Positions 1-59,541 are shown, counted from the first letter of the stretch. The stretch: DNA of 59,541 bases from a virus (IMGVR_UViG_3300032255_000002:1-59541), one strand, 5' to 3'. A program made the numbers and translations. The notes: generated from the sequence alone by a model not told the origin.

Positions 1-254
1 CACAGGCGATTGCTTGAACGTGCTTCGAACGATGGAAGACAACAGCGTTACAGCGGTTGTTACAGATCCTCCGTACGCTCTCGAATTTATGGGGCAAGGT
101 TGGGATAAGGTTCTTCCTTCTGCGGACATCTGGAGAGAAGCGCTGCGCGTTTTGAAACCTGGAGGAATGGCACTTGTCTTTGGCGGGACGCGAACGTATC
201 ACAGGCTTACTTGCAGTCTCGAAGATGCAGGGTTCGAGATTCGTGATTGCATGA
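1..254. repeat. Terminal direct repeat, left copy (circular overlap)
   Basis: 1-254 matches 59288-59541 except C127 vs T59414. Confidence 0.97.
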
Positions 255-1084
255 TGTGGCTTTATGGTTCGGGGTTTCCGAAGTCGCATGATATTTCGAA
301 GGCGATAGATAAAGAGGCGGGCGCGGAGAGGGAGAAAGGACCGTTGCATCCTGCTCCGGCAGGCAGAAGTGAGGCTTACTCGGGATTCGAAGGGGAAAGC
401 CCCATTTTCGGAGGAGGAGGAGCGGAAAGAGGGTTGACCGTAGATCCGCCCGCAACCGAAGACGCGAAAACCTGGAACGGCTACGGAACAGCGCTAAAAC
501 CCGCGTACGAACCGATCATCGTAGCAATGAAGCCGCTAACGCAAACATTCGCGAAGAACGCGATTAGCGAAGGCGTTGCGGGTTTGAACATCGAAGCGTG
601 TCGAGTAGGAACGGAAGAGGTAACGTCCGGAAGATGGCCCGCGAATGTTGTTCTGGATGAAGAGGCGGGTGCGCAGTTGGATGCGCAGAGCGGAATAACA
701 AAAGGCAGCGGACCGAGAACAGGGATTGTAGGGGGACACAAATTCGGAGGAGAGAAAGGACAGAACGGAACGCTAGTGGGTAAATGGCACGGGGATTCCG
801 GAGGAGCGTCTAGATTCTTCTACTGCGCAAAAGCATCGAACAAAGATCGAGGATATTGGAACGCGCACCCGACGGTAAAACCTCAAGAGCTAATGAGGCA
901 TCTTCTGCGGCTCGTAACGATGCCGAGCGGAACGATTGTTCTAGACCCGTTTATGGGCAGCGGAACAACTGGAGTAGTTTGTAAACAAGAAGGTCTGCAC
1001 TTCGTTGGCATCGAACGCAACAGCGTTTATGCGAAGTTGGCGAAGAGCAGAATTGAACAAGAAGAAAAGGTGAAGACGGAATGA
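1..1084 (+). CDS. N4-cytosine/N6-adenine DNA methyltransferase (beta class); true start is ATG 59268 across the circular junction
   Basis: GDCL..., TDPPY catalytic motif, HPTVKP and DPFMGSGTT SAM-binding motif. Confidence 0.93.
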   Translation, partial: TGDCLNVLRTMEDNSVTAVVTDPPYALEFMGQGWDKVLPSADIWREALRVLKPGGMALVFGGTRTYHRLTCSLEDAGFEIRDCMMWLYGSGFPKSHDISKAIDKEAGAEREKGPLHPAPAGRSEAYSGFEGESPIFGGGGAERGLTVDPPATEDAKTWNGYGTALKPAYEPIIVAMKPLTQTFAKNAISEGVAGLNIEACRVGTEEVTSGRWPANVVLDEEAGAQLDAQSGITKGSGPRTGIVGGHKFGGEKGQNGTLVGKWHGDSGGASRFFYCAKASNKDRGYWNAHPTVKPQELMRHLLRLVTMPSGTIVLDPFMGSGTTGVVCKQEGLHFVGIERNSVYAKLAKSRIEQEEKVKTE

Positions 1085-1182
1085 GTAAGTACAACCCGAA
1101 TTCGCCCGCAGTAAAAGAGATCGTAGCTGAAAGAAAATTGTTCGATTGTCAACCCCGAAGAAATGAAGGCAAATCCCAATGA
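1081..1182 (+). CDS. Small hypothetical protein (33 aa, MSKYNPNSPAVKE...)
   Basis: ATGA overlaps with both neighbouring ORFs; read manually. Confidence 0.45.
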   Translation: MSKYNPNSPAVKEIVAERKLFDCQPRRNEGKSQ

Positions 1183-1411
1183 GTAGCAAACTCTTCGAAT
1201 TCGATCTAGAAGATGGCTTGGTCTTAGCTATCCGTCCGACAGAGACTCCGAAAGGATCTCTTGATACGGCCATAAAACTCGAAGTCAAGAAAGTAGGTCC
1301 GTTAGCAACGGTCAATTGCGAGTGTGTTTTGAAAACTGAAGGCGGTACGGCAGTAGGTGTAGATATTTCCATAGCGAATTCCGAAGAAATGAAGGCAAAT
1401 CCCAATGAGTA
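1155..1411 (+). repeat. 31-bp perfect direct repeat CCGAAGAAATGAAGGCAAATCCCAATGAGTA at 1155-1185 and 1381-1411
   Basis: Direct sequence comparison. Confidence 0.95.
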
Positions 1412-1412
1412 A
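1179..1412 (+). CDS. Hypothetical protein lying between the direct repeats
   Basis: 77-aa ORF overlapping both neighbours. Confidence 0.6.
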   Translation: MSSKLFEFDLEDGLVLAIRPTETPKGSLDTAIKLEVKKVGPLATVNCECVLKTEGGTAVGVDISIANSEEMKANPNE

Positions 1413-2955
1413 CACAATCCCGAGACAATCCGAACTAAAAGGCGCGCTTCGACACGTTGCCGCAGAACTCGACACTCTTCTTTCAGAAGAAGAAAAGCAA
1501 CTCACGAAGTTTCAAGAGTTCGTAGACGCACTCGGAACCTTGTCGAAAGGCGAGCACCTTTACTTGCTCAAAGAACTTGCTGCGGATATGCGCAGCAAGA
1601 GTCTTGGAGACGTTGTAGACAACTTCGCGGATTTGCTTTCGCAGTACCAAGATTTACGCTTCGATCGCGTTCGCGAGCACAAAGTAGTTGGTATGCACAA
1701 CGATCCTGTTCCGGTTCCCGATCCCGACCCTGTTCCCGATCCCGACCCTGATCCCGATCCGGTTCCGCCTATCGTTACGATTCCTCCGGGACAACCTGCG
1801 TACATCGTCAAAGGACGTAGAGTCTTCAAAGGCTCGGAAGTCTTCTACACGGGAGGAAACGCGCTCGGCAAAGCAATCCAAGCTGCGAAAACGGGTCCCG
1901 GAAACTCGACTATCGCGATTGACGGATTCTGTGAATTCACGAAGACCTTTCCTTCTGAATTCTTCGCTTCGCACGTAGACATTGTTCCGTTCGAAGGCAA
2001 ACCCGCACGAATCCAGCGTCCGAGTTACAGCGGAGGCTACACGCTAACAGTTATGCCGGGAACGAACGGTGTTTCTCTCCATAACATCGGCATCGAACTT
2101 TGCCAATCGGGCGCGGGCGTTATGTGCGTCGAGCGTGGACCTAACGTTGCGCCGAACGACAGTTGGAACTTCTTCAACTGCTACAGCGTTGGACAGTTCG
2201 ACCATGCGACGGATTCAGGACCGCGAAGCAAGTGGATCTTCCTTCTAAACTTCGCGGCAAATTGGCAGATTATCGGAGGGCAATATCACGGATGCGAAGA
2301 AGAACACTTCTTGTACTCGCACAACTTGCTAGGAGATTTCTTAGTCAAGGATGTTACTTGCACGCGAATGGGGAGAACGTTTTGCCAGTTCGTTTCGAGG
2401 AACACGGAAGGTGTTTCAGGACTTCCGGCAGGACAAGGAACGATCACGGTTCAAGGGAACGTTATTGCGGATACCGGAATTTCCCTAAAAGACGCTCGAA
2501 GAGGCGGGAGCACGTTAACCGTTGCGGGTAGGCATCTTGGGGACGTTCACTTTATCGAGAACTACATTACGCAGGGTTTCGATCAAACGTACGCGGGAAT
2601 GGTTAAGTATCCGGGCCTTGCGCAAGCGATCAAAGCGCAAGCGAAAGAGGGAATCATCGGCAACGGTCTTGCTGCTATCTGGAAGTCAAACAAGGTTGCG
2701 GAACGAAACGAGTACGTTGAAATTTCGCGCAATATTCTTCACCAAAATAAAGCTGTTGCCGGAAGTGACGCTGTTTTAGTTCTCGACGGAACTAAAACCA
2801 TTGAGTGTAGAGGGAACAATATCCTCGCTGGAAAGAGCGGACAAGCCGCGCATTGGAACAGGCCGGGACAAGCTCCCGTAGACAAGTTTATTTGGGAAGA
2901 CAACGATACACACGGAGCGCCCGTCTATAAGAACGGCAAGGTTTGGCAAAAATGA
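1405..2955 (+). CDS. Right-handed beta-helix (pectin lyase-like) protein with a helical N-terminus and PD-rich linker
   Basis: Repeating I.xN.I / V.GN.I strand pattern; DPVPVPDPDPVPDPDPDPDP linker. Confidence 0.6.
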   Translation: MSNTIPRQSELKGALRHVAAELDTLLSEEEKQLTKFQEFVDALGTLSKGEHLYLLKELAADMRSKSLGDVVDNFADLLSQYQDLRFDRVREHKVVGMHNDPVPVPDPDPVPDPDPDPDPVPPIVTIPPGQPAYIVKGRRVFKGSEVFYTGGNALGKAIQAAKTGPGNSTIAIDGFCEFTKTFPSEFFASHVDIVPFEGKPARIQRPSYSGGYTLTVMPGTNGVSLHNIGIELCQSGAGVMCVERGPNVAPNDSWNFFNCYSVGQFDHATDSGPRSKWIFLLNFAANWQIIGGQYHGCEEEHFLYSHNLLGDFLVKDVTCTRMGRTFCQFVSRNTEGVSGLPAGQGTITVQGNVIADTGISLKDARRGGSTLTVAGRHLGDVHFIENYITQGFDQTYAGMVKYPGLAQAIKAQAKEGIIGNGLAAIWKSNKVAERNEYVEISRNILHQNKAVAGSDAVLVLDGTKTIECRGNNILAGKSGQAAHWNRPGQAPVDKFIWEDNDTHGAPVYKNGKVWQK

Positions 2956-3476
2956 AAACACTAATCGAAACTCTGAAATGGTCTGCGGTTCTGGCATTGA
3001 CAATTCTCGGCAGTTGCCAATGGGTACGAAGCGTTGTAGACGCGGAAGTAGCGACGAACCCGACGCTTGCTAGCGAGTACGCGCAAGCCACACAGATTCG
3101 AGATGCAAAACTCGCAGCGTTGACGGAAGCAAAAGAAACGGGCGCTCCTCCTTCTGCATACGCGACACAACAAGCGGAGTTCGACCAAGCGCAGAAAGCT
3201 GTTGAAGCCGTAGAGACGCGCATCGTCCAAGAAAAAGGCGCACCTTGGGTTGCAATGATCGGAAGTATTCATCCCGCAGCAGGAGGAGCCGCAGCAGCCG
3301 CGTTGAATACAACACTTGCGTTCACGTTCTCTGGTACGCGGAGAAAGCTAATCAAAGACGCGGTAAAGAAACTCAATCCCGCAAAGGGAAAGATCGACAT
3401 TATCGGAGCCGCTACGGACATTCTCAAAGCGAACACTATTGCTCACAAAAAACCCGCTACCCTTACGGCAGCTTAG
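2952..3476 (+). CDS. Putative lipoprotein/membrane protein (spanin-like position)
   Basis: N-terminal hydrophobic stretch ending in LGSC lipobox-like motif; coiled coil; second hydrophobic segment. Confidence 0.5.
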   Translation: MKTLIETLKWSAVLALTILGSCQWVRSVVDAEVATNPTLASEYAQATQIRDAKLAALTEAKETGAPPSAYATQQAEFDQAQKAVEAVETRIVQEKGAPWVAMIGSIHPAAGGAAAAALNTTLAFTFSGTRRKLIKDAVKKLNPAKGKIDIIGAATDILKANTIAHKKPATLTAA

Positions 3477-3486
3477 ATAAGAAACG

Positions 3487-3708
3487 ATGTTTCCCTTGGT
3501 AGACCAATCAGACCACGACTTGCTAGTAGGACTCTCTTCCGAAATGGGGACGGTTTCGCGAGAGGTCAAAGAGATTCGTAGAGAGCTACGAGAAGATTTA
3601 GTTACTCGATTAGAGTTTCTTCCCGTGCAGAGGTTGGTTTACGGAGGAGTTGCGTCCGCACTTCTTGCGGTTATCGGAGCGTTGATTTCTCTCGTCTTAG
3701 CTAAGTAA
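3487..3708 (+). CDS. Putative holin-like small membrane protein
   Basis: Coiled-coil N-terminus plus one C-terminal TM helix, as in phage lysis clusters. Confidence 0.5.
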   Translation: MFPLVDQSDHDLLVGLSSEMGTVSREVKEIRRELREDLVTRLEFLPVQRLVYGGVASALLAVIGALISLVLAK

Positions 3709-4256
3709 TGGGATATCTAGTAGCGATTTTAGGTGCGGCTGTCTTGCTTGGAGGTTGGGTTCTGGACTTAGAGATTTTACGCTCGCCCTTTCCAGAAACA
3801 GCGAGCGTGAAACCTCTAGCTGCGGTTGGGTTCATCCTGCTCGGAATTTCAACGCAGCTAGCTTCGCAAACGTCCCACAGACTTCGTGGAGCGTCCAACG
3901 CGACAGCATCTCTAACTATTCTACTCGTTGGCTACACGGCTCTTGCCGCGAAGATAGGGAACAGCGCTCTTCTTCTTTCTGATACATATCAACAGAAAAT
4001 GACAGAGGTTCCGGGAGAGCCAAGTATAGGAACTCTTCTGTGCTTTTTGCTTCTTTCAGGAGCGAGCCTTATCCGTTCAATGGATATTAAAACGAGAGGG
4101 GCAGGAATCGCAGCGATGATGTTCGCGGCTGCTTCTTTTGCAGGGTATCTTTTCGAAATTCCGGAATTGTACTGGAGAGTTGAAGGCATTAGTACAGCGA
4201 TGCCGTTTTACGCGGCATGTTTCATAGGTCTTCTTGGGTGGAAGTACTCACGATGA
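3708..4256 (+). CDS. Multi-pass membrane protein resembling the sensor domain of bacterial kinases/GGDEF proteins
   Basis: LGGWVLDLEIL.SP.P...VKP..A..F and GYLF.IP.LY...TAM pattern; about 5-6 TM helices. Confidence 0.55.
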   Translation: MGYLVAILGAAVLLGGWVLDLEILRSPFPETASVKPLAAVGFILLGISTQLASQTSHRLRGASNATASLTILLVGYTALAAKIGNSALLLSDTYQQKMTEVPGEPSIGTLLCFLLLSGASLIRSMDIKTRGAGIAAMMFAAASFAGYLFEIPELYWRVEGISTAMPFYAACFIGLLGWKYSR

Positions 4257-5824
4257 GTTTAGAAGTAACACCCGGGAGCACACTCCCGAAACGAACAGAG
4301 GGAACGCTAACTAGCAAAGAAGCAGACCGTGTAGACGTTCTCTCCGCAGCGTATCAACATATGGCGAAGCGTTGGCCCCTGCTGGACATGCTCCGCAAAG
4401 GAGGAACGCAAGAGTTGCGCAACGAATCGCAGCAATGGCTTCCTAGAATGGACATGGAGACGCAGCAAGCGTACACCGACCGTGTTTCGCGATCCTATCT
4501 GTTTATGGCTTACGACAGCGCGATCGCAACAGCGGTTGCGCAACCCTTCAGTAAAGCAGTCACAGTAAAAGGAAACTTGTCGGAACGTCTTGCACCGATT
4601 GAGAAAGACGCGGACAGACAAGGAACAACGCTTTCTAAGTTTGCAGAGAACCTATACGAAGATGCCGTAGATCGAGGGATTACGCACCTTCTTGTTGATT
4701 TCCCGGAGTTTGGACGCGAACTGAACTTACGGCAGGAGCTAGAGAACGAAGTACGTCCGTACTTTACGCATCTTCCTGCCGCAAACTTAATCGGATGGAC
4801 GTATCGCGAGGCTATTAACGGAGGCTTGGAAATAACGAGCGTCCGTATTCTCGAAGAGCGAGAAGAGGCAAAAGGAAAGTACGGCAGAGTTCCCGCAGAT
4901 TACATTCGCGTAGTTACGTTCGTGTACGAATCGGACATAGAACGAGCGAAGGCTCTAGGAGTGGATGTTCCGAAAGGAACGATGCAACTTCACAAGAGAG
5001 CAGCAGGAGAAGAGGAGTTTCTCCCAGAAGAAGAGGAGCGCACACACGACTTCGTAGGCTGCAACCTAGTTACGCTTTACACGAACCAAGTAGGCTTACT
5101 TGTCGGAGAACCTCCGTTGTGGAAACTTGCAGAACTGAACCTGAAACACGCGCAATGTGACTCAGATCACCAAAACATTCTGCACTATACTTCTATTCCG
5201 ATGTTGTTCGCGGCAGGATTCGAGGAAGAGCAAGTAGACGAAGGAGTAGAGATCGGGCCGCGTAGAATGATCTCTACAACGAACCCACAAGCGAAAGTTT
5301 CGTATGTTGAGCACAACGGAACAGCGATAAGCAGCGGAACGAAGAACATCGACAAGATTGAGATGCAAATGGTCTCTCTCGGAATGGAGCCGTTCGTCGA
5401 AAAGGTTGCCAAGCAAACCGCGAAGGGTCAAGAGATCGACTCTCAGAAAACAACTTCGGATGCAAAGCGTTGGGTGCGAGCTACGGAAGGTGCGCTTCTT
5501 TCCGCTCTGAAGATCGCCGCGAAATGGGTAGAGGAAGAACTAGACGAAGACGTAAAGGTAGAAATCTACGATGATTTCGGCGCGTTGAGCCGTGCAGCCG
5601 AGGAAGTTAAAGACCTGAACTTTGCGCGTAAGAACAAGGATATCGACCAAGAAACGTACCTTGCGGAACTCAAGAAGAGGCAACGCATTTCGGAAGATGC
5701 GGATATAGATGCGATCATTGCAAAAACGGAGAGTGAGAAAGAGAACTCTGCTTCTGAAATGAATGCTCTTCTTGGTATTGGCGACGAAGACGAAGAAGAG
5801 ACCGAGACCGAAGACGAAGACTAG
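4253..5824 (+). CDS. Portal protein (DUF4055-like)
   Basis: WLP..ETQQAY..R..RS, HLLVDFP, RPYF..LIGW and PPL.LA.LN..H.Q..SD motifs; precedes MuF. Confidence 0.9.
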   Translation: MSLEVTPGSTLPKRTEGTLTSKEADRVDVLSAAYQHMAKRWPLLDMLRKGGTQELRNESQQWLPRMDMETQQAYTDRVSRSYLFMAYDSAIATAVAQPFSKAVTVKGNLSERLAPIEKDADRQGTTLSKFAENLYEDAVDRGITHLLVDFPEFGRELNLRQELENEVRPYFTHLPAANLIGWTYREAINGGLEITSVRILEEREEAKGKYGRVPADYIRVVTFVYESDIERAKALGVDVPKGTMQLHKRAAGEEEFLPEEEERTHDFVGCNLVTLYTNQVGLLVGEPPLWKLAELNLKHAQCDSDHQNILHYTSIPMLFAAGFEEEQVDEGVEIGPRRMISTTNPQAKVSYVEHNGTAISSGTKNIDKIEMQMVSLGMEPFVEKVAKQTAKGQEIDSQKTTSDAKRWVRATEGALLSALKIAAKWVEEELDEDVKVEIYDDFGALSRAAEEVKDLNFARKNKDIDQETYLAELKKRQRISEDADIDAIIAKTESEKENSASEMNALLGIGDEDEEETETEDED

Positions 5825-5831
5825 ACCGAAG

Positions 5832-7697
5832 ATGGTATTTCGTAATGCAAACTTCGATCTACAAGACGAAGCAATTCGGCATCTCGTCTTTATGCAGAGA
5901 TATTCAGACGGAGAAGTACGGCGATTACTCGCCTTTCTAAACAAGGAACTGTACCCCGCACTAATCGCAAAAGTAGCTTCGACTATGGCCGCAACGACTG
6001 TGAAAGGTGTTGGGCGAAACGTACAAAGCACCCAGAAACTAGCAAACTTGGTTAAGCAAATCAGCAAGATAACGAATACGAAGATGAGCGATGCTCGGGC
6101 TCGACTTGTGGATTCGCTTACCGATTTCGCATCTTCGGAAGCTGAAACCGTACAGGCCGGATTGCGAAACAAACTTCCCGCGATCATAGACGTTAGCCAG
6201 CCTCCCGCAGCGCTTCTGAAGTCTATTGTTACTGCGCGTCCTATGCGCGGACAACATATTCGAGATCACTTCAATACGTTGAGCAAGTCTCTACAGACGA
6301 AGGTAGTTTCTGCGGTAAACGTTGGACTTGCCGAAGGTCAATCCACAGACCAAATCACGAAGGCCGCTCTTCGCGCTACGAACACTTCGCGAAACCAAGT
6401 GAAGACGATTGTGCAAACTGCGGTAACGCATACGTCTTCACACGCTCGCGAAGAGACGTATAAAGCGAACGATGATATGGTGAAAGGGGTTCGCTACTTG
6501 GCAACACTGGATTCTGTCACAAGCATTATTTGCGGAGCGCTTGACGGACAGATTTTCCGAGTGGGGAGCGGACCAAGACCTGCGATGCACCCGAACTGCC
6601 GTTCGACAACTACTCCCGTTCTAAAGAGCTTCGAGGAACTCGGGTTCAAGGGACTGAAAGACGTTCCGGAAAGTACGCGAGCGGGTTTGAACGGACAAGT
6701 TCCCGCGAAAACAACGTACGAAGATTGGCTCAAGAGACAGTCTGTTGCAGATCAAAATAGAATCCTCGGCAAAGGAAAAGCAGACTTGTTCCGAAAAGGA
6801 ACTCCGCTCAAGAAGTTTACGAGTGCTGGAAACAAGCCGTTCACTCTTGGACAACTTCGCAAGCGCGACGGGCTGAAGCCTCTTCCGAAGAAGCCGCGTG
6901 TTGTTCCGAGGAAAGACGGGAAAACGAAGCCGAGGAAACCGAAGGTTGTTCCGAGGAAAACGGTTCCGAAGGAAGCTCCTGCGATTCCTGTTCGGGGTGC
7001 GACTGTGGAGCCGCCTATCTCGAAAACGTTTCTTAGTGCGAAGGGGAAACCGCTCCCTCTTGAAGAACAAGCTGCGAAGTTGAAGGAGATTTATCCGGCT
7101 CTTAGGATCAACAGGCTAAAAGGAAAAAACACAACAGCTATAGCAAACATCTTCACAGCACTAGAGAAGTTTGCCGGAGATGTTCCGAAATCTGCGCAGC
7201 AGATTACAAACCTTAATTTTCCAACTCTTAGAAAGGGCAACCCCGCGAGAGCTAGGTTTATGACCAACACTCAAACAGGGTTGACGGACCGAATAGACCT
7301 TGAGTTTAGTTCCCGCTACTTCGGGGCTACGAAACTGGCTAAGACGAAAGAAATGCTAAAACATGCGGTAGATACTAATTTCTTAGCGAGCGGGACGATT
7401 CAGAGTGTAGCGCACCACGAACTCGGACACGTTTATAGCTTTACGATGAATAGAGCTACGCGAACGCAAGTGAAAGGATGGATTCGAAATAACCCTCCTA
7501 CGCAAAATCAGCTTTCGCAGTACGGACTTACTAATTCCGAAGAGGGTTTTGCAGAAGCTTGGGGGGTTTTGAATACACAAGGTTCAAAGGGAAATCCTTG
7601 GGTGGAGGAATATTCAAAGCAGCTTCTAAAGGCACACGAAGATGCTGTTACCGGAGAGACATTTATTCCCCAATTCCTGAAGGACTTAGCCAAATGA
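5832..7697 (+). CDS. MuF (gpF/SPP1 gp7-like) minor head protein with a C-terminal zincin metallopeptidase-like extension
   Basis: ATLD..TS.IC..LDG and P.HPNCRS MuF motifs; C-terminal HHELGH...SQYG...EEGFAE. Confidence 0.88.
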   Translation: MVFRNANFDLQDEAIRHLVFMQRYSDGEVRRLLAFLNKELYPALIAKVASTMAATTVKGVGRNVQSTQKLANLVKQISKITNTKMSDARARLVDSLTDFASSEAETVQAGLRNKLPAIIDVSQPPAALLKSIVTARPMRGQHIRDHFNTLSKSLQTKVVSAVNVGLAEGQSTDQITKAALRATNTSRNQVKTIVQTAVTHTSSHAREETYKANDDMVKGVRYLATLDSVTSIICGALDGQIFRVGSGPRPAMHPNCRSTTTPVLKSFEELGFKGLKDVPESTRAGLNGQVPAKTTYEDWLKRQSVADQNRILGKGKADLFRKGTPLKKFTSAGNKPFTLGQLRKRDGLKPLPKKPRVVPRKDGKTKPRKPKVVPRKTVPKEAPAIPVRGATVEPPISKTFLSAKGKPLPLEEQAAKLKEIYPALRINRLKGKNTTAIANIFTALEKFAGDVPKSAQQITNLNFPTLRKGNPARARFMTNTQTGLTDRIDLEFSSRYFGATKLAKTKEMLKHAVDTNFLASGTIQSVAHHELGHVYSFTMNRATRTQVKGWIRNNPPTQNQLSQYGLTNSEEGFAEAWGVLNTQGSKGNPWVEEYSKQLLKAHEDAVTGETFIPQFLKDLAK

Positions 7698-7876
7698 AAA
7701 TCAAGCTCGAAGGAATTGAATTCGATGCGGCAATGATTGCCTTCGAAGACGGGTTCGACGCTGCTACCGAAGGAAGGCCGAGAACAGAGTCGGAGAAGCA
7801 GAAACCACTACTAAAAGCACATTGGCTTGCCGGGTATGACAAGTCAAAGAAGATAGAAACACAAAAATCGAAGTAG
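7694..7876 (+). CDS. Small RMF-like protein, possible immunity partner of the MuF extension
   Basis: AFEDGFDAA.EGR....WLAGY pattern; ATGA-coupled to MuF. Confidence 0.45.
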   Translation: MKIKLEGIEFDAAMIAFEDGFDAATEGRPRTESEKQKPLLKAHWLAGYDKSKKIETQKSK

Positions 7877-7922
7877 GAAACTTCGCAAACACTTATACAA
7901 GCGGGAAGCTTAGGAATTAGAA

Positions 7923-8714
7923 ATGGCACTTGGACACATTACAAAAGAAGCCTTCGAAGGTCTACACGAAGTTATGCAGGGAGAGTATGAGCCGTTGGAA
8001 AACGGAACGTATCAACTCAAGGTAGAGGGCTCGGATGGTTGGGCGTTTGAAAACGTCAAAGCTCTGAAGTCGGCTCTTGAGACGGAACGCGGAAACGCTA
8101 CGCGCAACGCTCAAGCTCTAAAGAAGTTCGAGGGTATCGACCTTGACGAAGCTAAAGCAGCACTCGCCAAAAAGAGTGTTTACGAAAGCCACGATCCGAC
8201 GAAGAGCATCGAGGAAGCGCGGGAAGCGTTGAAGAAAGAGCTTACTTCTCAGTTCCAAAAAGAGAAGGAGATCGAGCAACAGCGTACAACGAAGCTAACC
8301 GGACAACTTGAAAAGCTTTTGAAGACGGACGCACTTACGAAAGCGATTCTTGCAGAGAAAGGAAGCCCGACCCTGTTGGTTCCTGCGCTGCAAAACTCCG
8401 TTCAAATGCGCGAAACAGATACGGGAGATCTCGTCGTTAAGGTAGTCGGTCCCGATGGAAACGAACGAGTAGGAGACTCGAACGGCTCTCCTATGACCAT
8501 CGACCAACTAGTAAAAGAAATCAAAGAGCAGCCGGATTATCAGGTTGCGTTTACAGGAGTTGCTAAAGGCGGAACGGGAACTCGCACAACAGAAACGGGC
8601 GGCGGGACGCTGCAAACGTCTGGAGGAGTCTTGAAGATTTCTCGCGGGGACCAAGAAGCGATTAACAATAACTTTGAAAAAATTGCGACGGGCGAAGCCG
8701 TTGTAGTTGACTAG
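7923..8714 (+). CDS. Capsid scaffolding protein
   Basis: LKSALETER, long coiled coil, GGTG tail; directly upstream of capsid. Confidence 0.85.
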   Translation: MALGHITKEAFEGLHEVMQGEYEPLENGTYQLKVEGSDGWAFENVKALKSALETERGNATRNAQALKKFEGIDLDEAKAALAKKSVYESHDPTKSIEEAREALKKELTSQFQKEKEIEQQRTTKLTGQLEKLLKTDALTKAILAEKGSPTLLVPALQNSVQMRETDTGDLVVKVVGPDGNERVGDSNGSPMTIDQLVKEIKEQPDYQVAFTGVAKGGTGTRTTETGGGTLQTSGGVLKISRGDQEAINNNFEKIATGEAVVVD

Positions 8715-8735
8715 ATAGAACTTAGATAGCACGCA

Positions 8736-8767
8736 GCGCGGGACGCGCAACTAAACCGGGACGGTTT
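8736..8767 (+). promoter_or_regulatory. Two tandem GGA-loop hairpins (CsrA/RsmA-type sites) in the capsid leader
   Basis: GCGCG-GGA-CGCGC at 8736-8748 and AAACCG-GGA-CGGTTT at 8753-8767. Confidence 0.6.
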
Positions 8768-8811
8768 CGAAAACAAGATCTATTGCCCACTAAATCCAAA
8801 GGAAAACCAAA

Positions 8812-10038
8812 GTGGCAAACACACTCACTAGTATTCTACCCAAAATCCTTGCGCGGGGACTCGGGACGCTTCGAGAGAAAGCGATTATGCCTCGCGTTGT
8901 CAACGGCTCCTATTCAACGGAAGCCAAAGAATTCGGAAACACGATTGATATCCCGGTGCCGACTGCGGTTTCGACGATTGACGTTACTCCGAGTAATACT
9001 CCTCCTGCTTCCTCGGGTTCGACTCCGGGACTTGTTCAGCTTCAGTTGAACAAGTGGAAGCAAAACGATCCGATCCATCTTACGGATAACGAGCTTACGC
9101 AGATTGACAAGAACAAGCACTTCTTGCCTATGCAAATGAGCGAAGCTCTCAAGAGTCTTGCGAATGATGTGAACGTAGATATTCACAACAACTACCGCAA
9201 CCTGTCGAACGGCGTTTTCGGCGCAACCGGAACTGCCGGAACTACTCCGTTTGCTACTACGGTTGCCGCAGCTACTCAAGGTCGAAAGCTCTTGAGTCAA
9301 CAACTGGCACCGAAAACAGATCGGCGCGGTATTCTCGACTTCGACGCAGAGGCGAACGCACTTGAGCTTTCTCCCTTTGCCGATGCCGAGAAAACTATGT
9401 CTTCGATGGTGAAAATCGAAGGCGAAATCGGGCGAAAGTACGGTATTGACTGGATGAGCGACGATGCGGTTTTGACGCATACGGCGGGAACTCTGGACAA
9501 CGGCACCATTGCAGCCGCGAACGTCAACAACGGTGCGGGTTACGCAATCGGTGCTAGCTCTGTCAACATCGACGAAACTTCGCTCACGGGAACTATCGTT
9601 CTTGGAGACGTTATCTCTTTCGCTGGACATTCTCAAACGTACTGCGTGATTGAGAATACTTCGAGCGCGGAGTACAGCGGTGCGGGAGATGTGACCACGG
9701 GCGTTTATACCGCAGCGTCGAACGCTATTACTGGTTTGTCTTTCTACCCTGCTCTAGTAGCAGCGGTTGCGGACAATGAAGTTATGACCTTGACCGCAAC
9801 GCATGTTGTAAACATGGTTATGCACCGGGACGCTATGGCTTACGCTACTCGTCCCCTTGCCGTTGCTTCTACGGATCTGGAACTCGGTTCCAAAATCCAA
9901 TCTATGCAAGATCCCGTTACCGGATTGATCTTGCGACTTGAGGTTTCCCGTCAACATAAACAAGTTGTGTGGGAATTTGACATTCTGTGGGGCTCGAAAC
10001 TGGTTCGTCCGGAATTGGCCGCTCGGGTGCTTGGCTAA
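8812..10038 (+). CDS. Major capsid protein (P22 coat-like, with insertion domain)
   Basis: MANTL..., G.TI.IP.P, GEIGR.YG, NMVMHRDA, FDILWG....RPELA motifs. Confidence 0.92.
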   Translation: MANTLTSILPKILARGLGTLREKAIMPRVVNGSYSTEAKEFGNTIDIPVPTAVSTIDVTPSNTPPASSGSTPGLVQLQLNKWKQNDPIHLTDNELTQIDKNKHFLPMQMSEALKSLANDVNVDIHNNYRNLSNGVFGATGTAGTTPFATTVAAATQGRKLLSQQLAPKTDRRGILDFDAEANALELSPFADAEKTMSSMVKIEGEIGRKYGIDWMSDDAVLTHTAGTLDNGTIAAANVNNGAGYAIGASSVNIDETSLTGTIVLGDVISFAGHSQTYCVIENTSSAEYSGAGDVTTGVYTAASNAITGLSFYPALVAAVADNEVMTLTATHVVNMVMHRDAMAYATRPLAVASTDLELGSKIQSMQDPVTGLILRLEVSRQHKQVVWEFDILWGSKLVRPELAARVLG

Positions 10039-10051
10039 TAGCCGAGTGTTT

Positions 10052-10085
10052 GGGGAGATAGTGTTTTTACGGATGCTATCTCCCC
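10052..10085 (+). terminator. Stem-loop after the capsid gene (terminator or stabiliser)
   Basis: GGGGAGATAGTGTTT-TTAC-GGATGCTATCTCCCC; no strong U tract. Confidence 0.55.
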
Positions 10086-10119
10086 TCTAACAACTAACAA
10101 AGAAACAAGAAGGACAAAA

Positions 10120-10413
10120 ATGCAGAAAGCAAATCAGTTCACTCCGCTCGATTCGAGACAACAACAAGAGTTTCTCAAGGCCGGAGGCCATAAAACGCAG
10201 AAGCACGATACGGTTACAGTAATTCGTAAGAAAGACGGCGCGAAGATGTGTATTGCCGGGAAAGATCTCGACAAGTACAGCGCTATTTACGGAGAGCTTG
10301 AACGTGTAAGTGAGAAAACTCACGAACCGATTGTAATTTCTGGAGGAGAAGACTCTCCAGAATCACAGACTCCGGAACAAGGTTCGCGAACTACGGGCTT
10401 TAAGCTCAAGTAG
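10120..10413 (+). CDS. Hypothetical protein after the capsid gene
   Basis: ORF with AAGGA upstream. Confidence 0.7.
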   Translation: MQKANQFTPLDSRQQQEFLKAGGHKTQKHDTVTVIRKKDGAKMCIAGKDLDKYSAIYGELERVSEKTHEPIVISGGEDSPESQTPEQGSRTTGFKLK

Positions 10414-10421
10414 GTTAGGAA

Positions 10422-10943
10422 ATGGCCGCAACATTCGTTGTAGAAACTGGTTCAGTAATTACGGGTGCAAACTCGTACGCTACAATTGCGCAAGCAGATC
10501 AGTACCACGAAAATTATGGAAACCCTTCCGCATGGTCTGCTCTTGCAGACGCGGACAAACAAGAAGCGTTGCGTAAAGCAACGCAATACTTGGATGCGCG
10601 ATACAAAGCGCGTTGGCAAGGGAGAAAAGTAAATTCGCTACAGCCTTTGTTGTGGCCGAGATCCTTCGTAGAGGATTCGGACGGAATCTATATTGCGGCA
10701 GACGAAATCCCCCAAGAACTTATCGACGCGGTTTCTATTCTCGCGCTAATAAGCTTAACAGACACTCTTAGACCCGACGTAGCAGCGAAAAATTCCGGTA
10801 TTTCGTCCGAGAGTAAAGGCGTCGGGCCGCTTAAAACATCCGTAACGTACATCGGGTCAAAGCCGACGTACAAAACATACACACTTGTACACGACTTGGT
10901 TCGTTCGTTTCTACACGCTCGCGGATCGGTAAGGAGAGCTTAA
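10422..10943 (+). CDS. Head-tail adaptor (often annotated as DnaT-like)
   Basis: VETG....ANSY, ALRKAT.YLD, Q.L.WPR and VGPL...Y motifs. Confidence 0.85.
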   Translation: MAATFVVETGSVITGANSYATIAQADQYHENYGNPSAWSALADADKQEALRKATQYLDARYKARWQGRKVNSLQPLLWPRSFVEDSDGIYIAADEIPQELIDAVSILALISLTDTLRPDVAAKNSGISSESKGVGPLKTSVTYIGSKPTYKTYTLVHDLVRSFLHARGSVRRA

Positions 10944-10947
10944 AGCT

Positions 10948-11349
10948 ATGGCTGGCATTACTAATTATCTTGGCAACGCGATTGCCGATCATGTATTCGG
11001 AAAAGCAACTTACACGGCACCGACGAATATTTACGTGGCTCTGTTCACAGTTACGCCTTCGGATACGGGAGGTGGAACAGAAGTAACAGGAGGTTCATAC
11101 GCTCGGGTTTCAACGGCTGCGGCTGATTGGAATGCCGCAACGTCTGCTGGGCTTATTGACAACCTGAACGCGATTACGTTTACAACCGCAACGGGTACTT
11201 GGGGAACTGTGGTAGCCGTTGGTTTGTTTGACGCATCTTCGGGCGGAAACCTTCTCGGCTGGAAAGACGGTCTTTCGCAGTCGGTTACTTCTGGCATTAC
11301 TGCCGAGTTCGCAGTGGGCGAGCTAGACGTAAACTTTAACGCAAACTAA
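10948..11349 (+). CDS. Small virion structural/fibre-associated protein
   Basis: NYL.NA..DHVFG..YTAPT.IYVALFT..P...GGGTEV.GG.YAR...A.G.WGTV pattern common in phage virion modules. Confidence 0.75.
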   Translation: MAGITNYLGNAIADHVFGKATYTAPTNIYVALFTVTPSDTGGGTEVTGGSYARVSTAAADWNAATSAGLIDNLNAITFTTATGTWGTVVAVGLFDASSGGNLLGWKDGLSQSVTSGITAEFAVGELDVNFNAN

Positions 11350-12632
11350 TGTTCTTCACAATCGCACTTCTCGCGCTCTTGCAAACACAAGAGAGTTCGC
11401 GTCCAGAAAAGCTAGAAGCTCTCGAACTCAAACCGAATATTCTAGAATTCTGCATGGATGATGTTGGATACGCGGATCTGGCTTCCGTTCCTACTCCGAA
11501 TATTGACGCTCTGATAGCAGTATCGTTCGACTTCCCGATTTCGTACGTAACTGCTCCTGTTTGCAGCGCGTCTAGGGCTTCGAGTTTAGCGGGGAGGTAC
11601 TCATCGGATTTCGATATTGGACATTTTGTAGGCCCCTTGAGTTCGACTAGTTTTCCTCCTGGAGTACAAACGAAAGCTACTCTTCTCAAGGGAGCGGGAT
11701 ACCAAACAGCGCACTTCGGTAAATGGCACTTGAATGTTCAAGATCCTCCCGCACCGGGAGTGGTTGGAGGATTCGATTGGTTCTCCGCAACAAGCTTGCA
11801 CAATCCAGCAATCATGTTAGTTGACGGAAGTGGGATGCTCGGAGATTACTTCACTTGGAATCGCGTAGACAACGGAATCGAGTTCGTCGACAGCTCTGGC
11901 TATATGACGGAGATCCAAGGAGACGAAGCCAAACTTTGGTGGAGTAATGCACAGGAGCCTAAGTTTGCGCAAATGTGGTTCATGGCTGCGCACAATCCGC
12001 AGCACATTCCGCCTGCGTACTTGCTACCGTTCGCATGGCCCGTCCCTACAACTGAACGGGAAAAATTCGAAGCGTCCATTATCGCAATGGATACGATGAT
12101 TGGGGAGATTCTCAGCGCTGTAGATTTGAATACAACTTACGTCTTCTTGTGGAGCGACAACGGCACTCCTCCTACGGTTGTTCTTCCTGGACAGGACCCC
12201 GCGAACTTCAAATTCTCAATGAAAGAAGGGGGAATCAACACTCCTTTTTACATTCACGCTCCAGGACAAAAGAGCGCAGCAATTAAGAGACGGATGATTA
12301 GCTCCGTGGATTTCTTGGAGACATACGCGGATATCGCGAACGTCTCTTCTACGGCAAACGACGGAGTTTCGTTCGCTAATCAACTAGGTGTGCAGACCGC
12401 TCCTTTTCAAATTCGCGATTGGATCTACGCGGTAAAGTTCAAGCCTAACGGGGCAGGACCGTACACAGTACGAGAGAGGATGTTGCGTACACTTGACGGA
12501 TTCAAATACATAAGAAAAGAAAAATCCGGGCAAGCTACGCAACATCTTCTCTACCTCCTCCCGGATGAAGACAACGAGATAACGAATGCTGCGAAACTTT
12601 CGGAGCTATCTGCAATTGTAGACACGCTGTAA
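11349..12632 (+). CDS. Formylglycine-dependent (S1) sulfatase
   Basis: PNIL...DD.G, TPNIDAL, CSASRASSLAGR (CxxxR), GYQT..FGKWHL, H.P.H, SDNG, K.S..EGG. Confidence 0.88.
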   Translation: MFFTIALLALLQTQESSRPEKLEALELKPNILEFCMDDVGYADLASVPTPNIDALIAVSFDFPISYVTAPVCSASRASSLAGRYSSDFDIGHFVGPLSSTSFPPGVQTKATLLKGAGYQTAHFGKWHLNVQDPPAPGVVGGFDWFSATSLHNPAIMLVDGSGMLGDYFTWNRVDNGIEFVDSSGYMTEIQGDEAKLWWSNAQEPKFAQMWFMAAHNPQHIPPAYLLPFAWPVPTTEREKFEASIIAMDTMIGEILSAVDLNTTYVFLWSDNGTPPTVVLPGQDPANFKFSMKEGGINTPFYIHAPGQKSAAIKRRMISSVDFLETYADIANVSSTANDGVSFANQLGVQTAPFQIRDWIYAVKFKPNGAGPYTVRERMLRTLDGFKYIRKEKSGQATQHLLYLLPDEDNEITNAAKLSELSAIVDTL

Positions 12633-12633
12633 T

Positions 12634-15600
12634 ATGGCCGTAGAAACTATCATCGAAAGCATCGGAGCGAGTAAGGACTACGCTACGGTTTCCGCTTGGA
12701 AGGTCGCGCATGATGGCGAAGACCTTACAACCGGAGGTGCAGACGGTGACGGTATCATTTACATCGGAGAACTCTACGACTCGATAGTAAGTACCGCACT
12801 TCTTTATCTAAATGAAGTAGGAGCGGGAACGGTAACGAGTGCTACTCAATACCGGTGGTTACGAGCCGCTTCCGGAGCGTACTACGATCCGACAGACGGG
12901 ACAGGAGCGAAGCTTCGGAATACGGGCGGCTCCGGTGTGATTCGCGTACGTGAGGCGCACTTCCGAATAGGTCCAGGGATCGCGCTGCATATGGATCAGA
13001 ACGTCTCCACTACTCTAAGAGTTGTTCGTTTTGATCGGGCATCCTGGATGAACGGGGTTTTCTTGGAGCATTCCCAAGGAAGCAATGCAAGCAACGCGAT
13101 TGTGTTTACTTCGAGCGGCATTCCTTCCGGGCAGACGGTTCAGATTTCAAGTTGTCTTTTGAAAGGTTCGAACAATCGCACAACGGCTGCGATTGGTCCC
13201 CGTTACGGGTTCGACCTAGATGCGACTACGGGAGGTAGTGCCGGAGATGTAGAGGTGTTTAACTGCACGGTCTACGGCATTTCACAGAACAACGAAACGC
13301 CTATCTTTGTTCCGCCTCAAGGCGTCGGAATGGTGACAGGCGGAAACACAACAGCGCACAACAACATCATAGTTATTTCGCAAGTGTCGGACTACGACCT
13401 AACTGCAACACCTTCAGCGTTCACGTACAATCTTTCCTCTGATGCTACGGCAACGGGAACAGGTTCTCTGATAAATAAGCTTTGGTCCGACGTTTTAGAA
13501 GACGCGGTAAACGGAGATTTCTCTTTGGCTTTGGGTTCTCCAGCTATCGACGCTGGAACAGACCTTAGCGGATCTTGGTATGAAGGAACTCCAGAAGACT
13601 TTCTAGAGGTCGAGCACGACAACGATGGTCTTGGTTGGGAAATGGGCGCGTTCAATTACGATACGATCGCACCGATCTCTGCTGAGATTTCTGGAGAATC
13701 GTCTCTGTCTTCTACTATGGCGCGGTTCTACAGAGCTTCGGCAACTCTGAACCAAGAGAGCACGATAGACGCGAACGCGGATTTCTATTACTACGCTCAA
13801 GCTGCGATAGACGCGGAAACTTCTTTTCTCGCCGTTCTCTCCGCAGAGACGCAACTATCTGCGGAGATTTCAGCAGAGAGCGAGATAATCATAACGCTCG
13901 ACACGCTCGCTCGCTTGGGCGCGCTTATAGAAGCAAGCGGTTCGCTCTCCTCTGTTCTTTCTCTGTTGGCGCGTCTTTCGGCTAGCGTGGACGCGCAGAA
14001 GACTCTTTCGGTTACTCTTCGTGCGATGTGGCAAGCACAAGCGCTCATAGAAGCGTACGAAGAGATCGAAGCTACTTTAACGATCACAGGAAACGCAGGA
14101 TTCTCTGCTTCGATAGACGCGCATACAGAGCTTCTCGCAACGCTCACTACTTGTGCAAATCGTATTCTTACGAGCACCGATCTTGATGTAGACTTGATCC
14201 CGGAAACTCTTGCTCTTCTGCAAGATCTTGGAAAGCAAGTTACGTTTTTTGAAGAGTTTGCGGGAGGAATATACGCTCCGGAAGTAGGGGAGTATTCTCC
14301 TCCGAGACCCGCTCCTACGGAACACGTTGTTGATTGCTCTCCTCCGTTGACGTTCGAACTTCGCTTTGCAGGAGGTCTCGCGTTTGAGCGCTCGAACCTT
14401 AAATTAGGAGACGTTCGCCTAATCGCAGCCGCCTCCGGAGTATCCTTCACCCCGGTCGAAGGAATGAAGGTTACGTTTGATAGTTCGACTTGGTATATCG
14501 AGAAGATAGGCAAGATCTACACAGGAGAGCTTATCGGCGCGTACGATCTTTTACTCCGGGGAGGAGAAGCTCCGACACCCGGAGTAAATACTTCAGAGCT
14601 AGACGGAGACTTGACAGAAGCAGCGCTCGAACTCGTCGAAGAGAGCGGAAAATCCGTAACGTTCGTTGTCCCTGGAGCGGATGTTTACAACCCGGCTACG
14701 GGAGATGTTACGGAAGGGACGGAGACTGAAATCTCCGTGGATGTATCTCCTCCGGAGAATTATCGCGATACGTTCTCGGGTGCGAATACTCGCGTGTTTA
14801 TGCCCGCATTGAACGCAGCGCTCCAACCGTTCAGAGGCCAAACAGTTCACGTAGATAAGAAGCTATCGGCTCCGATTGACGCAGATACGTTATTCGGTAT
14901 CGTGAACTCCGGAGAATCTATCAACAAGATAACCGCGATTACATCCTCTGTGGCGGAAGAGTGGGATTGCGTTTTGTACGTACGAAAGAAATTCGCGGAT
15001 AGCACAGATCGTTTGTACTTACGCCCGTCTCTGAGAGATGTAGGCGAAGTTGTAACAGAACGCTTCCAAGCTATTTTCGATGAGTACGCAGGAACGATTT
15101 CGGGAGTGGCTACGTTCAATGGAGGTCCGTATTCGAGTTCGAACGTTCTTGTTGAAAACGTCAACTCCGAATGGTGGAAGCTAACGCTAACACTCACGGA
15201 TAATGCAGGGGACGCAGTTTCACAGAGATGGTACGTGTTTCCGTGGTCTTCTTCAGGAGTTAGAACAACCGTAGTTGCTAACACTCTTTGGGGAGCAGGA
15301 GTGCAGAACGGATTGGGCGCAGAGTTCTTCGCGGATCCGAACGATTTCTCTTTGTGGTCTCCAAGCGCAGGAGCAACTGTAACTGTGAATACGTACTCTT
15401 CTCCGGGAACACAAGTAGAAACTCCGTGTGTGTTCTCGGTTGTGGACGTGAAGTATTTGTATTCCGGGGAGCAGATCGCTTTGTACGAGCTTGCGCTTTC
15501 GGGAAACGATATTCCAACCGTGTTTTCTTCTACGTTTACCGACTTGGATACGGACTTTCTTGCGGAGTCGCTGGACCTAACAAACGAACTTGGCAAGGAA

Positions 15601-15900
15601 GTGCAGTTCTTCTTGCGAGATGAAACGTTCAGCCCTTCGACGGGTAACGCGGTTCTAAACTACACGCGGACGAAGACGCATCATTGCACCCCTCCTCAAG
15701 AGTACGCAGAGAAATTCATTGATGGAGAGGTAATCAAAGAAGGAGACGCGAGGATTTTTCTTCCAGCGATTGAGTTGGAGTTTACCCCGCACAAAGGACA
15801 ACGAACTCTTATTGATTGCGAAGTGTGGACGGTGGAAGAGATCGGACTTGTTTACTCGGGCGAACAAATCGCAATGTACAGCCTTCAAATCCGTCGGTAA
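12634..15900 (+). CDS. Neck protein: beta-helix, 20-aa repeat stalk and three tandem head-closure-like domains
   Basis: Internal triplication DLD.DL...L....GK.V.F...Y.P..G...PP..Y/F...Y.GE.I..Y.L; sits between adaptor and gp10-like gene. Confidence 0.75.
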   Translation: MAVETIIESIGASKDYATVSAWKVAHDGEDLTTGGADGDGIIYIGELYDSIVSTALLYLNEVGAGTVTSATQYRWLRAASGAYYDPTDGTGAKLRNTGGSGVIRVREAHFRIGPGIALHMDQNVSTTLRVVRFDRASWMNGVFLEHSQGSNASNAIVFTSSGIPSGQTVQISSCLLKGSNNRTTAAIGPRYGFDLDATTGGSAGDVEVFNCTVYGISQNNETPIFVPPQGVGMVTGGNTTAHNNIIVISQVSDYDLTATPSAFTYNLSSDATATGTGSLINKLWSDVLEDAVNGDFSLALGSPAIDAGTDLSGSWYEGTPEDFLEVEHDNDGLGWEMGAFNYDTIAPISAEISGESSLSSTMARFYRASATLNQESTIDANADFYYYAQAAIDAETSFLAVLSAETQLSAEISAESEIIITLDTLARLGALIEASGSLSSVLSLLARLSASVDAQKTLSVTLRAMWQAQALIEAYEEIEATLTITGNAGFSASIDAHTELLATLTTCANRILTSTDLDVDLIPETLALLQDLGKQVTFFEEFAGGIYAPEVGEYSPPRPAPTEHVVDCSPPLTFELRFAGGLAFERSNLKLGDVRLIAAASGVSFTPVEGMKVTFDSSTWYIEKIGKIYTGELIGAYDLLLRGGEAPTPGVNTSELDGDLTEAALELVEESGKSVTFVVPGADVYNPATGDVTEGTETEISVDVSPPENYRDTFSGANTRVFMPALNAALQPFRGQTVHVDKKLSAPIDADTLFGIVNSGESINKITAITSSVAEEWDCVLYVRKKFADSTDRLYLRPSLRDVGEVVTERFQAIFDEYAGTISGVATFNGGPYSSSNVLVENVNSEWWKLTLTLTDNAGDAVSQRWYVFPWSSSGVRTTVVANTLWGAGVQNGLGAEFFADPNDFSLWSPSAGATVTVNTYSSPGTQVETPCVFSVVDVKYLYSGEQIALYELALSGNDIPTVFSSTFTDLDTDFLAESLDLTNELGKEVQFFLRDETFSPSTGNAVLNYTRTKTHHCTPPQEYAEKFIDGEVIKEGDARIFLPAIELEFTPHKGQRTLIDCEVWTVEEIGLVYSGEQIAMYSLQIRR
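13675..14151 (+). repeat. About eight 20-aa (60-nt) coding repeats, xSAxIxAESxLxxxL
   Basis: Ala codons recur at exact 60-nt spacing: 13681, 13741, 13801, 13861, 13921, 13981, 14041. Confidence 0.8.
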
Positions 15901-16325
15901 TGGGAAGTAACGCAGAACAATTTGCGAGAGGTCTTGCACAGGAAGCCGCAAAGCTCCCTGTTACGGAACTGGTTCGTCTGCACAGGCGCATTGTTCTCGA
16001 AGCTTTGCGTTTGATTGTGGACAAGACTCCGGTACGTAGACCGCAGTTGAATGCGGACGGAAGCCCGAGAGCAAATCAAATTTTAGGTGGACGGGCGCGG
16101 GGCGGATGGCACGTAACGATAGGTTCTCCTGCTACGGAAGAAACAAGAACTGAAGACCACATCTCGCAAGCGCTTGACGCTCTTGCAACGTTGCAGCCCT
16201 ACACAACGGTTTATATTTCGAACAACGTTTTCTACATAATTTACTTGGAAGAAGGGTCTTCTTCGCAAGCTCCGCAAGGAATGGTTTCCGTGTCTGTAGA
16301 AGAACTGATAACGATATTTCCATGA
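15900..16325 (+). CDS. HK97 gp10-like tail completion protein
   Basis: TPV...GRARGGW.V, YISNNV.Y..YLE.G.S.QAP.GMV. Confidence 0.85.
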   Translation: MGSNAEQFARGLAQEAAKLPVTELVRLHRRIVLEALRLIVDKTPVRRPQLNADGSPRANQILGGRARGGWHVTIGSPATEETRTEDHISQALDALATLQPYTTVYISNNVFYIIYLEEGSSSQAPQGMVSVSVEELITIFP

Positions 16326-16729
16326 GTTTCGAAACACTACATAACGTGCATAGAGCGCGGTTCGATACGCAGGTAGCCGTTCCGAACGGGTATCTAGTTG
16401 TATACGATAATCGGACAATCGACGTTCCGGAAGATTCTCTTTGGCTGCAATGGTCTGTTATCGAAGGAGCAAGAACAAAAGTTCAGCAAGGAGAAGGAGC
16501 AGGAGGAACTTTTAGAACATCGGGTGTGTGCAAGGCTAATATCTTCATGCCCATAGAGAAGGGTGATAGGGAAGCGCTAGAAGCAGCAGACTTTATCAAA
16601 ACATCATTCCAGGCGGTTACCGATTCGGGCGTTGTGTACCGAGCACCTTATATCGGGTCTGGAAGACGAGAGGGCAAATGGTGGATTGTTACCGTTACTT
16701 GCCCGTGGTTCTTCGACGAAATTACTTAA
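16322..16729 (+). CDS. Tail terminator protein
   Basis: V.YDN, R.SG....IF.P...G, WW.V.V..P motifs; precedes tail tube. Confidence 0.75.
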   Translation: MSFETLHNVHRARFDTQVAVPNGYLVVYDNRTIDVPEDSLWLQWSVIEGARTKVQQGEGAGGTFRTSGVCKANIFMPIEKGDREALEAADFIKTSFQAVTDSGVVYRAPYIGSGRREGKWWIVTVTCPWFFDEIT

Positions 16730-16744
16730 GAGAAATAAAAAATT

Positions 16745-17914
16745 ATGGCTGCTGATGCTAATAGCGTAGCGCTTCGCTTTGTGGAGGAATCAACCTACGG
16801 TGAAACTCCTTCCGGCCCGCCTACACTTCAAACCCTTCGCTTTACGAGCGAATCCCTAAAAGAATCTACCGATAGCACGAAAAGTAACGAAATTCGTGCA
16901 GATCGAGCGACTTCGGATATTATCCGGACGGGTGTTCGAGCGGCAGGAGATATCAACGGAGAGATGAGTTACGGAACTTACGATACGTTGATTAAACATG
17001 CGTTCTTAGATTCTGCGTACTCGACGGTTATTGACGATACGGATACTACATACTCGATGGACGATACCGACAATTCAATTAACGATTCCGGAAACGGATT
17101 CGTTACGGATGGTTGGGCCGAGGGAATGTGGATGGAGATTCGAGGCTTCACGGGAACGGCTGCGAACAACGGGTACGCTCGTTGCGAAACTGTTGCAGCG
17201 GGCAAGATCATTCTGTCTCACCATACCGTAGTAACGGATGCTGCGGGAGAATCTGTAACCCTTAAAAATTCCGGGCACCTTACGGCAGGAACTACGCTCG
17301 GAAGTTCCGTCTTCGAAAAAGAGTTTACAGACCTTTCGAACACGTTCGCGACTTACAACGGGCTTTCTCCGAATGTTTGGGAACTCGCGATCTCTTCGAA
17401 CGGCATTCTTACTACGCGGTTCGGAATGATCGGCAAGCGTGAAGTGTCCGTAACTTCTACCATCGGAGACGGCTCTCCGACGGCTGCCACCACAACCTCC
17501 GTTATGAACGGAATTGATAACGTTGTCGGAATCTTCGAAGGAGGAACCTCTTTCGACCTTACTTCGTTTAACTTCACGCTCACGAACAACCTCCGAGAGC
17601 GTTTGAAAATCGGAACGCTCGGAGCGTTCGAACTCGGAAAAGGTTCGATTGACATTTCGGGAAGCTTTACCGCATACCTGTCGAGCAACACTCTTCCGGA
17701 TAAGCACTTGAATTGGACGGATACGAGCATTGCCGTTGTTATGGAAGACGCAGCGGGCAACGCTTACGCTTTGGATATTCCGAGCGTGAAAATCGTAGAC
17801 TCGGATCGTAATGCTACGGGTCTTAACACGGATGTTCTTTTGAATGCGACTTTTAACGGCAAGTTGCATCCTACCGAGCTTATTACTCTCGGTTGGTCTC
17901 GTTTCGCCGCATAA
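16745..17914 (+). CDS. Major tail tube protein
   Basis: EE.TYGETP, LRFTSESL, S.EIR.DR, F...NNL, ISGSFTAY. Confidence 0.88.
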   Translation: MAADANSVALRFVEESTYGETPSGPPTLQTLRFTSESLKESTDSTKSNEIRADRATSDIIRTGVRAAGDINGEMSYGTYDTLIKHAFLDSAYSTVIDDTDTTYSMDDTDNSINDSGNGFVTDGWAEGMWMEIRGFTGTAANNGYARCETVAAGKIILSHHTVVTDAAGESVTLKNSGHLTAGTTLGSSVFEKEFTDLSNTFATYNGLSPNVWELAISSNGILTTRFGMIGKREVSVTSTIGDGSPTAATTTSVMNGIDNVVGIFEGGTSFDLTSFNFTLTNNLRERLKIGTLGAFELGKGSIDISGSFTAYLSSNTLPDKHLNWTDTSIAVVMEDAAGNAYALDIPSVKIVDSDRNATGLNTDVLLNATFNGKLHPTELITLGWSRFAA

Positions 17915-17919
17915 ATCTA

Positions 17920-18327
17920 ATGACTAACTTAGCTCGGCTGGCAACCAATCCGGATGCAGAAATTCAGGGAGTATGGATTCCTTGGGTTATGGATATCGAA
18001 TTGTGCATTGCACGCATAGGCAACCCGAAATTTGATGCCTTTATGTCCGATCTTGTAGAACCGTTTGTTGTAATTCCTGGACAAGCTCCGAATTTATCTG
18101 AAGAGATGAAAGAGAAGTTTGTTCGGGAAGCAACGGCAAATTGTGTTCTGCTCGATTGGCGCAACGTTACCAACGAAGACGGTTCAATCCGTCCGTACAC
18201 TCCGGAAGAAGGTATCAAGCTTTTCGAAGACCCGGCTTATCGAGACATGTATAAATTCGTCGTTTCGCAAGCAAATTCGTTCAGCAACTACGCTGCACAG
18301 AAAGCTGAAGTAGCAGTAAAAAACTAA
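17920..18327 (+). CDS. Tail assembly chaperone (gpG-like)
   Basis: GVW, IAR.GNP.F, LLDW.NV....G...PYTPE; ends at the slippery site. Confidence 0.85.
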   Translation: MTNLARLATNPDAEIQGVWIPWVMDIELCIARIGNPKFDAFMSDLVEPFVVIPGQAPNLSEEMKEKFVREATANCVLLDWRNVTNEDGSIRPYTPEEGIKLFEDPAYRDMYKFVVSQANSFSNYAAQKAEVAVKN

Positions 18328-18364
18328 TTGACTGTCTCCATTGGAATCGCCAATGGGGACAGTC
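18318..18364 (+). promoter_or_regulatory. Programmed -1 ribosomal frameshift signal
   Basis: A AAA AAC at 18318-18324; 15-bp stem at 18330-18364; the -1 frame is open into ORF 18369. Confidence 0.88.
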
Positions 18365-18674
18365 CACAATGCTTAAAACGCTGCTGAAAATAAAAAGGCG
18401 CGGAGAAAAGGTAGAAGCCTTAGAGAAGCGTCCGGAAGTTTATCAGCCCTTCAAACATCTATGGAAAGCCGTAGCCACATTAGAAGCAGACCGTGTTTGG
18501 TATCTTGGGGCTATGGGGGGCGTAATCGCTGGACGCATACCCACACAAGCAATCGAGAGTTGGTTGAGTATACATAACATCGAAGGAGAGGAGAAAATTT
18601 TTTACTTCGACGTTATCAGAGCAGTAGACGGAATTTGGTCTAACGAGCTAAAGAACGAAGCACCTAAAACATGA
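18324..18674 (+). CDS. Tail assembly chaperone gpT-like part (reached by -1 frameshift)
   Basis: LIDCLHWNRQWGQSTMLK... continuous with the 18369 ORF; RPE...W...L...R...GG..IP motif. Confidence 0.82.
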   Translation, partial: LIDCLHWNRQWGQSTMLKTLLKIKRRGEKVEALEKRPEVYQPFKHLWKAVATLEADRVWYLGAMGGVIAGRIPTQAIESWLSIHNIEGEEKIFYFDVIRAVDGIWSNELKNEAPKT

Positions 18675-21385
18675 CAACCCTAGAACTAGGTATTAGCTCC
18701 GAACGCGCACGAGACGGCGCGGGTAGATTCATTGCAGCCGCAAAAGGTGCGGGAGCGGCTGCTCGAAAAACTGGCAAAGACGTTGGTTTCCTAGACGGGT
18801 CTATGGACAAAGCCGGGAAGACAGCTTCACGCGCCGGAGGAACGATTGCAAAAGTCTTCGCGGGAATCAGCGCAACGCTTCTTGCACGAAAAGCTCTTAG
18901 CGAAATAATCGACTTTGAGAAGGGACTTGTCGGAGTTGGCAAAACGGCGGATCTTTCGGGGCAGGATCTTCGAGACTTCGGTTCAGAAATTATCGCGCTT
19001 TCAACCGCTATCCCCGTTGCAACAGGAACGCTTCTTGACATTGGGCAAGCGGCGGGACAGTTGGGAGTTAAAGGTACAGATAACATACTCAAGTTCACGG
19101 ATACGGTTGCGAAGCTTGGAGTCGCATCGAACTTGCAAGGGGACGCGGCAGCAACAGCGCTCGCCCGTCTTCTAAACGTTACGGGTGAGAACATCCAATC
19201 CGTCGATAAACTCGGAAGTGTTATCGTTCGTCTTGGAAATAACTTCGCAACTACCGAAGCGGAAATCGCGGATTCAGCTACAGGAGTTGCGCAGGCAGGT
19301 GCGATCTTCGCCGTTAGCTCTGCGGAAGCGGCTGCTTTAGGAGCGTCTCTTTCGTCTCTCGGAGTTGCTGCGCAGCTTGGCGGGTCTTCCTTCGGTAGAT
19401 TGCTCCGAGCCGTAGACAATACCGTACGCGAAGGAGGAGCGCGTTTAAAGCTCTTGGCGGACGTTTCCGGGAGAACAGGAGAAGCTATTCAGTTCGCGTT
19501 TGCGAACAATGCGACGGACGGCGCGGTTATTTTCTTAGAGGCGCTGAAGAAATTTACGGCAGAAGGGGGACAAGCTTCGGCGTTTCTCTCAGAGTTTGGT
19601 CTAGAAGGGGAGCAGGTTCTAAAAGTTCTTCCGACGTTGGCGAAGAACGTGGACCTTGTAAACAACGCTCTTGGGCAAGCGCGTGACGAACTCATAAACA
19701 CGAATGCTCTGAATCAAGAAGCAGAGAGAGGTTTCGATACGCTCGGCTCGGAAGTTACTCTTCTTGGTAACGTATGGGATGCGGTTGTCTTGCAGTTCCG
19801 CAATTCGACGGGTCCGCTTAGAGACGTAATTCGATTTACTGCGGACTTGATTAGAAGTTTTGTTGGGCTGGACGATCAAATAACGTCGAGTATTTCCGCT
19901 ATAGAAACAGCGCGGACGGCGATAATCGGGTTAGGGGCGATAGCAGGGACTATAGCTGCGTTTACCGCACTTTCGTTTGCGGTAGGGGCGTTTGTAGCGG
20001 CAATCGGGTTCGTCGCGTCTCCGCTCGGAATCGTTCTCGTTTCTATCGGGGCGATAGCGTCTGCGATATACAGTTTCCGGGATTCCCTTATTGAAGTCAA
20101 CGGTACAGTATTCACCTTTGGGGATTTTCTCTCGGCAACTTGGGAAGTTTTGGCCGAGCGTACGGATAGATTCGCGGAGAGGATCTTCAACCCGATTAAG
20201 CGAGTATTTGCTGCGTTTGGAGGCCCCGTAGAAGTTTTCTCCGAACTCTTTTTGAAGACTCTTGCAGGTATTGGTCTCGCTATAGACGCGGTAGTAGACC
20301 GAATAAAAACGCTGTTCGATGCGTTTTCGAGAGTCGACTTCTCGAACCCGATTACGATCGCGCAGTCCGTAGGGAGGCTGGATAAAGCGTTCGAAGAAGC
20401 GTTCAACCCTGTAGATATTTACAAGGAATTTCGGGACGGATTTACAGAGGTAGTTGAAACAGATTTCACGGCAACGCTAAAGGCGTCCTTTGGACGCTTA
20501 AATTTCTCCGGAGTTATTGGGGCGGCTTTATTTGAGAACGAGTTGTTCGCGGAGATTGCGGAGCGCGCAGGAAAGAAAACAGCGGAGAGTTTTCGCGAAG
20601 GATTCTTAGCTTCAGCCGAACCTTTCGGGCTTGAGGATTTCTCAAGATTCCAGGCCATAAATCAAGCCGCCCGAACGAATCGTTTGAACCGTGAAAATGA
20701 CGCGAAAACGGATTCCGTTTCCGGTGCTGCGGCAGGAACGGGAGCAGGCTCGAACGGGGCTCCGCTTCCTTCTATTTTCTCAGGAGTCGCTCTCGCTGCG
20801 ACTGCGGCGACCGAAGCGGTAAGTTCGCTAATCGCGGTTGCGGCTCGTTTGGCGGATACGGCAGAAAGTACAGGAAGGCGCGTTGGCAGCAGCGTAGGAC
20901 AAGCGCTTAACAGCGCGGCTACTGACTTCGAGAAGATCGGAGGCATCTTCGAAAGCCTCTTCCGCTCGATCACACAGACCCTCTTCGATGAGTTGTTTAC
21001 TCGTAGAGTCGAAAAAAGTGTTTCGGACTTTGTTACTTCTGCCGTCGATGTGATTTCAGGTACCGAATCCCTAAAGGGGAACGTATTTCAAAACGCATCT
21101 GTAATTCCGCACCAACTAGGGGGAGTTATTTCTAGCCCCGTCGCATTTCCTTTAGCTGGAGGAAACATAGGAACAGCGGTTGAAGATGGTAGACCGGAAG
21201 GGATTCTTCCTCTTGAAAGAGATAGCAAAGGAAGGTTAGGAGTAAGCGCGGTAGGTTCGGGAGAAACAGGCGGGAACACGGTAATAAATTTCAATGTCCG
21301 AACTCCGAACGCAGACTCTTTCCGGAGATCTCGAAGACAGATAGCACGGGACCTGTCGCAACAGCAACAAGCAGCGGGAAGATAA
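18671..21385 (+). CDS. Tape measure protein
   Basis: Long Ala/Gly-rich helical protein; LGNNFATTEAEI TP901-type core; C-terminal PE.ILPL.RDS.G.LGV. Confidence 0.93.
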   Translation: MTTLELGISSERARDGAGRFIAAAKGAGAAARKTGKDVGFLDGSMDKAGKTASRAGGTIAKVFAGISATLLARKALSEIIDFEKGLVGVGKTADLSGQDLRDFGSEIIALSTAIPVATGTLLDIGQAAGQLGVKGTDNILKFTDTVAKLGVASNLQGDAAATALARLLNVTGENIQSVDKLGSVIVRLGNNFATTEAEIADSATGVAQAGAIFAVSSAEAAALGASLSSLGVAAQLGGSSFGRLLRAVDNTVREGGARLKLLADVSGRTGEAIQFAFANNATDGAVIFLEALKKFTAEGGQASAFLSEFGLEGEQVLKVLPTLAKNVDLVNNALGQARDELINTNALNQEAERGFDTLGSEVTLLGNVWDAVVLQFRNSTGPLRDVIRFTADLIRSFVGLDDQITSSISAIETARTAIIGLGAIAGTIAAFTALSFAVGAFVAAIGFVASPLGIVLVSIGAIASAIYSFRDSLIEVNGTVFTFGDFLSATWEVLAERTDRFAERIFNPIKRVFAAFGGPVEVFSELFLKTLAGIGLAIDAVVDRIKTLFDAFSRVDFSNPITIAQSVGRLDKAFEEAFNPVDIYKEFRDGFTEVVETDFTATLKASFGRLNFSGVIGAALFENELFAEIAERAGKKTAESFREGFLASAEPFGLEDFSRFQAINQAARTNRLNRENDAKTDSVSGAAAGTGAGSNGAPLPSIFSGVALAATAATEAVSSLIAVAARLADTAESTGRRVGSSVGQALNSAATDFEKIGGIFESLFRSITQTLFDELFTRRVEKSVSDFVTSAVDVISGTESLKGNVFQNASVIPHQLGGVISSPVAFPLAGGNIGTAVEDGRPEGILPLERDSKGRLGVSAVGSGETGGNTVINFNVRTPNADSFRRSRRQIARDLSQQQQAAGR

Positions 21386-21390
21386 CTATA

Positions 21391-22368
21391 ATGGGCTTTC
21401 ACGATATACAGTTTCCAACAGATATTTCTTACGGTTCAAGAGGAGGCCCGAGCTTTTCGACAAGCGTGGTTCGTCTGGATAGCGGAACTAGAGAAGCGGT
21501 TTCTAGATGGTCAACCCCTCTTTGGAAATTCGATGCTTCGTACGGAGTTCGAAGTCTCGACGATCTATATTCCGTGGTCGATTTCGCGGTTGCTCGCGAC
21601 GGTCCCGCAAATACGTTCCGCTATAAAGACCATCTTGATTTTAATACCTCCTCCAATGGGCGAGACGCGGTAGACAAAGAAGATGTTGAGATCGGAGTAG
21701 GAGACGGAACAGAGACGCAGTTTCAACTTCTAAAAAAGTACGGAGTAGGCACCGCTTTTGTACGTTCTCGGCCTATATCTCTGCCCGTTTCAGGAACTCT
21801 TGTTGTAGCGGTAGCAGGAGTTTTGCAAACCGAGACTACCGACTACACGGTAAATTATACAACGGGTGTTGTTACGTTTGGAACGGCTCCCCCTGCTTCG
21901 GATTCTGTTACGGCAGGATTCGAGTTTGACAATATGTGTCACTTTGGAGAAGAGATAGACGATTCCCTACAAGTTGCCATTACAGGTTACGAAGGGGGAG
22001 CTGTTTCTGCGCCTATTCCTATCTACGAAGTTCGTAATGAAGTGCAGGTAGAAGACGAGTTCTTTTACGGAGGGCACATAGATCACGGAGCCGTTGCAGC
22101 GGATGTGAATATGACCGTTACCCAAGGAAGGGCGCAAATGGTTTCTCCTTCTACTTCGGGACTTGCAATGATTCTTCCGGATGCTACTTCGCTTCCAACG
22201 GGAGGACCGTACTTCTATATCATCAATGATTCGGCATCTAACACAATGACATTAGAAGCGTATCCGGGAGGAGGGACGAACATTCTTACTCTGGGGACGC
22301 TAACGACTACGATTGTTCTTCTCTCGGCTACGTCCGGAGGTACGAAGTATTGGCATGCTTTCTCTTAA
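21391..22368 (+). CDS. Distal tail protein (DUF2460, GTA-like) with C-terminal extension
   Basis: FHDI.FP.DISYG..GGP.F.T, FRYKD..D, GDG....FQL.K.Y, AGFEFD. Confidence 0.88.
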   Translation: MGFHDIQFPTDISYGSRGGPSFSTSVVRLDSGTREAVSRWSTPLWKFDASYGVRSLDDLYSVVDFAVARDGPANTFRYKDHLDFNTSSNGRDAVDKEDVEIGVGDGTETQFQLLKKYGVGTAFVRSRPISLPVSGTLVVAVAGVLQTETTDYTVNYTTGVVTFGTAPPASDSVTAGFEFDNMCHFGEEIDDSLQVAITGYEGGAVSAPIPIYEVRNEVQVEDEFFYGGHIDHGAVAADVNMTVTQGRAQMVSPSTSGLAMILPDATSLPTGGPYFYIINDSASNTMTLEAYPGGGTNILTLGTLTTTIVLLSATSGGTKYWHAFS

Positions 22369-22693
22369 GAAATTTATGGGCGGCTCTACCAATGAGTCTA
22401 TTTCTGCGGATATGTTTCTAACGCGAACCTCTCCGAGAGTGTTGGCTATTACTGCAATAGGAGGAGGAAAGAAAGTTCGTCTTCCGGATGCAACTACGTT
22501 GGTAGAAGGAGGTCCGCATTTCTATGTTCTGAATACGGCTGCGCAACAGTTCAAAGTATTTTTGCCCGTACCTTCTGTTATAAACATCCCTGTACCTTCG
22601 GGAGCAGGATACTTGTTTGTTCTTGTGGACGGTTCGACAACTGAAGGCGTGTGGCGCGTCGAAGGTTTCTCGGTTAGCACGGGACTAGCGTAA
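22355..22693 (+). CDS. Small tail protein paralogous to the DUF2460 extension
   Basis: Shares F.GG...AD...LPDAT.L..GGP.FY..N with the preceding gene. Confidence 0.7.
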   Translation: MLSLKKFMGGSTNESISADMFLTRTSPRVLAITAIGGGKKVRLPDATTLVEGGPHFYVLNTAAQQFKVFLPVPSVINIPVPSGAGYLFVLVDGSTTEGVWRVEGFSVSTGLA

Positions 22694-23553
22694 TGGTTCT
22701 GACAATCGAAGGGGGAGCTTCCTCTCTCCTAGAGCAGAAGAAAATCCGCCTTGCTGTCTTGTGGGAAATTACTAGGGTTGACGGGACGATTTTTAGGTTC
22801 ACGAGCCATAGTAATACACTTACGTTTTTGGGAGACGAGTACGTACCCTCTGGAGGAGGGAACCCTACAGCAACACGTAAAGAGGGGAACTTGAAAGGCT
22901 CGGATAAGACGTTTGCAGGGGCGATTACGAGCGATGATATTACAAACAACGACTTGCGGGCGGGTTTATTCCGTAAGGCTGAAATAACGGAATATCAAAT
23001 TGACTGGAAATACCCTTGGGCGGGTCCGTACGAGACAAAGGAATACGTAGTAGTTAAAACACAATTTACGGGTGTGGTTTGGGCTTGGGAGTTAGAGAGC
23101 AAGTTTTCTGTTCTCCAGCAAGAAGTCGGAGAGACATACACAAGGCATTGTAGATATGAACTTGGGGATTCGAGATGTGGAGTAGATCTTTCTGCGATCA
23201 CGGAATCCGGAGCTACGGTTTCCGGAGTTACGGACGATAGATCTATTTTTCAATCCTCAGATATTACATCTCAAGCTTATGATTACGTTTTCGGGCAAGT
23301 TGTTTGGCTTACTGGAAACAACGTAGGTCAGATTTCAGAGATCAAGAAACGTGATGCGACAGAGTTAGAGTTGACTCTTCCTACTGCGAATGCTATCGAA
23401 GCCGGAGATACTTGCGATATTCTTCCGGGATGCCCGAGAACAAAAACAGCGTGTGTGGACGACTTCGACAACTATATAAACTTTGGTGGTTTCTTTGATA
23501 TTCCCGGAACCCGAGCAATGCTCAAAAGTCCTACGTCTGTTGCTGGTCCGTGA
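22693..23553 (+). CDS. Baseplate hub protein (DUF2163/BR0599)
   Basis: W.ITR.DG....FTSH, C...LGD.RC.VDL, GC......C...F.N..NFGGF..IPG. Confidence 0.9.
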   Translation: MVLTIEGGASSLLEQKKIRLAVLWEITRVDGTIFRFTSHSNTLTFLGDEYVPSGGGNPTATRKEGNLKGSDKTFAGAITSDDITNNDLRAGLFRKAEITEYQIDWKYPWAGPYETKEYVVVKTQFTGVVWAWELESKFSVLQQEVGETYTRHCRYELGDSRCGVDLSAITESGATVSGVTDDRSIFQSSDITSQAYDYVFGQVVWLTGNNVGQISEIKKRDATELELTLPTANAIEAGDTCDILPGCPRTKTACVDDFDNYINFGGFFDIPGTRAMLKSPTSVAGP

Positions 23554-23987
23554 TGAGCATCGAAGATTTCGTTACCGAACTGCGTTCCTACGTTGGAACT
23601 CCGTTCATGCACCAAGGAAGGGTGCCGGGAGTAGGTCTCGACTGCTTAGGCCCCTTCGTTGTTGCGTGTGCGAAGCTCGGGTATCCGCTCGACGATAACC
23701 CGAACTACAGCAAACAGCCGAGACCAGATGCGCATACAGCGGAGCTAAGGAAGCAGCTTGTTGAGAAGAGCAAGGAACACTTGGAAGAAGGAGATTTACT
23801 TTGGATCTCTGTTCGCAGAATTCCGCAGCATGTCGCGGTTGTTACCGAAATATCCGGGGAGCAAATTACCATCCTGCACGCTAATCAATTCTTAGGGCGA
23901 AGAGGGAAAGTAGTAGAGACCGTACTTAGTGAGAACTGGAAGTTGAGAATTCATTCTGTGTATAGGCATCCGATATGGCAACAGTAG
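23550..23987 (+). CDS. NlpC/P60 tail-tip peptidase
   Basis: GTPF.HQGR..G.GLDC.G, GD, H.A and ILHA motifs. Confidence 0.9.
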   Translation: MMSIEDFVTELRSYVGTPFMHQGRVPGVGLDCLGPFVVACAKLGYPLDDNPNYSKQPRPDAHTAELRKQLVEKSKEHLEEGDLLWISVRRIPQHVAVVTEISGEQITILHANQFLGRRGKVVETVLSENWKLRIHSVYRHPIWQQ

Positions 23988-26635
23988 TTCTAGGGTTAGC
24001 GGCGGCGAGTTCAAATCTCTTCGTGCAAGCGGTTGCTGCACTTGCGGGCGCGTATATAGATCAAACGCTTACGTACCCGGCTTTGTTTCCTACCCCGGAC
24101 CCGGAAGGCCCGAGACTTGGGGACCTTAGACTTAATAGCTCGGACGAAGGAGGCCCCGTTTCGTTCTGTCTTGGAGATGAAGCTATTACGGGTGGGCAAG
24201 CTCTCTTTGCAACAGACCTTATTGCGGTTCAATTCGCAGGAGTATTGACATACTCCGCGCATGTTGCGATAGGCATATGCGGAAACGAAATAGATTCTGT
24301 AGAAGAGATTCTAGCGGACGGGCAGACGATTTATAAGATCGTGGAGGATATTGTTCTTTCCGAACTCGCCAGCACGACTATATTCACATACGGGATTTCT
24401 AGCGTTAAGTATCGGCATATGGAAGTTAAGAAGATATTTGAACCGGGAGCCTCTTTTCTAGGGTTTGCCGCGATCTACTCCACCGACCCTGACGTAGATT
24501 TCTCGGAGTTTATCGTCGGACAAGAGCTTACTACATCGGGGTATCCGGATCCGCTCAACAACACAACAATTATCTTAACGAATAAAATAGAAGGGATAGC
24601 CGGAATTCAGCCCTCTGTGTTGGAGTTTAGATTTACAGTTGAAAACAACGCCTTCGTAAATTATGTGGGCTCCCTAGATATAATTACAATTACGCAAGTC
24701 GTCCCTCCGTTCTCCACATCCGATGTAGAAGACGTTACGATCTACACAGGAACCTCTACACAAACAGAAGATCCGCTTCTAGTTTCTCTACTCGGTGCGG
24801 CAAATACTACCGCTTTCCGAAATATGTCTTACGCGGTATTCCAGGGTTTGCAACTCAACCCCTTTGGCAACAGAATTCCAAATCTCGAATTCATACTCAA
24901 GGAGGGCACTACGACTATAGCGGGAGCGATTACAAAGCTTTGCGCTAGAGCCGGGCTAGGAGCGGGAGATATCGACGTTTCCGGAATCACAGGTTCTTTT
25001 CGTGGGTTGACGGTTCGAGGCGCGCAACCCGCAGGTAGAGCGTTAGGAAGTTTGCTGTTAGCATATAACATTCTTACGCAAGAGCGAGATAGCAAGTTAG
25101 TTTTTCGTTTCAGAGAAGATTTGGATATTGTGGAAGTGGCAGACGAGGATAGAGGAGCGTACGAAGTAGGCGGAAACAAGGAACCCGTACTCGTCGAAAT
25201 AGAAGATGCGGACATAAATACCGCGCCGAAAGAACTTATAGTTAGCTTTCTGGATGCGGAAAGAAAATACCAAACATCCTCTTTGCGAGAAACGCGAATA
25301 AATGCGGGAACCTCTCACGTTTCGTTTGTAGATCTCCCCTTGGTTTTTACAGGGGCAGAAGCCAGGTGTATAAACAAACGTCTATTGTGGTCTATTCATG
25401 CTGCACGGCAACGGGCGAAAACAGAACTTCCTCCGTCCTATAAGCGTACACAAGAAAATGATATTGTACAGTTGACCACGGACGACGGTTCGACGCTCAA
25501 GATTCTCGCGGAGGTTGTAGATATTGGAGACAACGGTTTAATTTCTGTCTCTGGTTCTGTAGAGGTCAACACTACTGAGACTTACGATGCGGTAGATTGC
25601 GCAGTAGATACCCCTACGGCGTCCCCTACAGATTTCGTTAGCAAGCCGCAAACAATCCCGTACATTCTTTCGACAGCGCCCCTTGATTTCGAGCAAGCGA
25701 CTTCGCAACCCGGATTGCTAATAACCTTCTCGCAAGATACAGAGAGTGGGATTACAGAAACATCCGCTCTGTACGAATCTTTCGACGGAGGTGTAAACTT
25801 CTCTTTCGTAGACTCAATTCGAGGGGCGGATTTTATCGGGGACGCTTTGACAATCTTAGACCCTGTTACAAACGTTTCGATTCCGGACCTAGTGTCTACT
25901 GTAGATGTTGCCATTGTCCAAGGCGAACTGGAATCCCGGACTCTCTTAGAAGTTCTTAACGGATTGAACAGAGCGTACATAGGAGGAGAAATAATTGGAT
26001 ACGCGAATGCAACAATCACCGGGGTCGATGGTCTCGGACGTACGATCTACCAATTATCTACGCTTCTTCGCGGTTTGAACGATACGAAAGATTTTGTAAG
26101 TACTCACGTTGCAGACGAGACTTTGATCGGGTTGGGTGGACCTGGGTTATCTTTCTTCACGTATCCGGTAACCTCGATAGGAGATACGAGAGTATTTAAA
26201 GTGGTTCCAAGTGGACAGAACGTAAATGATTACCTCCCGTTGGCCGGAACGATCACGGGAAAGAATCTGAAGCCATTCTCTCCCGGACTACTTCGACATG
26301 TTCGAAGCGGGGCAGATGATGTGTTCGTTACGTGGCAACGAAGAACCCGCGAACCTGTACGCATCTTCTCCGATATGGCGATCCCTCTTCTTGAACCTAC
26401 GTTAGTTTGGGAAGTCGATATCTTGGACGGACCCGGAGGAAGCGTAGTAAACACCTTTAACAGCGATGTAGATACCGCAGAACTTCCCTCTCCAGCAGAC
26501 ACTCAAACTCTCATTTACTCCGCAACGCAACAAACAACCGACGGGCTTACTCCGGGAGATCCGGTTTACGTGGTTATCTATCAAGTGAGCGCCTTCGTCG
26601 GCAGAGGCAACCCCACAACCTACACGGCAACTTAG
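23975..26635 (+). CDS. Large baseplate/central tail protein (GTA megatron-like)
   Basis: EGPRL.DL, AFR..Y.VF..L.L..FGNRIPN.EF, GEII.Y..A, LLRG motifs. Confidence 0.88.
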   Translation: MATVVLGLAAASSNLFVQAVAALAGAYIDQTLTYPALFPTPDPEGPRLGDLRLNSSDEGGPVSFCLGDEAITGGQALFATDLIAVQFAGVLTYSAHVAIGICGNEIDSVEEILADGQTIYKIVEDIVLSELASTTIFTYGISSVKYRHMEVKKIFEPGASFLGFAAIYSTDPDVDFSEFIVGQELTTSGYPDPLNNTTIILTNKIEGIAGIQPSVLEFRFTVENNAFVNYVGSLDIITITQVVPPFSTSDVEDVTIYTGTSTQTEDPLLVSLLGAANTTAFRNMSYAVFQGLQLNPFGNRIPNLEFILKEGTTTIAGAITKLCARAGLGAGDIDVSGITGSFRGLTVRGAQPAGRALGSLLLAYNILTQERDSKLVFRFREDLDIVEVADEDRGAYEVGGNKEPVLVEIEDADINTAPKELIVSFLDAERKYQTSSLRETRINAGTSHVSFVDLPLVFTGAEARCINKRLLWSIHAARQRAKTELPPSYKRTQENDIVQLTTDDGSTLKILAEVVDIGDNGLISVSGSVEVNTTETYDAVDCAVDTPTASPTDFVSKPQTIPYILSTAPLDFEQATSQPGLLITFSQDTESGITETSALYESFDGGVNFSFVDSIRGADFIGDALTILDPVTNVSIPDLVSTVDVAIVQGELESRTLLEVLNGLNRAYIGGEIIGYANATITGVDGLGRTIYQLSTLLRGLNDTKDFVSTHVADETLIGLGGPGLSFFTYPVTSIGDTRVFKVVPSGQNVNDYLPLAGTITGKNLKPFSPGLLRHVRSGADDVFVTWQRRTREPVRIFSDMAIPLLEPTLVWEVDILDGPGGSVVNTFNSDVDTAELPSPADTQTLIYSATQQTTDGLTPGDPVYVVIYQVSAFVGRGNPTTYTAT

Positions 26636-26637
26636 AA

Positions 26638-27333
26638 ATGGCTACTACAACACATCTAAATATCACGCTTCTTGAGCAGTACCAAACGGGCGCAGAAATT
26701 ACGGTAAATGGGGCTCTGTCCCTTCTCGACGTATTTTCTTCGCGTCTCGTTATTACAGACCGGATCTCTGCGGAACCCGTTTCTCCTACGGACGGTCAAG
26801 CTTGGATACTTACCTCCTCTCCTACAGGCGCTGCTTGGGGCGCACGATCCGAACACGATGTTGCCGTCTATCTGAGCGGTTGGTACTTCGTAACTCCAAC
26901 AGAGGGAAGCCTACGGGCGTACGTGCTCGATGAGAACAGAGAGTACATGTTCGACGGCACGATCTGGACTGCGGAATACAAAGGACATCTTGTAATGGAC
27001 GCTAATGCGTTCATGCAACACAGCATTACAGGTTCTATCACCGCATCTACAACACAGACGCAGGGACAAGGAGCGCTTCTCTCTGGAGTCAATGACGTAA
27101 CCACAGTTGCCAACACGAACGATACTGTTACGCTTCCGAACGGCGCGAACGGTCGAGAGTGCTATGTTTGGAACAACGGAGCGAACACGTTACAAATCTT
27201 CCCTACGAGCGGGGAGGCTATCGACGGGAACGCTACAGACGCGGCAGTAACTTTGCCCGCAGGGTCCGAGAGGCATTTCATCGCTACTAGCTCCACCACA
27301 TGGATTAGTAAGGTCTCCACTATCGGAACTTGA
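26638..27333 (+). CDS. DUF2793-type tail fibre/receptor-binding associated protein
   Basis: T..L...L...Q.G.EIT.N.AL..LD, P.SP.DG..WI...PTG.W, W.F..P.EG. Confidence 0.82.
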   Translation: MATTTHLNITLLEQYQTGAEITVNGALSLLDVFSSRLVITDRISAEPVSPTDGQAWILTSSPTGAAWGARSEHDVAVYLSGWYFVTPTEGSLRAYVLDENREYMFDGTIWTAEYKGHLVMDANAFMQHSITGSITASTTQTQGQGALLSGVNDVTTVANTNDTVTLPNGANGRECYVWNNGANTLQIFPTSGEAIDGNATDAAVTLPAGSERHFIATSSTTWISKVSTIGT

Positions 27334-27395
27334 TTGCGGAGCTTCCCAACGATCTAGGATATATTCGCAACCCGCGATATACCCTTTCCAAAAAT

Positions 27396-27442
27396 CTAGG
27401 CTCTGTTTGTTCATACTCAAGGTATCGACAAACAGAGCCTAG
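27396..27442. terminator. Long hairpin between the convergent late and early blocks
   Basis: CTAGGCTCTGTTTGT at 27396-27410 pairs with ACAAACAGAGCCTAG at 27428-27442. Confidence 0.7.
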
Positions 27443-27547
27443 TTCTTTAGGTGTTTCCTGGATTTCTTTATGAGAGCATAAGGGCGAGCAGGATGCAGAG
27501 TAGGAGGATTCCGGTAAGGATTTCGGAGAGGGTTGCGGAGATCTTCT

Positions 27548-27790
27548 TCATTTAGTGGATCTTGGATTCGAGTTCGCGAACAAGCTCGTGTAAAGCGTGA
27601 AGTAGAGGTCCGAAACCTCCGCCGAAGCTTTCCAGTAGGAAGAGGCTTCGCTTTGCGGGATCTGAAGAGCGTCCATCCTCGAATCTGGGGAGATGATTCG
27701 CGAAATATCTCCTCTCTCGGTTCCGAGGGATTTGACTTGGCGGGTAAGAGAAGAGATTGCGTCTTGGCGAAGTTGGTTGTTGGTGTACAT
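27548..27790 (-). CDS. Early hypothetical protein
   Basis: Leader AAAGATAGAACG-ATG. Confidence 0.75.
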   Translation of the reverse strand: MYTNNQLRQDAISSLTRQVKSLGTERGDISRIISPDSRMDALQIPQSEASSYWKASAEVSDLYFTLYTSLFANSNPRSTK

Positions 27791-27805
27791 CGTTCTATCT
27801 TTCTT

Positions 27806-27895
27806 CTAGAGAACTTGGTTCAGGATAAAAACAATCGTCTGCGTAGAAAGCAGAGTGTAAAGCTGGAAGGCTTTGTTTATCGCTTTGTTCTTCAT
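27806..27895 (-). CDS. 29-aa peptide, probably from a leaderless mRNA
   Basis: ATG lies 7 nt downstream of a TACAAT -10 box. Confidence 0.55.
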   Translation of the reverse strand: MKNKAINKAFQLYTLLSTQTIVFILNQVL

Positions 27896-27902
27896 GCGCC
27901 CG

Positions 27903-27930
27903 ATTGTATCAACCTTCTTTGCGGGTGCAA
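27903..27930 (-). promoter_or_regulatory. Sigma70-like promoter TTGCAC-16-TACAAT
   Basis: Member of the repeated promoter family. Confidence 0.7.
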
Positions 27931-27983
27931 GAATTTTTCCGGGAGTTCTGAGAAATTCTCCTAACTCCCGGAAAAATCCGGGT

Positions 27984-28271
27984 TTATGCGTCCCAGCGAC
28001 CGTTAAACGGGCGGATTCGCAGGTTTCCGAGTTCGTTTTTCGCGTCCCAAGGTAGAGCTGCGTATTTCCAATCATCATCTTGAGCGACGATCAGCCCAAG
28101 CTCTCCTGTGTAATCGTCGAAGGTCTCCCGATCCTTCACGAAGAACTGCACTTGTAACGCTCGCGTGTGGACTGCGTAGAGAGCAAAGCGCTCGCGAGTC
28201 CCGAACAGGATTTCCGCGCTGGCCTTTTGGCCTTTGCGGGACGGGTCGTTTCTTTCGACGTTGAGATACAT
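27984..28271 (-). CDS. Early hypothetical protein
   Basis: Own promoter; leader AAAGATAGAACT-ATG. Confidence 0.75.
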   Translation of the reverse strand: MYLNVERNDPSRKGQKASAEILFGTRERFALYAVHTRALQVQFFVKDRETFDDYTGELGLIVAQDDDWKYAALPWDAKNELGNLRIRPFNGRWDA

Positions 28272-28315
28272 AGTTCTATCTTTCTTCTTGGGTTTCGTTC
28301 TCTTGTACCTGCGCG

Positions 28316-28343
28316 ATTATACAGGGTCTCTGCCCGAAGTCTA
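28316..28343 (-). promoter_or_regulatory. Promoter TAGACT-16-TATAAT
   Basis: Leader nearly identical to that of the 28845 promoter. Confidence 0.7.
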
Positions 28344-28523
28344 CAGGAAACCGAGAAAAATCTTTTCTTCATCAAAAACAGCGAGTGTTACGAGACCGAG
28401 TTTATTTTCTGTTTCTTGGAGTTCGTAAGTCCATTCCGGATCTTCGCGGGAGAGGAACTTTACGGATTCCTCTGTTTTCTCGCGACTTCGGAAGATCGGT
28501 TCTGCTTTGATTAGAGATTGCAT
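28341..28523 (-). CDS. Early hypothetical protein
   Basis: TAATG-coupled to the upstream ORF. Confidence 0.65.
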   Translation of the reverse strand: MQSLIKAEPIFRSREKTEESVKFLSREDPEWTYELQETENKLGLVTLAVFDEEKIFLGFL

Positions 28524-28795
28524 TAGGAGTTCAGAATATTGTTTGCGAGTTTTGAATCCGTATCTGAAAGGTTTGCGTTTGCGATATCGTCAACCGTCGC
28601 AAAGCTGTCTCGACTAGTTTTCGCTGCGCGGATCACAAGAGCGAAATTCGCGTACCCTTTAGCGTTCCAATCTTGGCAGTTCTTGCGAGCAGACGCGCAA
28701 ACTTTAGAAAGGTCTTGATCTTGCGCGAGAACCTCGGTTCCTCCGAAAAGGTTCGTGTGATTGGCAACTAGGAGGAAGTATTTCTTGGAGTTCAT
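28523..28795 (-). CDS. Early hypothetical protein
   Basis: Leader GAGATAGAAAA-ATG. Confidence 0.75.
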   Translation of the reverse strand: MNSKKYFLLVANHTNLFGGTEVLAQDQDLSKVCASARKNCQDWNAKGYANFALVIRAAKTSRDSFATVDDIANANLSDTDSKLANNILNS

Positions 28796-28844
28796 TTTTC
28801 TATCTCTTGTTCGGTCTTGGGTTTCGTTCTCTCGTACCTGCGCG

Positions 28845-28872
28845 ATTATACAGAGTCAATCGGCAGGTACAA
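28845..28872 (-). promoter_or_regulatory. Promoter TTGTAC-16-TATAAT inside an inverted repeat
   Basis: Repeat arms at 28834-28847 and 28858-28870. Confidence 0.75.
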
Positions 28873-28881
28873 GAGCTTTCT

Positions 28882-29229
28882 TTAGGAAATCGGAAGAATC
28901 CATTTCCCGACGATTTCTTCTCCGATGCCAGCCGCGATTGCTCCGTCTACAGCGAGAGTTTCGATTTCGAAGAGGTCGATAATTTTCTCTTCGCGGTAGT
29001 TGCGGCATGCAACGGGCTTCGAGGTTCCGTTGACTCGGAAAGCTCTAGAGAGACCTGTGCGTTCTGATTTGCAAACTCCGAGATTCGTTTCTTCGTTGTA
29101 GCTCACAATCGCGAACTGAACCGAGATTCCGGCAGAGACGCTATAGACATAGCCTCTGTTGCGGAAAGTAAGGAGAGCGCTCTCTTGGAGAGGGGAGGAA
29201 AGTTGCTCGTTGAGGTCTTGGCTAAACAT
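28882..29229 (-). CDS. Early hypothetical protein (MFSQDLNEQ...)
   Basis: Start corrected using the leader GAGATAGAACA-ATG. Confidence 0.72.
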   Translation of the reverse strand: MFSQDLNEQLSSPLQESALLTFRNRGYVYSVSAGISVQFAIVSYNEETNLGVCKSERTGLSRAFRVNGTSKPVACRNYREEKIIDLFEIETLAVDGAIAAGIGEEIVGKWILPIS

Positions 29230-29273
29230 TGTTCTATCTCTTGTTCGGTGTTTCGTTTCGATCTTACCCGCAC

Positions 29274-29301
29274 ATTGTACAGGCAAGATCGACCGAACCA
29301 A
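29274..29301 (-). promoter_or_regulatory. Promoter TTGGTT-16-TACAAT in a 16-bp hairpin
   Basis: Hairpin arms at 29258-29273 and 29277-29292. Confidence 0.7.
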
Positions 29302-29329
29302 GACCTTTCTTGAGGAATTCCGAGGAATT

Positions 29330-29878
29330 CTACAGCGCTCGTAAGTTATTGTTCGGACAACGTTTGTGCGAATACCGCTCTCCGCGTTGCCAACGCTTGT
29401 ACTGCGTAGGACCGAGAGCCATTCTTTCGCCACACTTCGGGCACGCGACTCCAACCCGAGCGGAAACCCGTCGAGTAACCCGGTTCTCTTTTCTCGACTG
29501 ATAAGCTTCCGCGAGTTTCATAGAGTGGCAACGTTTCCCGGTTCCGCCCAATCTTCGGTGAGCGGATGCCCATTCTGGACCGTGAGGTTTTCTTCGTACT
29601 CCCCATTCGTGATAAGACGGAGCAATGATGTGCGCGATTTCGTGTGTGACTGTGTTGCGGAAGTGCTCCTCGAAGTTCTCCGGATCAGAGAAGAAGGGAA
29701 ACGAGAGCGTTACTTTTCCGGTTCTGTATCGAGCTTTTCCGGCGCAGCTAGTAAGCCGTTTGGAGATCTCGAAGTGTACTGTAGAGAGCGAATCTTGTTC
29801 GTCTTCGCGAACGAGTTCCCGACACTCTCTGAGGATTTCGTGTGCGCGGTTCAACAAGTGTGCAACTGTGATTTCCAT
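29330..29878 (-). CDS. SprT-like zinc metalloprotease
   Basis: RLTSCAG.A, TVTHEIAH, HGPEW, RCH and C-terminal CPKC...H..C. Confidence 0.88.
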   Translation of the reverse strand: MEITVAHLLNRAHEILRECRELVREDEQDSLSTVHFEISKRLTSCAGKARYRTGKVTLSFPFFSDPENFEEHFRNTVTHEIAHIIAPSYHEWGVRRKPHGPEWASAHRRLGGTGKRCHSMKLAEAYQSRKENRVTRRVSARVGVACPKCGERMALGPTQYKRWQRGERYSHKRCPNNNLRAL

Positions 29879-29932
29879 AGTTCTATCTGGTTTGGGTTGT
29901 TGAGAAGGGTTTGTCTTCGTTGCCTGTGCGAT

Positions 29933-30160
29933 TTATGCAACTTCTTCGCGAATGTCCAGAACTTCTGTTCCGAATTCTGTGGAGTATTCCTCGAAGCGCT
30001 CTTCCGCAATATCCAGAACTGTGTATAACGGCGCTGCTTCGTGAAGGGTAACGAAGGTTGTGAATTCGTGTTCCGGAAGTTCTTCCGTATCGAAAAATTC
30101 TTCTTCTTTTTCCAGGGTGAAGTAAACAGTTACTTTGTAGGTTTCTAGTTCGGAGTTCAT
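29933..30160 (-). CDS. Highly acidic early protein
   Basis: Glu-rich 75-aa ORF; GATAGA leader. Confidence 0.75.
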   Translation of the reverse strand: MNSELETYKVTVYFTLEKEEEFFDTEELPEHEFTTFVTLHEAAPLYTVLDIAEERFEEYSTEFGTEVLDIREEVA

Positions 30161-30217
30161 AGTTCTATCTTTCGTTTCGTTCGGTTGTTCGTTCGTTTCT
30201 TTCTCTCGTACACAGGT

Positions 30218-30245
30218 ATTCTACGGCACAAACCGCGAAAACCTG
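30218..30245 (-). promoter_or_regulatory. Leftward early promoter CAGGTT-16-TAGAAT
   Basis: Followed by a leader of the same family. Confidence 0.55.
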
Positions 30246-30367
30246 TACACCTTTCCCAGAAATTTTCAAACTTTCTGCGCGGAGTATGAAAAACGCTGCG
30301 GAAAGACCGAAAAAGCACGAAAATTTCTCCAGGGTGCCGAAAACCGGATTTGTCCCAAAAATGGCAC

Positions 30368-30681
30368 TCCTGTACTGCCCTGTGCTGGACTTTTGGCATT
30401 GTGCAGGACATATAAGACCTGTACCCTCTCCGAGCGCTTAGAGAGGCTTACAGCGCTTCAGCCCCGTTCTAGGGGTCTAGAAGCGGGGTAGCGGCTCCGC
30501 TCGGGAGTCGCTTTGCGGTTTCCTAGACTGCGCGGGGCTCTCCTGCGGGTTCCTCTGGAGATTTGCGCGGGTGCTGCTCGAACGGGTCCGTACGGCTCCA
30601 GGATTTCGGCTGCTCCCGTCCGATTCCGTTCGCTGCTCGGAAGACCTGATTTCTTCTGCGCTCGCTCAGAACGAGCGCAGA
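30368..30681. other. GC-rich non-coding region with serial hairpins between divergent promoters
   Basis: For example CCCCGTTCTAG/CTAGAAGCGGGG, CCGAGCG/CGCTCGG and TCTGCGCTCG/CGAGCGCAGA. Confidence 0.6.
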
Positions 30682-30767
30682 GCGCATAGCAAACCTATCC
30701 GAGATTCGCAAGAGTTTGCCGAAGAAAATATCCACGGAGAAACTTTTCGAATTCCTCAAGAAGAGTC

Positions 30768-30795
30768 TTGCAGATGTCGATGCAGTCTGTACAAT
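30768..30795 (+). promoter_or_regulatory. Rightward early promoter TTGCAG-16-TACAAT
   Basis: Preceded by the family block TTCCTCAAGAAGAGTC. Confidence 0.75.
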
Positions 30796-30866
30796 AGGGG
30801 CATGCAAGCGAGACAAGCCTCGCACCCTGTACAACCAACAACACTATAAGAAAGAGACTGAACACT

Positions 30867-31295
30867 ATGAGTACTACTGCTGCAACGACCGCTGGCAACC
30901 CGCCCGAGACCGACTCCACCAAGGATCCGAAAGAGAAGATCGTCAAGACTCCCTTTATCGAAGTCGTTCCGACCGAGATGAAGAACGCTGACGGCAAGCT
31001 TATGGGCATCCCCTCCATCGGAGAAGACGGGTTCGACCGCAAGCTCCACAAGATGCCGTCTCGGAGAGACTTCGCGAACGAGCACGACTTCCTTCGCTTC
31101 AAGGCCGATCTTGTCGAACTGAAGGCCGAAGAGTACGTGGCTGCTGCTGCTCGCTACCGCGATCAAGCCGCGACCATCGAGCAATTCGGAGACCCGGAAA
31201 CCCGCAAGAAGGTTATGCGACTTCAGAAGCTTGCAGCCGCGCAAGCCGAACTGCTCGCAGAACTCGAAAGCCAGGGAGTCGAAATCCCGAGCTAA
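30867..31295 (+). CDS. Early coiled-coil protein with strong G/C-ending codon bias
   Basis: First ORF after the promoter; followed by a hairpin. Confidence 0.8.
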   Translation: MSTTAATTAGNPPETDSTKDPKEKIVKTPFIEVVPTEMKNADGKLMGIPSIGEDGFDRKLHKMPSRRDFANEHDFLRFKADLVELKAEEYVAAAARYRDQAATIEQFGDPETRKKVMRLQKLAAAQAELLAELESQGVEIPS

Positions 31296-31310
31296 GAGGA
31301 GACCTACGCA

Positions 31311-31340
31311 GCCTCGCTAACCTCGAACGGTTGGCGAGGC
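31311..31340 (+). terminator. Stem-loop (terminator or processing site)
   Basis: GCCTCGCTAACC-TCGAAC-GGTTGGCGAGGC. Confidence 0.55.
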
Positions 31341-31389
31341 GGCTCTACTCCCAGAACAACCCAACCGCAGAGATAGAAAGACGGGCGCA

Positions 31390-31806
31390 ATGGCTTCGAC
31401 GAACTTGGTAGAGACGTACGCGGAACAAGTCAAGTACCAGACAGCCCGAGTAATCGGCGCGAGAGACTTGCTCGAAAACGGCGAGCGTCGAATAGAGGAA
31501 CTCTACGAACAAGAAGCCGCGATGCGAGAGAAGAGAGAGTTCCTCCGCAAAGCAATCAGCGAAGCTCCGAAGATGTTGGAGCAAGCACAAGAACAACTTG
31601 CGAGACTCAAGAAAGCAAAAGAGCTTCGAGACGCAAGAGGAAACGGAAGAGCGTACGGAAAATCCGAACTCACGAAGAGGTTAGAAAAGCAAGACAAACT
31701 TACTTCGAAGATGGTAGCTCTCCAGAAACAGTTGGAAGAACTGCGGGATGAAAACGGAGAACTTCCGCCCGCAGTAGCAGAGGTTTTGAATTCCCTGAAA
31801 CACTAG
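31390..31806 (+). CDS. Coiled-coil hypothetical protein
   Basis: Heptad E/K/L/Q-rich sequence. Confidence 0.78.
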   Translation: MASTNLVETYAEQVKYQTARVIGARDLLENGERRIEELYEQEAAMREKREFLRKAISEAPKMLEQAQEQLARLKKAKELRDARGNGRAYGKSELTKRLEKQDKLTSKMVALQKQLEELRDENGELPPAVAEVLNSLKH

Positions 31807-31820
31807 AAGAAAGGTTTGGA

Positions 31821-32006
31821 ATGTCCGAGCACAACGAAGAGATTTTGAAGGCAATTCGTACTCAAGTCGAGCGGCTCGAAGTAGACGATGGAGAAGCAAT
31901 GCAAGAGTTTCTCGGGATCTACGTAGAGAATCAGATCGAAGAAAGGATTCCTGAAGACTTGCGGAGAACTCTTCCTGAACTTCTCGTAGAAGAGTTTGAC
32001 CTTTGA
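31821..32006 (+). CDS. Small acidic protein
   Basis: 61-aa ORF with GAAAGG upstream. Confidence 0.65.
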   Translation: MSEHNEEILKAIRTQVERLEVDDGEAMQEFLGIYVENQIEERIPEDLRRTLPELLVEEFDL

Positions 32007-32020
32007 GCGGTTGGAGAAAA

Positions 32021-32131
32021 ATGCCGCCTAGACCGAAGACGCTTGCGAACGCGGTAGAGGATCTGCGCGTGCAATGCCTAATCTTTTGGTGGGAACTCAA
32101 GGAGTCCTTTCGCGGGCTCTTCCGGAGATAA
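32021..32131 (+). CDS. 36-aa hypothetical peptide
   Basis: GGAG upstream; read manually as MPPRPKTLANAVEDLRVQCLIFWWELKESFRGLFRR. Confidence 0.5.
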   Translation: MPPRPKTLANAVEDLRVQCLIFWWELKESFRGLFRR

Positions 32132-32140
32132 ACCCTTGCC

Positions 32141-32184
32141 ACAGAGGAAGTTAGGAGAAATTCCGGCTTCCTCTGTTCTTTTCT
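32141..32184 (+). terminator. Intrinsic terminator
   Basis: ACAGAGGAAG...CTTCCTCTGT stem followed by TCTTTTCT. Confidence 0.65.
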
Positions 32185-32195
32185 CAAGAAAGGTC

Positions 32196-32223
32196 TAGGT
32201 TCGGTCGATACCAGAGGTATAAT
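32196..32223 (+). promoter_or_regulatory. Promoter TAGGTT-16-TATAAT
   Basis: Near-identical upstream block to the 29274 promoter. Confidence 0.72.
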
Positions 32224-32279
32224 TGCGCTCGTACGAGACAGAGAACGCAACACAAACCCAAGACACGAAAGATAGAACG

Positions 32280-32585
32280 ATGAGCCACCAAGCAATAAAA
32301 GAACGTCCGAACACGATTCTCAAGGCGGATCGAGGAATCTCCAACACACAGCCCTACTGTGAATGGGATGTCGAAGACGCAGACGGAAGAATCTGTGCCA
32401 ACATCGAAGCCGAGTACCAAGATGTAGGAGGGAACCTATCCTCCCGCTCTTCGGATTGGCGAATCTTCGCCTACGTGGTAACTTCCTTTACGGATGAAAC
32501 CAAGGATGAAGAGTTCTTCGCTGCCGAGTACAAAGGTGCTCGGCAAGCTTTGACCGCAGCAAAGAAGTACGCTCGAAATCTGTAA
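32280..32585 (+). CDS. Early hypothetical protein
   Basis: Leader AAAGATAGAACG-ATG. Confidence 0.75.
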   Translation: MSHQAIKERPNTILKADRGISNTQPYCEWDVEDADGRICANIEAEYQDVGGNLSSRSSDWRIFAYVVTSFTDETKDEEFFAAEYKGARQALTAAKKYARNL

Positions 32586-32613
32586 CCACAAACCCAAGAT
32601 AGAGGATAGAGCT

Positions 32614-32868
32614 ATGAACTCGAACGAAATGAACGCGGGATTCGTCGAAGAGATCCGGAACCCGTTCCTTGGAGAAGAAGCTCCCGTAGTTATCTACGTT
32701 GCCGAAGAGCAGGGATTGGACGCGGAAGGCGGAAAGTACGTTGTTGTGTGTGACGCGCACGCAACGCTCTGCAACGCAACGAGCAAGAAAGATGCGCGCT
32801 GGATTATGAAGAATCCTGATCTGTTCTGCATCGAGTGTCGGGAAGCTTTAGAAGGGGAGGAGGCATGA
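32614..32868 (+). CDS. Small putative Zn-binding protein
   Basis: C..H and FC.EC motifs; doubled GATAGA leader. Confidence 0.75.
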   Translation: MNSNEMNAGFVEEIRNPFLGEEAPVVIYVAEEQGLDAEGGKYVVVCDAHATLCNATSKKDARWIMKNPDLFCIECREALEGEEA

Positions 32869-33074
32869 GCAACCTAGGCGACACGAATTGCACTTCGACG
32901 GTTGATCCGGTTACGTGCAAACACTTGGAGCACAAGCAGCAGATTTGCAAGCTCTGCTACTACGATGCGCTTTCGGTTGCTTCGGCTGAATCTCTTGCAA
33001 GTTCGGCGCGAAGGTCTAAGGAACTCTTGCAGCTTTGGAAGAGCACGAAGACAAGCAGGTTTAACGCACAATGA
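32865..33074 (+). CDS. Cys-rich hypothetical protein
   Basis: GGAGG upstream; ATGA coupling. Confidence 0.55.
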   Translation: MSNLGDTNCTSTVDPVTCKHLEHKQQICKLCYYDALSVASAESLASSARRSKELLQLWKSTKTSRFNAQ

Positions 33075-33289
33075 GCTTACAAGAAACAGAAGACCTAGCG
33101 TTGCTCCGCAAGCTCGTAAAACTTGAGGCGGTAAACGTTCCCGCAGAGGATCAAGAAGTGTACTACGAAGCAATGCTAGAAGCCTGGAACGAAGTTCCTT
33201 TGGCGAAGAGAGGCGAAGCTCGGGAAGACCTGAAAATGCAAGTAGCGGAGCTAGAGATTTTGATTCAAACAGCGAAAGGCACAGAATGA
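33071..33289 (+). CDS. Hypothetical protein
   Basis: ATGA-coupled on both sides. Confidence 0.65.
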   Translation: MSLQETEDLALLRKLVKLEAVNVPAEDQEVYYEAMLEAWNEVPLAKRGEAREDLKMQVAELEILIQTAKGTE

Positions 33290-34179
33290 GTTTCCATCCG
33301 GACCTTAGACCGAAACCTAGAACTTGGGACGGGCGCAAGCTCTCCCCGAAAACAATTGTCGAAGTCAAACACGACGGTTGGCGAGCGACGATTTACGCGA
33401 ACGAGTTCGGGAGAAAGAAGCTCTTAGATCGAAGAGGGCTGGACTTGCTTTCCTCCTGTACTCCTAAAGGATCTCAACAGCTTTCACAAAAATTGGGTGA
33501 GGACATGCCTCCGGAAACTTGGGTAGACGGAGAGCTTCTCGCGCCTAACGGAGAACCTGCAAGCAGAGTAACGCACTACTTAGCAAGGGATCCCGGAAAG
33601 CTTTCATTCCAACCTTTCGCGGTTCCGTTTTATGCGGGAGAAGATCAGAGATACAGACTCACATGGTACGGATTGGATTCTTCTCTGTTCGGATTAGGCT
33701 TCGCCAACCCTCCGCAAAGATTCGAACTCGGAGAGACAACTAAAGAAGAGCTTTCGGTAGACGCTTTCGAACGCGGAATCGAAGGCTACGTTTTGAAAGA
33801 GATGCACTACGGCGGATGGTGGAAGATAAAACCCGTCGATACGGCAGACCTTGTTGTTGTAGGCACCAAACCGGGTAAAGGGAAGCACGAAGGGAAGTTG
33901 GGTGCGCTAATTTGCGCTGCGATTGCTCCCGACAAGTTGTGTCTTGGACTTTTTGATAACAATTACTTTGTCCAAGTCGCATCCGTAGGTAAAGGGTGTG
34001 ATGAAGATTGGAGAGATGCTCGAAACGAAGACGTACTCGGAAGAGTCTGCGAAGTTTCGTATGAAGGTTTGCAGTCGAAAGGCAAGATGAAATTTAGTTC
34101 CTTCGTTCGATGGAGAGACGATAAGGAAATGCAAGACGCGACAACATACGCGGAGCTTCTCGAAGGTCGGCAGACTTGA
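33286..34179 (+). CDS. ATP-dependent DNA ligase
   Basis: EVKHDG.R, VDGEL, EGYVLK, WWKIKP and GKGK..GKLGAL OB-fold motifs. Confidence 0.9.
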   Translation: MSFHPDLRPKPRTWDGRKLSPKTIVEVKHDGWRATIYANEFGRKKLLDRRGLDLLSSCTPKGSQQLSQKLGEDMPPETWVDGELLAPNGEPASRVTHYLARDPGKLSFQPFAVPFYAGEDQRYRLTWYGLDSSLFGLGFANPPQRFELGETTKEELSVDAFERGIEGYVLKEMHYGGWWKIKPVDTADLVVVGTKPGKGKHEGKLGALICAAIAPDKLCLGLFDNNYFVQVASVGKGCDEDWRDARNEDVLGRVCEVSYEGLQSKGKMKFSSFVRWRDDKEMQDATTYAELLEGRQT

Positions 34180-34508
34180 AGCGCGAAGAGATGCGAGAAC
34201 TTGCGCTCGCGGAGTTGCGCGAATTCTCGTCTGAATTTCTAACCGACGAATCTCGAAAGTTCGTCCTACACGAACTTGTTGCTCCTTCGATTCGCCAAGA
34301 GGAGCTAGCATACTTGCGAGATTCTGTCAAGTACCTCTCCGAGATTCTTCCGAACTTCGAAGAGGACGCTGCGCGGCTCAAACGCTCGAAAATGAAAGGT
34401 CTTGCTGAAAAAGCCGAGGATAAATACAGGTTTGCTCTTGCAACTGTGGCCGGACTCCGTAGAATAATTGAGCGAGAGAAAGGAAAAGAATTTCCAAATA
34501 GTTCTTGA
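34176..34508 (+). CDS. Hypothetical protein
   Basis: Coupled to the ligase gene. Confidence 0.6.
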   Translation: MKREEMRELALAELREFSSEFLTDESRKFVLHELVAPSIRQEELAYLRDSVKYLSEILPNFEEDAARLKRSKMKGLAEKAEDKYRFALATVAGLRRIIEREKGKEFPNSS

Positions 34509-34532
34509 CTTCGGTTTGTCAATCGCTATGAT
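34505..34532 (+). promoter_or_regulatory. Promoter TTGACT-16-TATGAT for the replication operon
   Basis: Followed by a GATAGA leader. Confidence 0.7.
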
Positions 34533-34573
34533 GAACTCTCGCCCGAAACCCCAGATAGAACGGATAGTACGAG

Positions 34574-36706
34574 ATGGTAAAACTAAATGGAACGGAGTTT
34601 GTGCTTGAGCCTTTGAGCAAAGCAACAGCTACCGCAATGACTCCCCCGAAACTTCGCGAGTGGGATCACATCTTCATTTCGCTCGACGCTGAAGGCAAAC
34701 GCTTTCACTTGCGTTTGAAAGCGCTGGAGCCTTGCAAGAAATGTATCTTCCCTTTTCGAGAGACCGGAATAGGAACGGTTACTGTCAACGCGATTCGCGA
34801 AGACTGCCCGACTTGTAAAGGGAGCGGCTGGCAAGAGATGCTTTACAAGTATCCGTCCTACCGAGCCGAAGATTTCTTCTTGCGCATTCCAGAAGCGACT
34901 TGGTTAGGTGCTCGCGCTGGAGGTCCACGATTCGAATGGCTTGCAGCGTGTACGGATTTTACGGTCTTGCTCATAGATCAATGTTGGCCTTCGGAACGAA
35001 TCCATTTCCGCGCAGACGCGCAAGGAACCGAAGAATCCGATTCGCGTCTCGTCTTCGACGCTCTGAAGGTTCGGTTTATCGCGCAGTCGCGAAGGGCCGC
35101 AGACGTTGCCGCTTTCAAAATCAACGGAGAGCTTCCGAAGCTTCCGAAGAATTGGCTTGAGCACTACGAGCACAAACCTGCTCCGTATCAAACTGCGGCT
35201 GCGTGTTTTGTTTCGAAGACTTCAGGCGCAATTTTCGCAGATCCCGGAACGGGAAAAACGTTCATTGCGCAACAAGCGGTAAACGTTCTTTCCAATGTCG
35301 AGCAGAACGGCAACGGAACGAAGCGCGTTCTTGTTATCTGCCCTCCGCAAGTTTGCTACAATTGGTTCTTGGAGATTCAGCGTTTCGCCGCTACTGCGGG
35401 AAAAGTTGTAATAATGCGCGGGAGCAAACACAAACGAGTTAAGGCACTTATTGAAGGCGTGAAGCTCGAAAAAGACTGCACCTTCACAGTTGTAATTGCG
35501 AGCTACGATTCCGCGAAGAGAGACGTTGACGAACTCTCGCTGATTCCTTGGGACTACTGCTTTGCGGACGAGTCCCATTACTTCAAAGATCCTAGGTCGA
35601 AGCGCTTTGAACTTATGGAAGCTCTTCGGGACGCTTCTAAGGTTCGTGTTCCGCTCACAGGTTCCCCTATCGGAAACAGCTTGCTCGACCTGTGGACGCA
35701 ACTAGAGTTCGTCGAAGAAGGCGGATCCGGCTTCCATGATTACGCAGCCTTTCGAAAGTATCACGGAGTCTTTGAAGAGGTCTCTGGATCTGCGCGAGGA
35801 ATCGAGAAGCTCGTAGCTGTTCAAAATATCGCAATGATTCAAGAACGCTTGACTCGAATGGCATTCACGATCAGCAAAGAGGAAGCTGGATTGAATCTTC
35901 CAGACAAAGTTTACGATGTTTGGCAAGTCGAAATGACCAAGAGCCAAGCGAAGATGTACGAGCGGATCAAAGAAGAACTCATCATCGAAATCGAAGACAA
36001 GCTAAGTAAGCGCTCGGACAAAATGACAATCGAGCACGTACTTACTTCGCTGCTTCGCCTCGCACAAGTTACAAGTGGGTTCGTAACTTGGGACGCAATC
36101 GCGGACCCGGATACTGGACTCGTCTACAAAGAGAAGCGCGTCGAACAGATCTCTTCTCATAACCCGAAAGCAGACGCACTTATCGAAATCCTTTGCGATC
36201 CGGAGAGAGACCCTCTCGGAAAAACTATCGTTTGGGGATGCTTCCGCGAAGATATGCGATACATATCTGAGAGACTTACCGCGAAAGGAATCGGGCACGT
36301 TACGTACTACGGGGATACGAAACAGAATCAAAGGGATGCGAACATTGCGAAGTTCAATAAGGACACTGAATGCCGCGTGTTCCTCGGCAACCCGCAAGCT
36401 GCGGGTTCTGGCTTGGACCTTCTCGGATACGATAAGTTGGATCCGGACAATTCGCACACTTACGCGAATCACGTAATTTTCTATTCGCAGAATTGGAGTT
36501 CTCTACTTCGAGTCCAAGCAGAAGACAGAGCGCATAGGCGCGGAACAAGAATGCCTGTACGTATTACAGATCTTGTAGTGCTAGATACCATCGACCAAGA
36601 AATCCGAGAGCGCGTACAAAGCAAGATCGACAATGCCGGATTGGTCCTGGAAATCGGGGACGTTCTACGGAACGTTCTCGGCTCGACGCTAGGAGTCGCG
36701 ATCTAA
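34574..36706 (+). CDS. SNF2-family helicase
   Basis: DPGTGKT, DESH, LTGSP, G.GLDL and QAEDRAHR.G. Confidence 0.92.
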   Translation: MVKLNGTEFVLEPLSKATATAMTPPKLREWDHIFISLDAEGKRFHLRLKALEPCKKCIFPFRETGIGTVTVNAIREDCPTCKGSGWQEMLYKYPSYRAEDFFLRIPEATWLGARAGGPRFEWLAACTDFTVLLIDQCWPSERIHFRADAQGTEESDSRLVFDALKVRFIAQSRRAADVAAFKINGELPKLPKNWLEHYEHKPAPYQTAAACFVSKTSGAIFADPGTGKTFIAQQAVNVLSNVEQNGNGTKRVLVICPPQVCYNWFLEIQRFAATAGKVVIMRGSKHKRVKALIEGVKLEKDCTFTVVIASYDSAKRDVDELSLIPWDYCFADESHYFKDPRSKRFELMEALRDASKVRVPLTGSPIGNSLLDLWTQLEFVEEGGSGFHDYAAFRKYHGVFEEVSGSARGIEKLVAVQNIAMIQERLTRMAFTISKEEAGLNLPDKVYDVWQVEMTKSQAKMYERIKEELIIEIEDKLSKRSDKMTIEHVLTSLLRLAQVTSGFVTWDAIADPDTGLVYKEKRVEQISSHNPKADALIEILCDPERDPLGKTIVWGCFREDMRYISERLTAKGIGHVTYYGDTKQNQRDANIAKFNKDTECRVFLGNPQAAGSGLDLLGYDKLDPDNSHTYANHVIFYSQNWSSLLRVQAEDRAHRRGTRMPVRITDLVVLDTIDQEIRERVQSKIDNAGLVLEIGDVLRNVLGSTLGVAI

Positions 36707-37068
36707 TGAGTACTCCTTCTCAAGTCGTGCTCGTAGAGAACAACCCTCGATTCGGCGTTGCGTCGGCAGAAGAGTTCGGGGAGATTCGCGTCTTGCGAAA
36801 CCCGAACTCTCCAAGCCCGTTTCAAACTAAATGGTGCATCGAGGAATTTCGCACACGGTTGTTAGAGATTTCGTTTGACCCGTCAAGAGACTTCGTTCTC
36901 TTGACGGGTGGCGCGAACGTTGTTCCTCTAATGATAGCCGTTATTATCGCGGAGTACGGAACAGCGAAGGTGCTTCTGTTCGACTCCGCTAGGAAACGCT
37001 ACTTCGAAAGGGAGTTGCATACAGATGAGTTGCACGCGGATGCGAAGAAGGAACCTAACACACGATGA
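36706..37068 (+). CDS. Small Rossmann-like protein with a CARF-like LTGG motif
   Basis: DFVLLTGG-helix-AEYG..KVLLFDS pattern. Confidence 0.45.
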   Translation: MSTPSQVVLVENNPRFGVASAEEFGEIRVLRNPNSPSPFQTKWCIEEFRTRLLEISFDPSRDFVLLTGGANVVPLMIAVIIAEYGTAKVLLFDSARKRYFERELHTDELHADAKKEPNTR

Positions 37069-37675
37069 AGTAAACAGTTTTTGGGGTGGTTTCGTTACGT
37101 TGCCGCCCCAACCCGAAAAACCTACTCCGGAGGTATATCTCGAAGCGGAAGGAATGCTCGCTCTTTGCAAGAGGTTGGAGACCTACACGATCGATCTTGC
37201 ATACACAGTCGTCAACACACTAAGGGACAGACCTACAGAGTTCTCTCTTGGAGAGTGGACAGACCTAGGCTTCTTCTTCCGAACGTCGGAGAAGTCGCTA
37301 GACACGCTTAGAAAGGAATGTGCTCGAATACACCAAGAGGTAGGCAGAGCCCTCTGCCTCGCGATAACGAAGCGCTGCATGGCAGACCCTTCATTAGAGA
37401 TAAACGTGTCGGGAAAGTATGCTACCGCTTCTCCCGACGTACAAAAGACTCCTACGCTTCCTCCGAAGGGAACCGCAGAGTACAGAGAATTACTTTCGAT
37501 GCTCGGAGCTTCTGAAGAAGTAACGCAGCAAGACATTTTGCGTCCGCATTGGAAGAACCTGCAAGAGTTTGTTACCGAGTTGGCTAGAAAGGGAGACTCT
37601 TCTCTCGATCATCTAATCGGTTCGAAGCTCTCTCCAAAAGTTGTTTATAGAAAGAAATCCAGAAAGAGAAATTAG
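37025..37675 (+). CDS. Hypothetical protein in the replication module
   Basis: ORF between helicase block and SSB-like gene; start uncertain. Confidence 0.65.
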   Translation: MSCTRMRRRNLTHDEVNSFWGGFVTLPPQPEKPTPEVYLEAEGMLALCKRLETYTIDLAYTVVNTLRDRPTEFSLGEWTDLGFFFRTSEKSLDTLRKECARIHQEVGRALCLAITKRCMADPSLEINVSGKYATASPDVQKTPTLPPKGTAEYRELLSMLGASEEVTQQDILRPHWKNLQEFVTELARKGDSSLDHLIGSKLSPKVVYRKKSRKRN

Positions 37676-37676
37676 A

Positions 37677-38510
37677 ATGCCTACTAAAGACCACTCGACA
37701 GACGTAACGAAATTCGAAGGCGCTCCTGCGGGGCTCGCGAAGTACGCGACAAAGCAGAACGAAGAAATGACTCGGGCGATGAAAGCAAAGCGTGTGCTTT
37801 CTCGCCTCAAGAGAATTCAAGGAATGACTGATGATTCTTTGAAAGCGAAGCATGGAGAAGGTTCCGTTATCTTGCATCCGACCGGAGTTAAGATTGCGGA
37901 TCGAGACGAAGATTTCGCTTTCGTTCCTCTGTTCTTCTTCTTGGAGTACACAAAGGACAGCGATCTCGAAGACTCGGAAGCGGATTTCATTCTCGAACGT
38001 TCTTTCGATACGGCGAGTAATATTGCGATTCTTGCGCAAGATAAAGAGCGCAGAACGGAAGACTACGCAGACGGACGGAAGCGCAAAGACGGAACTCCGA
38101 TGCGATACCGATACGTAGAACATTTCGTGTTTCCCGGAGTGCTCTACGGAGGTCCTAACAATATGACTCCGTGTGTTATTAGCTTCGAAAGGGGCGAACA
38201 CTTCCAAGGGCAGAACCTCTGCTCCGCTTGGGATATGCGAAAGATCGGAATGGACAACGCTCCTATGTGGGCTTGCGTCTGGAACTTCCGCTCTGTCCTA
38301 CGTACTCGCGATACGTTCAAGTGGTTCGGTTGGGACTTCGACAACCCGGAGAAGATGTACATTGAAGAGGGCGAGTACGAAACGTTCCATTCAATGCACG
38401 AAGAGCTCGCGCGTCTTCACGCGGAACGTTTGCTCGTTGTGGACCGCACCGATACAGAAGAAGATATCGCAGCAGCAACGGCATCCGTCGCAAATGACGA
38501 AGCGATGTAA
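37677..38510 (+). CDS. Putative ssDNA-binding/annealing protein
   Basis: RLK.IQ.M, aromatic beta-rich core, acidic C-terminus, position before primase. Confidence 0.55.
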   Translation: MPTKDHSTDVTKFEGAPAGLAKYATKQNEEMTRAMKAKRVLSRLKRIQGMTDDSLKAKHGEGSVILHPTGVKIADRDEDFAFVPLFFFLEYTKDSDLEDSEADFILERSFDTASNIAILAQDKERRTEDYADGRKRKDGTPMRYRYVEHFVFPGVLYGGPNNMTPCVISFERGEHFQGQNLCSAWDMRKIGMDNAPMWACVWNFRSVLRTRDTFKWFGWDFDNPEKMYIEEGEYETFHSMHEELARLHAERLLVVDRTDTEEDIAAATASVANDEAM

Positions 38511-38527
38511 GAGAGCTAGTAACTAAT

Positions 38528-38587
38528 GGCAGAGGTTCGCGCTTTTGGGTTCAGAATTAGGTGCTCCCCTTTCCGCGAATCTCTGCC
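38528..38587 (+). terminator. Stem-loop before the primase-helicase gene
   Basis: GGCAGAGGTTCGCG pairs with CGCGAATCTCTGCC; pyrimidine tract follows. Confidence 0.55.
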
Positions 38588-38635
38588 TCTACCTTTCTTT
38601 CTTTGGCTTCTTCGGATAGACGGACGGTGTAAGGC

Positions 38636-41485
38636 TTGGTCAAGAAGAGACATGCGATAGAGAACATTTCAGCACTCGCAGAGCTGGAGCGTTTAGAGTG
38701 GTCTTACGAACCGCTTGGAGGAGATGAGATAAAACTTCTTTGTCCTGCGCACAAAGAAAAAGTACCTAGCGCAACCCTCAACGTTGTAAGCAACCTTTGG
38801 AACTGCAAGGCGTGCAAAGCCAAAGGCGACATAATCACATTCATAGCGTTCGCTCTCGAATCGGAGAGAGGCGCGGTGATGGTGGACTTATCTACTCGAT
38901 ACGATATCGAGGAGATAAAGGAGATGAGCCCGGATACGATAGAGAAGTATCACGCGGCAATTGATTCTGCGGGTCCGCTACTAAACGAACTCGTTAAGCG
39001 CGGAGTTTCAGACAAAGCAATACGGAAGTTTAGACTTGGGTACTTCCGTGGACGAATCACAATCCCTGTTAGAGACGAACGCGGAAGGTACGTCAATCTC
39101 CGTCGCTATCTGCCGGGAGCACCAAGAGACAAGAAGGTAATAAACGCTCGCGGATTCGGAAAAGAGCGTCTGTTCAACATCGAATCGCTCAGAAAGAAAG
39201 GCGTCGAACGGGTTTTGATTCTCGGAGGAGAAATTAAAACCATCGTTGCTGACGATATGGTAGGCGATTCGTTCGCTTGCATTAGCTCGACTTCTGGAGA
39301 AGGAAACTTTGCCCGTGCTTGGGTAAAGGAATTCGTGGATAAAGACGTTTGGGTTATGATGGACATAGACGCTGCGGGCAAAGCCGCAGCGCGAAGAGTT
39401 GCGGGAATGATCGCACCCGCAGCGAGAAACGTCTTCATAGTTACTCTTCCTCTAGACAGACTGAAACATCCGAAAGGGGACTATAACGATTGGGTTGGAG
39501 TCGAAGGGGCGGGACGGGATGAAACCCTCCGTCTTCTGCATGACTCCCCTCTCTTCAAACCCGCGCAACTTCTTGCGGAGGTTGAAAAAGGACACAAAGA
39601 GGTTCTCCTTCCGACTGTTACAGATCCAGACAACGTTGGCTGGAGACTGTCCGTAGAGGGCGTTATAAGCGCGTCGGACACAACCCCGTACTTGGTTCCC
39701 AAAGAGATCGCAGTCTCTTGCACACGGGATCAGGGAGGCTGCTCCAGGTGCCCCGTAAGCTTTGCGGAACCCGACGAACACGGTTTCGTAGGGATGCGTC
39801 TAGGCTCTTCGAGCGAAGCTATTCTAGGAATGGTGAACGCGGGCAAGGATCAGCAGGTACACGCGATCCGCGAAGCGTTGCGAATACCTAAGTGCAAAGC
39901 GGTTGAATTTGAGGTAAAGACGCACTTTTCTGTTTCGGATGTTCGTCTCACTCCGCAACTAACTATCAACGGAGAAGGTGCGGGCAATGTGCAACAACCC
40001 GCGCTAGTTGTGGACGGTAGGCCGGAACTCAACGTACCGTATCTGTTCGGAGGAAAAATCTATCCGCATCCAAGAACGCAACAAGCAACGCTCGTTCTTG
40101 ACGGAACCAAGGAAACTTCGGATAGCCTCTCTTCGTTCACTCCGACTACGGCAGAAATGGAAGCGCTCGCGATCTTCCGTCCGGAGGAAGATTCTCTCGA
40201 TGGTCTTTCTGCAAAGCTAACCGAGGTCTACGAAGACTTCGCTGCGAATGTTACAGGCATTCACGGGCGGCAAGAGATGCACGCGCTGTTAGATATGGCT
40301 TATCATTCGCCGTTGTTCTTTCGGTTTAGAAACAAGCGCGTTAATGGTTGGGTGAACATCCTTGTAATGGGCGATAGTGCGCAAGGCAAATCAGAGACTA
40401 CCCAATGTCTAATAGATCACTACAGTTTGGGCGAACGAGTAGACTTGAAGAACGCGACGGTTGCGGGTTTGCTCGGAGGATTGCAGCAGCTTGGGAATCG
40501 TTGGTTTGTTTCTTGGGGAGTTATTCCAACGCACGATAAGCGAATCGTAATTCTCGAAGAGATGAAGGGCGCTGCTACGGAAATTATCAGCAAGCTAACG
40601 GACATGCGGTCTTCAGGTATCGCAGAGATTCCGAAGATCGAGCGTAGGCGAGCACACGCAAGAACGCGGATCGTAGCTCTTTCGAATCCGAGAGGCTCCC
40701 GACCTATGAGCGGCTTCGCCTTCGGAATCGAAGCAGTCCTAAACCTTGTCGGAGCGCTCGAAGATGTTCGACGCTTTGACGCGGCTTTGATTGTTGCTGC
40801 GGGAGACGTTTCCCATAAGACAATGAGTTCTCGTCCTGTTGTGAAACACAAGTACACTTCCGAGTTGTGCAGACGTTTGATTCTTTGGGCTTGGACACGT
40901 ACGGAGGAACAGATCATTTTTTCTGCTGAAACAGAACTTGCAATCGAGAAGGCTAGTGCAAACTTATGCGAGATGTTCACCGATGAGATTCCTCTTCTCG
41001 ACAAGGGAACCTCGAAACACAAGGTTGCGCGGTTAGCTTGCGCTGTTGCTGCGCGGACATACTCCACCAAAGACGGAAAGCTGCTACTTGTCGAGCCTAG
41101 GCATGTTGAGTACGTGTACAACTTTCTTGCTGCGCATTACTCCAGCGAGAGCTTCGGATACCATTCGTTCACACGCGCAAGAAGAGCGCTAGGAACAATC
41201 GGCAAACCCGCAGCCGTCGAAAGGTATATCCGCGAACGTAGACACGCTCCGGACTTCGTTAGCGGTATGCTTCATTGCGAGCACATCCGAGTAACAGACA
41301 TACAAGACCTGTGCGAAACGGATCGAGACGGAGCAGGTTCGATCCTGTCTTTCCTTGTTCGGCACAGAGCTTTGCGAAGAGGGCACAAATCAGGCTACGA
41401 GAAAACCCCGCAGTTTATTTCGATGCTTCGTAAGCTCGACGCTGAAGGGATTGTAGACAAGTACCAAGCCACAGAGGATATGTAA
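38636..41485 (+). CDS. DnaG-type primase (CHC2 zinc finger and TOPRIM) fused to an MCM-like AAA+ helicase
   Basis: CPAH..C..C..GD, D.D.AG, GDSAQGKSET, ATVAGL.GG, ILEE, ALSNP, RRFD. Confidence 0.85.
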   Translation: MVKKRHAIENISALAELERLEWSYEPLGGDEIKLLCPAHKEKVPSATLNVVSNLWNCKACKAKGDIITFIAFALESERGAVMVDLSTRYDIEEIKEMSPDTIEKYHAAIDSAGPLLNELVKRGVSDKAIRKFRLGYFRGRITIPVRDERGRYVNLRRYLPGAPRDKKVINARGFGKERLFNIESLRKKGVERVLILGGEIKTIVADDMVGDSFACISSTSGEGNFARAWVKEFVDKDVWVMMDIDAAGKAAARRVAGMIAPAARNVFIVTLPLDRLKHPKGDYNDWVGVEGAGRDETLRLLHDSPLFKPAQLLAEVEKGHKEVLLPTVTDPDNVGWRLSVEGVISASDTTPYLVPKEIAVSCTRDQGGCSRCPVSFAEPDEHGFVGMRLGSSSEAILGMVNAGKDQQVHAIREALRIPKCKAVEFEVKTHFSVSDVRLTPQLTINGEGAGNVQQPALVVDGRPELNVPYLFGGKIYPHPRTQQATLVLDGTKETSDSLSSFTPTTAEMEALAIFRPEEDSLDGLSAKLTEVYEDFAANVTGIHGRQEMHALLDMAYHSPLFFRFRNKRVNGWVNILVMGDSAQGKSETTQCLIDHYSLGERVDLKNATVAGLLGGLQQLGNRWFVSWGVIPTHDKRIVILEEMKGAATEIISKLTDMRSSGIAEIPKIERRRAHARTRIVALSNPRGSRPMSGFAFGIEAVLNLVGALEDVRRFDAALIVAAGDVSHKTMSSRPVVKHKYTSELCRRLILWAWTRTEEQIIFSAETELAIEKASANLCEMFTDEIPLLDKGTSKHKVARLACAVAARTYSTKDGKLLLVEPRHVEYVYNFLAAHYSSESFGYHSFTRARRALGTIGKPAAVERYIRERRHAPDFVSGMLHCEHIRVTDIQDLCETDRDGAGSILSFLVRHRALRRGHKSGYEKTPQFISMLRKLDAEGIVDKYQATEDM

Positions 41486-41487
41486 CT

Positions 41488-41940
41488 ATGGTTGACTCAA
41501 GCGAACTCGTAAAAGTGTTTCATAGGAAGTTCGGGTATCCGATAGGACTTAAACTTTCCGAATGCGTAATTGAAAAGAATGTGCAGGACTTGCTGCAACA
41601 CTCTGCGTTACAGCTAGGCACCTTGTCTACGGAACTACGGAGAAGCAGCGTTGCAGACGACACCCTAGTTTATAGGATGTACGTTCTTATCGAAGAGGTA
41701 GGAGAACTTGCAGAGGCTCTTTTATGCCGGAACGAGGAAGAAACAGCAGACGCTTGCGCGAATGTTCGGTATTCAATAGACTCTGTTGCGGTTGCTTTTG
41801 GCTATCCGATAGCGGCTCTTGTTGCGGAAGTTCATCGTTCGAATATGACAAAGGAGTACGGGAAAACAAGAGCGTTCAAAGGACCGAGTTATAGTAAGCC
41901 CGACATTCGCAGGATTCTTGAGGAGTACAAGACGATATGA
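41488..41940 (+). CDS. MazG-like nucleotide pyrophosphohydrolase
   Basis: FH.KFG, EEVGEL..A, E.AD, EVHRSNMTK, KGPSY..PD. Confidence 0.85.
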   Translation: MVDSSELVKVFHRKFGYPIGLKLSECVIEKNVQDLLQHSALQLGTLSTELRRSSVADDTLVYRMYVLIEEVGELAEALLCRNEEETADACANVRYSIDSVAVAFGYPIAALVAEVHRSNMTKEYGKTRAFKGPSYSKPDIRRILEEYKTI

Positions 41941-42785
41941 GAGGCCAAGCTGTTTATCAAACTGCGGACGAACTTTGGTACGAACTCGCAAGCGCAAGTC
42001 TTGAGGTTGGACCCGGAACTAAGTACAACTACAGCGCAACTCTCGCGGATATTTCGCACAATTGGGTTTGGAATAAAACCCTTGGTTTGAACGCAACTCA
42101 CGCAGCCGAAGAATTAATTTGGCACCTTGGAGGTTGCGATCCTGAAGTTAGGTTCCAACGAAGGATAGAAGCGTTCTCACACGGGGAGGCTTGGGGAGGA
42201 GTGGAGAACCTCTACGCTGCGGCTTCGATACTTGCGAATGACACGGATAGCCGACAATGTATTCTATCCTCTCACGGTCTTAGAGATCTGATCCGCCTAC
42301 GCATCGACAACGTTTCTCCCGCCCCGCTTTCGTCGCTTCATTTCGTGCTGGACTGGGATACGCTCTGCCTTCTATCGCACGTTTCTTTGTGCAGCGTTTC
42401 GCGCTTACCCTATGACCTGTGGATCTTCACTTCTCTACAGAAGATCCTTGCTGGGGTCTTGGGACTAGAAAGAGGTTGGGCGATGTTTACAGCTTCTATC
42501 TTGACTATTCCAGAGGATCACGAAGAAAAGTATCGTGGCAAGCTTTCTAAGACTTACGGACAACCCGCGAGAGAAGATCGCGTAAACAAGCACTCTTTAG
42601 CGAACCTGTCGAAAGCGTCTTTCTCAGAAGTACAATCTGCGATAGACGTTGAGAGCTTGATACGGGAAAGTTCGGCTGCGAATATTGCTTTACCAATGGG
42701 TTCGTTGTTGAACGAATGCCTAGCTCTTTTACTCCAAGACGCAGGATACCCAACTCCGTTTTGGCTAGACAAAAGACTCGTATGA
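41937..42785 (+). CDS. Thymidylate synthase/dCMP hydroxymethylase-fold protein with degenerate catalytic motifs
   Basis: N...A.EE.IW.LGG, D.DSRQ.IL and LPYD..IFT.LQ..LA..LG present; PC and RSND missing. Confidence 0.7.
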   Translation: MRGQAVYQTADELWYELASASLEVGPGTKYNYSATLADISHNWVWNKTLGLNATHAAEELIWHLGGCDPEVRFQRRIEAFSHGEAWGGVENLYAAASILANDTDSRQCILSSHGLRDLIRLRIDNVSPAPLSSLHFVLDWDTLCLLSHVSLCSVSRLPYDLWIFTSLQKILAGVLGLERGWAMFTASILTIPEDHEEKYRGKLSKTYGQPAREDRVNKHSLANLSKASFSEVQSAIDVESLIRESSAANIALPMGSLLNECLALLLQDAGYPTPFWLDKRLV

Positions 42786-42972
42786 AAACTCACGATTGGT
42801 CGAAGATCTACGCTAAAGGTACGATTCATTGCGGGAGAGCTATTGTTGAGTTCTTGCCGAAAACGGACAGGATGCCCGACAGGGTTCGCTACGTGTCGAA
42901 GATCGGAGGTCCCGAGAGTGTGATTACGGTTATCTCGTTTCGTTCGTGGTGCTTCCGCAACAAAGGCAAGGT

Positions 42973-43203
42973 ATGAAGAACTTTGTTGTGTCTGTCAACT
43001 ACAGTCGAACAGGAGCAATGAATCAAGAAACAATCTTGATTAATCGCAGAGGTGTTAACGAGAAGCACGCTTTAGAAAGCGCTATCTTCGAAGCTGGAAG
43101 GAGATTGGGGAGAACGTTTAAAAACATGCACATCGAGTTTAGGTCTGCTTTCATTGTTCGCGATTCAAAACTAAGAACCATAGAAGGAAATAAAAATGTC
43201 TAG
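42973..43203 (+). CDS. Hypothetical protein
   Basis: ATGA-coupled ORF (MKNFVVS...). Confidence 0.55.
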   Translation: MKNFVVSVNYSRTGAMNQETILINRRGVNEKHALESAIFEAGRRLGRTFKNMHIEFRSAFIVRDSKLRTIEGNKNV

Positions 43204-43438
43204 TGTAGAGATAGATGATTCTCCATATGCTCCTGACAACTACCTTCAAGAAATGCGCGAAAGGATCGCATTTCAAAGAGGGAAAGAAGCGGGTTTGAAC
43301 CAAATGTACGACCTTTGGGATTCCGCAAGAAGTGAAACTGTATCTTCTCGTCCGAGTTTTGTCTTCCTTGTGGTTTCGTATGTATCAATTCCCTACGCAG
43401 CCTATTCATTAGTCCAACAGCTTTGCAATAACCAATGA
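43196..43438 (+). CDS. Hypothetical membrane protein
   Basis: C-terminal hydrophobic segment. Confidence 0.55.
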   Translation: MSSVEIDDSPYAPDNYLQEMRERIAFQRGKEAGLNQMYDLWDSARSETVSSRPSFVFLVVSYVSIPYAAYSLVQQLCNNQ

Positions 43439-45387
43439 TCGAACTTAGTCCTGGAAGGTACATGGTAGAGACGCTCGCGGAACTTCCGAAGCTTCACGGC
43501 TGCAAGGAATTGTTTCTCGACGCGGAAACTACCATGTTGGGACGTACTCGCGAGAAGGCCGCAGACGGCACTATGAAGCTCCGTAAACGAGCCGTCGAGC
43601 CGCACCTAGGAGATAGGGCTTGCGGTTGGGCAATCACAGCAGACACCCTCTCTGATTCGTGGTACGTCCCTATCCGACACTCCTCGCCCGGGGCAGAGAA
43701 GAGGAATCTAGATCCTGGAAGAGTGTCGGAATGGCTGCAAGATGTTTTGCAGTCTGCGGAGTACTGGATCAACGCGAACGTAAAGTTCGATATGCACTTC
43801 GCCGCAGCCGATGGAATTGATTTCGGAAACTGCAAAACCGTCTGTACAACTACACTCGCGAAGACGATTGATAGCGACAGGTTTAGTCACGGGCACAAAG
43901 ACTTGTGCCGAGATTGGTTGAACCTAGAAATGCCCGAAGAATACGAGATCAAACGTACTCTTCAGTCTCTAGGAAGTCACGACTACGGGCGCGTTGCTCC
44001 CGATAGAATGGGTTGGTACGCTTGCGGAGACGTAGAGACTAACCGTATGCTCTGGAAGTATTTGCTAGCTCGAAGAGAACCTGAAATGGAGACTCTTTGG
44101 GATACAGAGATTGCTCTTACTCCTGTTCTCTTCGATATGGAGCGCGAAGGTTTGCGCGTAAACCAAACACAATGCAAGCTTGAATCATACAACGCAATAA
44201 CGGCAATGATTCGTGCTTCAGAAGAATTGAGCGACCAAACCGGAACCGTTTACGTTGACAGTCCATCGACGATACATGAGATCCTATGCACGCAGCTAGA
44301 GCTTCCTGTTCTGAAGTACAACACTAACAAAGACGGTTTGAGAACAGGACCGAGCTTCGATAAAGAGGCTCTTGCGCTATATGAGACTCACCCTCTCGTA
44401 GTTAGCGCTCCAGAGAAGAAGCGTGTTCTGGACTTGATAAAAGAGTACCGCTCAGAACAGCATTTCCGGAGTTTGTTCTCGGATGGTTTTCTCCGAAAGA
44501 TTGACGCGAGCGGTAAGCTTCACTCTAGCTACAATCAAACGGTTAGAACGGGGAGGATGAGCTGCAAGAATCCGAACTCGCAACAAATGAGCCCGAGAGC
44601 AAAGAAGCTCATTATCCCGGACGACGGTTGCTCTTTTATCTGTCTCGACGCTTCGCAATTGGAGTTCCGTATCATTGTTCATTATATCAATGACACGGAC
44701 GCAATCGCAGCGTACCAACGGGACGCGAAGACGGACTTCCACCAATGGGTTGCAGACCTTTGCGAGATCCCGCGAACTCCCGCGAAAAATATCAACTTCG
44801 CGAAGGCATACGGAGCGGGTAAGAAACGCATCGCGGGGATGCTTTCCGGACAGAGCATCGTTATCGACGCGGTTATTAAGCGCGTCGAAGAAGAACTAGC
44901 GTCGGGTTGGATACGTCCAGGGAACAGAGCGCAACGAATTCAGCAGCTTTGTTTCCAGCGAGCAGAGCGGATCTATAACACGTATGATGAACGTCTCCCT
45001 GGAATCGCGAGAATGAAATCCGAAGCCGCGATCTTATGCAAAACTCGCGGGTGGATTCGCAACAAGCACAAGCGGAGGCGGCATCTTATCCCGAAGTTTT
45101 CTCACAACGCTTTCAACTCAATGATTCAAGGGGAAGCTATGGATTTGATTAAAGAAAGGATGGTTGCGGTTGCTCCGCGCTACAACAAAACTGTTCGGGA
45201 GTTGGGAATCAAGATGTTAGCTAACGTTCACGATGAGCTTCTCTTTCAAGGTGCTACGGAGGTTATGCGAGACCCGGAAACTACTGCGCTGCTAAGGAGT
45301 GTTCTCGAAGCTCCAGACGTTGCCTATCGAGTCCCTATCCTGTGGGACGGCCAAATCAGCGATACGAACTGGTACGAAGCTAAATGA
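43435..45387 (+). CDS. polA: Family A DNA polymerase with 3'-5' exonuclease
   Basis: DAET, N.KFD, YAC.D, RTGRMSC..PN.QQ, DASQLEFR, R..AK.INF...YG, VHDEL. Confidence 0.95.
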   Translation: MIELSPGRYMVETLAELPKLHGCKELFLDAETTMLGRTREKAADGTMKLRKRAVEPHLGDRACGWAITADTLSDSWYVPIRHSSPGAEKRNLDPGRVSEWLQDVLQSAEYWINANVKFDMHFAAADGIDFGNCKTVCTTTLAKTIDSDRFSHGHKDLCRDWLNLEMPEEYEIKRTLQSLGSHDYGRVAPDRMGWYACGDVETNRMLWKYLLARREPEMETLWDTEIALTPVLFDMEREGLRVNQTQCKLESYNAITAMIRASEELSDQTGTVYVDSPSTIHEILCTQLELPVLKYNTNKDGLRTGPSFDKEALALYETHPLVVSAPEKKRVLDLIKEYRSEQHFRSLFSDGFLRKIDASGKLHSSYNQTVRTGRMSCKNPNSQQMSPRAKKLIIPDDGCSFICLDASQLEFRIIVHYINDTDAIAAYQRDAKTDFHQWVADLCEIPRTPAKNINFAKAYGAGKKRIAGMLSGQSIVIDAVIKRVEEELASGWIRPGNRAQRIQQLCFQRAERIYNTYDERLPGIARMKSEAAILCKTRGWIRNKHKRRRHLIPKFSHNAFNSMIQGEAMDLIKERMVAVAPRYNKTVRELGIKMLANVHDELLFQGATEVMRDPETTALLRSVLEAPDVAYRVPILWDGQISDTNWYEAK

Positions 45388-45641
45388 AACTTCCGAAACA
45401 CTTACTGGATTTGCCCGAAATTCTCTTAACAACCCAAGACGGGGTTGTTAGACTGCGCATAACGGAGGAGGTCCCCTTATCCTCTAGCGTAGAGGTTCTC
45501 ACGATATGGAACATTCTGCACGCTCTGCGGAAGACGGACGGAAACGCAAGAAAGTCTGCGGAGAAACTCGCTTTGTCTAAGTCGAATTTCTATCGCCTAA
45601 TCAGAAAGTACGAGATCGCCCTTAAGTGGTGGGAAGAATAA
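45384..45641 (+). CDS. Fis-type helix-turn-helix protein
   Basis: ILHALRKTDGN...AEKL.LS.S.FYR.IRKY. Confidence 0.75.
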   Translation: MKLPKHLLDLPEILLTTQDGVVRLRITEEVPLSSSVEVLTIWNILHALRKTDGNARKSAEKLALSKSNFYRLIRKYEIALKWWEE

Positions 45642-45643
45642 CA

Positions 45644-45970
45644 ATGACCGAAAAACATACGCAGTTGGAGTTTGATTTCGAGGGTGTAAACGAAGCGCTT
45701 GGGAAAGAGTTCCTCGACGCGGATACGGAACTTCTCGCAACGTTCTTTCCTCTTGGAGCAGAAGAAAGTTTCGTGAAAGAAGTTGCAGGAGGAGCACCGA
45801 AATACTGCTCTACCCTCAAAAATTTGCGGGAGCTCACAAAAGCCGCAAGACACTTCGGAGCAATGCAAGTCTTCGAAATCCTCAAAGCAAAGGCCGAGTT
45901 GAAAGGCGAGAAGCATACGCTTATTGCTCAAGGTCTTGTGATTGAAGCTAAGAAGGAGTTGTTGGGATGA
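45644..45970 (+). CDS. Hypothetical protein
   Basis: ORF track; start moved to MTEKH. Confidence 0.6.
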   Translation: MTEKHTQLEFDFEGVNEALGKEFLDADTELLATFFPLGAEESFVKEVAGGAPKYCSTLKNLRELTKAARHFGAMQVFEILKAKAELKGEKHTLIAQGLVIEAKKELLG

Positions 45971-46233
45971 AGGTCTCGCACGCAGACGTTTTACACGCGG
46001 AGTTTTGTCTGCAAGATATTCGCGGAGACTATCTTAGGCAAAGAGGTTGGGAACACACTTCTTCAACACTCGGATCTTTCTGGGGCTGGACAAAGGAAAT
46101 AAACGGGATTAAGTACGTGGCTCCTACAACACACGCAATACGACTACAACTAGCATCGGAACCTGAAGGTGCGCAGGAAATTAAAAAAGAAGACGCAGAG
46201 GGAACAGCGAGTGACAAACCGAGCACACATTAA
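45967..46233 (+). CDS. Hypothetical protein
   Basis: ATGA-coupled. Confidence 0.6.
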   Translation: MKVSHADVLHAEFCLQDIRGDYLRQRGWEHTSSTLGSFWGWTKEINGIKYVAPTTHAIRLQLASEPEGAQEIKKEDAEGTASDKPSTH

Positions 46234-46956
46234 AAAGTACCTGAAGTCAAACCTAAAGAGACACGGAGTAAGTTCGACATTCTTCCGAAAGAAAGTCACT
46301 CCCGCTCTACGTCTGGACTTTTGCAACGCTCTTGTTTCTTTTGACAAGAGCTTCGGGCCGGATGGTTCCGATCAAGTTATTAGAGATTGTTGGGAACTAT
46401 GGGGAGACAAAGTAGGAAAGCCGACTCCCGCTCTTCGATCTCGTTTGAAAGATGTTATGCTATGCTAATGAAACGTTTTACTGTCCCGCCGACAATCGCA
46501 CTATCCGCTCTGCAAGCGCTTCGAACTTTCGATTACTCGGTCGGACGTAGAATTAATGTTATGGACGGTGTTTCTTCCACGTACTGCTTTGTCGTTGTCG
46601 CAGACAGGCAAGAGCGCAAGAGCATTAAGTTCTTGACTACGTACGTTCACGATTACAGCGACATTGAAGAAGGCGATGATGATTAGGGTTTATTTAGTTG
46701 ACGTAGACGAAGTGGAGCACGAAGTTCTTATTTCAAACGTAGAGAGGAGCAAATACACAACCCGCGTTGAGATAAAACCTGTTATCCGTACTGTTAAAGG
46801 AATCGTACAGGTTCATTTCAGAGGTAGAGACGGGCGCAAAACGCTTCGAGTGCTCGAAGCGGAAGACACGGCTCTGTATCTCCTCGCTATTGGAGATACG
46901 CATTCCTTTAATTTTTCTCCGCTCGTTTGGGATTCGATGAACGTGGATTCCGTTCT

Positions 46957-47385
46957 ATGAAAGAAGGAGAACTCCAAAAAGAACTTGTCGGACACTTCCA
47001 GCGTTCGGGAGCAGATGCTCTAAACAAGTGGGGAAATTCTATGGAGGGTTCCGGGTGGCCCGATGTTTTCGTTTGGCATCGAGTCTGGACCGGAGTTTTG
47101 GAGTTGAAGGTCGATGCGCGAAAGTACACAGAGAAACAAGTAGGCCGAATCTCTTCGCTACGAAACAAAGGAACTCCAGCGTTCGGACTTCGGTACTTCA
47201 ACAAGACAGATATTCTGCAAATGGAAGCACCGATCAGCACCAAAGAGTACCGAGTTATCGACGCGGTACAGAAACCCGGCAAGAACTCGAAGGTTGCGGG
47301 GTCAACTTTGCTTATGTGGCTGCGGAAGGTTTCGCAGCTAGAAGGAATTTACGAATTACGAAGGGACACTCTAAACAATGGTTAG
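46957..47385 (+). CDS. VRR-NUC/Holliday junction resolvase-like PD-(D/E)xK nuclease
   Basis: E..LQ, GWPD, LELK and T.KQ motifs. Confidence 0.75.
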   Translation: MKEGELQKELVGHFQRSGADALNKWGNSMEGSGWPDVFVWHRVWTGVLELKVDARKYTEKQVGRISSLRNKGTPAFGLRYFNKTDILQMEAPISTKEYRVIDAVQKPGKNSKVAGSTLLMWLRKVSQLEGIYELRRDTLNNG

Positions 47386-47635
47386 AAAAATATTTTGGGG
47401 GCGAGTCCTAAAAGATATTGCACAAGTTCTTGTGCTGCTCGCTCTTGTTATGCTGTTTGTGCAAGCAATCACGTACTACAAAGACGCAAAGGAAGAGTAC
47501 GCGGAGCAGATAGAAAGTAAAATAGACTTGATACAGAAACTCGAAGTAAGACAACGCGCCCTCTTCGAACGTGTCGAGATTCTCGAAAGAGAAGACGCTC
47601 GTTCAATCACAGAGAACCCGCACCAAGTACGATGA
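47378..47635 (+). CDS. Membrane-anchored coiled-coil protein
   Basis: N-terminal TM helix plus coiled coil. Confidence 0.6.
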   Translation: MVRKIFWGRVLKDIAQVLVLLALVMLFVQAITYYKDAKEEYAEQIESKIDLIQKLEVRQRALFERVEILEREDARSITENPHQVR

Positions 47636-47865
47636 GCAACTATTCCAACGCAGCGCAAGAGCTAGATTCCTTCGTTCCGCTTTTAAAGAACGTAGCTCTT
47701 ATCGCAGCGATGAACGAAGGGTCTGCGGCGATTCGCGCTCTACAAAAGATCGTGGACGCTAACAGGCGGGACCTACGTAAGCTTCAGGCTCTTGAGGCGA
47801 GCACGAAAGATGATGAAGAGTTCGGGAAAGAGGCTAGAAATCTCTTGACAAACGCAGACGGTTAG
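47632..47865 (+). CDS. Hypothetical protein
   Basis: ATGA-coupled. Confidence 0.6.
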   Translation: MSNYSNAAQELDSFVPLLKNVALIAAMNEGSAAIRALQKIVDANRRDLRKLQALEASTKDDEEFGKEARNLLTNADG

Positions 47866-47872
47866 GTATACT
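47845..47872 (+). promoter_or_regulatory. Near-consensus promoter TTGACA-16-TATACT
   Basis: Read directly from sequence. Confidence 0.78.
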
Positions 47873-47900
47873 CCGAAGGTCAAAGAAAGGACAAATTAGA

Positions 47901-48170
47901 ATGCAGACAATCTACAAGTACGAGCTGGTTAACGTTCCCGGGCGCCAAACACTCCGACTAACGGAGGGAGCGAAGATACTATGTATTCAGATACAGAGCG
48001 GGACAGCGTGTGTTTGGGTTCAATTGGACACGGACGCGCAACCTTGGGAATTCACAATACGTATTGTAGGTACGGGACACAATCTCCAGAAGGTTAAAGG
48101 TTACGAGTACGTAGGTACGTTCCAAGATCCTCCCTACGTTTGGCATGTTTACGCGAAAGAGGGTTTCTAA
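47901..48170 (+). CDS. Conserved phage hypothetical protein
   Basis: TIYKY.L...GA.IL..Q.Q....W...GTGH...YVGT.Q...VWHVY pattern. Confidence 0.75.
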   Translation: MQTIYKYELVNVPGRQTLRLTEGAKILCIQIQSGTACVWVQLDTDAQPWEFTIRIVGTGHNLQKVKGYEYVGTFQDPPYVWHVYAKEGF

Positions 48171-48619
48171 TGCAGACATTTCTACCTCTCCCGGACACTA
48201 TCGCATCTCTGGAGGCTCTCGATTACCAAAGACTAGGCAAGCAACGTCTAGAAGCCTTCCAACTTCTCTGCGCTCTTGGAGATTCTTGGGCAGTAGGCGT
48301 TCGGCAAGCCAAGACGGGCAAAGTTGCTACAAGCCACGGTTGGAAGAACCATCCTGCTGCAAAGATGTGGAAAGGCTACGAAGGTGCGCTTCGCGTCTAC
48401 TACAATTTCGCTCTGAAAGAATGGGTTCTTCGTGGTTACGAAAACACAATGCTCGAAGCTCCGATGTGTACAGAGGTAGTTGTTATGCCTCCGTGGTTCG
48501 GACAAGAAGACTTCCATGTTTCGCACCGATCAAACCTTCTGCGGAAAGACCCTATCTTCTACGGAAAATACGGGTGGACCGAGCCGCACAACTTACCCTA
48601 CGTCTGGCCTATCACATGA
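48170..48619 (+). CDS. Pyrimidine-dimer DNA glycosylase-like protein (MSMEG_6728 family)
   Basis: MQTFLP...LD..RLGKQR.E, W.NHPA.KMW.GYE, SH.SNLLRKDP..Y. Confidence 0.88.
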   Translation: MQTFLPLPDTIASLEALDYQRLGKQRLEAFQLLCALGDSWAVGVRQAKTGKVATSHGWKNHPAAKMWKGYEGALRVYYNFALKEWVLRGYENTMLEAPMCTEVVVMPPWFGQEDFHVSHRSNLLRKDPIFYGKYGWTEPHNLPYVWPIT

Positions 48620-48797
48620 AAGTATCTCCTGCTGTTTGTCGAACGATGAAGTTCGTTCTCGCGTATCTTCTTGCGGTTGCGATCTTGACCGCGCTAACCG
48701 GAATGGTCTTTGGAACGGACTCGTATACGAAAGTTCCTGTCGAAACTGTGGACGGAATACAACGAATCGAAGTACACCTTTTGGAAGGAAACGAATA

Positions 48798-49121
48798 ATG
48801 GCCCACCTAAACACTTCCGAAGCCGTCTACGGTTTCGCAGCTTGGCTAACAACTAGAACAGAGGTTATTTGCGTCGGATCTAGTCAAGATTCCGCACCTG
48901 TTGCGGAACTCGTAAAGAAGTTCTGCGAGCACAATTCGCTAGAACCTATTTCGGACGATTGGCCGAAGGATAACTTGTTTCCGGAAGAAGATATCCGCAA
49001 GCAAAGTATACGCTTTGCTACCTCTTGCGATAACTGCGGAGACTCTGTAGAGATCAGCGAAGAACAGTACAACGCAGATACTATCTTGTGCAATCTGTGC
49101 TTGGAAATTCAAGGTGCGTAA
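48798..49121 (+). CDS. Hypothetical protein with C-terminal zinc ribbon
   Basis: SEAVYGF.AWLTTR; CDNC...CNLC. Confidence 0.65.
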   Translation: MAHLNTSEAVYGFAAWLTTRTEVICVGSSQDSAPVAELVKKFCEHNSLEPISDDWPKDNLFPEEDIRKQSIRFATSCDNCGDSVEISEEQYNADTILCNLCLEIQGA

Positions 49122-49122
49122 G

Positions 49123-49503
49123 ATGCCCAAGAAATACCTAGCGACTCTTACGCACACATCCAAAGACGGAATCGTAACATCTCTACACGGAGACGCATAC
49201 GAAGAAGCGCATGTTTTTCTCTGCGAAGATGTGAACAAGGAACTAGACTCGCTGCGAACTCTCGCTATCGAGCACGCCGATACGCTGGACGACCTTCGAG
49301 ATTCCCAAGAGTTAGCGGAAATGACGAAAGATCGCGCCGACTTGCACAAACTTTTGTACGAAGACCGGAAAGATCCGGTGGAGTGGGGTAGTTTTCTTCT
49401 GTGGATTATGCTATCTCTCTTCCTGCTCATTTCTACGGGAATTGTTTCCGCTAAGTTCGAGGAACTCGAACAAGCGATTGAGGTTTCAGAACAAAATGAT
49501 TAA
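49123..49503 (+). CDS. Hypothetical membrane protein
   Basis: C-terminal TM helix. Confidence 0.55.
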   Translation: MPKKYLATLTHTSKDGIVTSLHGDAYEEAHVFLCEDVNKELDSLRTLAIEHADTLDDLRDSQELAEMTKDRADLHKLLYEDRKDPVEWGSFLLWIMLSLFLLISTGIVSAKFEELEQAIEVSEQND

Positions 49504-49826
49504 CCGATTTCTCGAAACCGTAACCGTCGAAGATCCGTTTTCCAGCGAGACCTATTTGTTGCGGCAGATTGATTCCGAGTTCAACCCTGCTGGATTGGAA
49601 GCGTCCATGCCCGACCGACTAGGAGGAGAAGTCTTGCTTGATCTTCTGTGCGAGGTCGAGTCTGTTTGTGCCGCGCTGGGGGACGAGGGATGAGCGAATT
49701 CAAAACGAACAAGCGGCTAGCAATCGAGAGCCGCACAACATACCGCGAATGCTTCCGAGCGATTAGCATTATCATGCTTGCCTATACTCTGCTGATTGGA
49801 CTCGTACTATTGCTGGAGAACAAACA

Positions 49827-50075
49827 ATGAAAAGCGATCTACCCCGTTCAAAAGAAATTGGACAGATGCTTGCCCGTAAAATGCGAGACTCCGGTTTCGA
49901 GACGCTTCCTTCCGAAGCCTTAGATTTGCGGGACAAAGCGTATTCTAAGATTCGGGAGAAGCTCAAAGAGAAAGGACTCTCCGTTCCAGATAGTGATTTA
50001 GAATTGACGCAGTTACTCTTAGACGCGGGAGTAGGGAAGTACGCGAAAGAAAGGTTTGAAGATGGAAAAGAATAA
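49827..50075 (+). CDS. Hypothetical protein
   Basis: Coupled ORF. Confidence 0.55.
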   Translation: MKSDLPRSKEIGQMLARKMRDSGFETLPSEALDLRDKAYSKIREKLKEKGLSVPDSDLELTQLLLDAGVGKYAKERFEDGKE

Positions 50076-50595
50076 CGGAATTGTGGAAAAATATATTCGC
50101 CAATGCGTTCGCGAGATTGTTTCAGAAGAACAACCGCGAGCATCCGTCAAAAGAAAAGTCTCGAAGACAGACGCGGAATCGAATACCCGGGAAGAAAGGA
50201 GACGTTTGCTTTCTCTGGCACTCGATGAAGAAGAAAGAAGCGGTTTTCGCAGAGGCCTTGCTTACGCTAAAAAGAGGCTCAAAGACAAAAGCGAACAGGC
50301 ATACCTAGATGGATGGAAAGCTAACGAAGGTTCGTTTCTTTCTGAACTGCTGAAAGACGAAGAATATAGGAAGGAGTACGAGAAAGCAAAACTCCGTATA
50401 GACGCGCAATATCGACATGATGCAGAAAAGGCCGAGTTGCGCGGCATTGATTCTGCTCGCAAGGCCCTTGAGAATGCCAAGCAGAAAAGATTGCGGGAAT
50501 TCACAAACGCTGCTCCTTTGCGTTACGCCGATGTGTTAGCGCTCCTGGATACTCTGTACACGAAAACAAAAGAAAGGTTCAAGAATGCAGACTAA
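50062..50595 (+). CDS. Charged helical hypothetical protein
   Basis: ORF track. Confidence 0.6.
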   Translation: MEKNNGIVEKYIRQCVREIVSEEQPRASVKRKVSKTDAESNTREERRRLLSLALDEEERSGFRRGLAYAKKRLKDKSEQAYLDGWKANEGSFLSELLKDEEYRKEYEKAKLRIDAQYRHDAEKAELRGIDSARKALENAKQKRLREFTNAAPLRYADVLALLDTLYTKTKERFKNAD

Positions 50596-50974
50596 CGAAA
50601 ACGCTATTCGAAAGTGGATCGAAGCTCTCCGAAGCGGAGATTTCAAACAAGGCCGTCTGTCGCTACGCAATGATACAAAAGGAGAAGAGTTCTCGCGGTA
50701 CTGCTGCTTGGGTGTTGCGTGTGCGATTGCTCCCGTAAAGTTCGGGAGGTTTTCCTCTCTACCGACGACCCTTAGTTACGTGCCAAATGTAGTTAGGTTC
50801 ACATTCGTAGATAATAAGGAGGCGCAAACCGCATTCTTGCCCGAAAAACTCCGGGAGTGGTTAGGAATTTCGGAGGATGCAATGCGTACTTTAATACGCA
50901 TGAACGATGGAGGATCTTCCTTCGAAGATATCGCGTACGTTTTAGAGAAGGAGTACCTAAAAGATGAAGACTAA
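50585..50974 (+). CDS. Conserved phage protein, paralog A
   Basis: W..ALRSG...QG...YCCLGV.C...MND.G.SFE.IA. Confidence 0.8.
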   Translation: MQTNENAIRKWIEALRSGDFKQGRLSLRNDTKGEEFSRYCCLGVACAIAPVKFGRFSSLPTTLSYVPNVVRFTFVDNKEAQTAFLPEKLREWLGISEDAMRTLIRMNDGGSSFEDIAYVLEKEYLKDED

Positions 50975-51326
50975 AGAAGAAGTCAAACCCGCATGGATCG
51001 CCGCTCTTCGTAGCGGAGATTACGAACAAGGTCAACACTACATGCGGAAAGTCCCGGCGGGAGAGCACGTGCCTAGGTATTGCTGCTTAGGTGTTCTGTG
51101 CGACTTAGTTAAAGACGGATTCGGAGAGTGGGAAACTTCTCTTGGTTCTTACATTTCGAGTTTCCTACTCAAAGAGGAGGTCCCTACTAGAGCCTCAGTT
51201 TTTCCTCCGGAGGGTTTAAGCAGATCTCTAACTTTAAATTGGGATCTAAAATCGAAGTTAGCACGAATGAATGACAGCGGCGCGTCTTTCGAAGAGATCG
51301 CGGACTACATAGAAGAAAATTGGTAA
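50964..51326 (+). CDS. Conserved phage protein, paralog B
   Basis: Same motifs as paralog A. Confidence 0.8.
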   Translation: MKTKEEVKPAWIAALRSGDYEQGQHYMRKVPAGEHVPRYCCLGVLCDLVKDGFGEWETSLGSYISSFLLKEEVPTRASVFPPEGLSRSLTLNWDLKSKLARMNDSGASFEEIADYIEENW

Positions 51327-51628
51327 TGCCTACCTACAAGAAGAAAGCTCCGATAGAAAATCAGTTCCAGGCTATTCAATGGAAGGGAGACAACTTCGAC
51401 GAAGTTCGAGAGTTCTGTCTTCCGTCCGTTGTCCGGAAATTCGAAGAGTGTGATTACTTGGTGCTCGAACACATTTACGATGATGGAGAGATGTTCCCCT
51501 CAACCGTCGAGTTGGGCTCCTACTTCAGCCGCGACAACCTGAATAGCCTGTCTTGGTCTTACAGACGAACTTTCGAAGGCCAGTACGAAAGGGTACAAGA
51601 CAATGAGAAAGACCCAGAGGAAGCGTAG
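51326..51628 (+). CDS. Conserved phage hypothetical protein
   Basis: AIQW.GDN..EV..F...FE..YE pattern. Confidence 0.7.
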   Translation: MPTYKKKAPIENQFQAIQWKGDNFDEVREFCLPSVVRKFEECDYLVLEHIYDDGEMFPSTVELGSYFSRDNLNSLSWSYRRTFEGQYERVQDNEKDPEEA

Positions 51629-51820
51629 AACGAAACGCTGGAAGGCGCAACGTAGAGCGAGGGTTCTGGAGAAACGTCGAAAAGCTTTTCCCCGAAGAAT
51701 TGCAACATGCGCCCGCGCTCTTCAGAAGTTCGGTATGACTGCTGCGGAAGCTTCCGAGAGACTTCGAACAGGGTTAGAAAGCATATCGTCCGTTGCGGCG
51801 GCATTGAAGAAAGAAAGAAT

Positions 51821-52258
51821 ATGAAAGACATTCAGCACAAGCATTTACTAGTAACAAAGAACGTAGGCGTAGTTTTTTACGATGAGGATCGCGGAGGAAT
51901 TTACCATCTCGATCCTTGCGGAGAGAAAATTCCGCGTTGCAATGTAGGAGAGTCGATCTCTGTTCCAACGTTCGAAGAATTGGATGCGTGGATTGACCTT
52001 GAAACACACGTTAGAGCGCATTTTTCCAATCCGAAGCTATCGGAAATTCTCTGCCGTCTTGACAAAGCGCGGAGCGTTCTCGAAAAGGGATGGTACTTAA
52101 TCAAGGAGGAAACAGGCTCTAAGATTTTCCAGTACGTTAAGTACTTTGACGGGAAAGGTTGGCACGACCGATTAGACGCCGGGAGTCTTCCTCGAATGGA
52201 TCTCGACTTCTCGGACACAGACCTGTACACGTTGACGAAGGTAGAGGTTCCAGAATGA
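51821..52258 (+). CDS. Hypothetical protein
   Basis: ATGA-coupled start (MKDIQHK). Confidence 0.6.
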   Translation: MKDIQHKHLLVTKNVGVVFYDEDRGGIYHLDPCGEKIPRCNVGESISVPTFEELDAWIDLETHVRAHFSNPKLSEILCRLDKARSVLEKGWYLIKEETGSKIFQYVKYFDGKGWHDRLDAGSLPRMDLDFSDTDLYTLTKVEVPE

Positions 52259-52470
52259 AGATTTATATAATTCTACAGAAGAGGGGATCGACGTTGGAAT
52301 CAACGTTATTGGCTACCGAGGTCTATCACGATAAACGGGAAGCGGAGTAGAAGGTTTCATAGTTCCTATTGAAACAACCTCTTTAGATGAACGGTGTTTA
52401 GTTTGCGGGGTTGAGTTCTCGATAACAGTTAGAGGAGCGATATACTGTACTGGAGAAAAGGAATTAGACA

Positions 52471-52716
52471 ATGCGCAGTAGAGAAAAAACACATCTATTT
52501 CGCCAAGAGGCGAACATAGAAGGACACTTAGAATTCTGGTGCGGGAAAGCTCACGCAGCTTCTATTCTGAGAATCCCGACCTTAGCGAAACCAGAAGGAG
52601 TAACCTGTCGGGAGTGTTTGATAAAGGCGAGGAGCTACGTTCTCTCTACGGCGCTGGAATTCAACCGCATTGCCGAAGGTCTCACACTTGTAGAAGAAGG
52701 GTTGAACGATGAATGA
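52471..52716 (+). CDS. Small putative Zn-binding protein
   Basis: H...WCG...VTC.EC. Confidence 0.6.
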   Translation: MRSREKTHLFRQEANIEGHLEFWCGKAHAASILRIPTLAKPEGVTCRECLIKARSYVLSTALEFNRIAEGLTLVEEGLNDE

Positions 52717-52972
52717 GCGTGTACACGTTTGGAAGGAGTATATCCAAGGAGAGACTCCGCTAACGTTTCTCTCTTGGTGCGGGGAGCGCTGCGAGCTAAA
52801 AGAAGAGTCTTGGGGCGTTCCGACGATTCATGCTTTAAGTGAAGCGACTTTTTTAGGTTGTTTGGAGTCGATTGTCTTAGCTTCTGCCAGCCGTCAAAAA
52901 CTCTATCGGCGTTCGCAGGTGCAAGCTACAAAACGAATTCGTGATTTGAAGAAGGAGGAAGGGACGTTTTGA
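52709..52972 (+). CDS. Hypothetical protein, likely paralog of the preceding ORF
   Basis: H...WCG...PT....T...CL. Confidence 0.55.
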   Translation: MNERVHVWKEYIQGETPLTFLSWCGERCELKEESWGVPTIHALSEATFLGCLESIVLASASRQKLYRRSQVQATKRIRDLKKEEGTF

Positions 52973-53187
52973 AGATTTTATCTGCTGTTGTAAGGAACGA
53001 TACAGGACGGTTTTCCGGGAGTTCGGTTATCATCGACTATTCGACGATGTTCGGCAAGCGAAGACGGGAGGTGTTCGAGCTTTCTTGCGAGTGGTTCTGG
53101 AGGGACACAGGTAAGAAAGCTCCTCCAGGTATTAACAATATCGCGAGGTATTATCTCTCGTTTGCTCGGCATGGTGAGGAGGTATGA
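52969..53187 (+). CDS. Hypothetical protein
   Basis: GGAGG upstream; W.W.DTG motif. Confidence 0.55.
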   Translation: MKILSAVVRNDTGRFSGSSVIIDYSTMFGKRRREVFELSCEWFWRDTGKKAPPGINNIARYYLSFARHGEEV

Positions 53188-53378
53188 GCGAGAAAGGTGT
53201 TATCTATGAGGAAAAGCCGCAGAAATGCGACCTCTGCGGAAAGATCGCGGAATTGCGTCCGTACGGACCTAAAGGAGAATGTGTTTGCTTTGGCTGTGGT
53301 ATGAAGGATGAACGCTCCGCGCAGAAAGCTTGTGCAGAGCATCTTGGGTTTGAAGAACTTGAACAAGAAGACGAATAA
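53184..53378 (+). CDS. Small zinc-finger protein
   Basis: CDLCG...LRPYGP.G..VCF.C. Confidence 0.72.
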   Translation: MSEKGVIYEEKPQKCDLCGKIAELRPYGPKGECVCFGCGMKDERSAQKACAEHLGFEELEQEDE

Positions 53379-53380
53379 CT

Positions 53381-53707
53381 ATGGGTTTTAGAAGGCATGT
53401 TGCGATTGTGGTTACTTGTTTTGATTTTCAACGTACGGAAACTGCGCGGGATAAGGCGCGGTTGTTGGAGTTGAGGCCGACGAATGTTGTTGTGGGCGCG
53501 GAAGGAGGGTACTGCTCTTTTCTGATTCCTCCGAATGGTGGATCGGAGGAAAGCGAAATGCAGGTGTTGGGGGACGAGCGTAGAGGAGAATTCAAAGAGT
53601 GGATGTTGCGTAGCGAATTAGGGCGCGGATATCTTGAGTGGGTTGAAGTTTCATTTGGTGGAGATGGAGGTTCGGCGGAAGTTGTGGCTTGTTCCGACGA
53701 TTGTTGA
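53381..53707 (+). CDS. Conserved phage hypothetical protein
   Basis: MG..RH.AIVVT...SF.IPP.G..E...WVEV.FGGD pattern. Confidence 0.7.
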   Translation: MGFRRHVAIVVTCFDFQRTETARDKARLLELRPTNVVVGAEGGYCSFLIPPNGGSEESEMQVLGDERRGEFKEWMLRSELGRGYLEWVEVSFGGDGGSAEVVACSDDC

Positions 53708-53739
53708 CTTGCGCACAGAAAGCCGAAACCCTCCGAGAA

Positions 53740-54192
53740 AGGCCATAAGTATACTAGTTGTGGTAGTTGGAGACGGACTTTCGATTTTGATTCTTGCGAG
53801 GGGTTCGGGTGCATGTAGCTAGAAACCGGGTTTATTGGGCTTTTAGAGAGGGTTTTGTGGTGCTTGCGGCACTAAAGGGGCGTCTGGAAATAAAACACTC
53901 GGGTCTAAAAAATTCTCTCCTCAGAAATCCCTTTCGTGCAAAAGGTTCTCTATATCTATCTATCCGGCTGCATTGTCTGTCTTTCTTCTTCTCTGTATGA
54001 CTACACTTGCTAGTGTAGGTAGGAACGGAGATTTCGCGGGCAAGGCGCGAAGAGTTTCGAGTGTCGGTAGGATTGGTTTTCTATTCCTGTACTTTTCTGA
54101 GAAAAGCTTGCTGCTTGCGACATGCGAAGGGCAGGGAGATAGCGATTTTCGCGAACTGTCTCCGACTACCTCAACTAGTATACTTATGGCCT
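53740..54192. repeat. 453-bp non-coding element bounded by 35-bp inverted repeats (candidate replication origin)
   Basis: 53740-53774 is the reverse complement of 54158-54192 at 33/35 positions. Confidence 0.85.
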
Positions 54193-54277
54193 ATTTTGAA
54201 CCTGTTTTGAGGAGTGCTCTCCAAAACGCCGAAAAATGCCTTACGAAATTGCAAAGAAGAACTAACCTCTAAGAACT

Positions 54278-54736
54278 ATGAAAAGCGATCAAGAGAAAGA
54301 GTTTGTACGAGCAGAACGACACAACGAAGTTCGTCGAACAAACAGACGAAGGCTTGTCCCGAGAGAGTTAGTTTGCAAGCGCTGTGGAGTTAAGAAGCTG
54401 TCAACCCGCCGATGGTCGTTGAAAGATGATCTGTGCCGCAGTTGCTATGAATTCAGCGCGGAAGGCATTCTTCCGGAGAACGTTGCCGAAGTGCTCGAAC
54501 TCTGGAGGAAGATCCAAGATGAGATGGAGGAGCGACGGCTCGACGGCTGCAAGGTCCACAGGCTCCGTGTGCTGCTCTGTGTGAGCCGTCCAACCTTCTC
54601 CGAGTGTTGCCATTGGACTCGGGCTCGCCAAGCCGTCTTAGAGCGTCTGGAGACGTATCCGATACGGACTCCTACCGTCCGAGGGCTTACGGCAGGGTTC
54701 GAGAGGCTGCTTAAGAGGGCTGGACTGCTCCCGTGA
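54278..54736 (+). CDS. Zinc-finger plus XRE-like HTH putative regulator
   Basis: CKRC...CRSC; LR..L.VS...F......R......LE pattern. Confidence 0.5.
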   Translation: MKSDQEKEFVRAERHNEVRRTNRRRLVPRELVCKRCGVKKLSTRRWSLKDDLCRSCYEFSAEGILPENVAEVLELWRKIQDEMEERRLDGCKVHRLRVLLCVSRPTFSECCHWTRARQAVLERLETYPIRTPTVRGLTAGFERLLKRAGLLP

Positions 54737-54865
54737 GCGTGTCAATTGTTTTGTGCCAAAAATGGAACACTCCTAAGTGCCTTGCGTGGAGCCTACTTAG
54801 AACGAATGTCGGTCAAGAACCTGGATGCAGCATTGCGCTATCTCGTATAATGCGACCACAGGCCA

Positions 54866-55453
54866 ATGTTCTACTCCAACTGTATCAGCGGGACGATGCA
54901 AGCCAAGCTAGAGGAGCTTGCGCTAAATCCGTCCGACACGCGCAACAATCTAGATCCAGAATTGGATATTGCGCGGCTTATGGCTTCAGAAGGTGTGAAG
55001 CTGTTTCAAGCGACGCACTACGGGAAGAAAGAAGTTTCTCCAGCGCTGAAACTACAAGCGCAATTCAATCTGCGAGACGCAATCGGATTCGTCGCAGAGA
55101 TTGCAGTAAAGAACGCTCGCATTCGACAGATCAAGACAGACACGATTGCGGCAACTGATCTCGATTACTTTGTGCGGCAGATTTCCCGAATCATCGAACA
55201 ACGTGTACTACCTCTTACGGATGAAGAAACTGTATCTGCGCTTTTAGAGGAGGTCGATTTAATCTACGTCCCTACTTCTACTCCACAGGAGACGGGACAA
55301 CAGGAAGCAGCAAAGATCCGCGAATTCTTGAGCGCAACAAGAGCGGCTACTGCCCCGAAGTTGATCGAGAACGAAACCGTAATTCCGGAAGAGGAACTGA
55401 ACGCGAAGACAAACGGCAACGGGCGAATGAACGGAAACGGGCTGTACAAGTGA
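54866..55453 (+). CDS. Putative terminase small subunit-like protein
   Basis: Helical LD.EL.IARL core; heads the block that ends in terL. Confidence 0.4.
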   Translation: MFYSNCISGTMQAKLEELALNPSDTRNNLDPELDIARLMASEGVKLFQATHYGKKEVSPALKLQAQFNLRDAIGFVAEIAVKNARIRQIKTDTIAATDLDYFVRQISRIIEQRVLPLTDEETVSALLEEVDLIYVPTSTPQETGQQEAAKIREFLSATRAATAPKLIENETVIPEEELNAKTNGNGRMNGNGLYK

Positions 55454-55673
55454 AGAACCCGTTTGAAAACGAGAGTGTTCCGGAAGGAATAGAGCAGCTA
55501 GAGGAGTCGCAACCGTGTAGCGCAGTTGTAGACGATATCTTAAAGTTGCTCGGAGACGCAGATCTAAATATCTACGCGGCTGTTGGAACACTCGAAGTGT
55601 GCAAGCAGTTGTTCGTAATGAACAACTGTCTGCAATCTCCTCCTGAAGAAGAGGAATCGGAGGATTGGCAAGC

Positions 55674-56234
55674 ATGAAAAGTTGTCTTCCTCCGGTTCTT
55701 CTTTTGGGTTCGAGTAGCCGCGCGTTCCCGCATTACGTCGAGTGGCATGTTGGTTACGGAAACACAGACACAGAATATTTCAGCGATCCCTTTTCAGTTC
55801 TTGATTCAAACGCGAACACGTTCTCTACCGGATTCTCTTTCGGATGGAACACGAACCCGCAGCTTCGAAGCCTTCTCGAAGTTGTGGCGCGGGACTCTCT
55901 CCTTTCTTCTAGCTCTTCAGGTTCCGTAGACGGGCCGCCTTTCTTCCCTGTGTATGGACCTGAAGAGCGCCCTACCAACGGCGCGGAGGACTCTAGGGAG
56001 CGCCTTTCCGCAGCGGGTGAGGAAGAAACGGAAGATAAAGAAGAGAGTTCCGCACTACAACAAGAAGACAATGTAACGGTTAGCGGCTCATGGGGAAACA
56101 TTACGTTTTCCGGAGCAGCCTTTACGCTTCTTGGAACGTTAGTACTCGTCGGATTGATTTTTGCAATAAAGAGCGGCGCGGTTTCGCGTTTGCTTCCGAG
56201 TTGGGTTTCTAAGAAAGGAAATGAAGAAGGATGA
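55674..56234 (+). CDS. Hypothetical membrane protein
   Basis: C-terminal TM helix and acidic linker. Confidence 0.55.
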   Translation: MKSCLPPVLLLGSSSRAFPHYVEWHVGYGNTDTEYFSDPFSVLDSNANTFSTGFSFGWNTNPQLRSLLEVVARDSLLSSSSSGSVDGPPFFPVYGPEERPTNGAEDSRERLSAAGEEETEDKEESSALQQEDNVTVSGSWGNITFSGAAFTLLGTLVLVGLIFAIKSGAVSRLLPSWVSKKGNEEG

Positions 56235-56445
56235 AGAAGAAAGAATTCAAAGACGAAATCGCACATCTTAGCGCGAACGTAGAAACAAACGGCGTCGAGT
56301 TGAGAGAGACTACGCGCAGCGTTTCTGATTCGCTTATGCTTGTGGACAATTCAGTAAAAATCTATCCGAAGTCGTTCGGGTTCTTTGAGAAAACAGTAAA
56401 GGAAGTTCTCGCTTCTTTGACCGCATTTCAGAAGGCAAACTCCTA

Positions 56446-56868
56446 ATGAAGATTGAAATTACAACCGAGGAACTAGACAACCTCCGAACAGAACTCGCAA
56501 AGGTTCGCGAAGAAAACGCATTTATGCGCGGAAGGCTCCACGAACTTGAGCGACAAGAGAAACAACTGCAAACAGTCCGCATAGAAACTGTTCCGCAAAT
56601 TCGCCCGTTCTACTACCAACAGCCGTACGTATCATGGTGCGGGAACACAGAACCTACGAGCAAGTTTGCGGGATTTGATTTCTATGCGGACGATTCCATT
56701 ACCGACGAAAGAACGAAGCACGTAGTAAAATCTATGCCGATGGATCATAGCGGAGATGCGCTAGGCATGTTGGGCGGAAGAACTCGCGTATTTCAAAACG
56801 AGAGTGGAATGTTCCAATTCGGCTGCGTAATGGCTCCTGTTCGTGAAGAAGGGACGGATTCGCTATGA
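56446..56868 (+). CDS. Hypothetical protein
   Basis: N-terminal coiled coil; coupled to neighbours. Confidence 0.6.
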   Translation: MKIEITTEELDNLRTELAKVREENAFMRGRLHELERQEKQLQTVRIETVPQIRPFYYQQPYVSWCGNTEPTSKFAGFDFYADDSITDERTKHVVKSMPMDHSGDALGMLGGRTRVFQNESGMFQFGCVMAPVREEGTDSL

Positions 56869-57380
56869 ACCGCCGCCAACTATTCAAGAAAGCTGGAACA
56901 GCAATCGCAGGGTTGGCAATCGGCAAAGCAGCGATTGAAGAACTTGCTCCGAGCGAGAGACTTCGGAGCAGCAATACAACGGGGCTCGTGGCTACAGGTT
57001 CTACAGAGCGAAGAGGAACGGTACGCGAAGCGTTTACGTCGATGAACGGGATTCGCCTAAAGAAAGGCTATCGCATCGAATGGGCATACCGAGCGTTCAA
57101 GCAAGATGTTTGGTCCGTGAGGACTCTTTCGCGAATCGAAGAGGCGAGAATCTGCGATAATGACTTGCTGAACAAAATTGAGTGGGACTCCGAACTCGTG
57201 TACTCGGATCAATGCGCACACAAGTTCGAAGATCGTGATTGCAATTACACAGAACTAAGTCGCGCAGAAGAAAGCACTCTAGGAGTTCGACCGGATGAAT
57301 CCGCCGACGCTGCGGGGTACGCGCATTATATGATTAGGGCTCGGCGCGGGAAGAAAGCAACTGTTCGGAGGCTCGGCTAA
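56865..57380 (+). CDS. Protein with a twin-arginine (Tat) signal-like N-terminus
   Basis: MNRRQLFKKAGTAIAGLAIG. Confidence 0.65.
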   Translation: MNRRQLFKKAGTAIAGLAIGKAAIEELAPSERLRSSNTTGLVATGSTERRGTVREAFTSMNGIRLKKGYRIEWAYRAFKQDVWSVRTLSRIEEARICDNDLLNKIEWDSELVYSDQCAHKFEDRDCNYTELSRAEESTLGVRPDESADAAGYAHYMIRARRGKKATVRRLG

Positions 57381-57649
57381 TGCTAAACCGACGATCATTC
57401 CTAAAGAATCTCGCTGCTTCTATCGCACTCGGAATAACAGGCGCTCCGCTTCTTGCGAAGTCGATTGTTCCAAGTGTTGAAGAGGAGCCGAAGCAGAGAG
57501 TTATCGCGTTCTATTGGTCCGAGGACAAAGGTTTCGGAGAAGGCGAGAGCTTTGAAACCGTTCAGGAATGGAAACGTTCTTTCGAAGGTACAGAATGGGG
57601 CAGCGAGAGTGCGAACTCTATAGCAATCCCGTACGGAGAGCTTGCGTAA
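57380..57649 (+). CDS. Protein with a twin-arginine (Tat) signal peptide
   Basis: MLNRRSFLKNLAASIALGITGAPLLA. Confidence 0.75.
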   Translation: MLNRRSFLKNLAASIALGITGAPLLAKSIVPSVEEEPKQRVIAFYWSEDKGFGEGESFETVQEWKRSFEGTEWGSESANSIAIPYGELA

Positions 57650-57918
57650 TGGAAGCCTCCGGATTTCACGAATCGAACCATGTTCTTGGACCGCCCGAAG
57701 GCGCGACAGAGGAACAAGTACATTCGCTCGCGTGTTTCGTCGGAGTGGATGAAGGAGATTACAACGTAGTTGTTTCTTGTTGGCGACCGACACAAGAAGA
57801 GATCAACGAAATACAACGAACGGGGCGAATCTGGTTAACCGTAATGGGAAACTCGATGCCGCCCGTACGGATGCAAGCGTTCAAACCTTTCAAGAAAGAG
57901 GGAGAGAACGTCAAGTGA
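57649..57918 (+). CDS. Conserved phage hypothetical protein
   Basis: F.ESN..LGPP.G...SCW.PT.EE...I..TG..WL.V.G..MPP pattern. Confidence 0.75.
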   Translation: MEASGFHESNHVLGPPEGATEEQVHSLACFVGVDEGDYNVVVSCWRPTQEEINEIQRTGRIWLTVMGNSMPPVRMQAFKPFKKEGENVK

Positions 57919-57921
57919 GCT

Positions 57922-59271
57922 ATGCAGCCGTCGATTCTAACTCCAGCTTGGGAAGCCGCACGATTCTACGAAGGACAACAGCGGTTCTACCAATCCCAAG
58001 CACGCTTCAAGGTTTGCGCGGCGGGAAGACGCTCGGGCAAAACGATGTTTGCGAAGCGCGAACTCGTAGAGCGGTTTATGTCTCACGATTCTTGCGCGGG
58101 CGGCTTGTACGTTGCAATGGCTCCAACGTACAACCAAGCGAAGCGAATCTTTTGGAGCGACTACGCTTCCCCTTCGTTCAAAGAACTTGTTCCGGACTGG
58201 TTCCTCGCGAAGAAACCAAGCGAGTCGGAACTAGAAATCTACGGGATAAACGGCGCAACTCTGGCAGTCGTTGGAATGGACAAGCCGCATCGAATCGAGG
58301 GCTTGCCTATCGACGGAGCGCTAGTAGACGAAGTTGCGACGATGCGACCGGAAGCGTTTTGGTCAACGATCTTTCCGATGTTCCTAACGTCCGGAAGACC
58401 GGGACGATGCACGTTCATCGGAAGACCGAAGGGACGAAATCACTTCTTCGACCTTCGCAACCGAGCGCTAAAGCCGACGAATCCGGATTGGGAATTCTTT
58501 CATTGGACTTCAGAGGAAGTGCTAGACCCTTCAGAGATCGCGCTTGCAAAAGCGACGATGGACGAACGGGATTACAAAGAAGAGTTCCTCGCAGACTTTC
58601 TTTCGACGGGCGGGAGAGCGTATTACAACTACGACCGAAACGTACACTCGAATCACAAGCCGAAATACGATCCGAATCGGGATCTGATTCTCTGTTTCGA
58701 TTTCAACGTCGATGCGGGACCTTGCGAGGTTGTCCAAGAACTTCCGTACGCGGGACCGAATCCGGGGCACTTCTCGACGATGGTCACATCTGTAATCGGA
58801 GAAGTGGCGATCAAGAGAGACTCGAATACTGAGATGGTCTGCCGCGAACTAATCAACAAGTGGGGAGCCCACAACGGAAACGTTCTCGCATACGGGGACG
58901 CTACCGGAGGTGCGCGTAGATCTTCCGCAACTACTGGAACAGACATTGACTTGATCGGTAGCCGACAATCCGGAGTTCTTCGCGAGCACTTCGGTTCTCG
59001 TTTGAAGATGCGGTTTAAGTCTTCGAATCCCGCAGAGAGATCGAGAGTCAACGCGGTAAATGCGAGGCTTCGTACAGCAGACGGTTTGCATCATGCGATC
59101 ATCTCTGAAGACTGCGAAGAGCTTATTCACGACTTCGAAGGCGTAAGTAGATTGCCGGGTTCGGGAGAACTCGACAAGAGAGACAAGGGCCGCACTCACT
59201 GGAGCGACGGTTTTGGTTACTACGCCGAAGCGAAGTTCGGAATTGGGAAGCATTCGGTGAAGACGGCATGA
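57922..59271 (+). CDS. terL: Terminase large subunit
   Basis: AGRRSGKT Walker A, APTY.QAK, LVDE Walker B, P.G.N.F, DFN nuclease and H.SD..GY motifs. Confidence 0.95.
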   Translation: MQPSILTPAWEAARFYEGQQRFYQSQARFKVCAAGRRSGKTMFAKRELVERFMSHDSCAGGLYVAMAPTYNQAKRIFWSDYASPSFKELVPDWFLAKKPSESELEIYGINGATLAVVGMDKPHRIEGLPIDGALVDEVATMRPEAFWSTIFPMFLTSGRPGRCTFIGRPKGRNHFFDLRNRALKPTNPDWEFFHWTSEEVLDPSEIALAKATMDERDYKEEFLADFLSTGGRAYYNYDRNVHSNHKPKYDPNRDLILCFDFNVDAGPCEVVQELPYAGPNPGHFSTMVTSVIGEVAIKRDSNTEMVCRELINKWGAHNGNVLAYGDATGGARRSSATTGTDIDLIGSRQSGVLREHFGSRLKMRFKSSNPAERSRVNAVNARLRTADGLHHAIISEDCEELIHDFEGVSRLPGSGELDKRDKGRTHWSDGFGYYAEAKFGIGKHSVKTA

Positions 59272-59541
59272 GTAAGACCGAACTACACACAGGCGATTGC
59301 TTGAACGTGCTTCGAACGATGGAAGACAACAGCGTTACAGCGGTTGTTACAGATCCTCCGTACGCTCTCGAATTTATGGGGCAAGGTTGGGATAAGGTTC
59401 TTCCTTCTGCGGATATCTGGAGAGAAGCGCTGCGCGTTTTGAAACCTGGAGGAATGGCACTTGTCTTTGGCGGGACGCGAACGTATCACAGGCTTACTTG
59501 CAGTCTCGAAGATGCAGGGTTCGAGATTCGTGATTGCATGA
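59268..59541 (+). CDS. 5' end of the DNA methyltransferase (continues at position 1)
   Basis: ATGA overlap with the terL stop; MSKTELHTGDCLNV. Confidence 0.9.
   Translation, partial: MSKTELHTGDCLNVLRTMEDNSVTAVVTDPPYALEFMGQGWDKVLPSADIWREALRVLKPGGMALVFGGTRTYHRLTCSLEDAGFEIRDCM
59288..59541. repeat. Terminal direct repeat, right copy
   Basis: Matches 1-254. Confidence 0.97.

Follow-up and report, generated by a model that had tools for sequence, protein, structure and literature searches.

The stopper, or head-closure, proteins of known siphophages are single domains of about 100–125 aa that assemble into hexamers. In phage lambda, the N-terminus of the stopper gpFII lies at the top of the ring, as a helix, and the C-terminus lies at the bottom, as a loop (PMC10721106). 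The helix cradles the adaptor. Bead-on-rope fibres have been solved in the podophages GP4 and A1002 and in the myophage Bas63, and the rope is always N-terminal to the ring or collar (PMC13730344; PMC12609058). The nozzle-rope protein gp39 of A1002 consists of a distal Ig-like cap, a rope and a C-terminal ring-forming domain, and 11 gp40/gp41 dimers are bound by beta-sheet augmentation to a fibre-dock domain that is 226 to 268 residues long (PMC13730344); by our own arithmetic from these figures, each dimer takes up 20–24 aa of rope. The A1002 bead is a member of the GP4 gp80 fold family, and the six ropes of the hexamer are anchored by a fragment of the nozzle, A1002 being a short-tailed phage (PMC13730344). 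The collar-whisker complex of Bas63 and Sf14 is located at the neck, where dimers related to GP4 Fiber-1 sit on the N-terminal rope of a ring protein; this protein forms a distinct Ig-like collar, a 12-mer located outside the adaptor/head-completion interface, and its rope carries two whisker dimers (PMC12609058). The GP4 rope is encoded separately, as a free protein interlocking with a collar (PMC13730344; PMC12609058).

Here, we describe a gene from a 59,541-nucleotide stretch of viral DNA (IMGVR_UViG_3300032255_000002, referred to as the window), in which a rope-like segment appears to be joined to the stopper itself. The open reading frame encodes, from the N- to the C-terminus, a predicted beta-helix, a series of 20-aa repeats and three tandem Hc1 domains (Table 1). 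The genes of the neck region are arranged in the order Ad1, gp80-like gene, sulfatase, fibre/stopper gene, Neck1, terminator and tube, and the ATG of Neck1 overlaps the stop codon of the fibre/stopper gene. The preliminary description of this DNA placed the gene between the adaptor and the gp10/terminator genes. It does lie between the adaptor and the Neck1/terminator genes, but it does not directly follow the adaptor, as two genes intervene. One of them, the gp80-like gene, lies two genes upstream of the fibre/stopper gene in the same tightly packed gene row.

Table 1. Features of the neck region of the window (positions in nucleotides; E values and bit scores as obtained with the profiles named; bit scores from our own Hc1 HMM).
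Feature	Position	Strand	Details
Head-tail adaptor (Ad1), ring above the stopper	10422..10943	+	PHROG 477 E 4e-47; PF20557 E 4e-37
Whisker / Fiber-1 subunit, proposed bead	10948..11349	+	133 aa; PF23140 E 2.2e-37
Sulfatase, between whisker and rope genes	11349..12632	+	427 aa; PF00884 E 2.4e-28
Whole fibre/stopper gene	12634..15900	+	1088 aa; beta-helix, rope, three Hc1 domains
Beta-helix, proposed distal fibre cap	12634..13668	+	aa 1-345
20-aa repeats, proposed rope	13669..14163	+	aa 346-510; about eight repeats, period 20/40/60
Hc1 unit 1	14170..14562	+	aa 513-643; 92 bits; PHROG 161 E 1e-4
Hc1 unit 2	14587..15504	+	aa 652-957; 56 + 18 bits; PHROG 161 E 0.0097
Insert in unit 2	14863..15429	+	189 aa, aa 744-932; between HMM positions 98 and 99
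Hc1 unit 3	15532..15897	+	aa 967-1088; 128 bits; PHROG 161 E 3e-7
Neck1 / tail completion protein	15897..16325	+	PHROG 169 E 2e-27
Tail terminator	16322..16729	+	PHROG 179 E 2e-17; PF13554

Three homologous units had been proposed in the C-terminal half of the protein, and the envelopes of an Hc1 HMM built from 97 single-domain relatives coincide with the proposed nucleotide positions exactly. The whole protein matches PHROG 161 ('head closure Hc1') with E 1.9e-17, the match of unit 2 to this family being confined to its N-terminal part. In unit 2, the HMM matches aa 654-743 and aa 933-955, with the insert between them. Pairwise BLASTP gave 34% identity between units 1 and 3 (E 1e-23), 27% between units 2 and 3 (E 3e-12, with an additional match of the C-terminal strand at E 8e-5) and 29% between units 1 and 2 (E 3e-8). 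The linkers between the units are short, 10–17 aa between the ends of the HMM alignments. Unit 3 is the most canonical of the three, with 128 bits against 92 and 74. A profile of relatives matched a solved 'Stopper protein gp12' with E 1.2e-4; searches with the whole 1088-aa protein against PDB sequences (phmmer) returned no match, and a word-based homologue search with aa 505-1088, restricted to proteins of comparable length, returned only the query itself.

The AlphaFold2 (AF2) model of unit 3 (pLDDT >90) consists of an N-terminal helix and a beta-sandwich with a hairpin, as in stoppers, and matches 14 neck or stopper-like chains with Z 8.0–10.9 (VIA-align). Of these 14 top rows, 11 are named as phage-neck or gene-transfer-agent chains, with 92–111 residues aligned to unit 3; FCWL1, Chi, R4C, Bxb1 and the gene transfer agent are represented. 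Foldseek matched unit 3 to the lambda chain 8k37_M with a probability of 1.00, though with E of only 2e-3 to 4e-2. The model of unit 1 is poor (pLDDT <50 over model residues 1-91), and the core of unit 2 is modelled confidently and has only Z 5–6 matches to generic barrels. The suggestion that the units are head-closure domains is thus upheld by sequence for all three and by fold for unit 3. No other Hc1 gene was detected among the 851 six-frame ORFs of at least 40 aa on the contig, where the next best match has E 1.6, in agreement with the earlier remark that a separate head-closure gene is lacking. On this profile and model evidence, the product of the gene is the phage's only detectable head-closure protein. 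It shares the profile of each unit with lambda gpFII and the other PHROG 161 stoppers (also those of T1, FCWL1, Chi, R4C, Bxb1 and the gene transfer agent), and it shares with siphophage stoppers the fold of unit 3 and the slot between the adaptor and Neck1/terminator. It differs from them in having three domains in a 1088-aa chain, where theirs have one, and in the 189-aa insert of the middle domain and the 510-aa N-terminal appendage.

Judged by HMM matches, the tandem Hc1 architecture is not unique to this phage. In a census of the best 150 of 566 matches, centred on the subfamily of the window's protein, one Hc1 domain was found in 123 proteins, two in 23 and three in 4 (27 tandem proteins), and none had four or more. 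N-terminal extensions longer than 180 aa occur in 15 of these 150 proteins, all with two or three Hc1 domains, and in 0 of the 123 single-domain proteins. The closest relative among the matches listed, P0007, has the same beta-helix and stalk and only two Hc1 units; therefore, the fibre does not need three units. In a unit tree of 123 columns, without support values, sister units were found in P0012, P0059, P0002 and P0005, which at most hints at several independent duplications. The preliminary description had asked whether related phages carry a single-domain gene in this slot, and the distant relative MW202657 does, with a gene of 121 aa.

The 20-aa repeats upstream of the units, about eight in number as first described, are confirmed by autocorrelation of aa 346-510, with peaks at lags of 20, 40 and 60, and by shuffling: the local period score is 1.15, compared with 0.09 +/- 0.15 (maximum 0.64) in shuffled sequences, none of 500 reaching 1.15, and 19 other genes of the window reach 0.39 at most. 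Searches of the segment against PDB sequences (phmmer) gave only weak MurA matches (E at least 0.015). The neighbouring 133-aa protein is, by sequence, a member of the GP4 gp80/Fiber-1 family: 127 of the 128 positions of PF23140 are covered (E 1.2e-38 in the window's own record), and residues 1-124 match the PDB chain 8jou_a (140 aa; 10 chains in the entry) with E 1.1e-4. The repeats, previously read as a repeat stalk, are probably a rope, that is, a row of docking sites for dimers of this whisker protein. Because the stalk is read as a rope, the appendage of the window would be a two-protein bead-chain fibre of a known kind. The period and the position are observed; docking is what we infer from analogy and gene neighbourhood.

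The gene neighbourhood was compared in other loci. L002, an unrelated 58-kb contig, contains, in this order, an adaptor, a PF23140 gene, a rope with three Hc1 domains, Neck1, a terminator and a tube gene. In MW202657, the gene after the gp80-like one combines a rope with a tandem pair of terminator domains; in L028, the corresponding gene has a rope on a single terminator domain, and a second, free terminator gene comes next. The bead and rope genes are one gene apart in the window and directly adjacent in these three loci. A survey of 45 viral loci with gp80-like genes, in which an ORF was taken as periodic at a period of 20 or 40 aa and a score of at least 0.5, found the next downstream ORF periodic in 28 of the 38 loci having such an ORF, compared with 1 of 44 for the next upstream ORF and 49 of 404 for the remaining ORFs. 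After grouping at 70% identity, the next downstream ORF was periodic in 6 of 16 groups, a strongly periodic ORF lay elsewhere in the locus in 4 further groups, and no neighbour reached the threshold in the other 6. In many viral loci, a small separate 20-aa-periodic gene lies just after the bead gene. The gene context of tandem-Hc1 proteins was covered for three of them, those of the window, L002 and L049; the L049 protein, P0106, combines tandem Hc1 domains with an extension of 784 aa, yet it lacks a 20-aa period, and within 8 kb of it a gp80-like gene was not found. When P0007, P0001, P0151 and P0014 served as queries for locus searches, no relatives were obtained. A search for fused versions of the window's terminator that would be longer than it was also negative, which is weak evidence.

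In comparison with the solved fibres, the window's protein follows the order of cap, rope and C-terminal ring domain of A1002, with a period of 20 aa close to the spacing there and a bead of the same family; it differs in its anchor, a stopper that has tandem ring domains and belongs to a long-tailed phage, in its cap, a beta-helix and not an Ig-like domain, and in having one bead gene where A1002 has two (PMC13730344). With Bas63 the difference is that the rope, of about eight repeats, is within the head-closure protein itself. The bead is of the same family as GP4 Fiber-1, as judged by PF23140 and the 8JOU match, and the rope that is free in GP4 is fused here to ring domains.

The N-terminal region had been described as beta-helix-like, and for aa 1-345 a right-handed beta-helix is supported at the fold-class level only. 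The AF2 model of aa 1-280 has a pLDDT of about 75 and short strands throughout; Foldseek matches are nearly all beta-helix proteins (lyases, tailspikes, esterases and autotransporter adhesins), yet with E of at least 1.6e-3 and TM of 0.1–0.4. NosD/Beta_helix clusters were matched in the ESM Atlas (0.94), the homologue P0154 carries PF13229, a match to choice_anch_Q is weak (E 0.023), and no Pfam match was obtained for the region itself, which could be assigned to no specific enzyme family. The insert in unit 2 has no Pfam match and gave leads only in the ESM Atlas (CBM_4_9 0.86 and Laminin_G_3 0.79), making it possibly a lectin-like jelly roll. The translated sulfatase contains the motifs CSASR and GKWH and has a hydrophobic N-terminus.

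We give about even chances to a model in which the gene encodes the phage's only stopper, built as the anchor of a neck fibre from an Hc1 ring closed by two chains and a rope with beads. Like lambda gpFII, the Hc1 domains would sit in a ring beneath the adaptor, keep the packed head closed and receive the tail at its Neck1/terminator end. Each 20-aa repeat would provide two short strands, which would fill in the open sandwiches of one dimer of the whisker protein, by analogy through beta-sheet augmentation, with about eight dimers per chain and the beta-helix capping the far end. Such a fibre would resemble the bead chains of A1002, GP4 and Bas63, anchored however on a siphophage stopper. In the weakest step, the three domains would lie side by side and two chains would close a six-membered ring, giving two fibres per virion; relatives with two domains would form trimers with three fibres. 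The fibre would likely serve for the reversible binding, or the cutting, of surface or matrix polysaccharide. The bead-docking and ring-closure steps draw on analogy and gene neighbourhood.

The two-chain ring has parallels elsewhere: among sliding clamps, PCNA is a trimer of two-domain chains and the bacterial beta clamp is a dimer of three-domain chains, and the tube protein pb6 of phage T5 forms a ring from fused protomers. By this analogy, a six-fold ring would take six chains of one domain, three chains of two domains or two chains of three domains; these proteins are analogues and not homologues of the window's protein, for which the stoichiometry is proposed here. The two tandem terminator domains of the MW202657 rope protein are a parallel to fused ring domains in another ring family. 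The pseudo-hexamer of two three-domain chains, put forward in the preliminary description, is plausible but unproven, plausible because copy numbers among the best 150 of 566 relatives are only 1, 2 and 3 and the short linkers are conserved. A complex prediction with two copies of P0006 aa 255-641, a three-unit region that stood in for the window's C-terminal half, scored 0.00 and counts neither way.

Three other explanations were weighed against this model. That the gene is a mis-assembly or a false fusion is hardly credible, even though the sequence comes from a metagenomic contig with a CheckV completeness of 89%. No repeat was found between the units at the DNA level (Tandem Repeats Finder), and they are only 27–34% identical in amino acids; a 59,090-base contig made by a second assembler from run X1 covers positions 12600-16000 with 0 differences at a word depth of 37, although X1 may be the source sample of the record (run X2 yielded only two 151-base pieces of the gene, too few to count as another occurrence of it in full); and the three-unit architecture is also found in L002 and in the proteins P0002, P0005 and P0006. 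The triplication as an assembly artefact, a refutation foreseen at the outset, is thereby excluded. It is improbable, to a lesser degree, that the repeats are a self-sufficient shaft, for example an oligomeric beta-structure, and that the gp80-like protein is an unrelated head or decoration protein. PHROG 240, to which the 133-aa protein belongs, is named only 'head protein', the sulfatase gene lies between the whisker gene and the rope gene, the repeats alone are folded by AF2 into beta-hairpins of two strands each, at low confidence, and there are the six gp80-like groups without a periodic neighbour. Set against this, a gp80-like gene immediately precedes the rope-Hc1 gene of L002 and the rope-terminator genes of MW202657 and L028, periodicity is strongly over-represented in the ORFs that come right after gp80-like genes, and both the repeat length and the order of cap, rope and ring domain fit A1002 (PMC13730344).

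The number of chains in the ring is the point at which the model meets its strongest competitor, a neck of six chains in which one Hc1 unit per chain, probably unit 3, forms the hexamer and the others are stacked or lie outside; we regard it as unlikely, though clearly less so than the shaft. The short linkers also suit stacked rings, because the N-terminus of gpFII is at the top and its C-terminus at the bottom, and 10–17 aa would easily join one ring to the next (PMC10721106); stacked rings would therefore mean six chains and six fibres. The remaining units of such a neck could be extra stacked rings that lengthen it, or an outer collar, with six ropes per virion. Consistent with six chains are the canonical character of unit 3, the six ropes of the A1002 hexamer and the 12 of the Bas63 collar (PMC13730344; PMC12609058), and L028, where a rope on a single terminator domain counts against a side-by-side ring and, with the free terminator gene, could mean two rings. 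In other tandem proteins, such as P0006, P0015 and P0017, it is the terminal unit that is least canonical, and a non-terminal unit is nearer to the single-domain consensus, as in P0006 (138/113/72 bits) and P0007 (137/101 bits). Loss of the hairpin affects first units in some proteins and last units in others, being terminal in 3 proteins and non-terminal in 6, so that the terminal unit is not special. All complete units have a full-length N-terminal helix, as gauged by segment length, the two exceptions being at the start of a cut-off protein, and four or more units were found in none of the best 150 of 566 proteins, though even three units are uncommon there. Stacking of single-domain Hc1 rings on one another is not known.

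More generally, and tentatively, we propose, with somewhat less confidence than the model itself, that neck rings follow a sliding-clamp rule, in which head-closure chains of one, two and three domains form hexamers, trimers and dimers and the rope is a mobile cassette. If this is true, ring-domain fusion sets the number of bulky neck fibres to six, three or two, the same trick recurs in the tail-terminator ring, as in MW202657, and the rope cassette moves between stopper, terminator, collar and nozzle. A family of two- and three-domain stoppers would show that the six-fold symmetry of the ring can be lost, and a core protein that gates the genome would double as a fibre anchor. The bead-on-rope fibres solved so far come from two podophages and from myophages (PMC13730344; PMC12609058). 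Both components, the beads and a rope to match them, are now seen with a siphophage stopper and with the terminators of relatives, which suggests that this adhesion device is modular and widespread; a PF23140 gene beside a 20-aa-periodic segment fused to a ring domain would be a signature for its annotation. In the phage studied here, the beta-helix, the possible lectin-like insert, the neighbouring sulfatase and the origin of the sample from a microbial mat point to the binding or digestion of a sulfated matrix polysaccharide.

The structural genes of the window, an IMG/VR record of 59,541 bases estimated by CheckV as 89% complete, form a typical siphophage set. Between positions 10948 and 16729, neighboring genes are contiguous or share a few bases.

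Genes and protein regions discussed, in the order in which they occur
Feature	Coordinates	Strand	Remarks
ORF, 516 aa	1405-2955	+	Upstream of the portal; no PHROG match
Portal, head morphogenesis protein, scaffold			In this order
Major capsid protein	8812-10038		
Unassigned ORF, 97 aa	10120-10413	+	Capsid-adaptor gap; no PHROG, Pfam, or NCBIfam match
Ad1 adaptor	10422-10943		
gp80-like protein, 133 aa	10948-11349		
Sulfatase, 427 aa	11349-12632	+	PF00884, E 2.4e-28
ORF studied, 1088 aa	12634-15900	+	
Insert in unit 2 (aa 744-932)	14863-15429	+	No Pfam or PHROG match
Neck1/tail completion	15897-16325		
Terminator	16322-16729		
Tube	16745-17914		
Chaperone, tape measure			Downstream of the tube
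Protein, 325 aa	21391-22368	+	Directly 3' of the tape measure gene; PHROG 2913 'glycoside hydrolase', E 1e-55

The 1088-aa protein is almost certainly the stopper of this phage. Three homologous units had been described in its C-terminal half (aa 513-643, 652-957, and 967-1088), and an HMM of single-domain relatives placed them at exactly these positions. They share 27-34% identity with one another (pairwise E 1e-23 to 3e-8), with a 189-aa insert in unit 2 between HMM positions 98 and 99, and each of them gives a match to PHROG 161 'head closure Hc1'. The solved 'Stopper protein gp12' was matched by a profile of the relatives (E 1.2e-4). The AlphaFold2 model of the C-terminal half is uneven (mean pLDDT 65.7, pTM 0.51): pLDDT exceeds 90 in unit 3 and is about 90 in the core of unit 2, and unit 1 is poorly modeled because the input alignment was messy. 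In VIA-align, all 14 top rows for unit 3 are neck or stopper-like proteins with Z 8.0-10.9; Foldseek gave probability 1.00 to T1, Bxb1, FCWL1, lambda gpFII, R4C, and SaPI1, with E values that are weak for the long query. The triplication, for which an assembly artefact had been considered, was found not to be one. As the preliminary description had held, the contig carries no separate head-closure gene, with no other match to the Hc1 HMM among its 851 ORFs. A single-domain gene does occupy this slot in MW202657, a distant relative with a capsid protein 40% identical to that of the window, where a plain 121-aa head-tail attachment gene lies between the adaptor and neck genes. The insert of unit 2 may be a carbohydrate-binding jelly roll shown on the neck ring; its ESM Atlas neighbors with a named family, CBM_4_9 (0.86) and Laminin_G_3 (0.79), are leads only.

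The tandem architecture is a family rather than a singleton. A phmmer search with unit 3 as the query, covering 1.8 billion representatives, returned 566 proteins at E <= 1e-3, and domains were counted in the best 150 of these with an HMM from 97 single-domain members. One Hc1 domain was found in 123 chains, two in 23, and three in four (P0001, P0002, P0005, and P0006), with P0004 (256 aa) being one of the two-unit relatives; none of the best 150 had more than three. The closest relative among them, P0007 (773 aa), likewise has the stalk and a beta-helix, the latter 37% identical, and carries two units. Within the same 150, the N-terminal extension of single-domain proteins never exceeds 172 aa, and extensions above 180 aa occur in 15 proteins, every one of which has two or three domains. 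The stretch preceding the first domain has a best period of 19-23 or 40 aa in 12 of these 15, the exceptions being two with a 14-aa period and one, P0106, with none. The latter (1040 aa, positions 8001-11120 of locus L049) goes against the pattern, combining two partial Hc1 domains with a 784-aa extension that lacks the 20-aa period, and no gp80-like gene lies within 8 kb. In P0005, P0006, P0015, and P0017, the hairpin region of the last unit carries a CxxC motif, seen by eye, which could bind a metal or form a disulfide; these last units cluster in a unit tree calculated without support values. Seven single-domain proteins (P0013, P0016, P0036, P0046, P0069, P0088, and P0116) bear an additional N-terminal domain of about 115 aa that looks Ig/FN3-like by eye and would give the stopper ring six small decorations.

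The region upstream of the units divides into two parts. The first 345 aa, previously called beta-helix-like, were tentatively assigned to the right-handed beta-helix at the level of fold class: the model has a pLDDT of about 75, Foldseek returned almost only beta-helix proteins (PL6 alginate lyases, the CBA120 tailspike, and pectin methylesterases) with weak scores, and the ESM Atlas neighbors belong to NosD / Beta_helix clusters. No enzyme family could be named from the Foldseek and ESM Atlas matches. The repeats reported to follow are real, with a clear 20-aa period at aa 346-510 that no shuffled sequence reached; AF2 gives each repeat two short strands at low confidence.

This stalk is probably the rope of a rope-and-whisker fibre, with the 133-aa protein as its whisker. 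The latter belongs over its full length to Pfam PF23140 'Podophage GP4 fiber I protein gp80' (E 2.2e-37) and matches chain a of PDB 8JOU, cited as the GP4 fibre in the A1002 paper (PMC13730344). According to the same paper, whisker dimers of A1002 attach by beta-sheet augmentation, the rope has an Ig-like domain at its end and a ring-forming platform at its C-terminus, and 11 dimers share a fibre-dock domain 226 to 268 residues long. On these figures each dimer takes up 20-24 residues by our calculation, similar to the 20-aa period of the window protein. In the myophage Bas63, whisker dimers homologous to GP4 Fiber-1 wrap, 'such as beads on a string', around a long rope domain at the N-terminal end of the collar protein; in GP4, a separate protein supplies the rope (PMC12609058). 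Cap, rope, and ring domain follow one another in the same sequence in the window protein, A1002, and Bas63.

The gene neighborhood supports the rope-and-whisker reading. Among 45 viral loci found to encode a gp80-like protein, many of them near-duplicates, the ORF directly 3' of the gp80-like gene is 20/40-periodic in 28/38 and the upstream neighbor in 1/44; after grouping at 70% identity, positives make up 6 of 16 groups, and in another 4 a strongly periodic ORF lies nearby. The periodic ORFs include small free ropes, such as that of L012 with seven repeats, and also long fusions. A 58-kb high-GC contig (L002), whose capsid family is unlike that of the window, has the order adaptor, PF23140 gene, 1095-aa rope with three Hc1 domains, Neck1, terminator, and tube. 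In MW202657 (9820-11900), the gene after the gp80-like one encodes a protein of 546 aa: an N-terminal domain, then about six repeats of 20 aa, then a tandem pair of tail-terminator domains (28% mutual identity, E 1e-8). This pair parallels the tandem stopper in a different ring family, and the annotation lists both the gp80-like gene and its neighbor as hypothetical. In locus L028 (1-5045), a single-domain Hc1 gene precedes a gp80-like gene; next comes the gene for a 1050-aa protein, in which roughly 30 repeats of 20 aa lead up to one tail-terminator domain at the end (PHROG 179, E 7e-8), and a second, free terminator-like gene lies downstream (4596-5045). Since the ring domain is Hc1 in L002 and a terminator in MW202657 and L028, ropes appear to be fused to differing neck ring proteins, phage by phage.

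As to how three domains per chain would fit the neck ring, the proposal that two chains build a pseudo-hexameric stopper is plausible, though slightly less likely than not. It fits the restriction of copy numbers to 1, 2, and 3 and the strict tie between long appendages and tandem domains, both among the best 150 of 566 relatives, as well as the short linkers between units (10-17 aa between HMM alignment ends). The most canonical unit is not consistently the terminal one, and the N-terminal helix is full-length in all complete units, being short in only two, both at the N-terminal end of cut-off proteins; these features fit the proposal as well. So does the pattern of hairpin loss, which affects 0/123 single-domain proteins and, among tandem proteins, 10 units in 9 chains, whether the unit comes first or last. 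The case is weakened by lambda gpFII, whose N-terminus lies at the top of the ring and C-terminus at the bottom, according to PMC10721106; with termini so placed, stacked rings connected via short linkers would be feasible as well.

The sulfatase encoded within the module has a hydrophobic N-terminus, an intact CSASR motif, and a GKWH motif. Phage records seldom contain sulfatase-like matches (22/50,697, several of them bacterial contigs). The 325-aa PHROG 2913 protein is, from its sequence match, a possible candidate for a second glycan-active virion protein. Run records give a microbial mat metagenome as the source, and microbial mats are rich in sulfated exopolysaccharide. A full-text literature search, with most subscription journals outside its scope, turned up neither an account of tandem or fused head-closure proteins nor one of a rope-and-whisker fibre on a siphophage. 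The protein would combine two known kinds, a stopper and a rope-and-whisker fibre. We infer that the fibre serves as an adhesion or matrix-penetration device, in which the beta-helix would form the tip and a possible lectin-like insert would sit at the neck.
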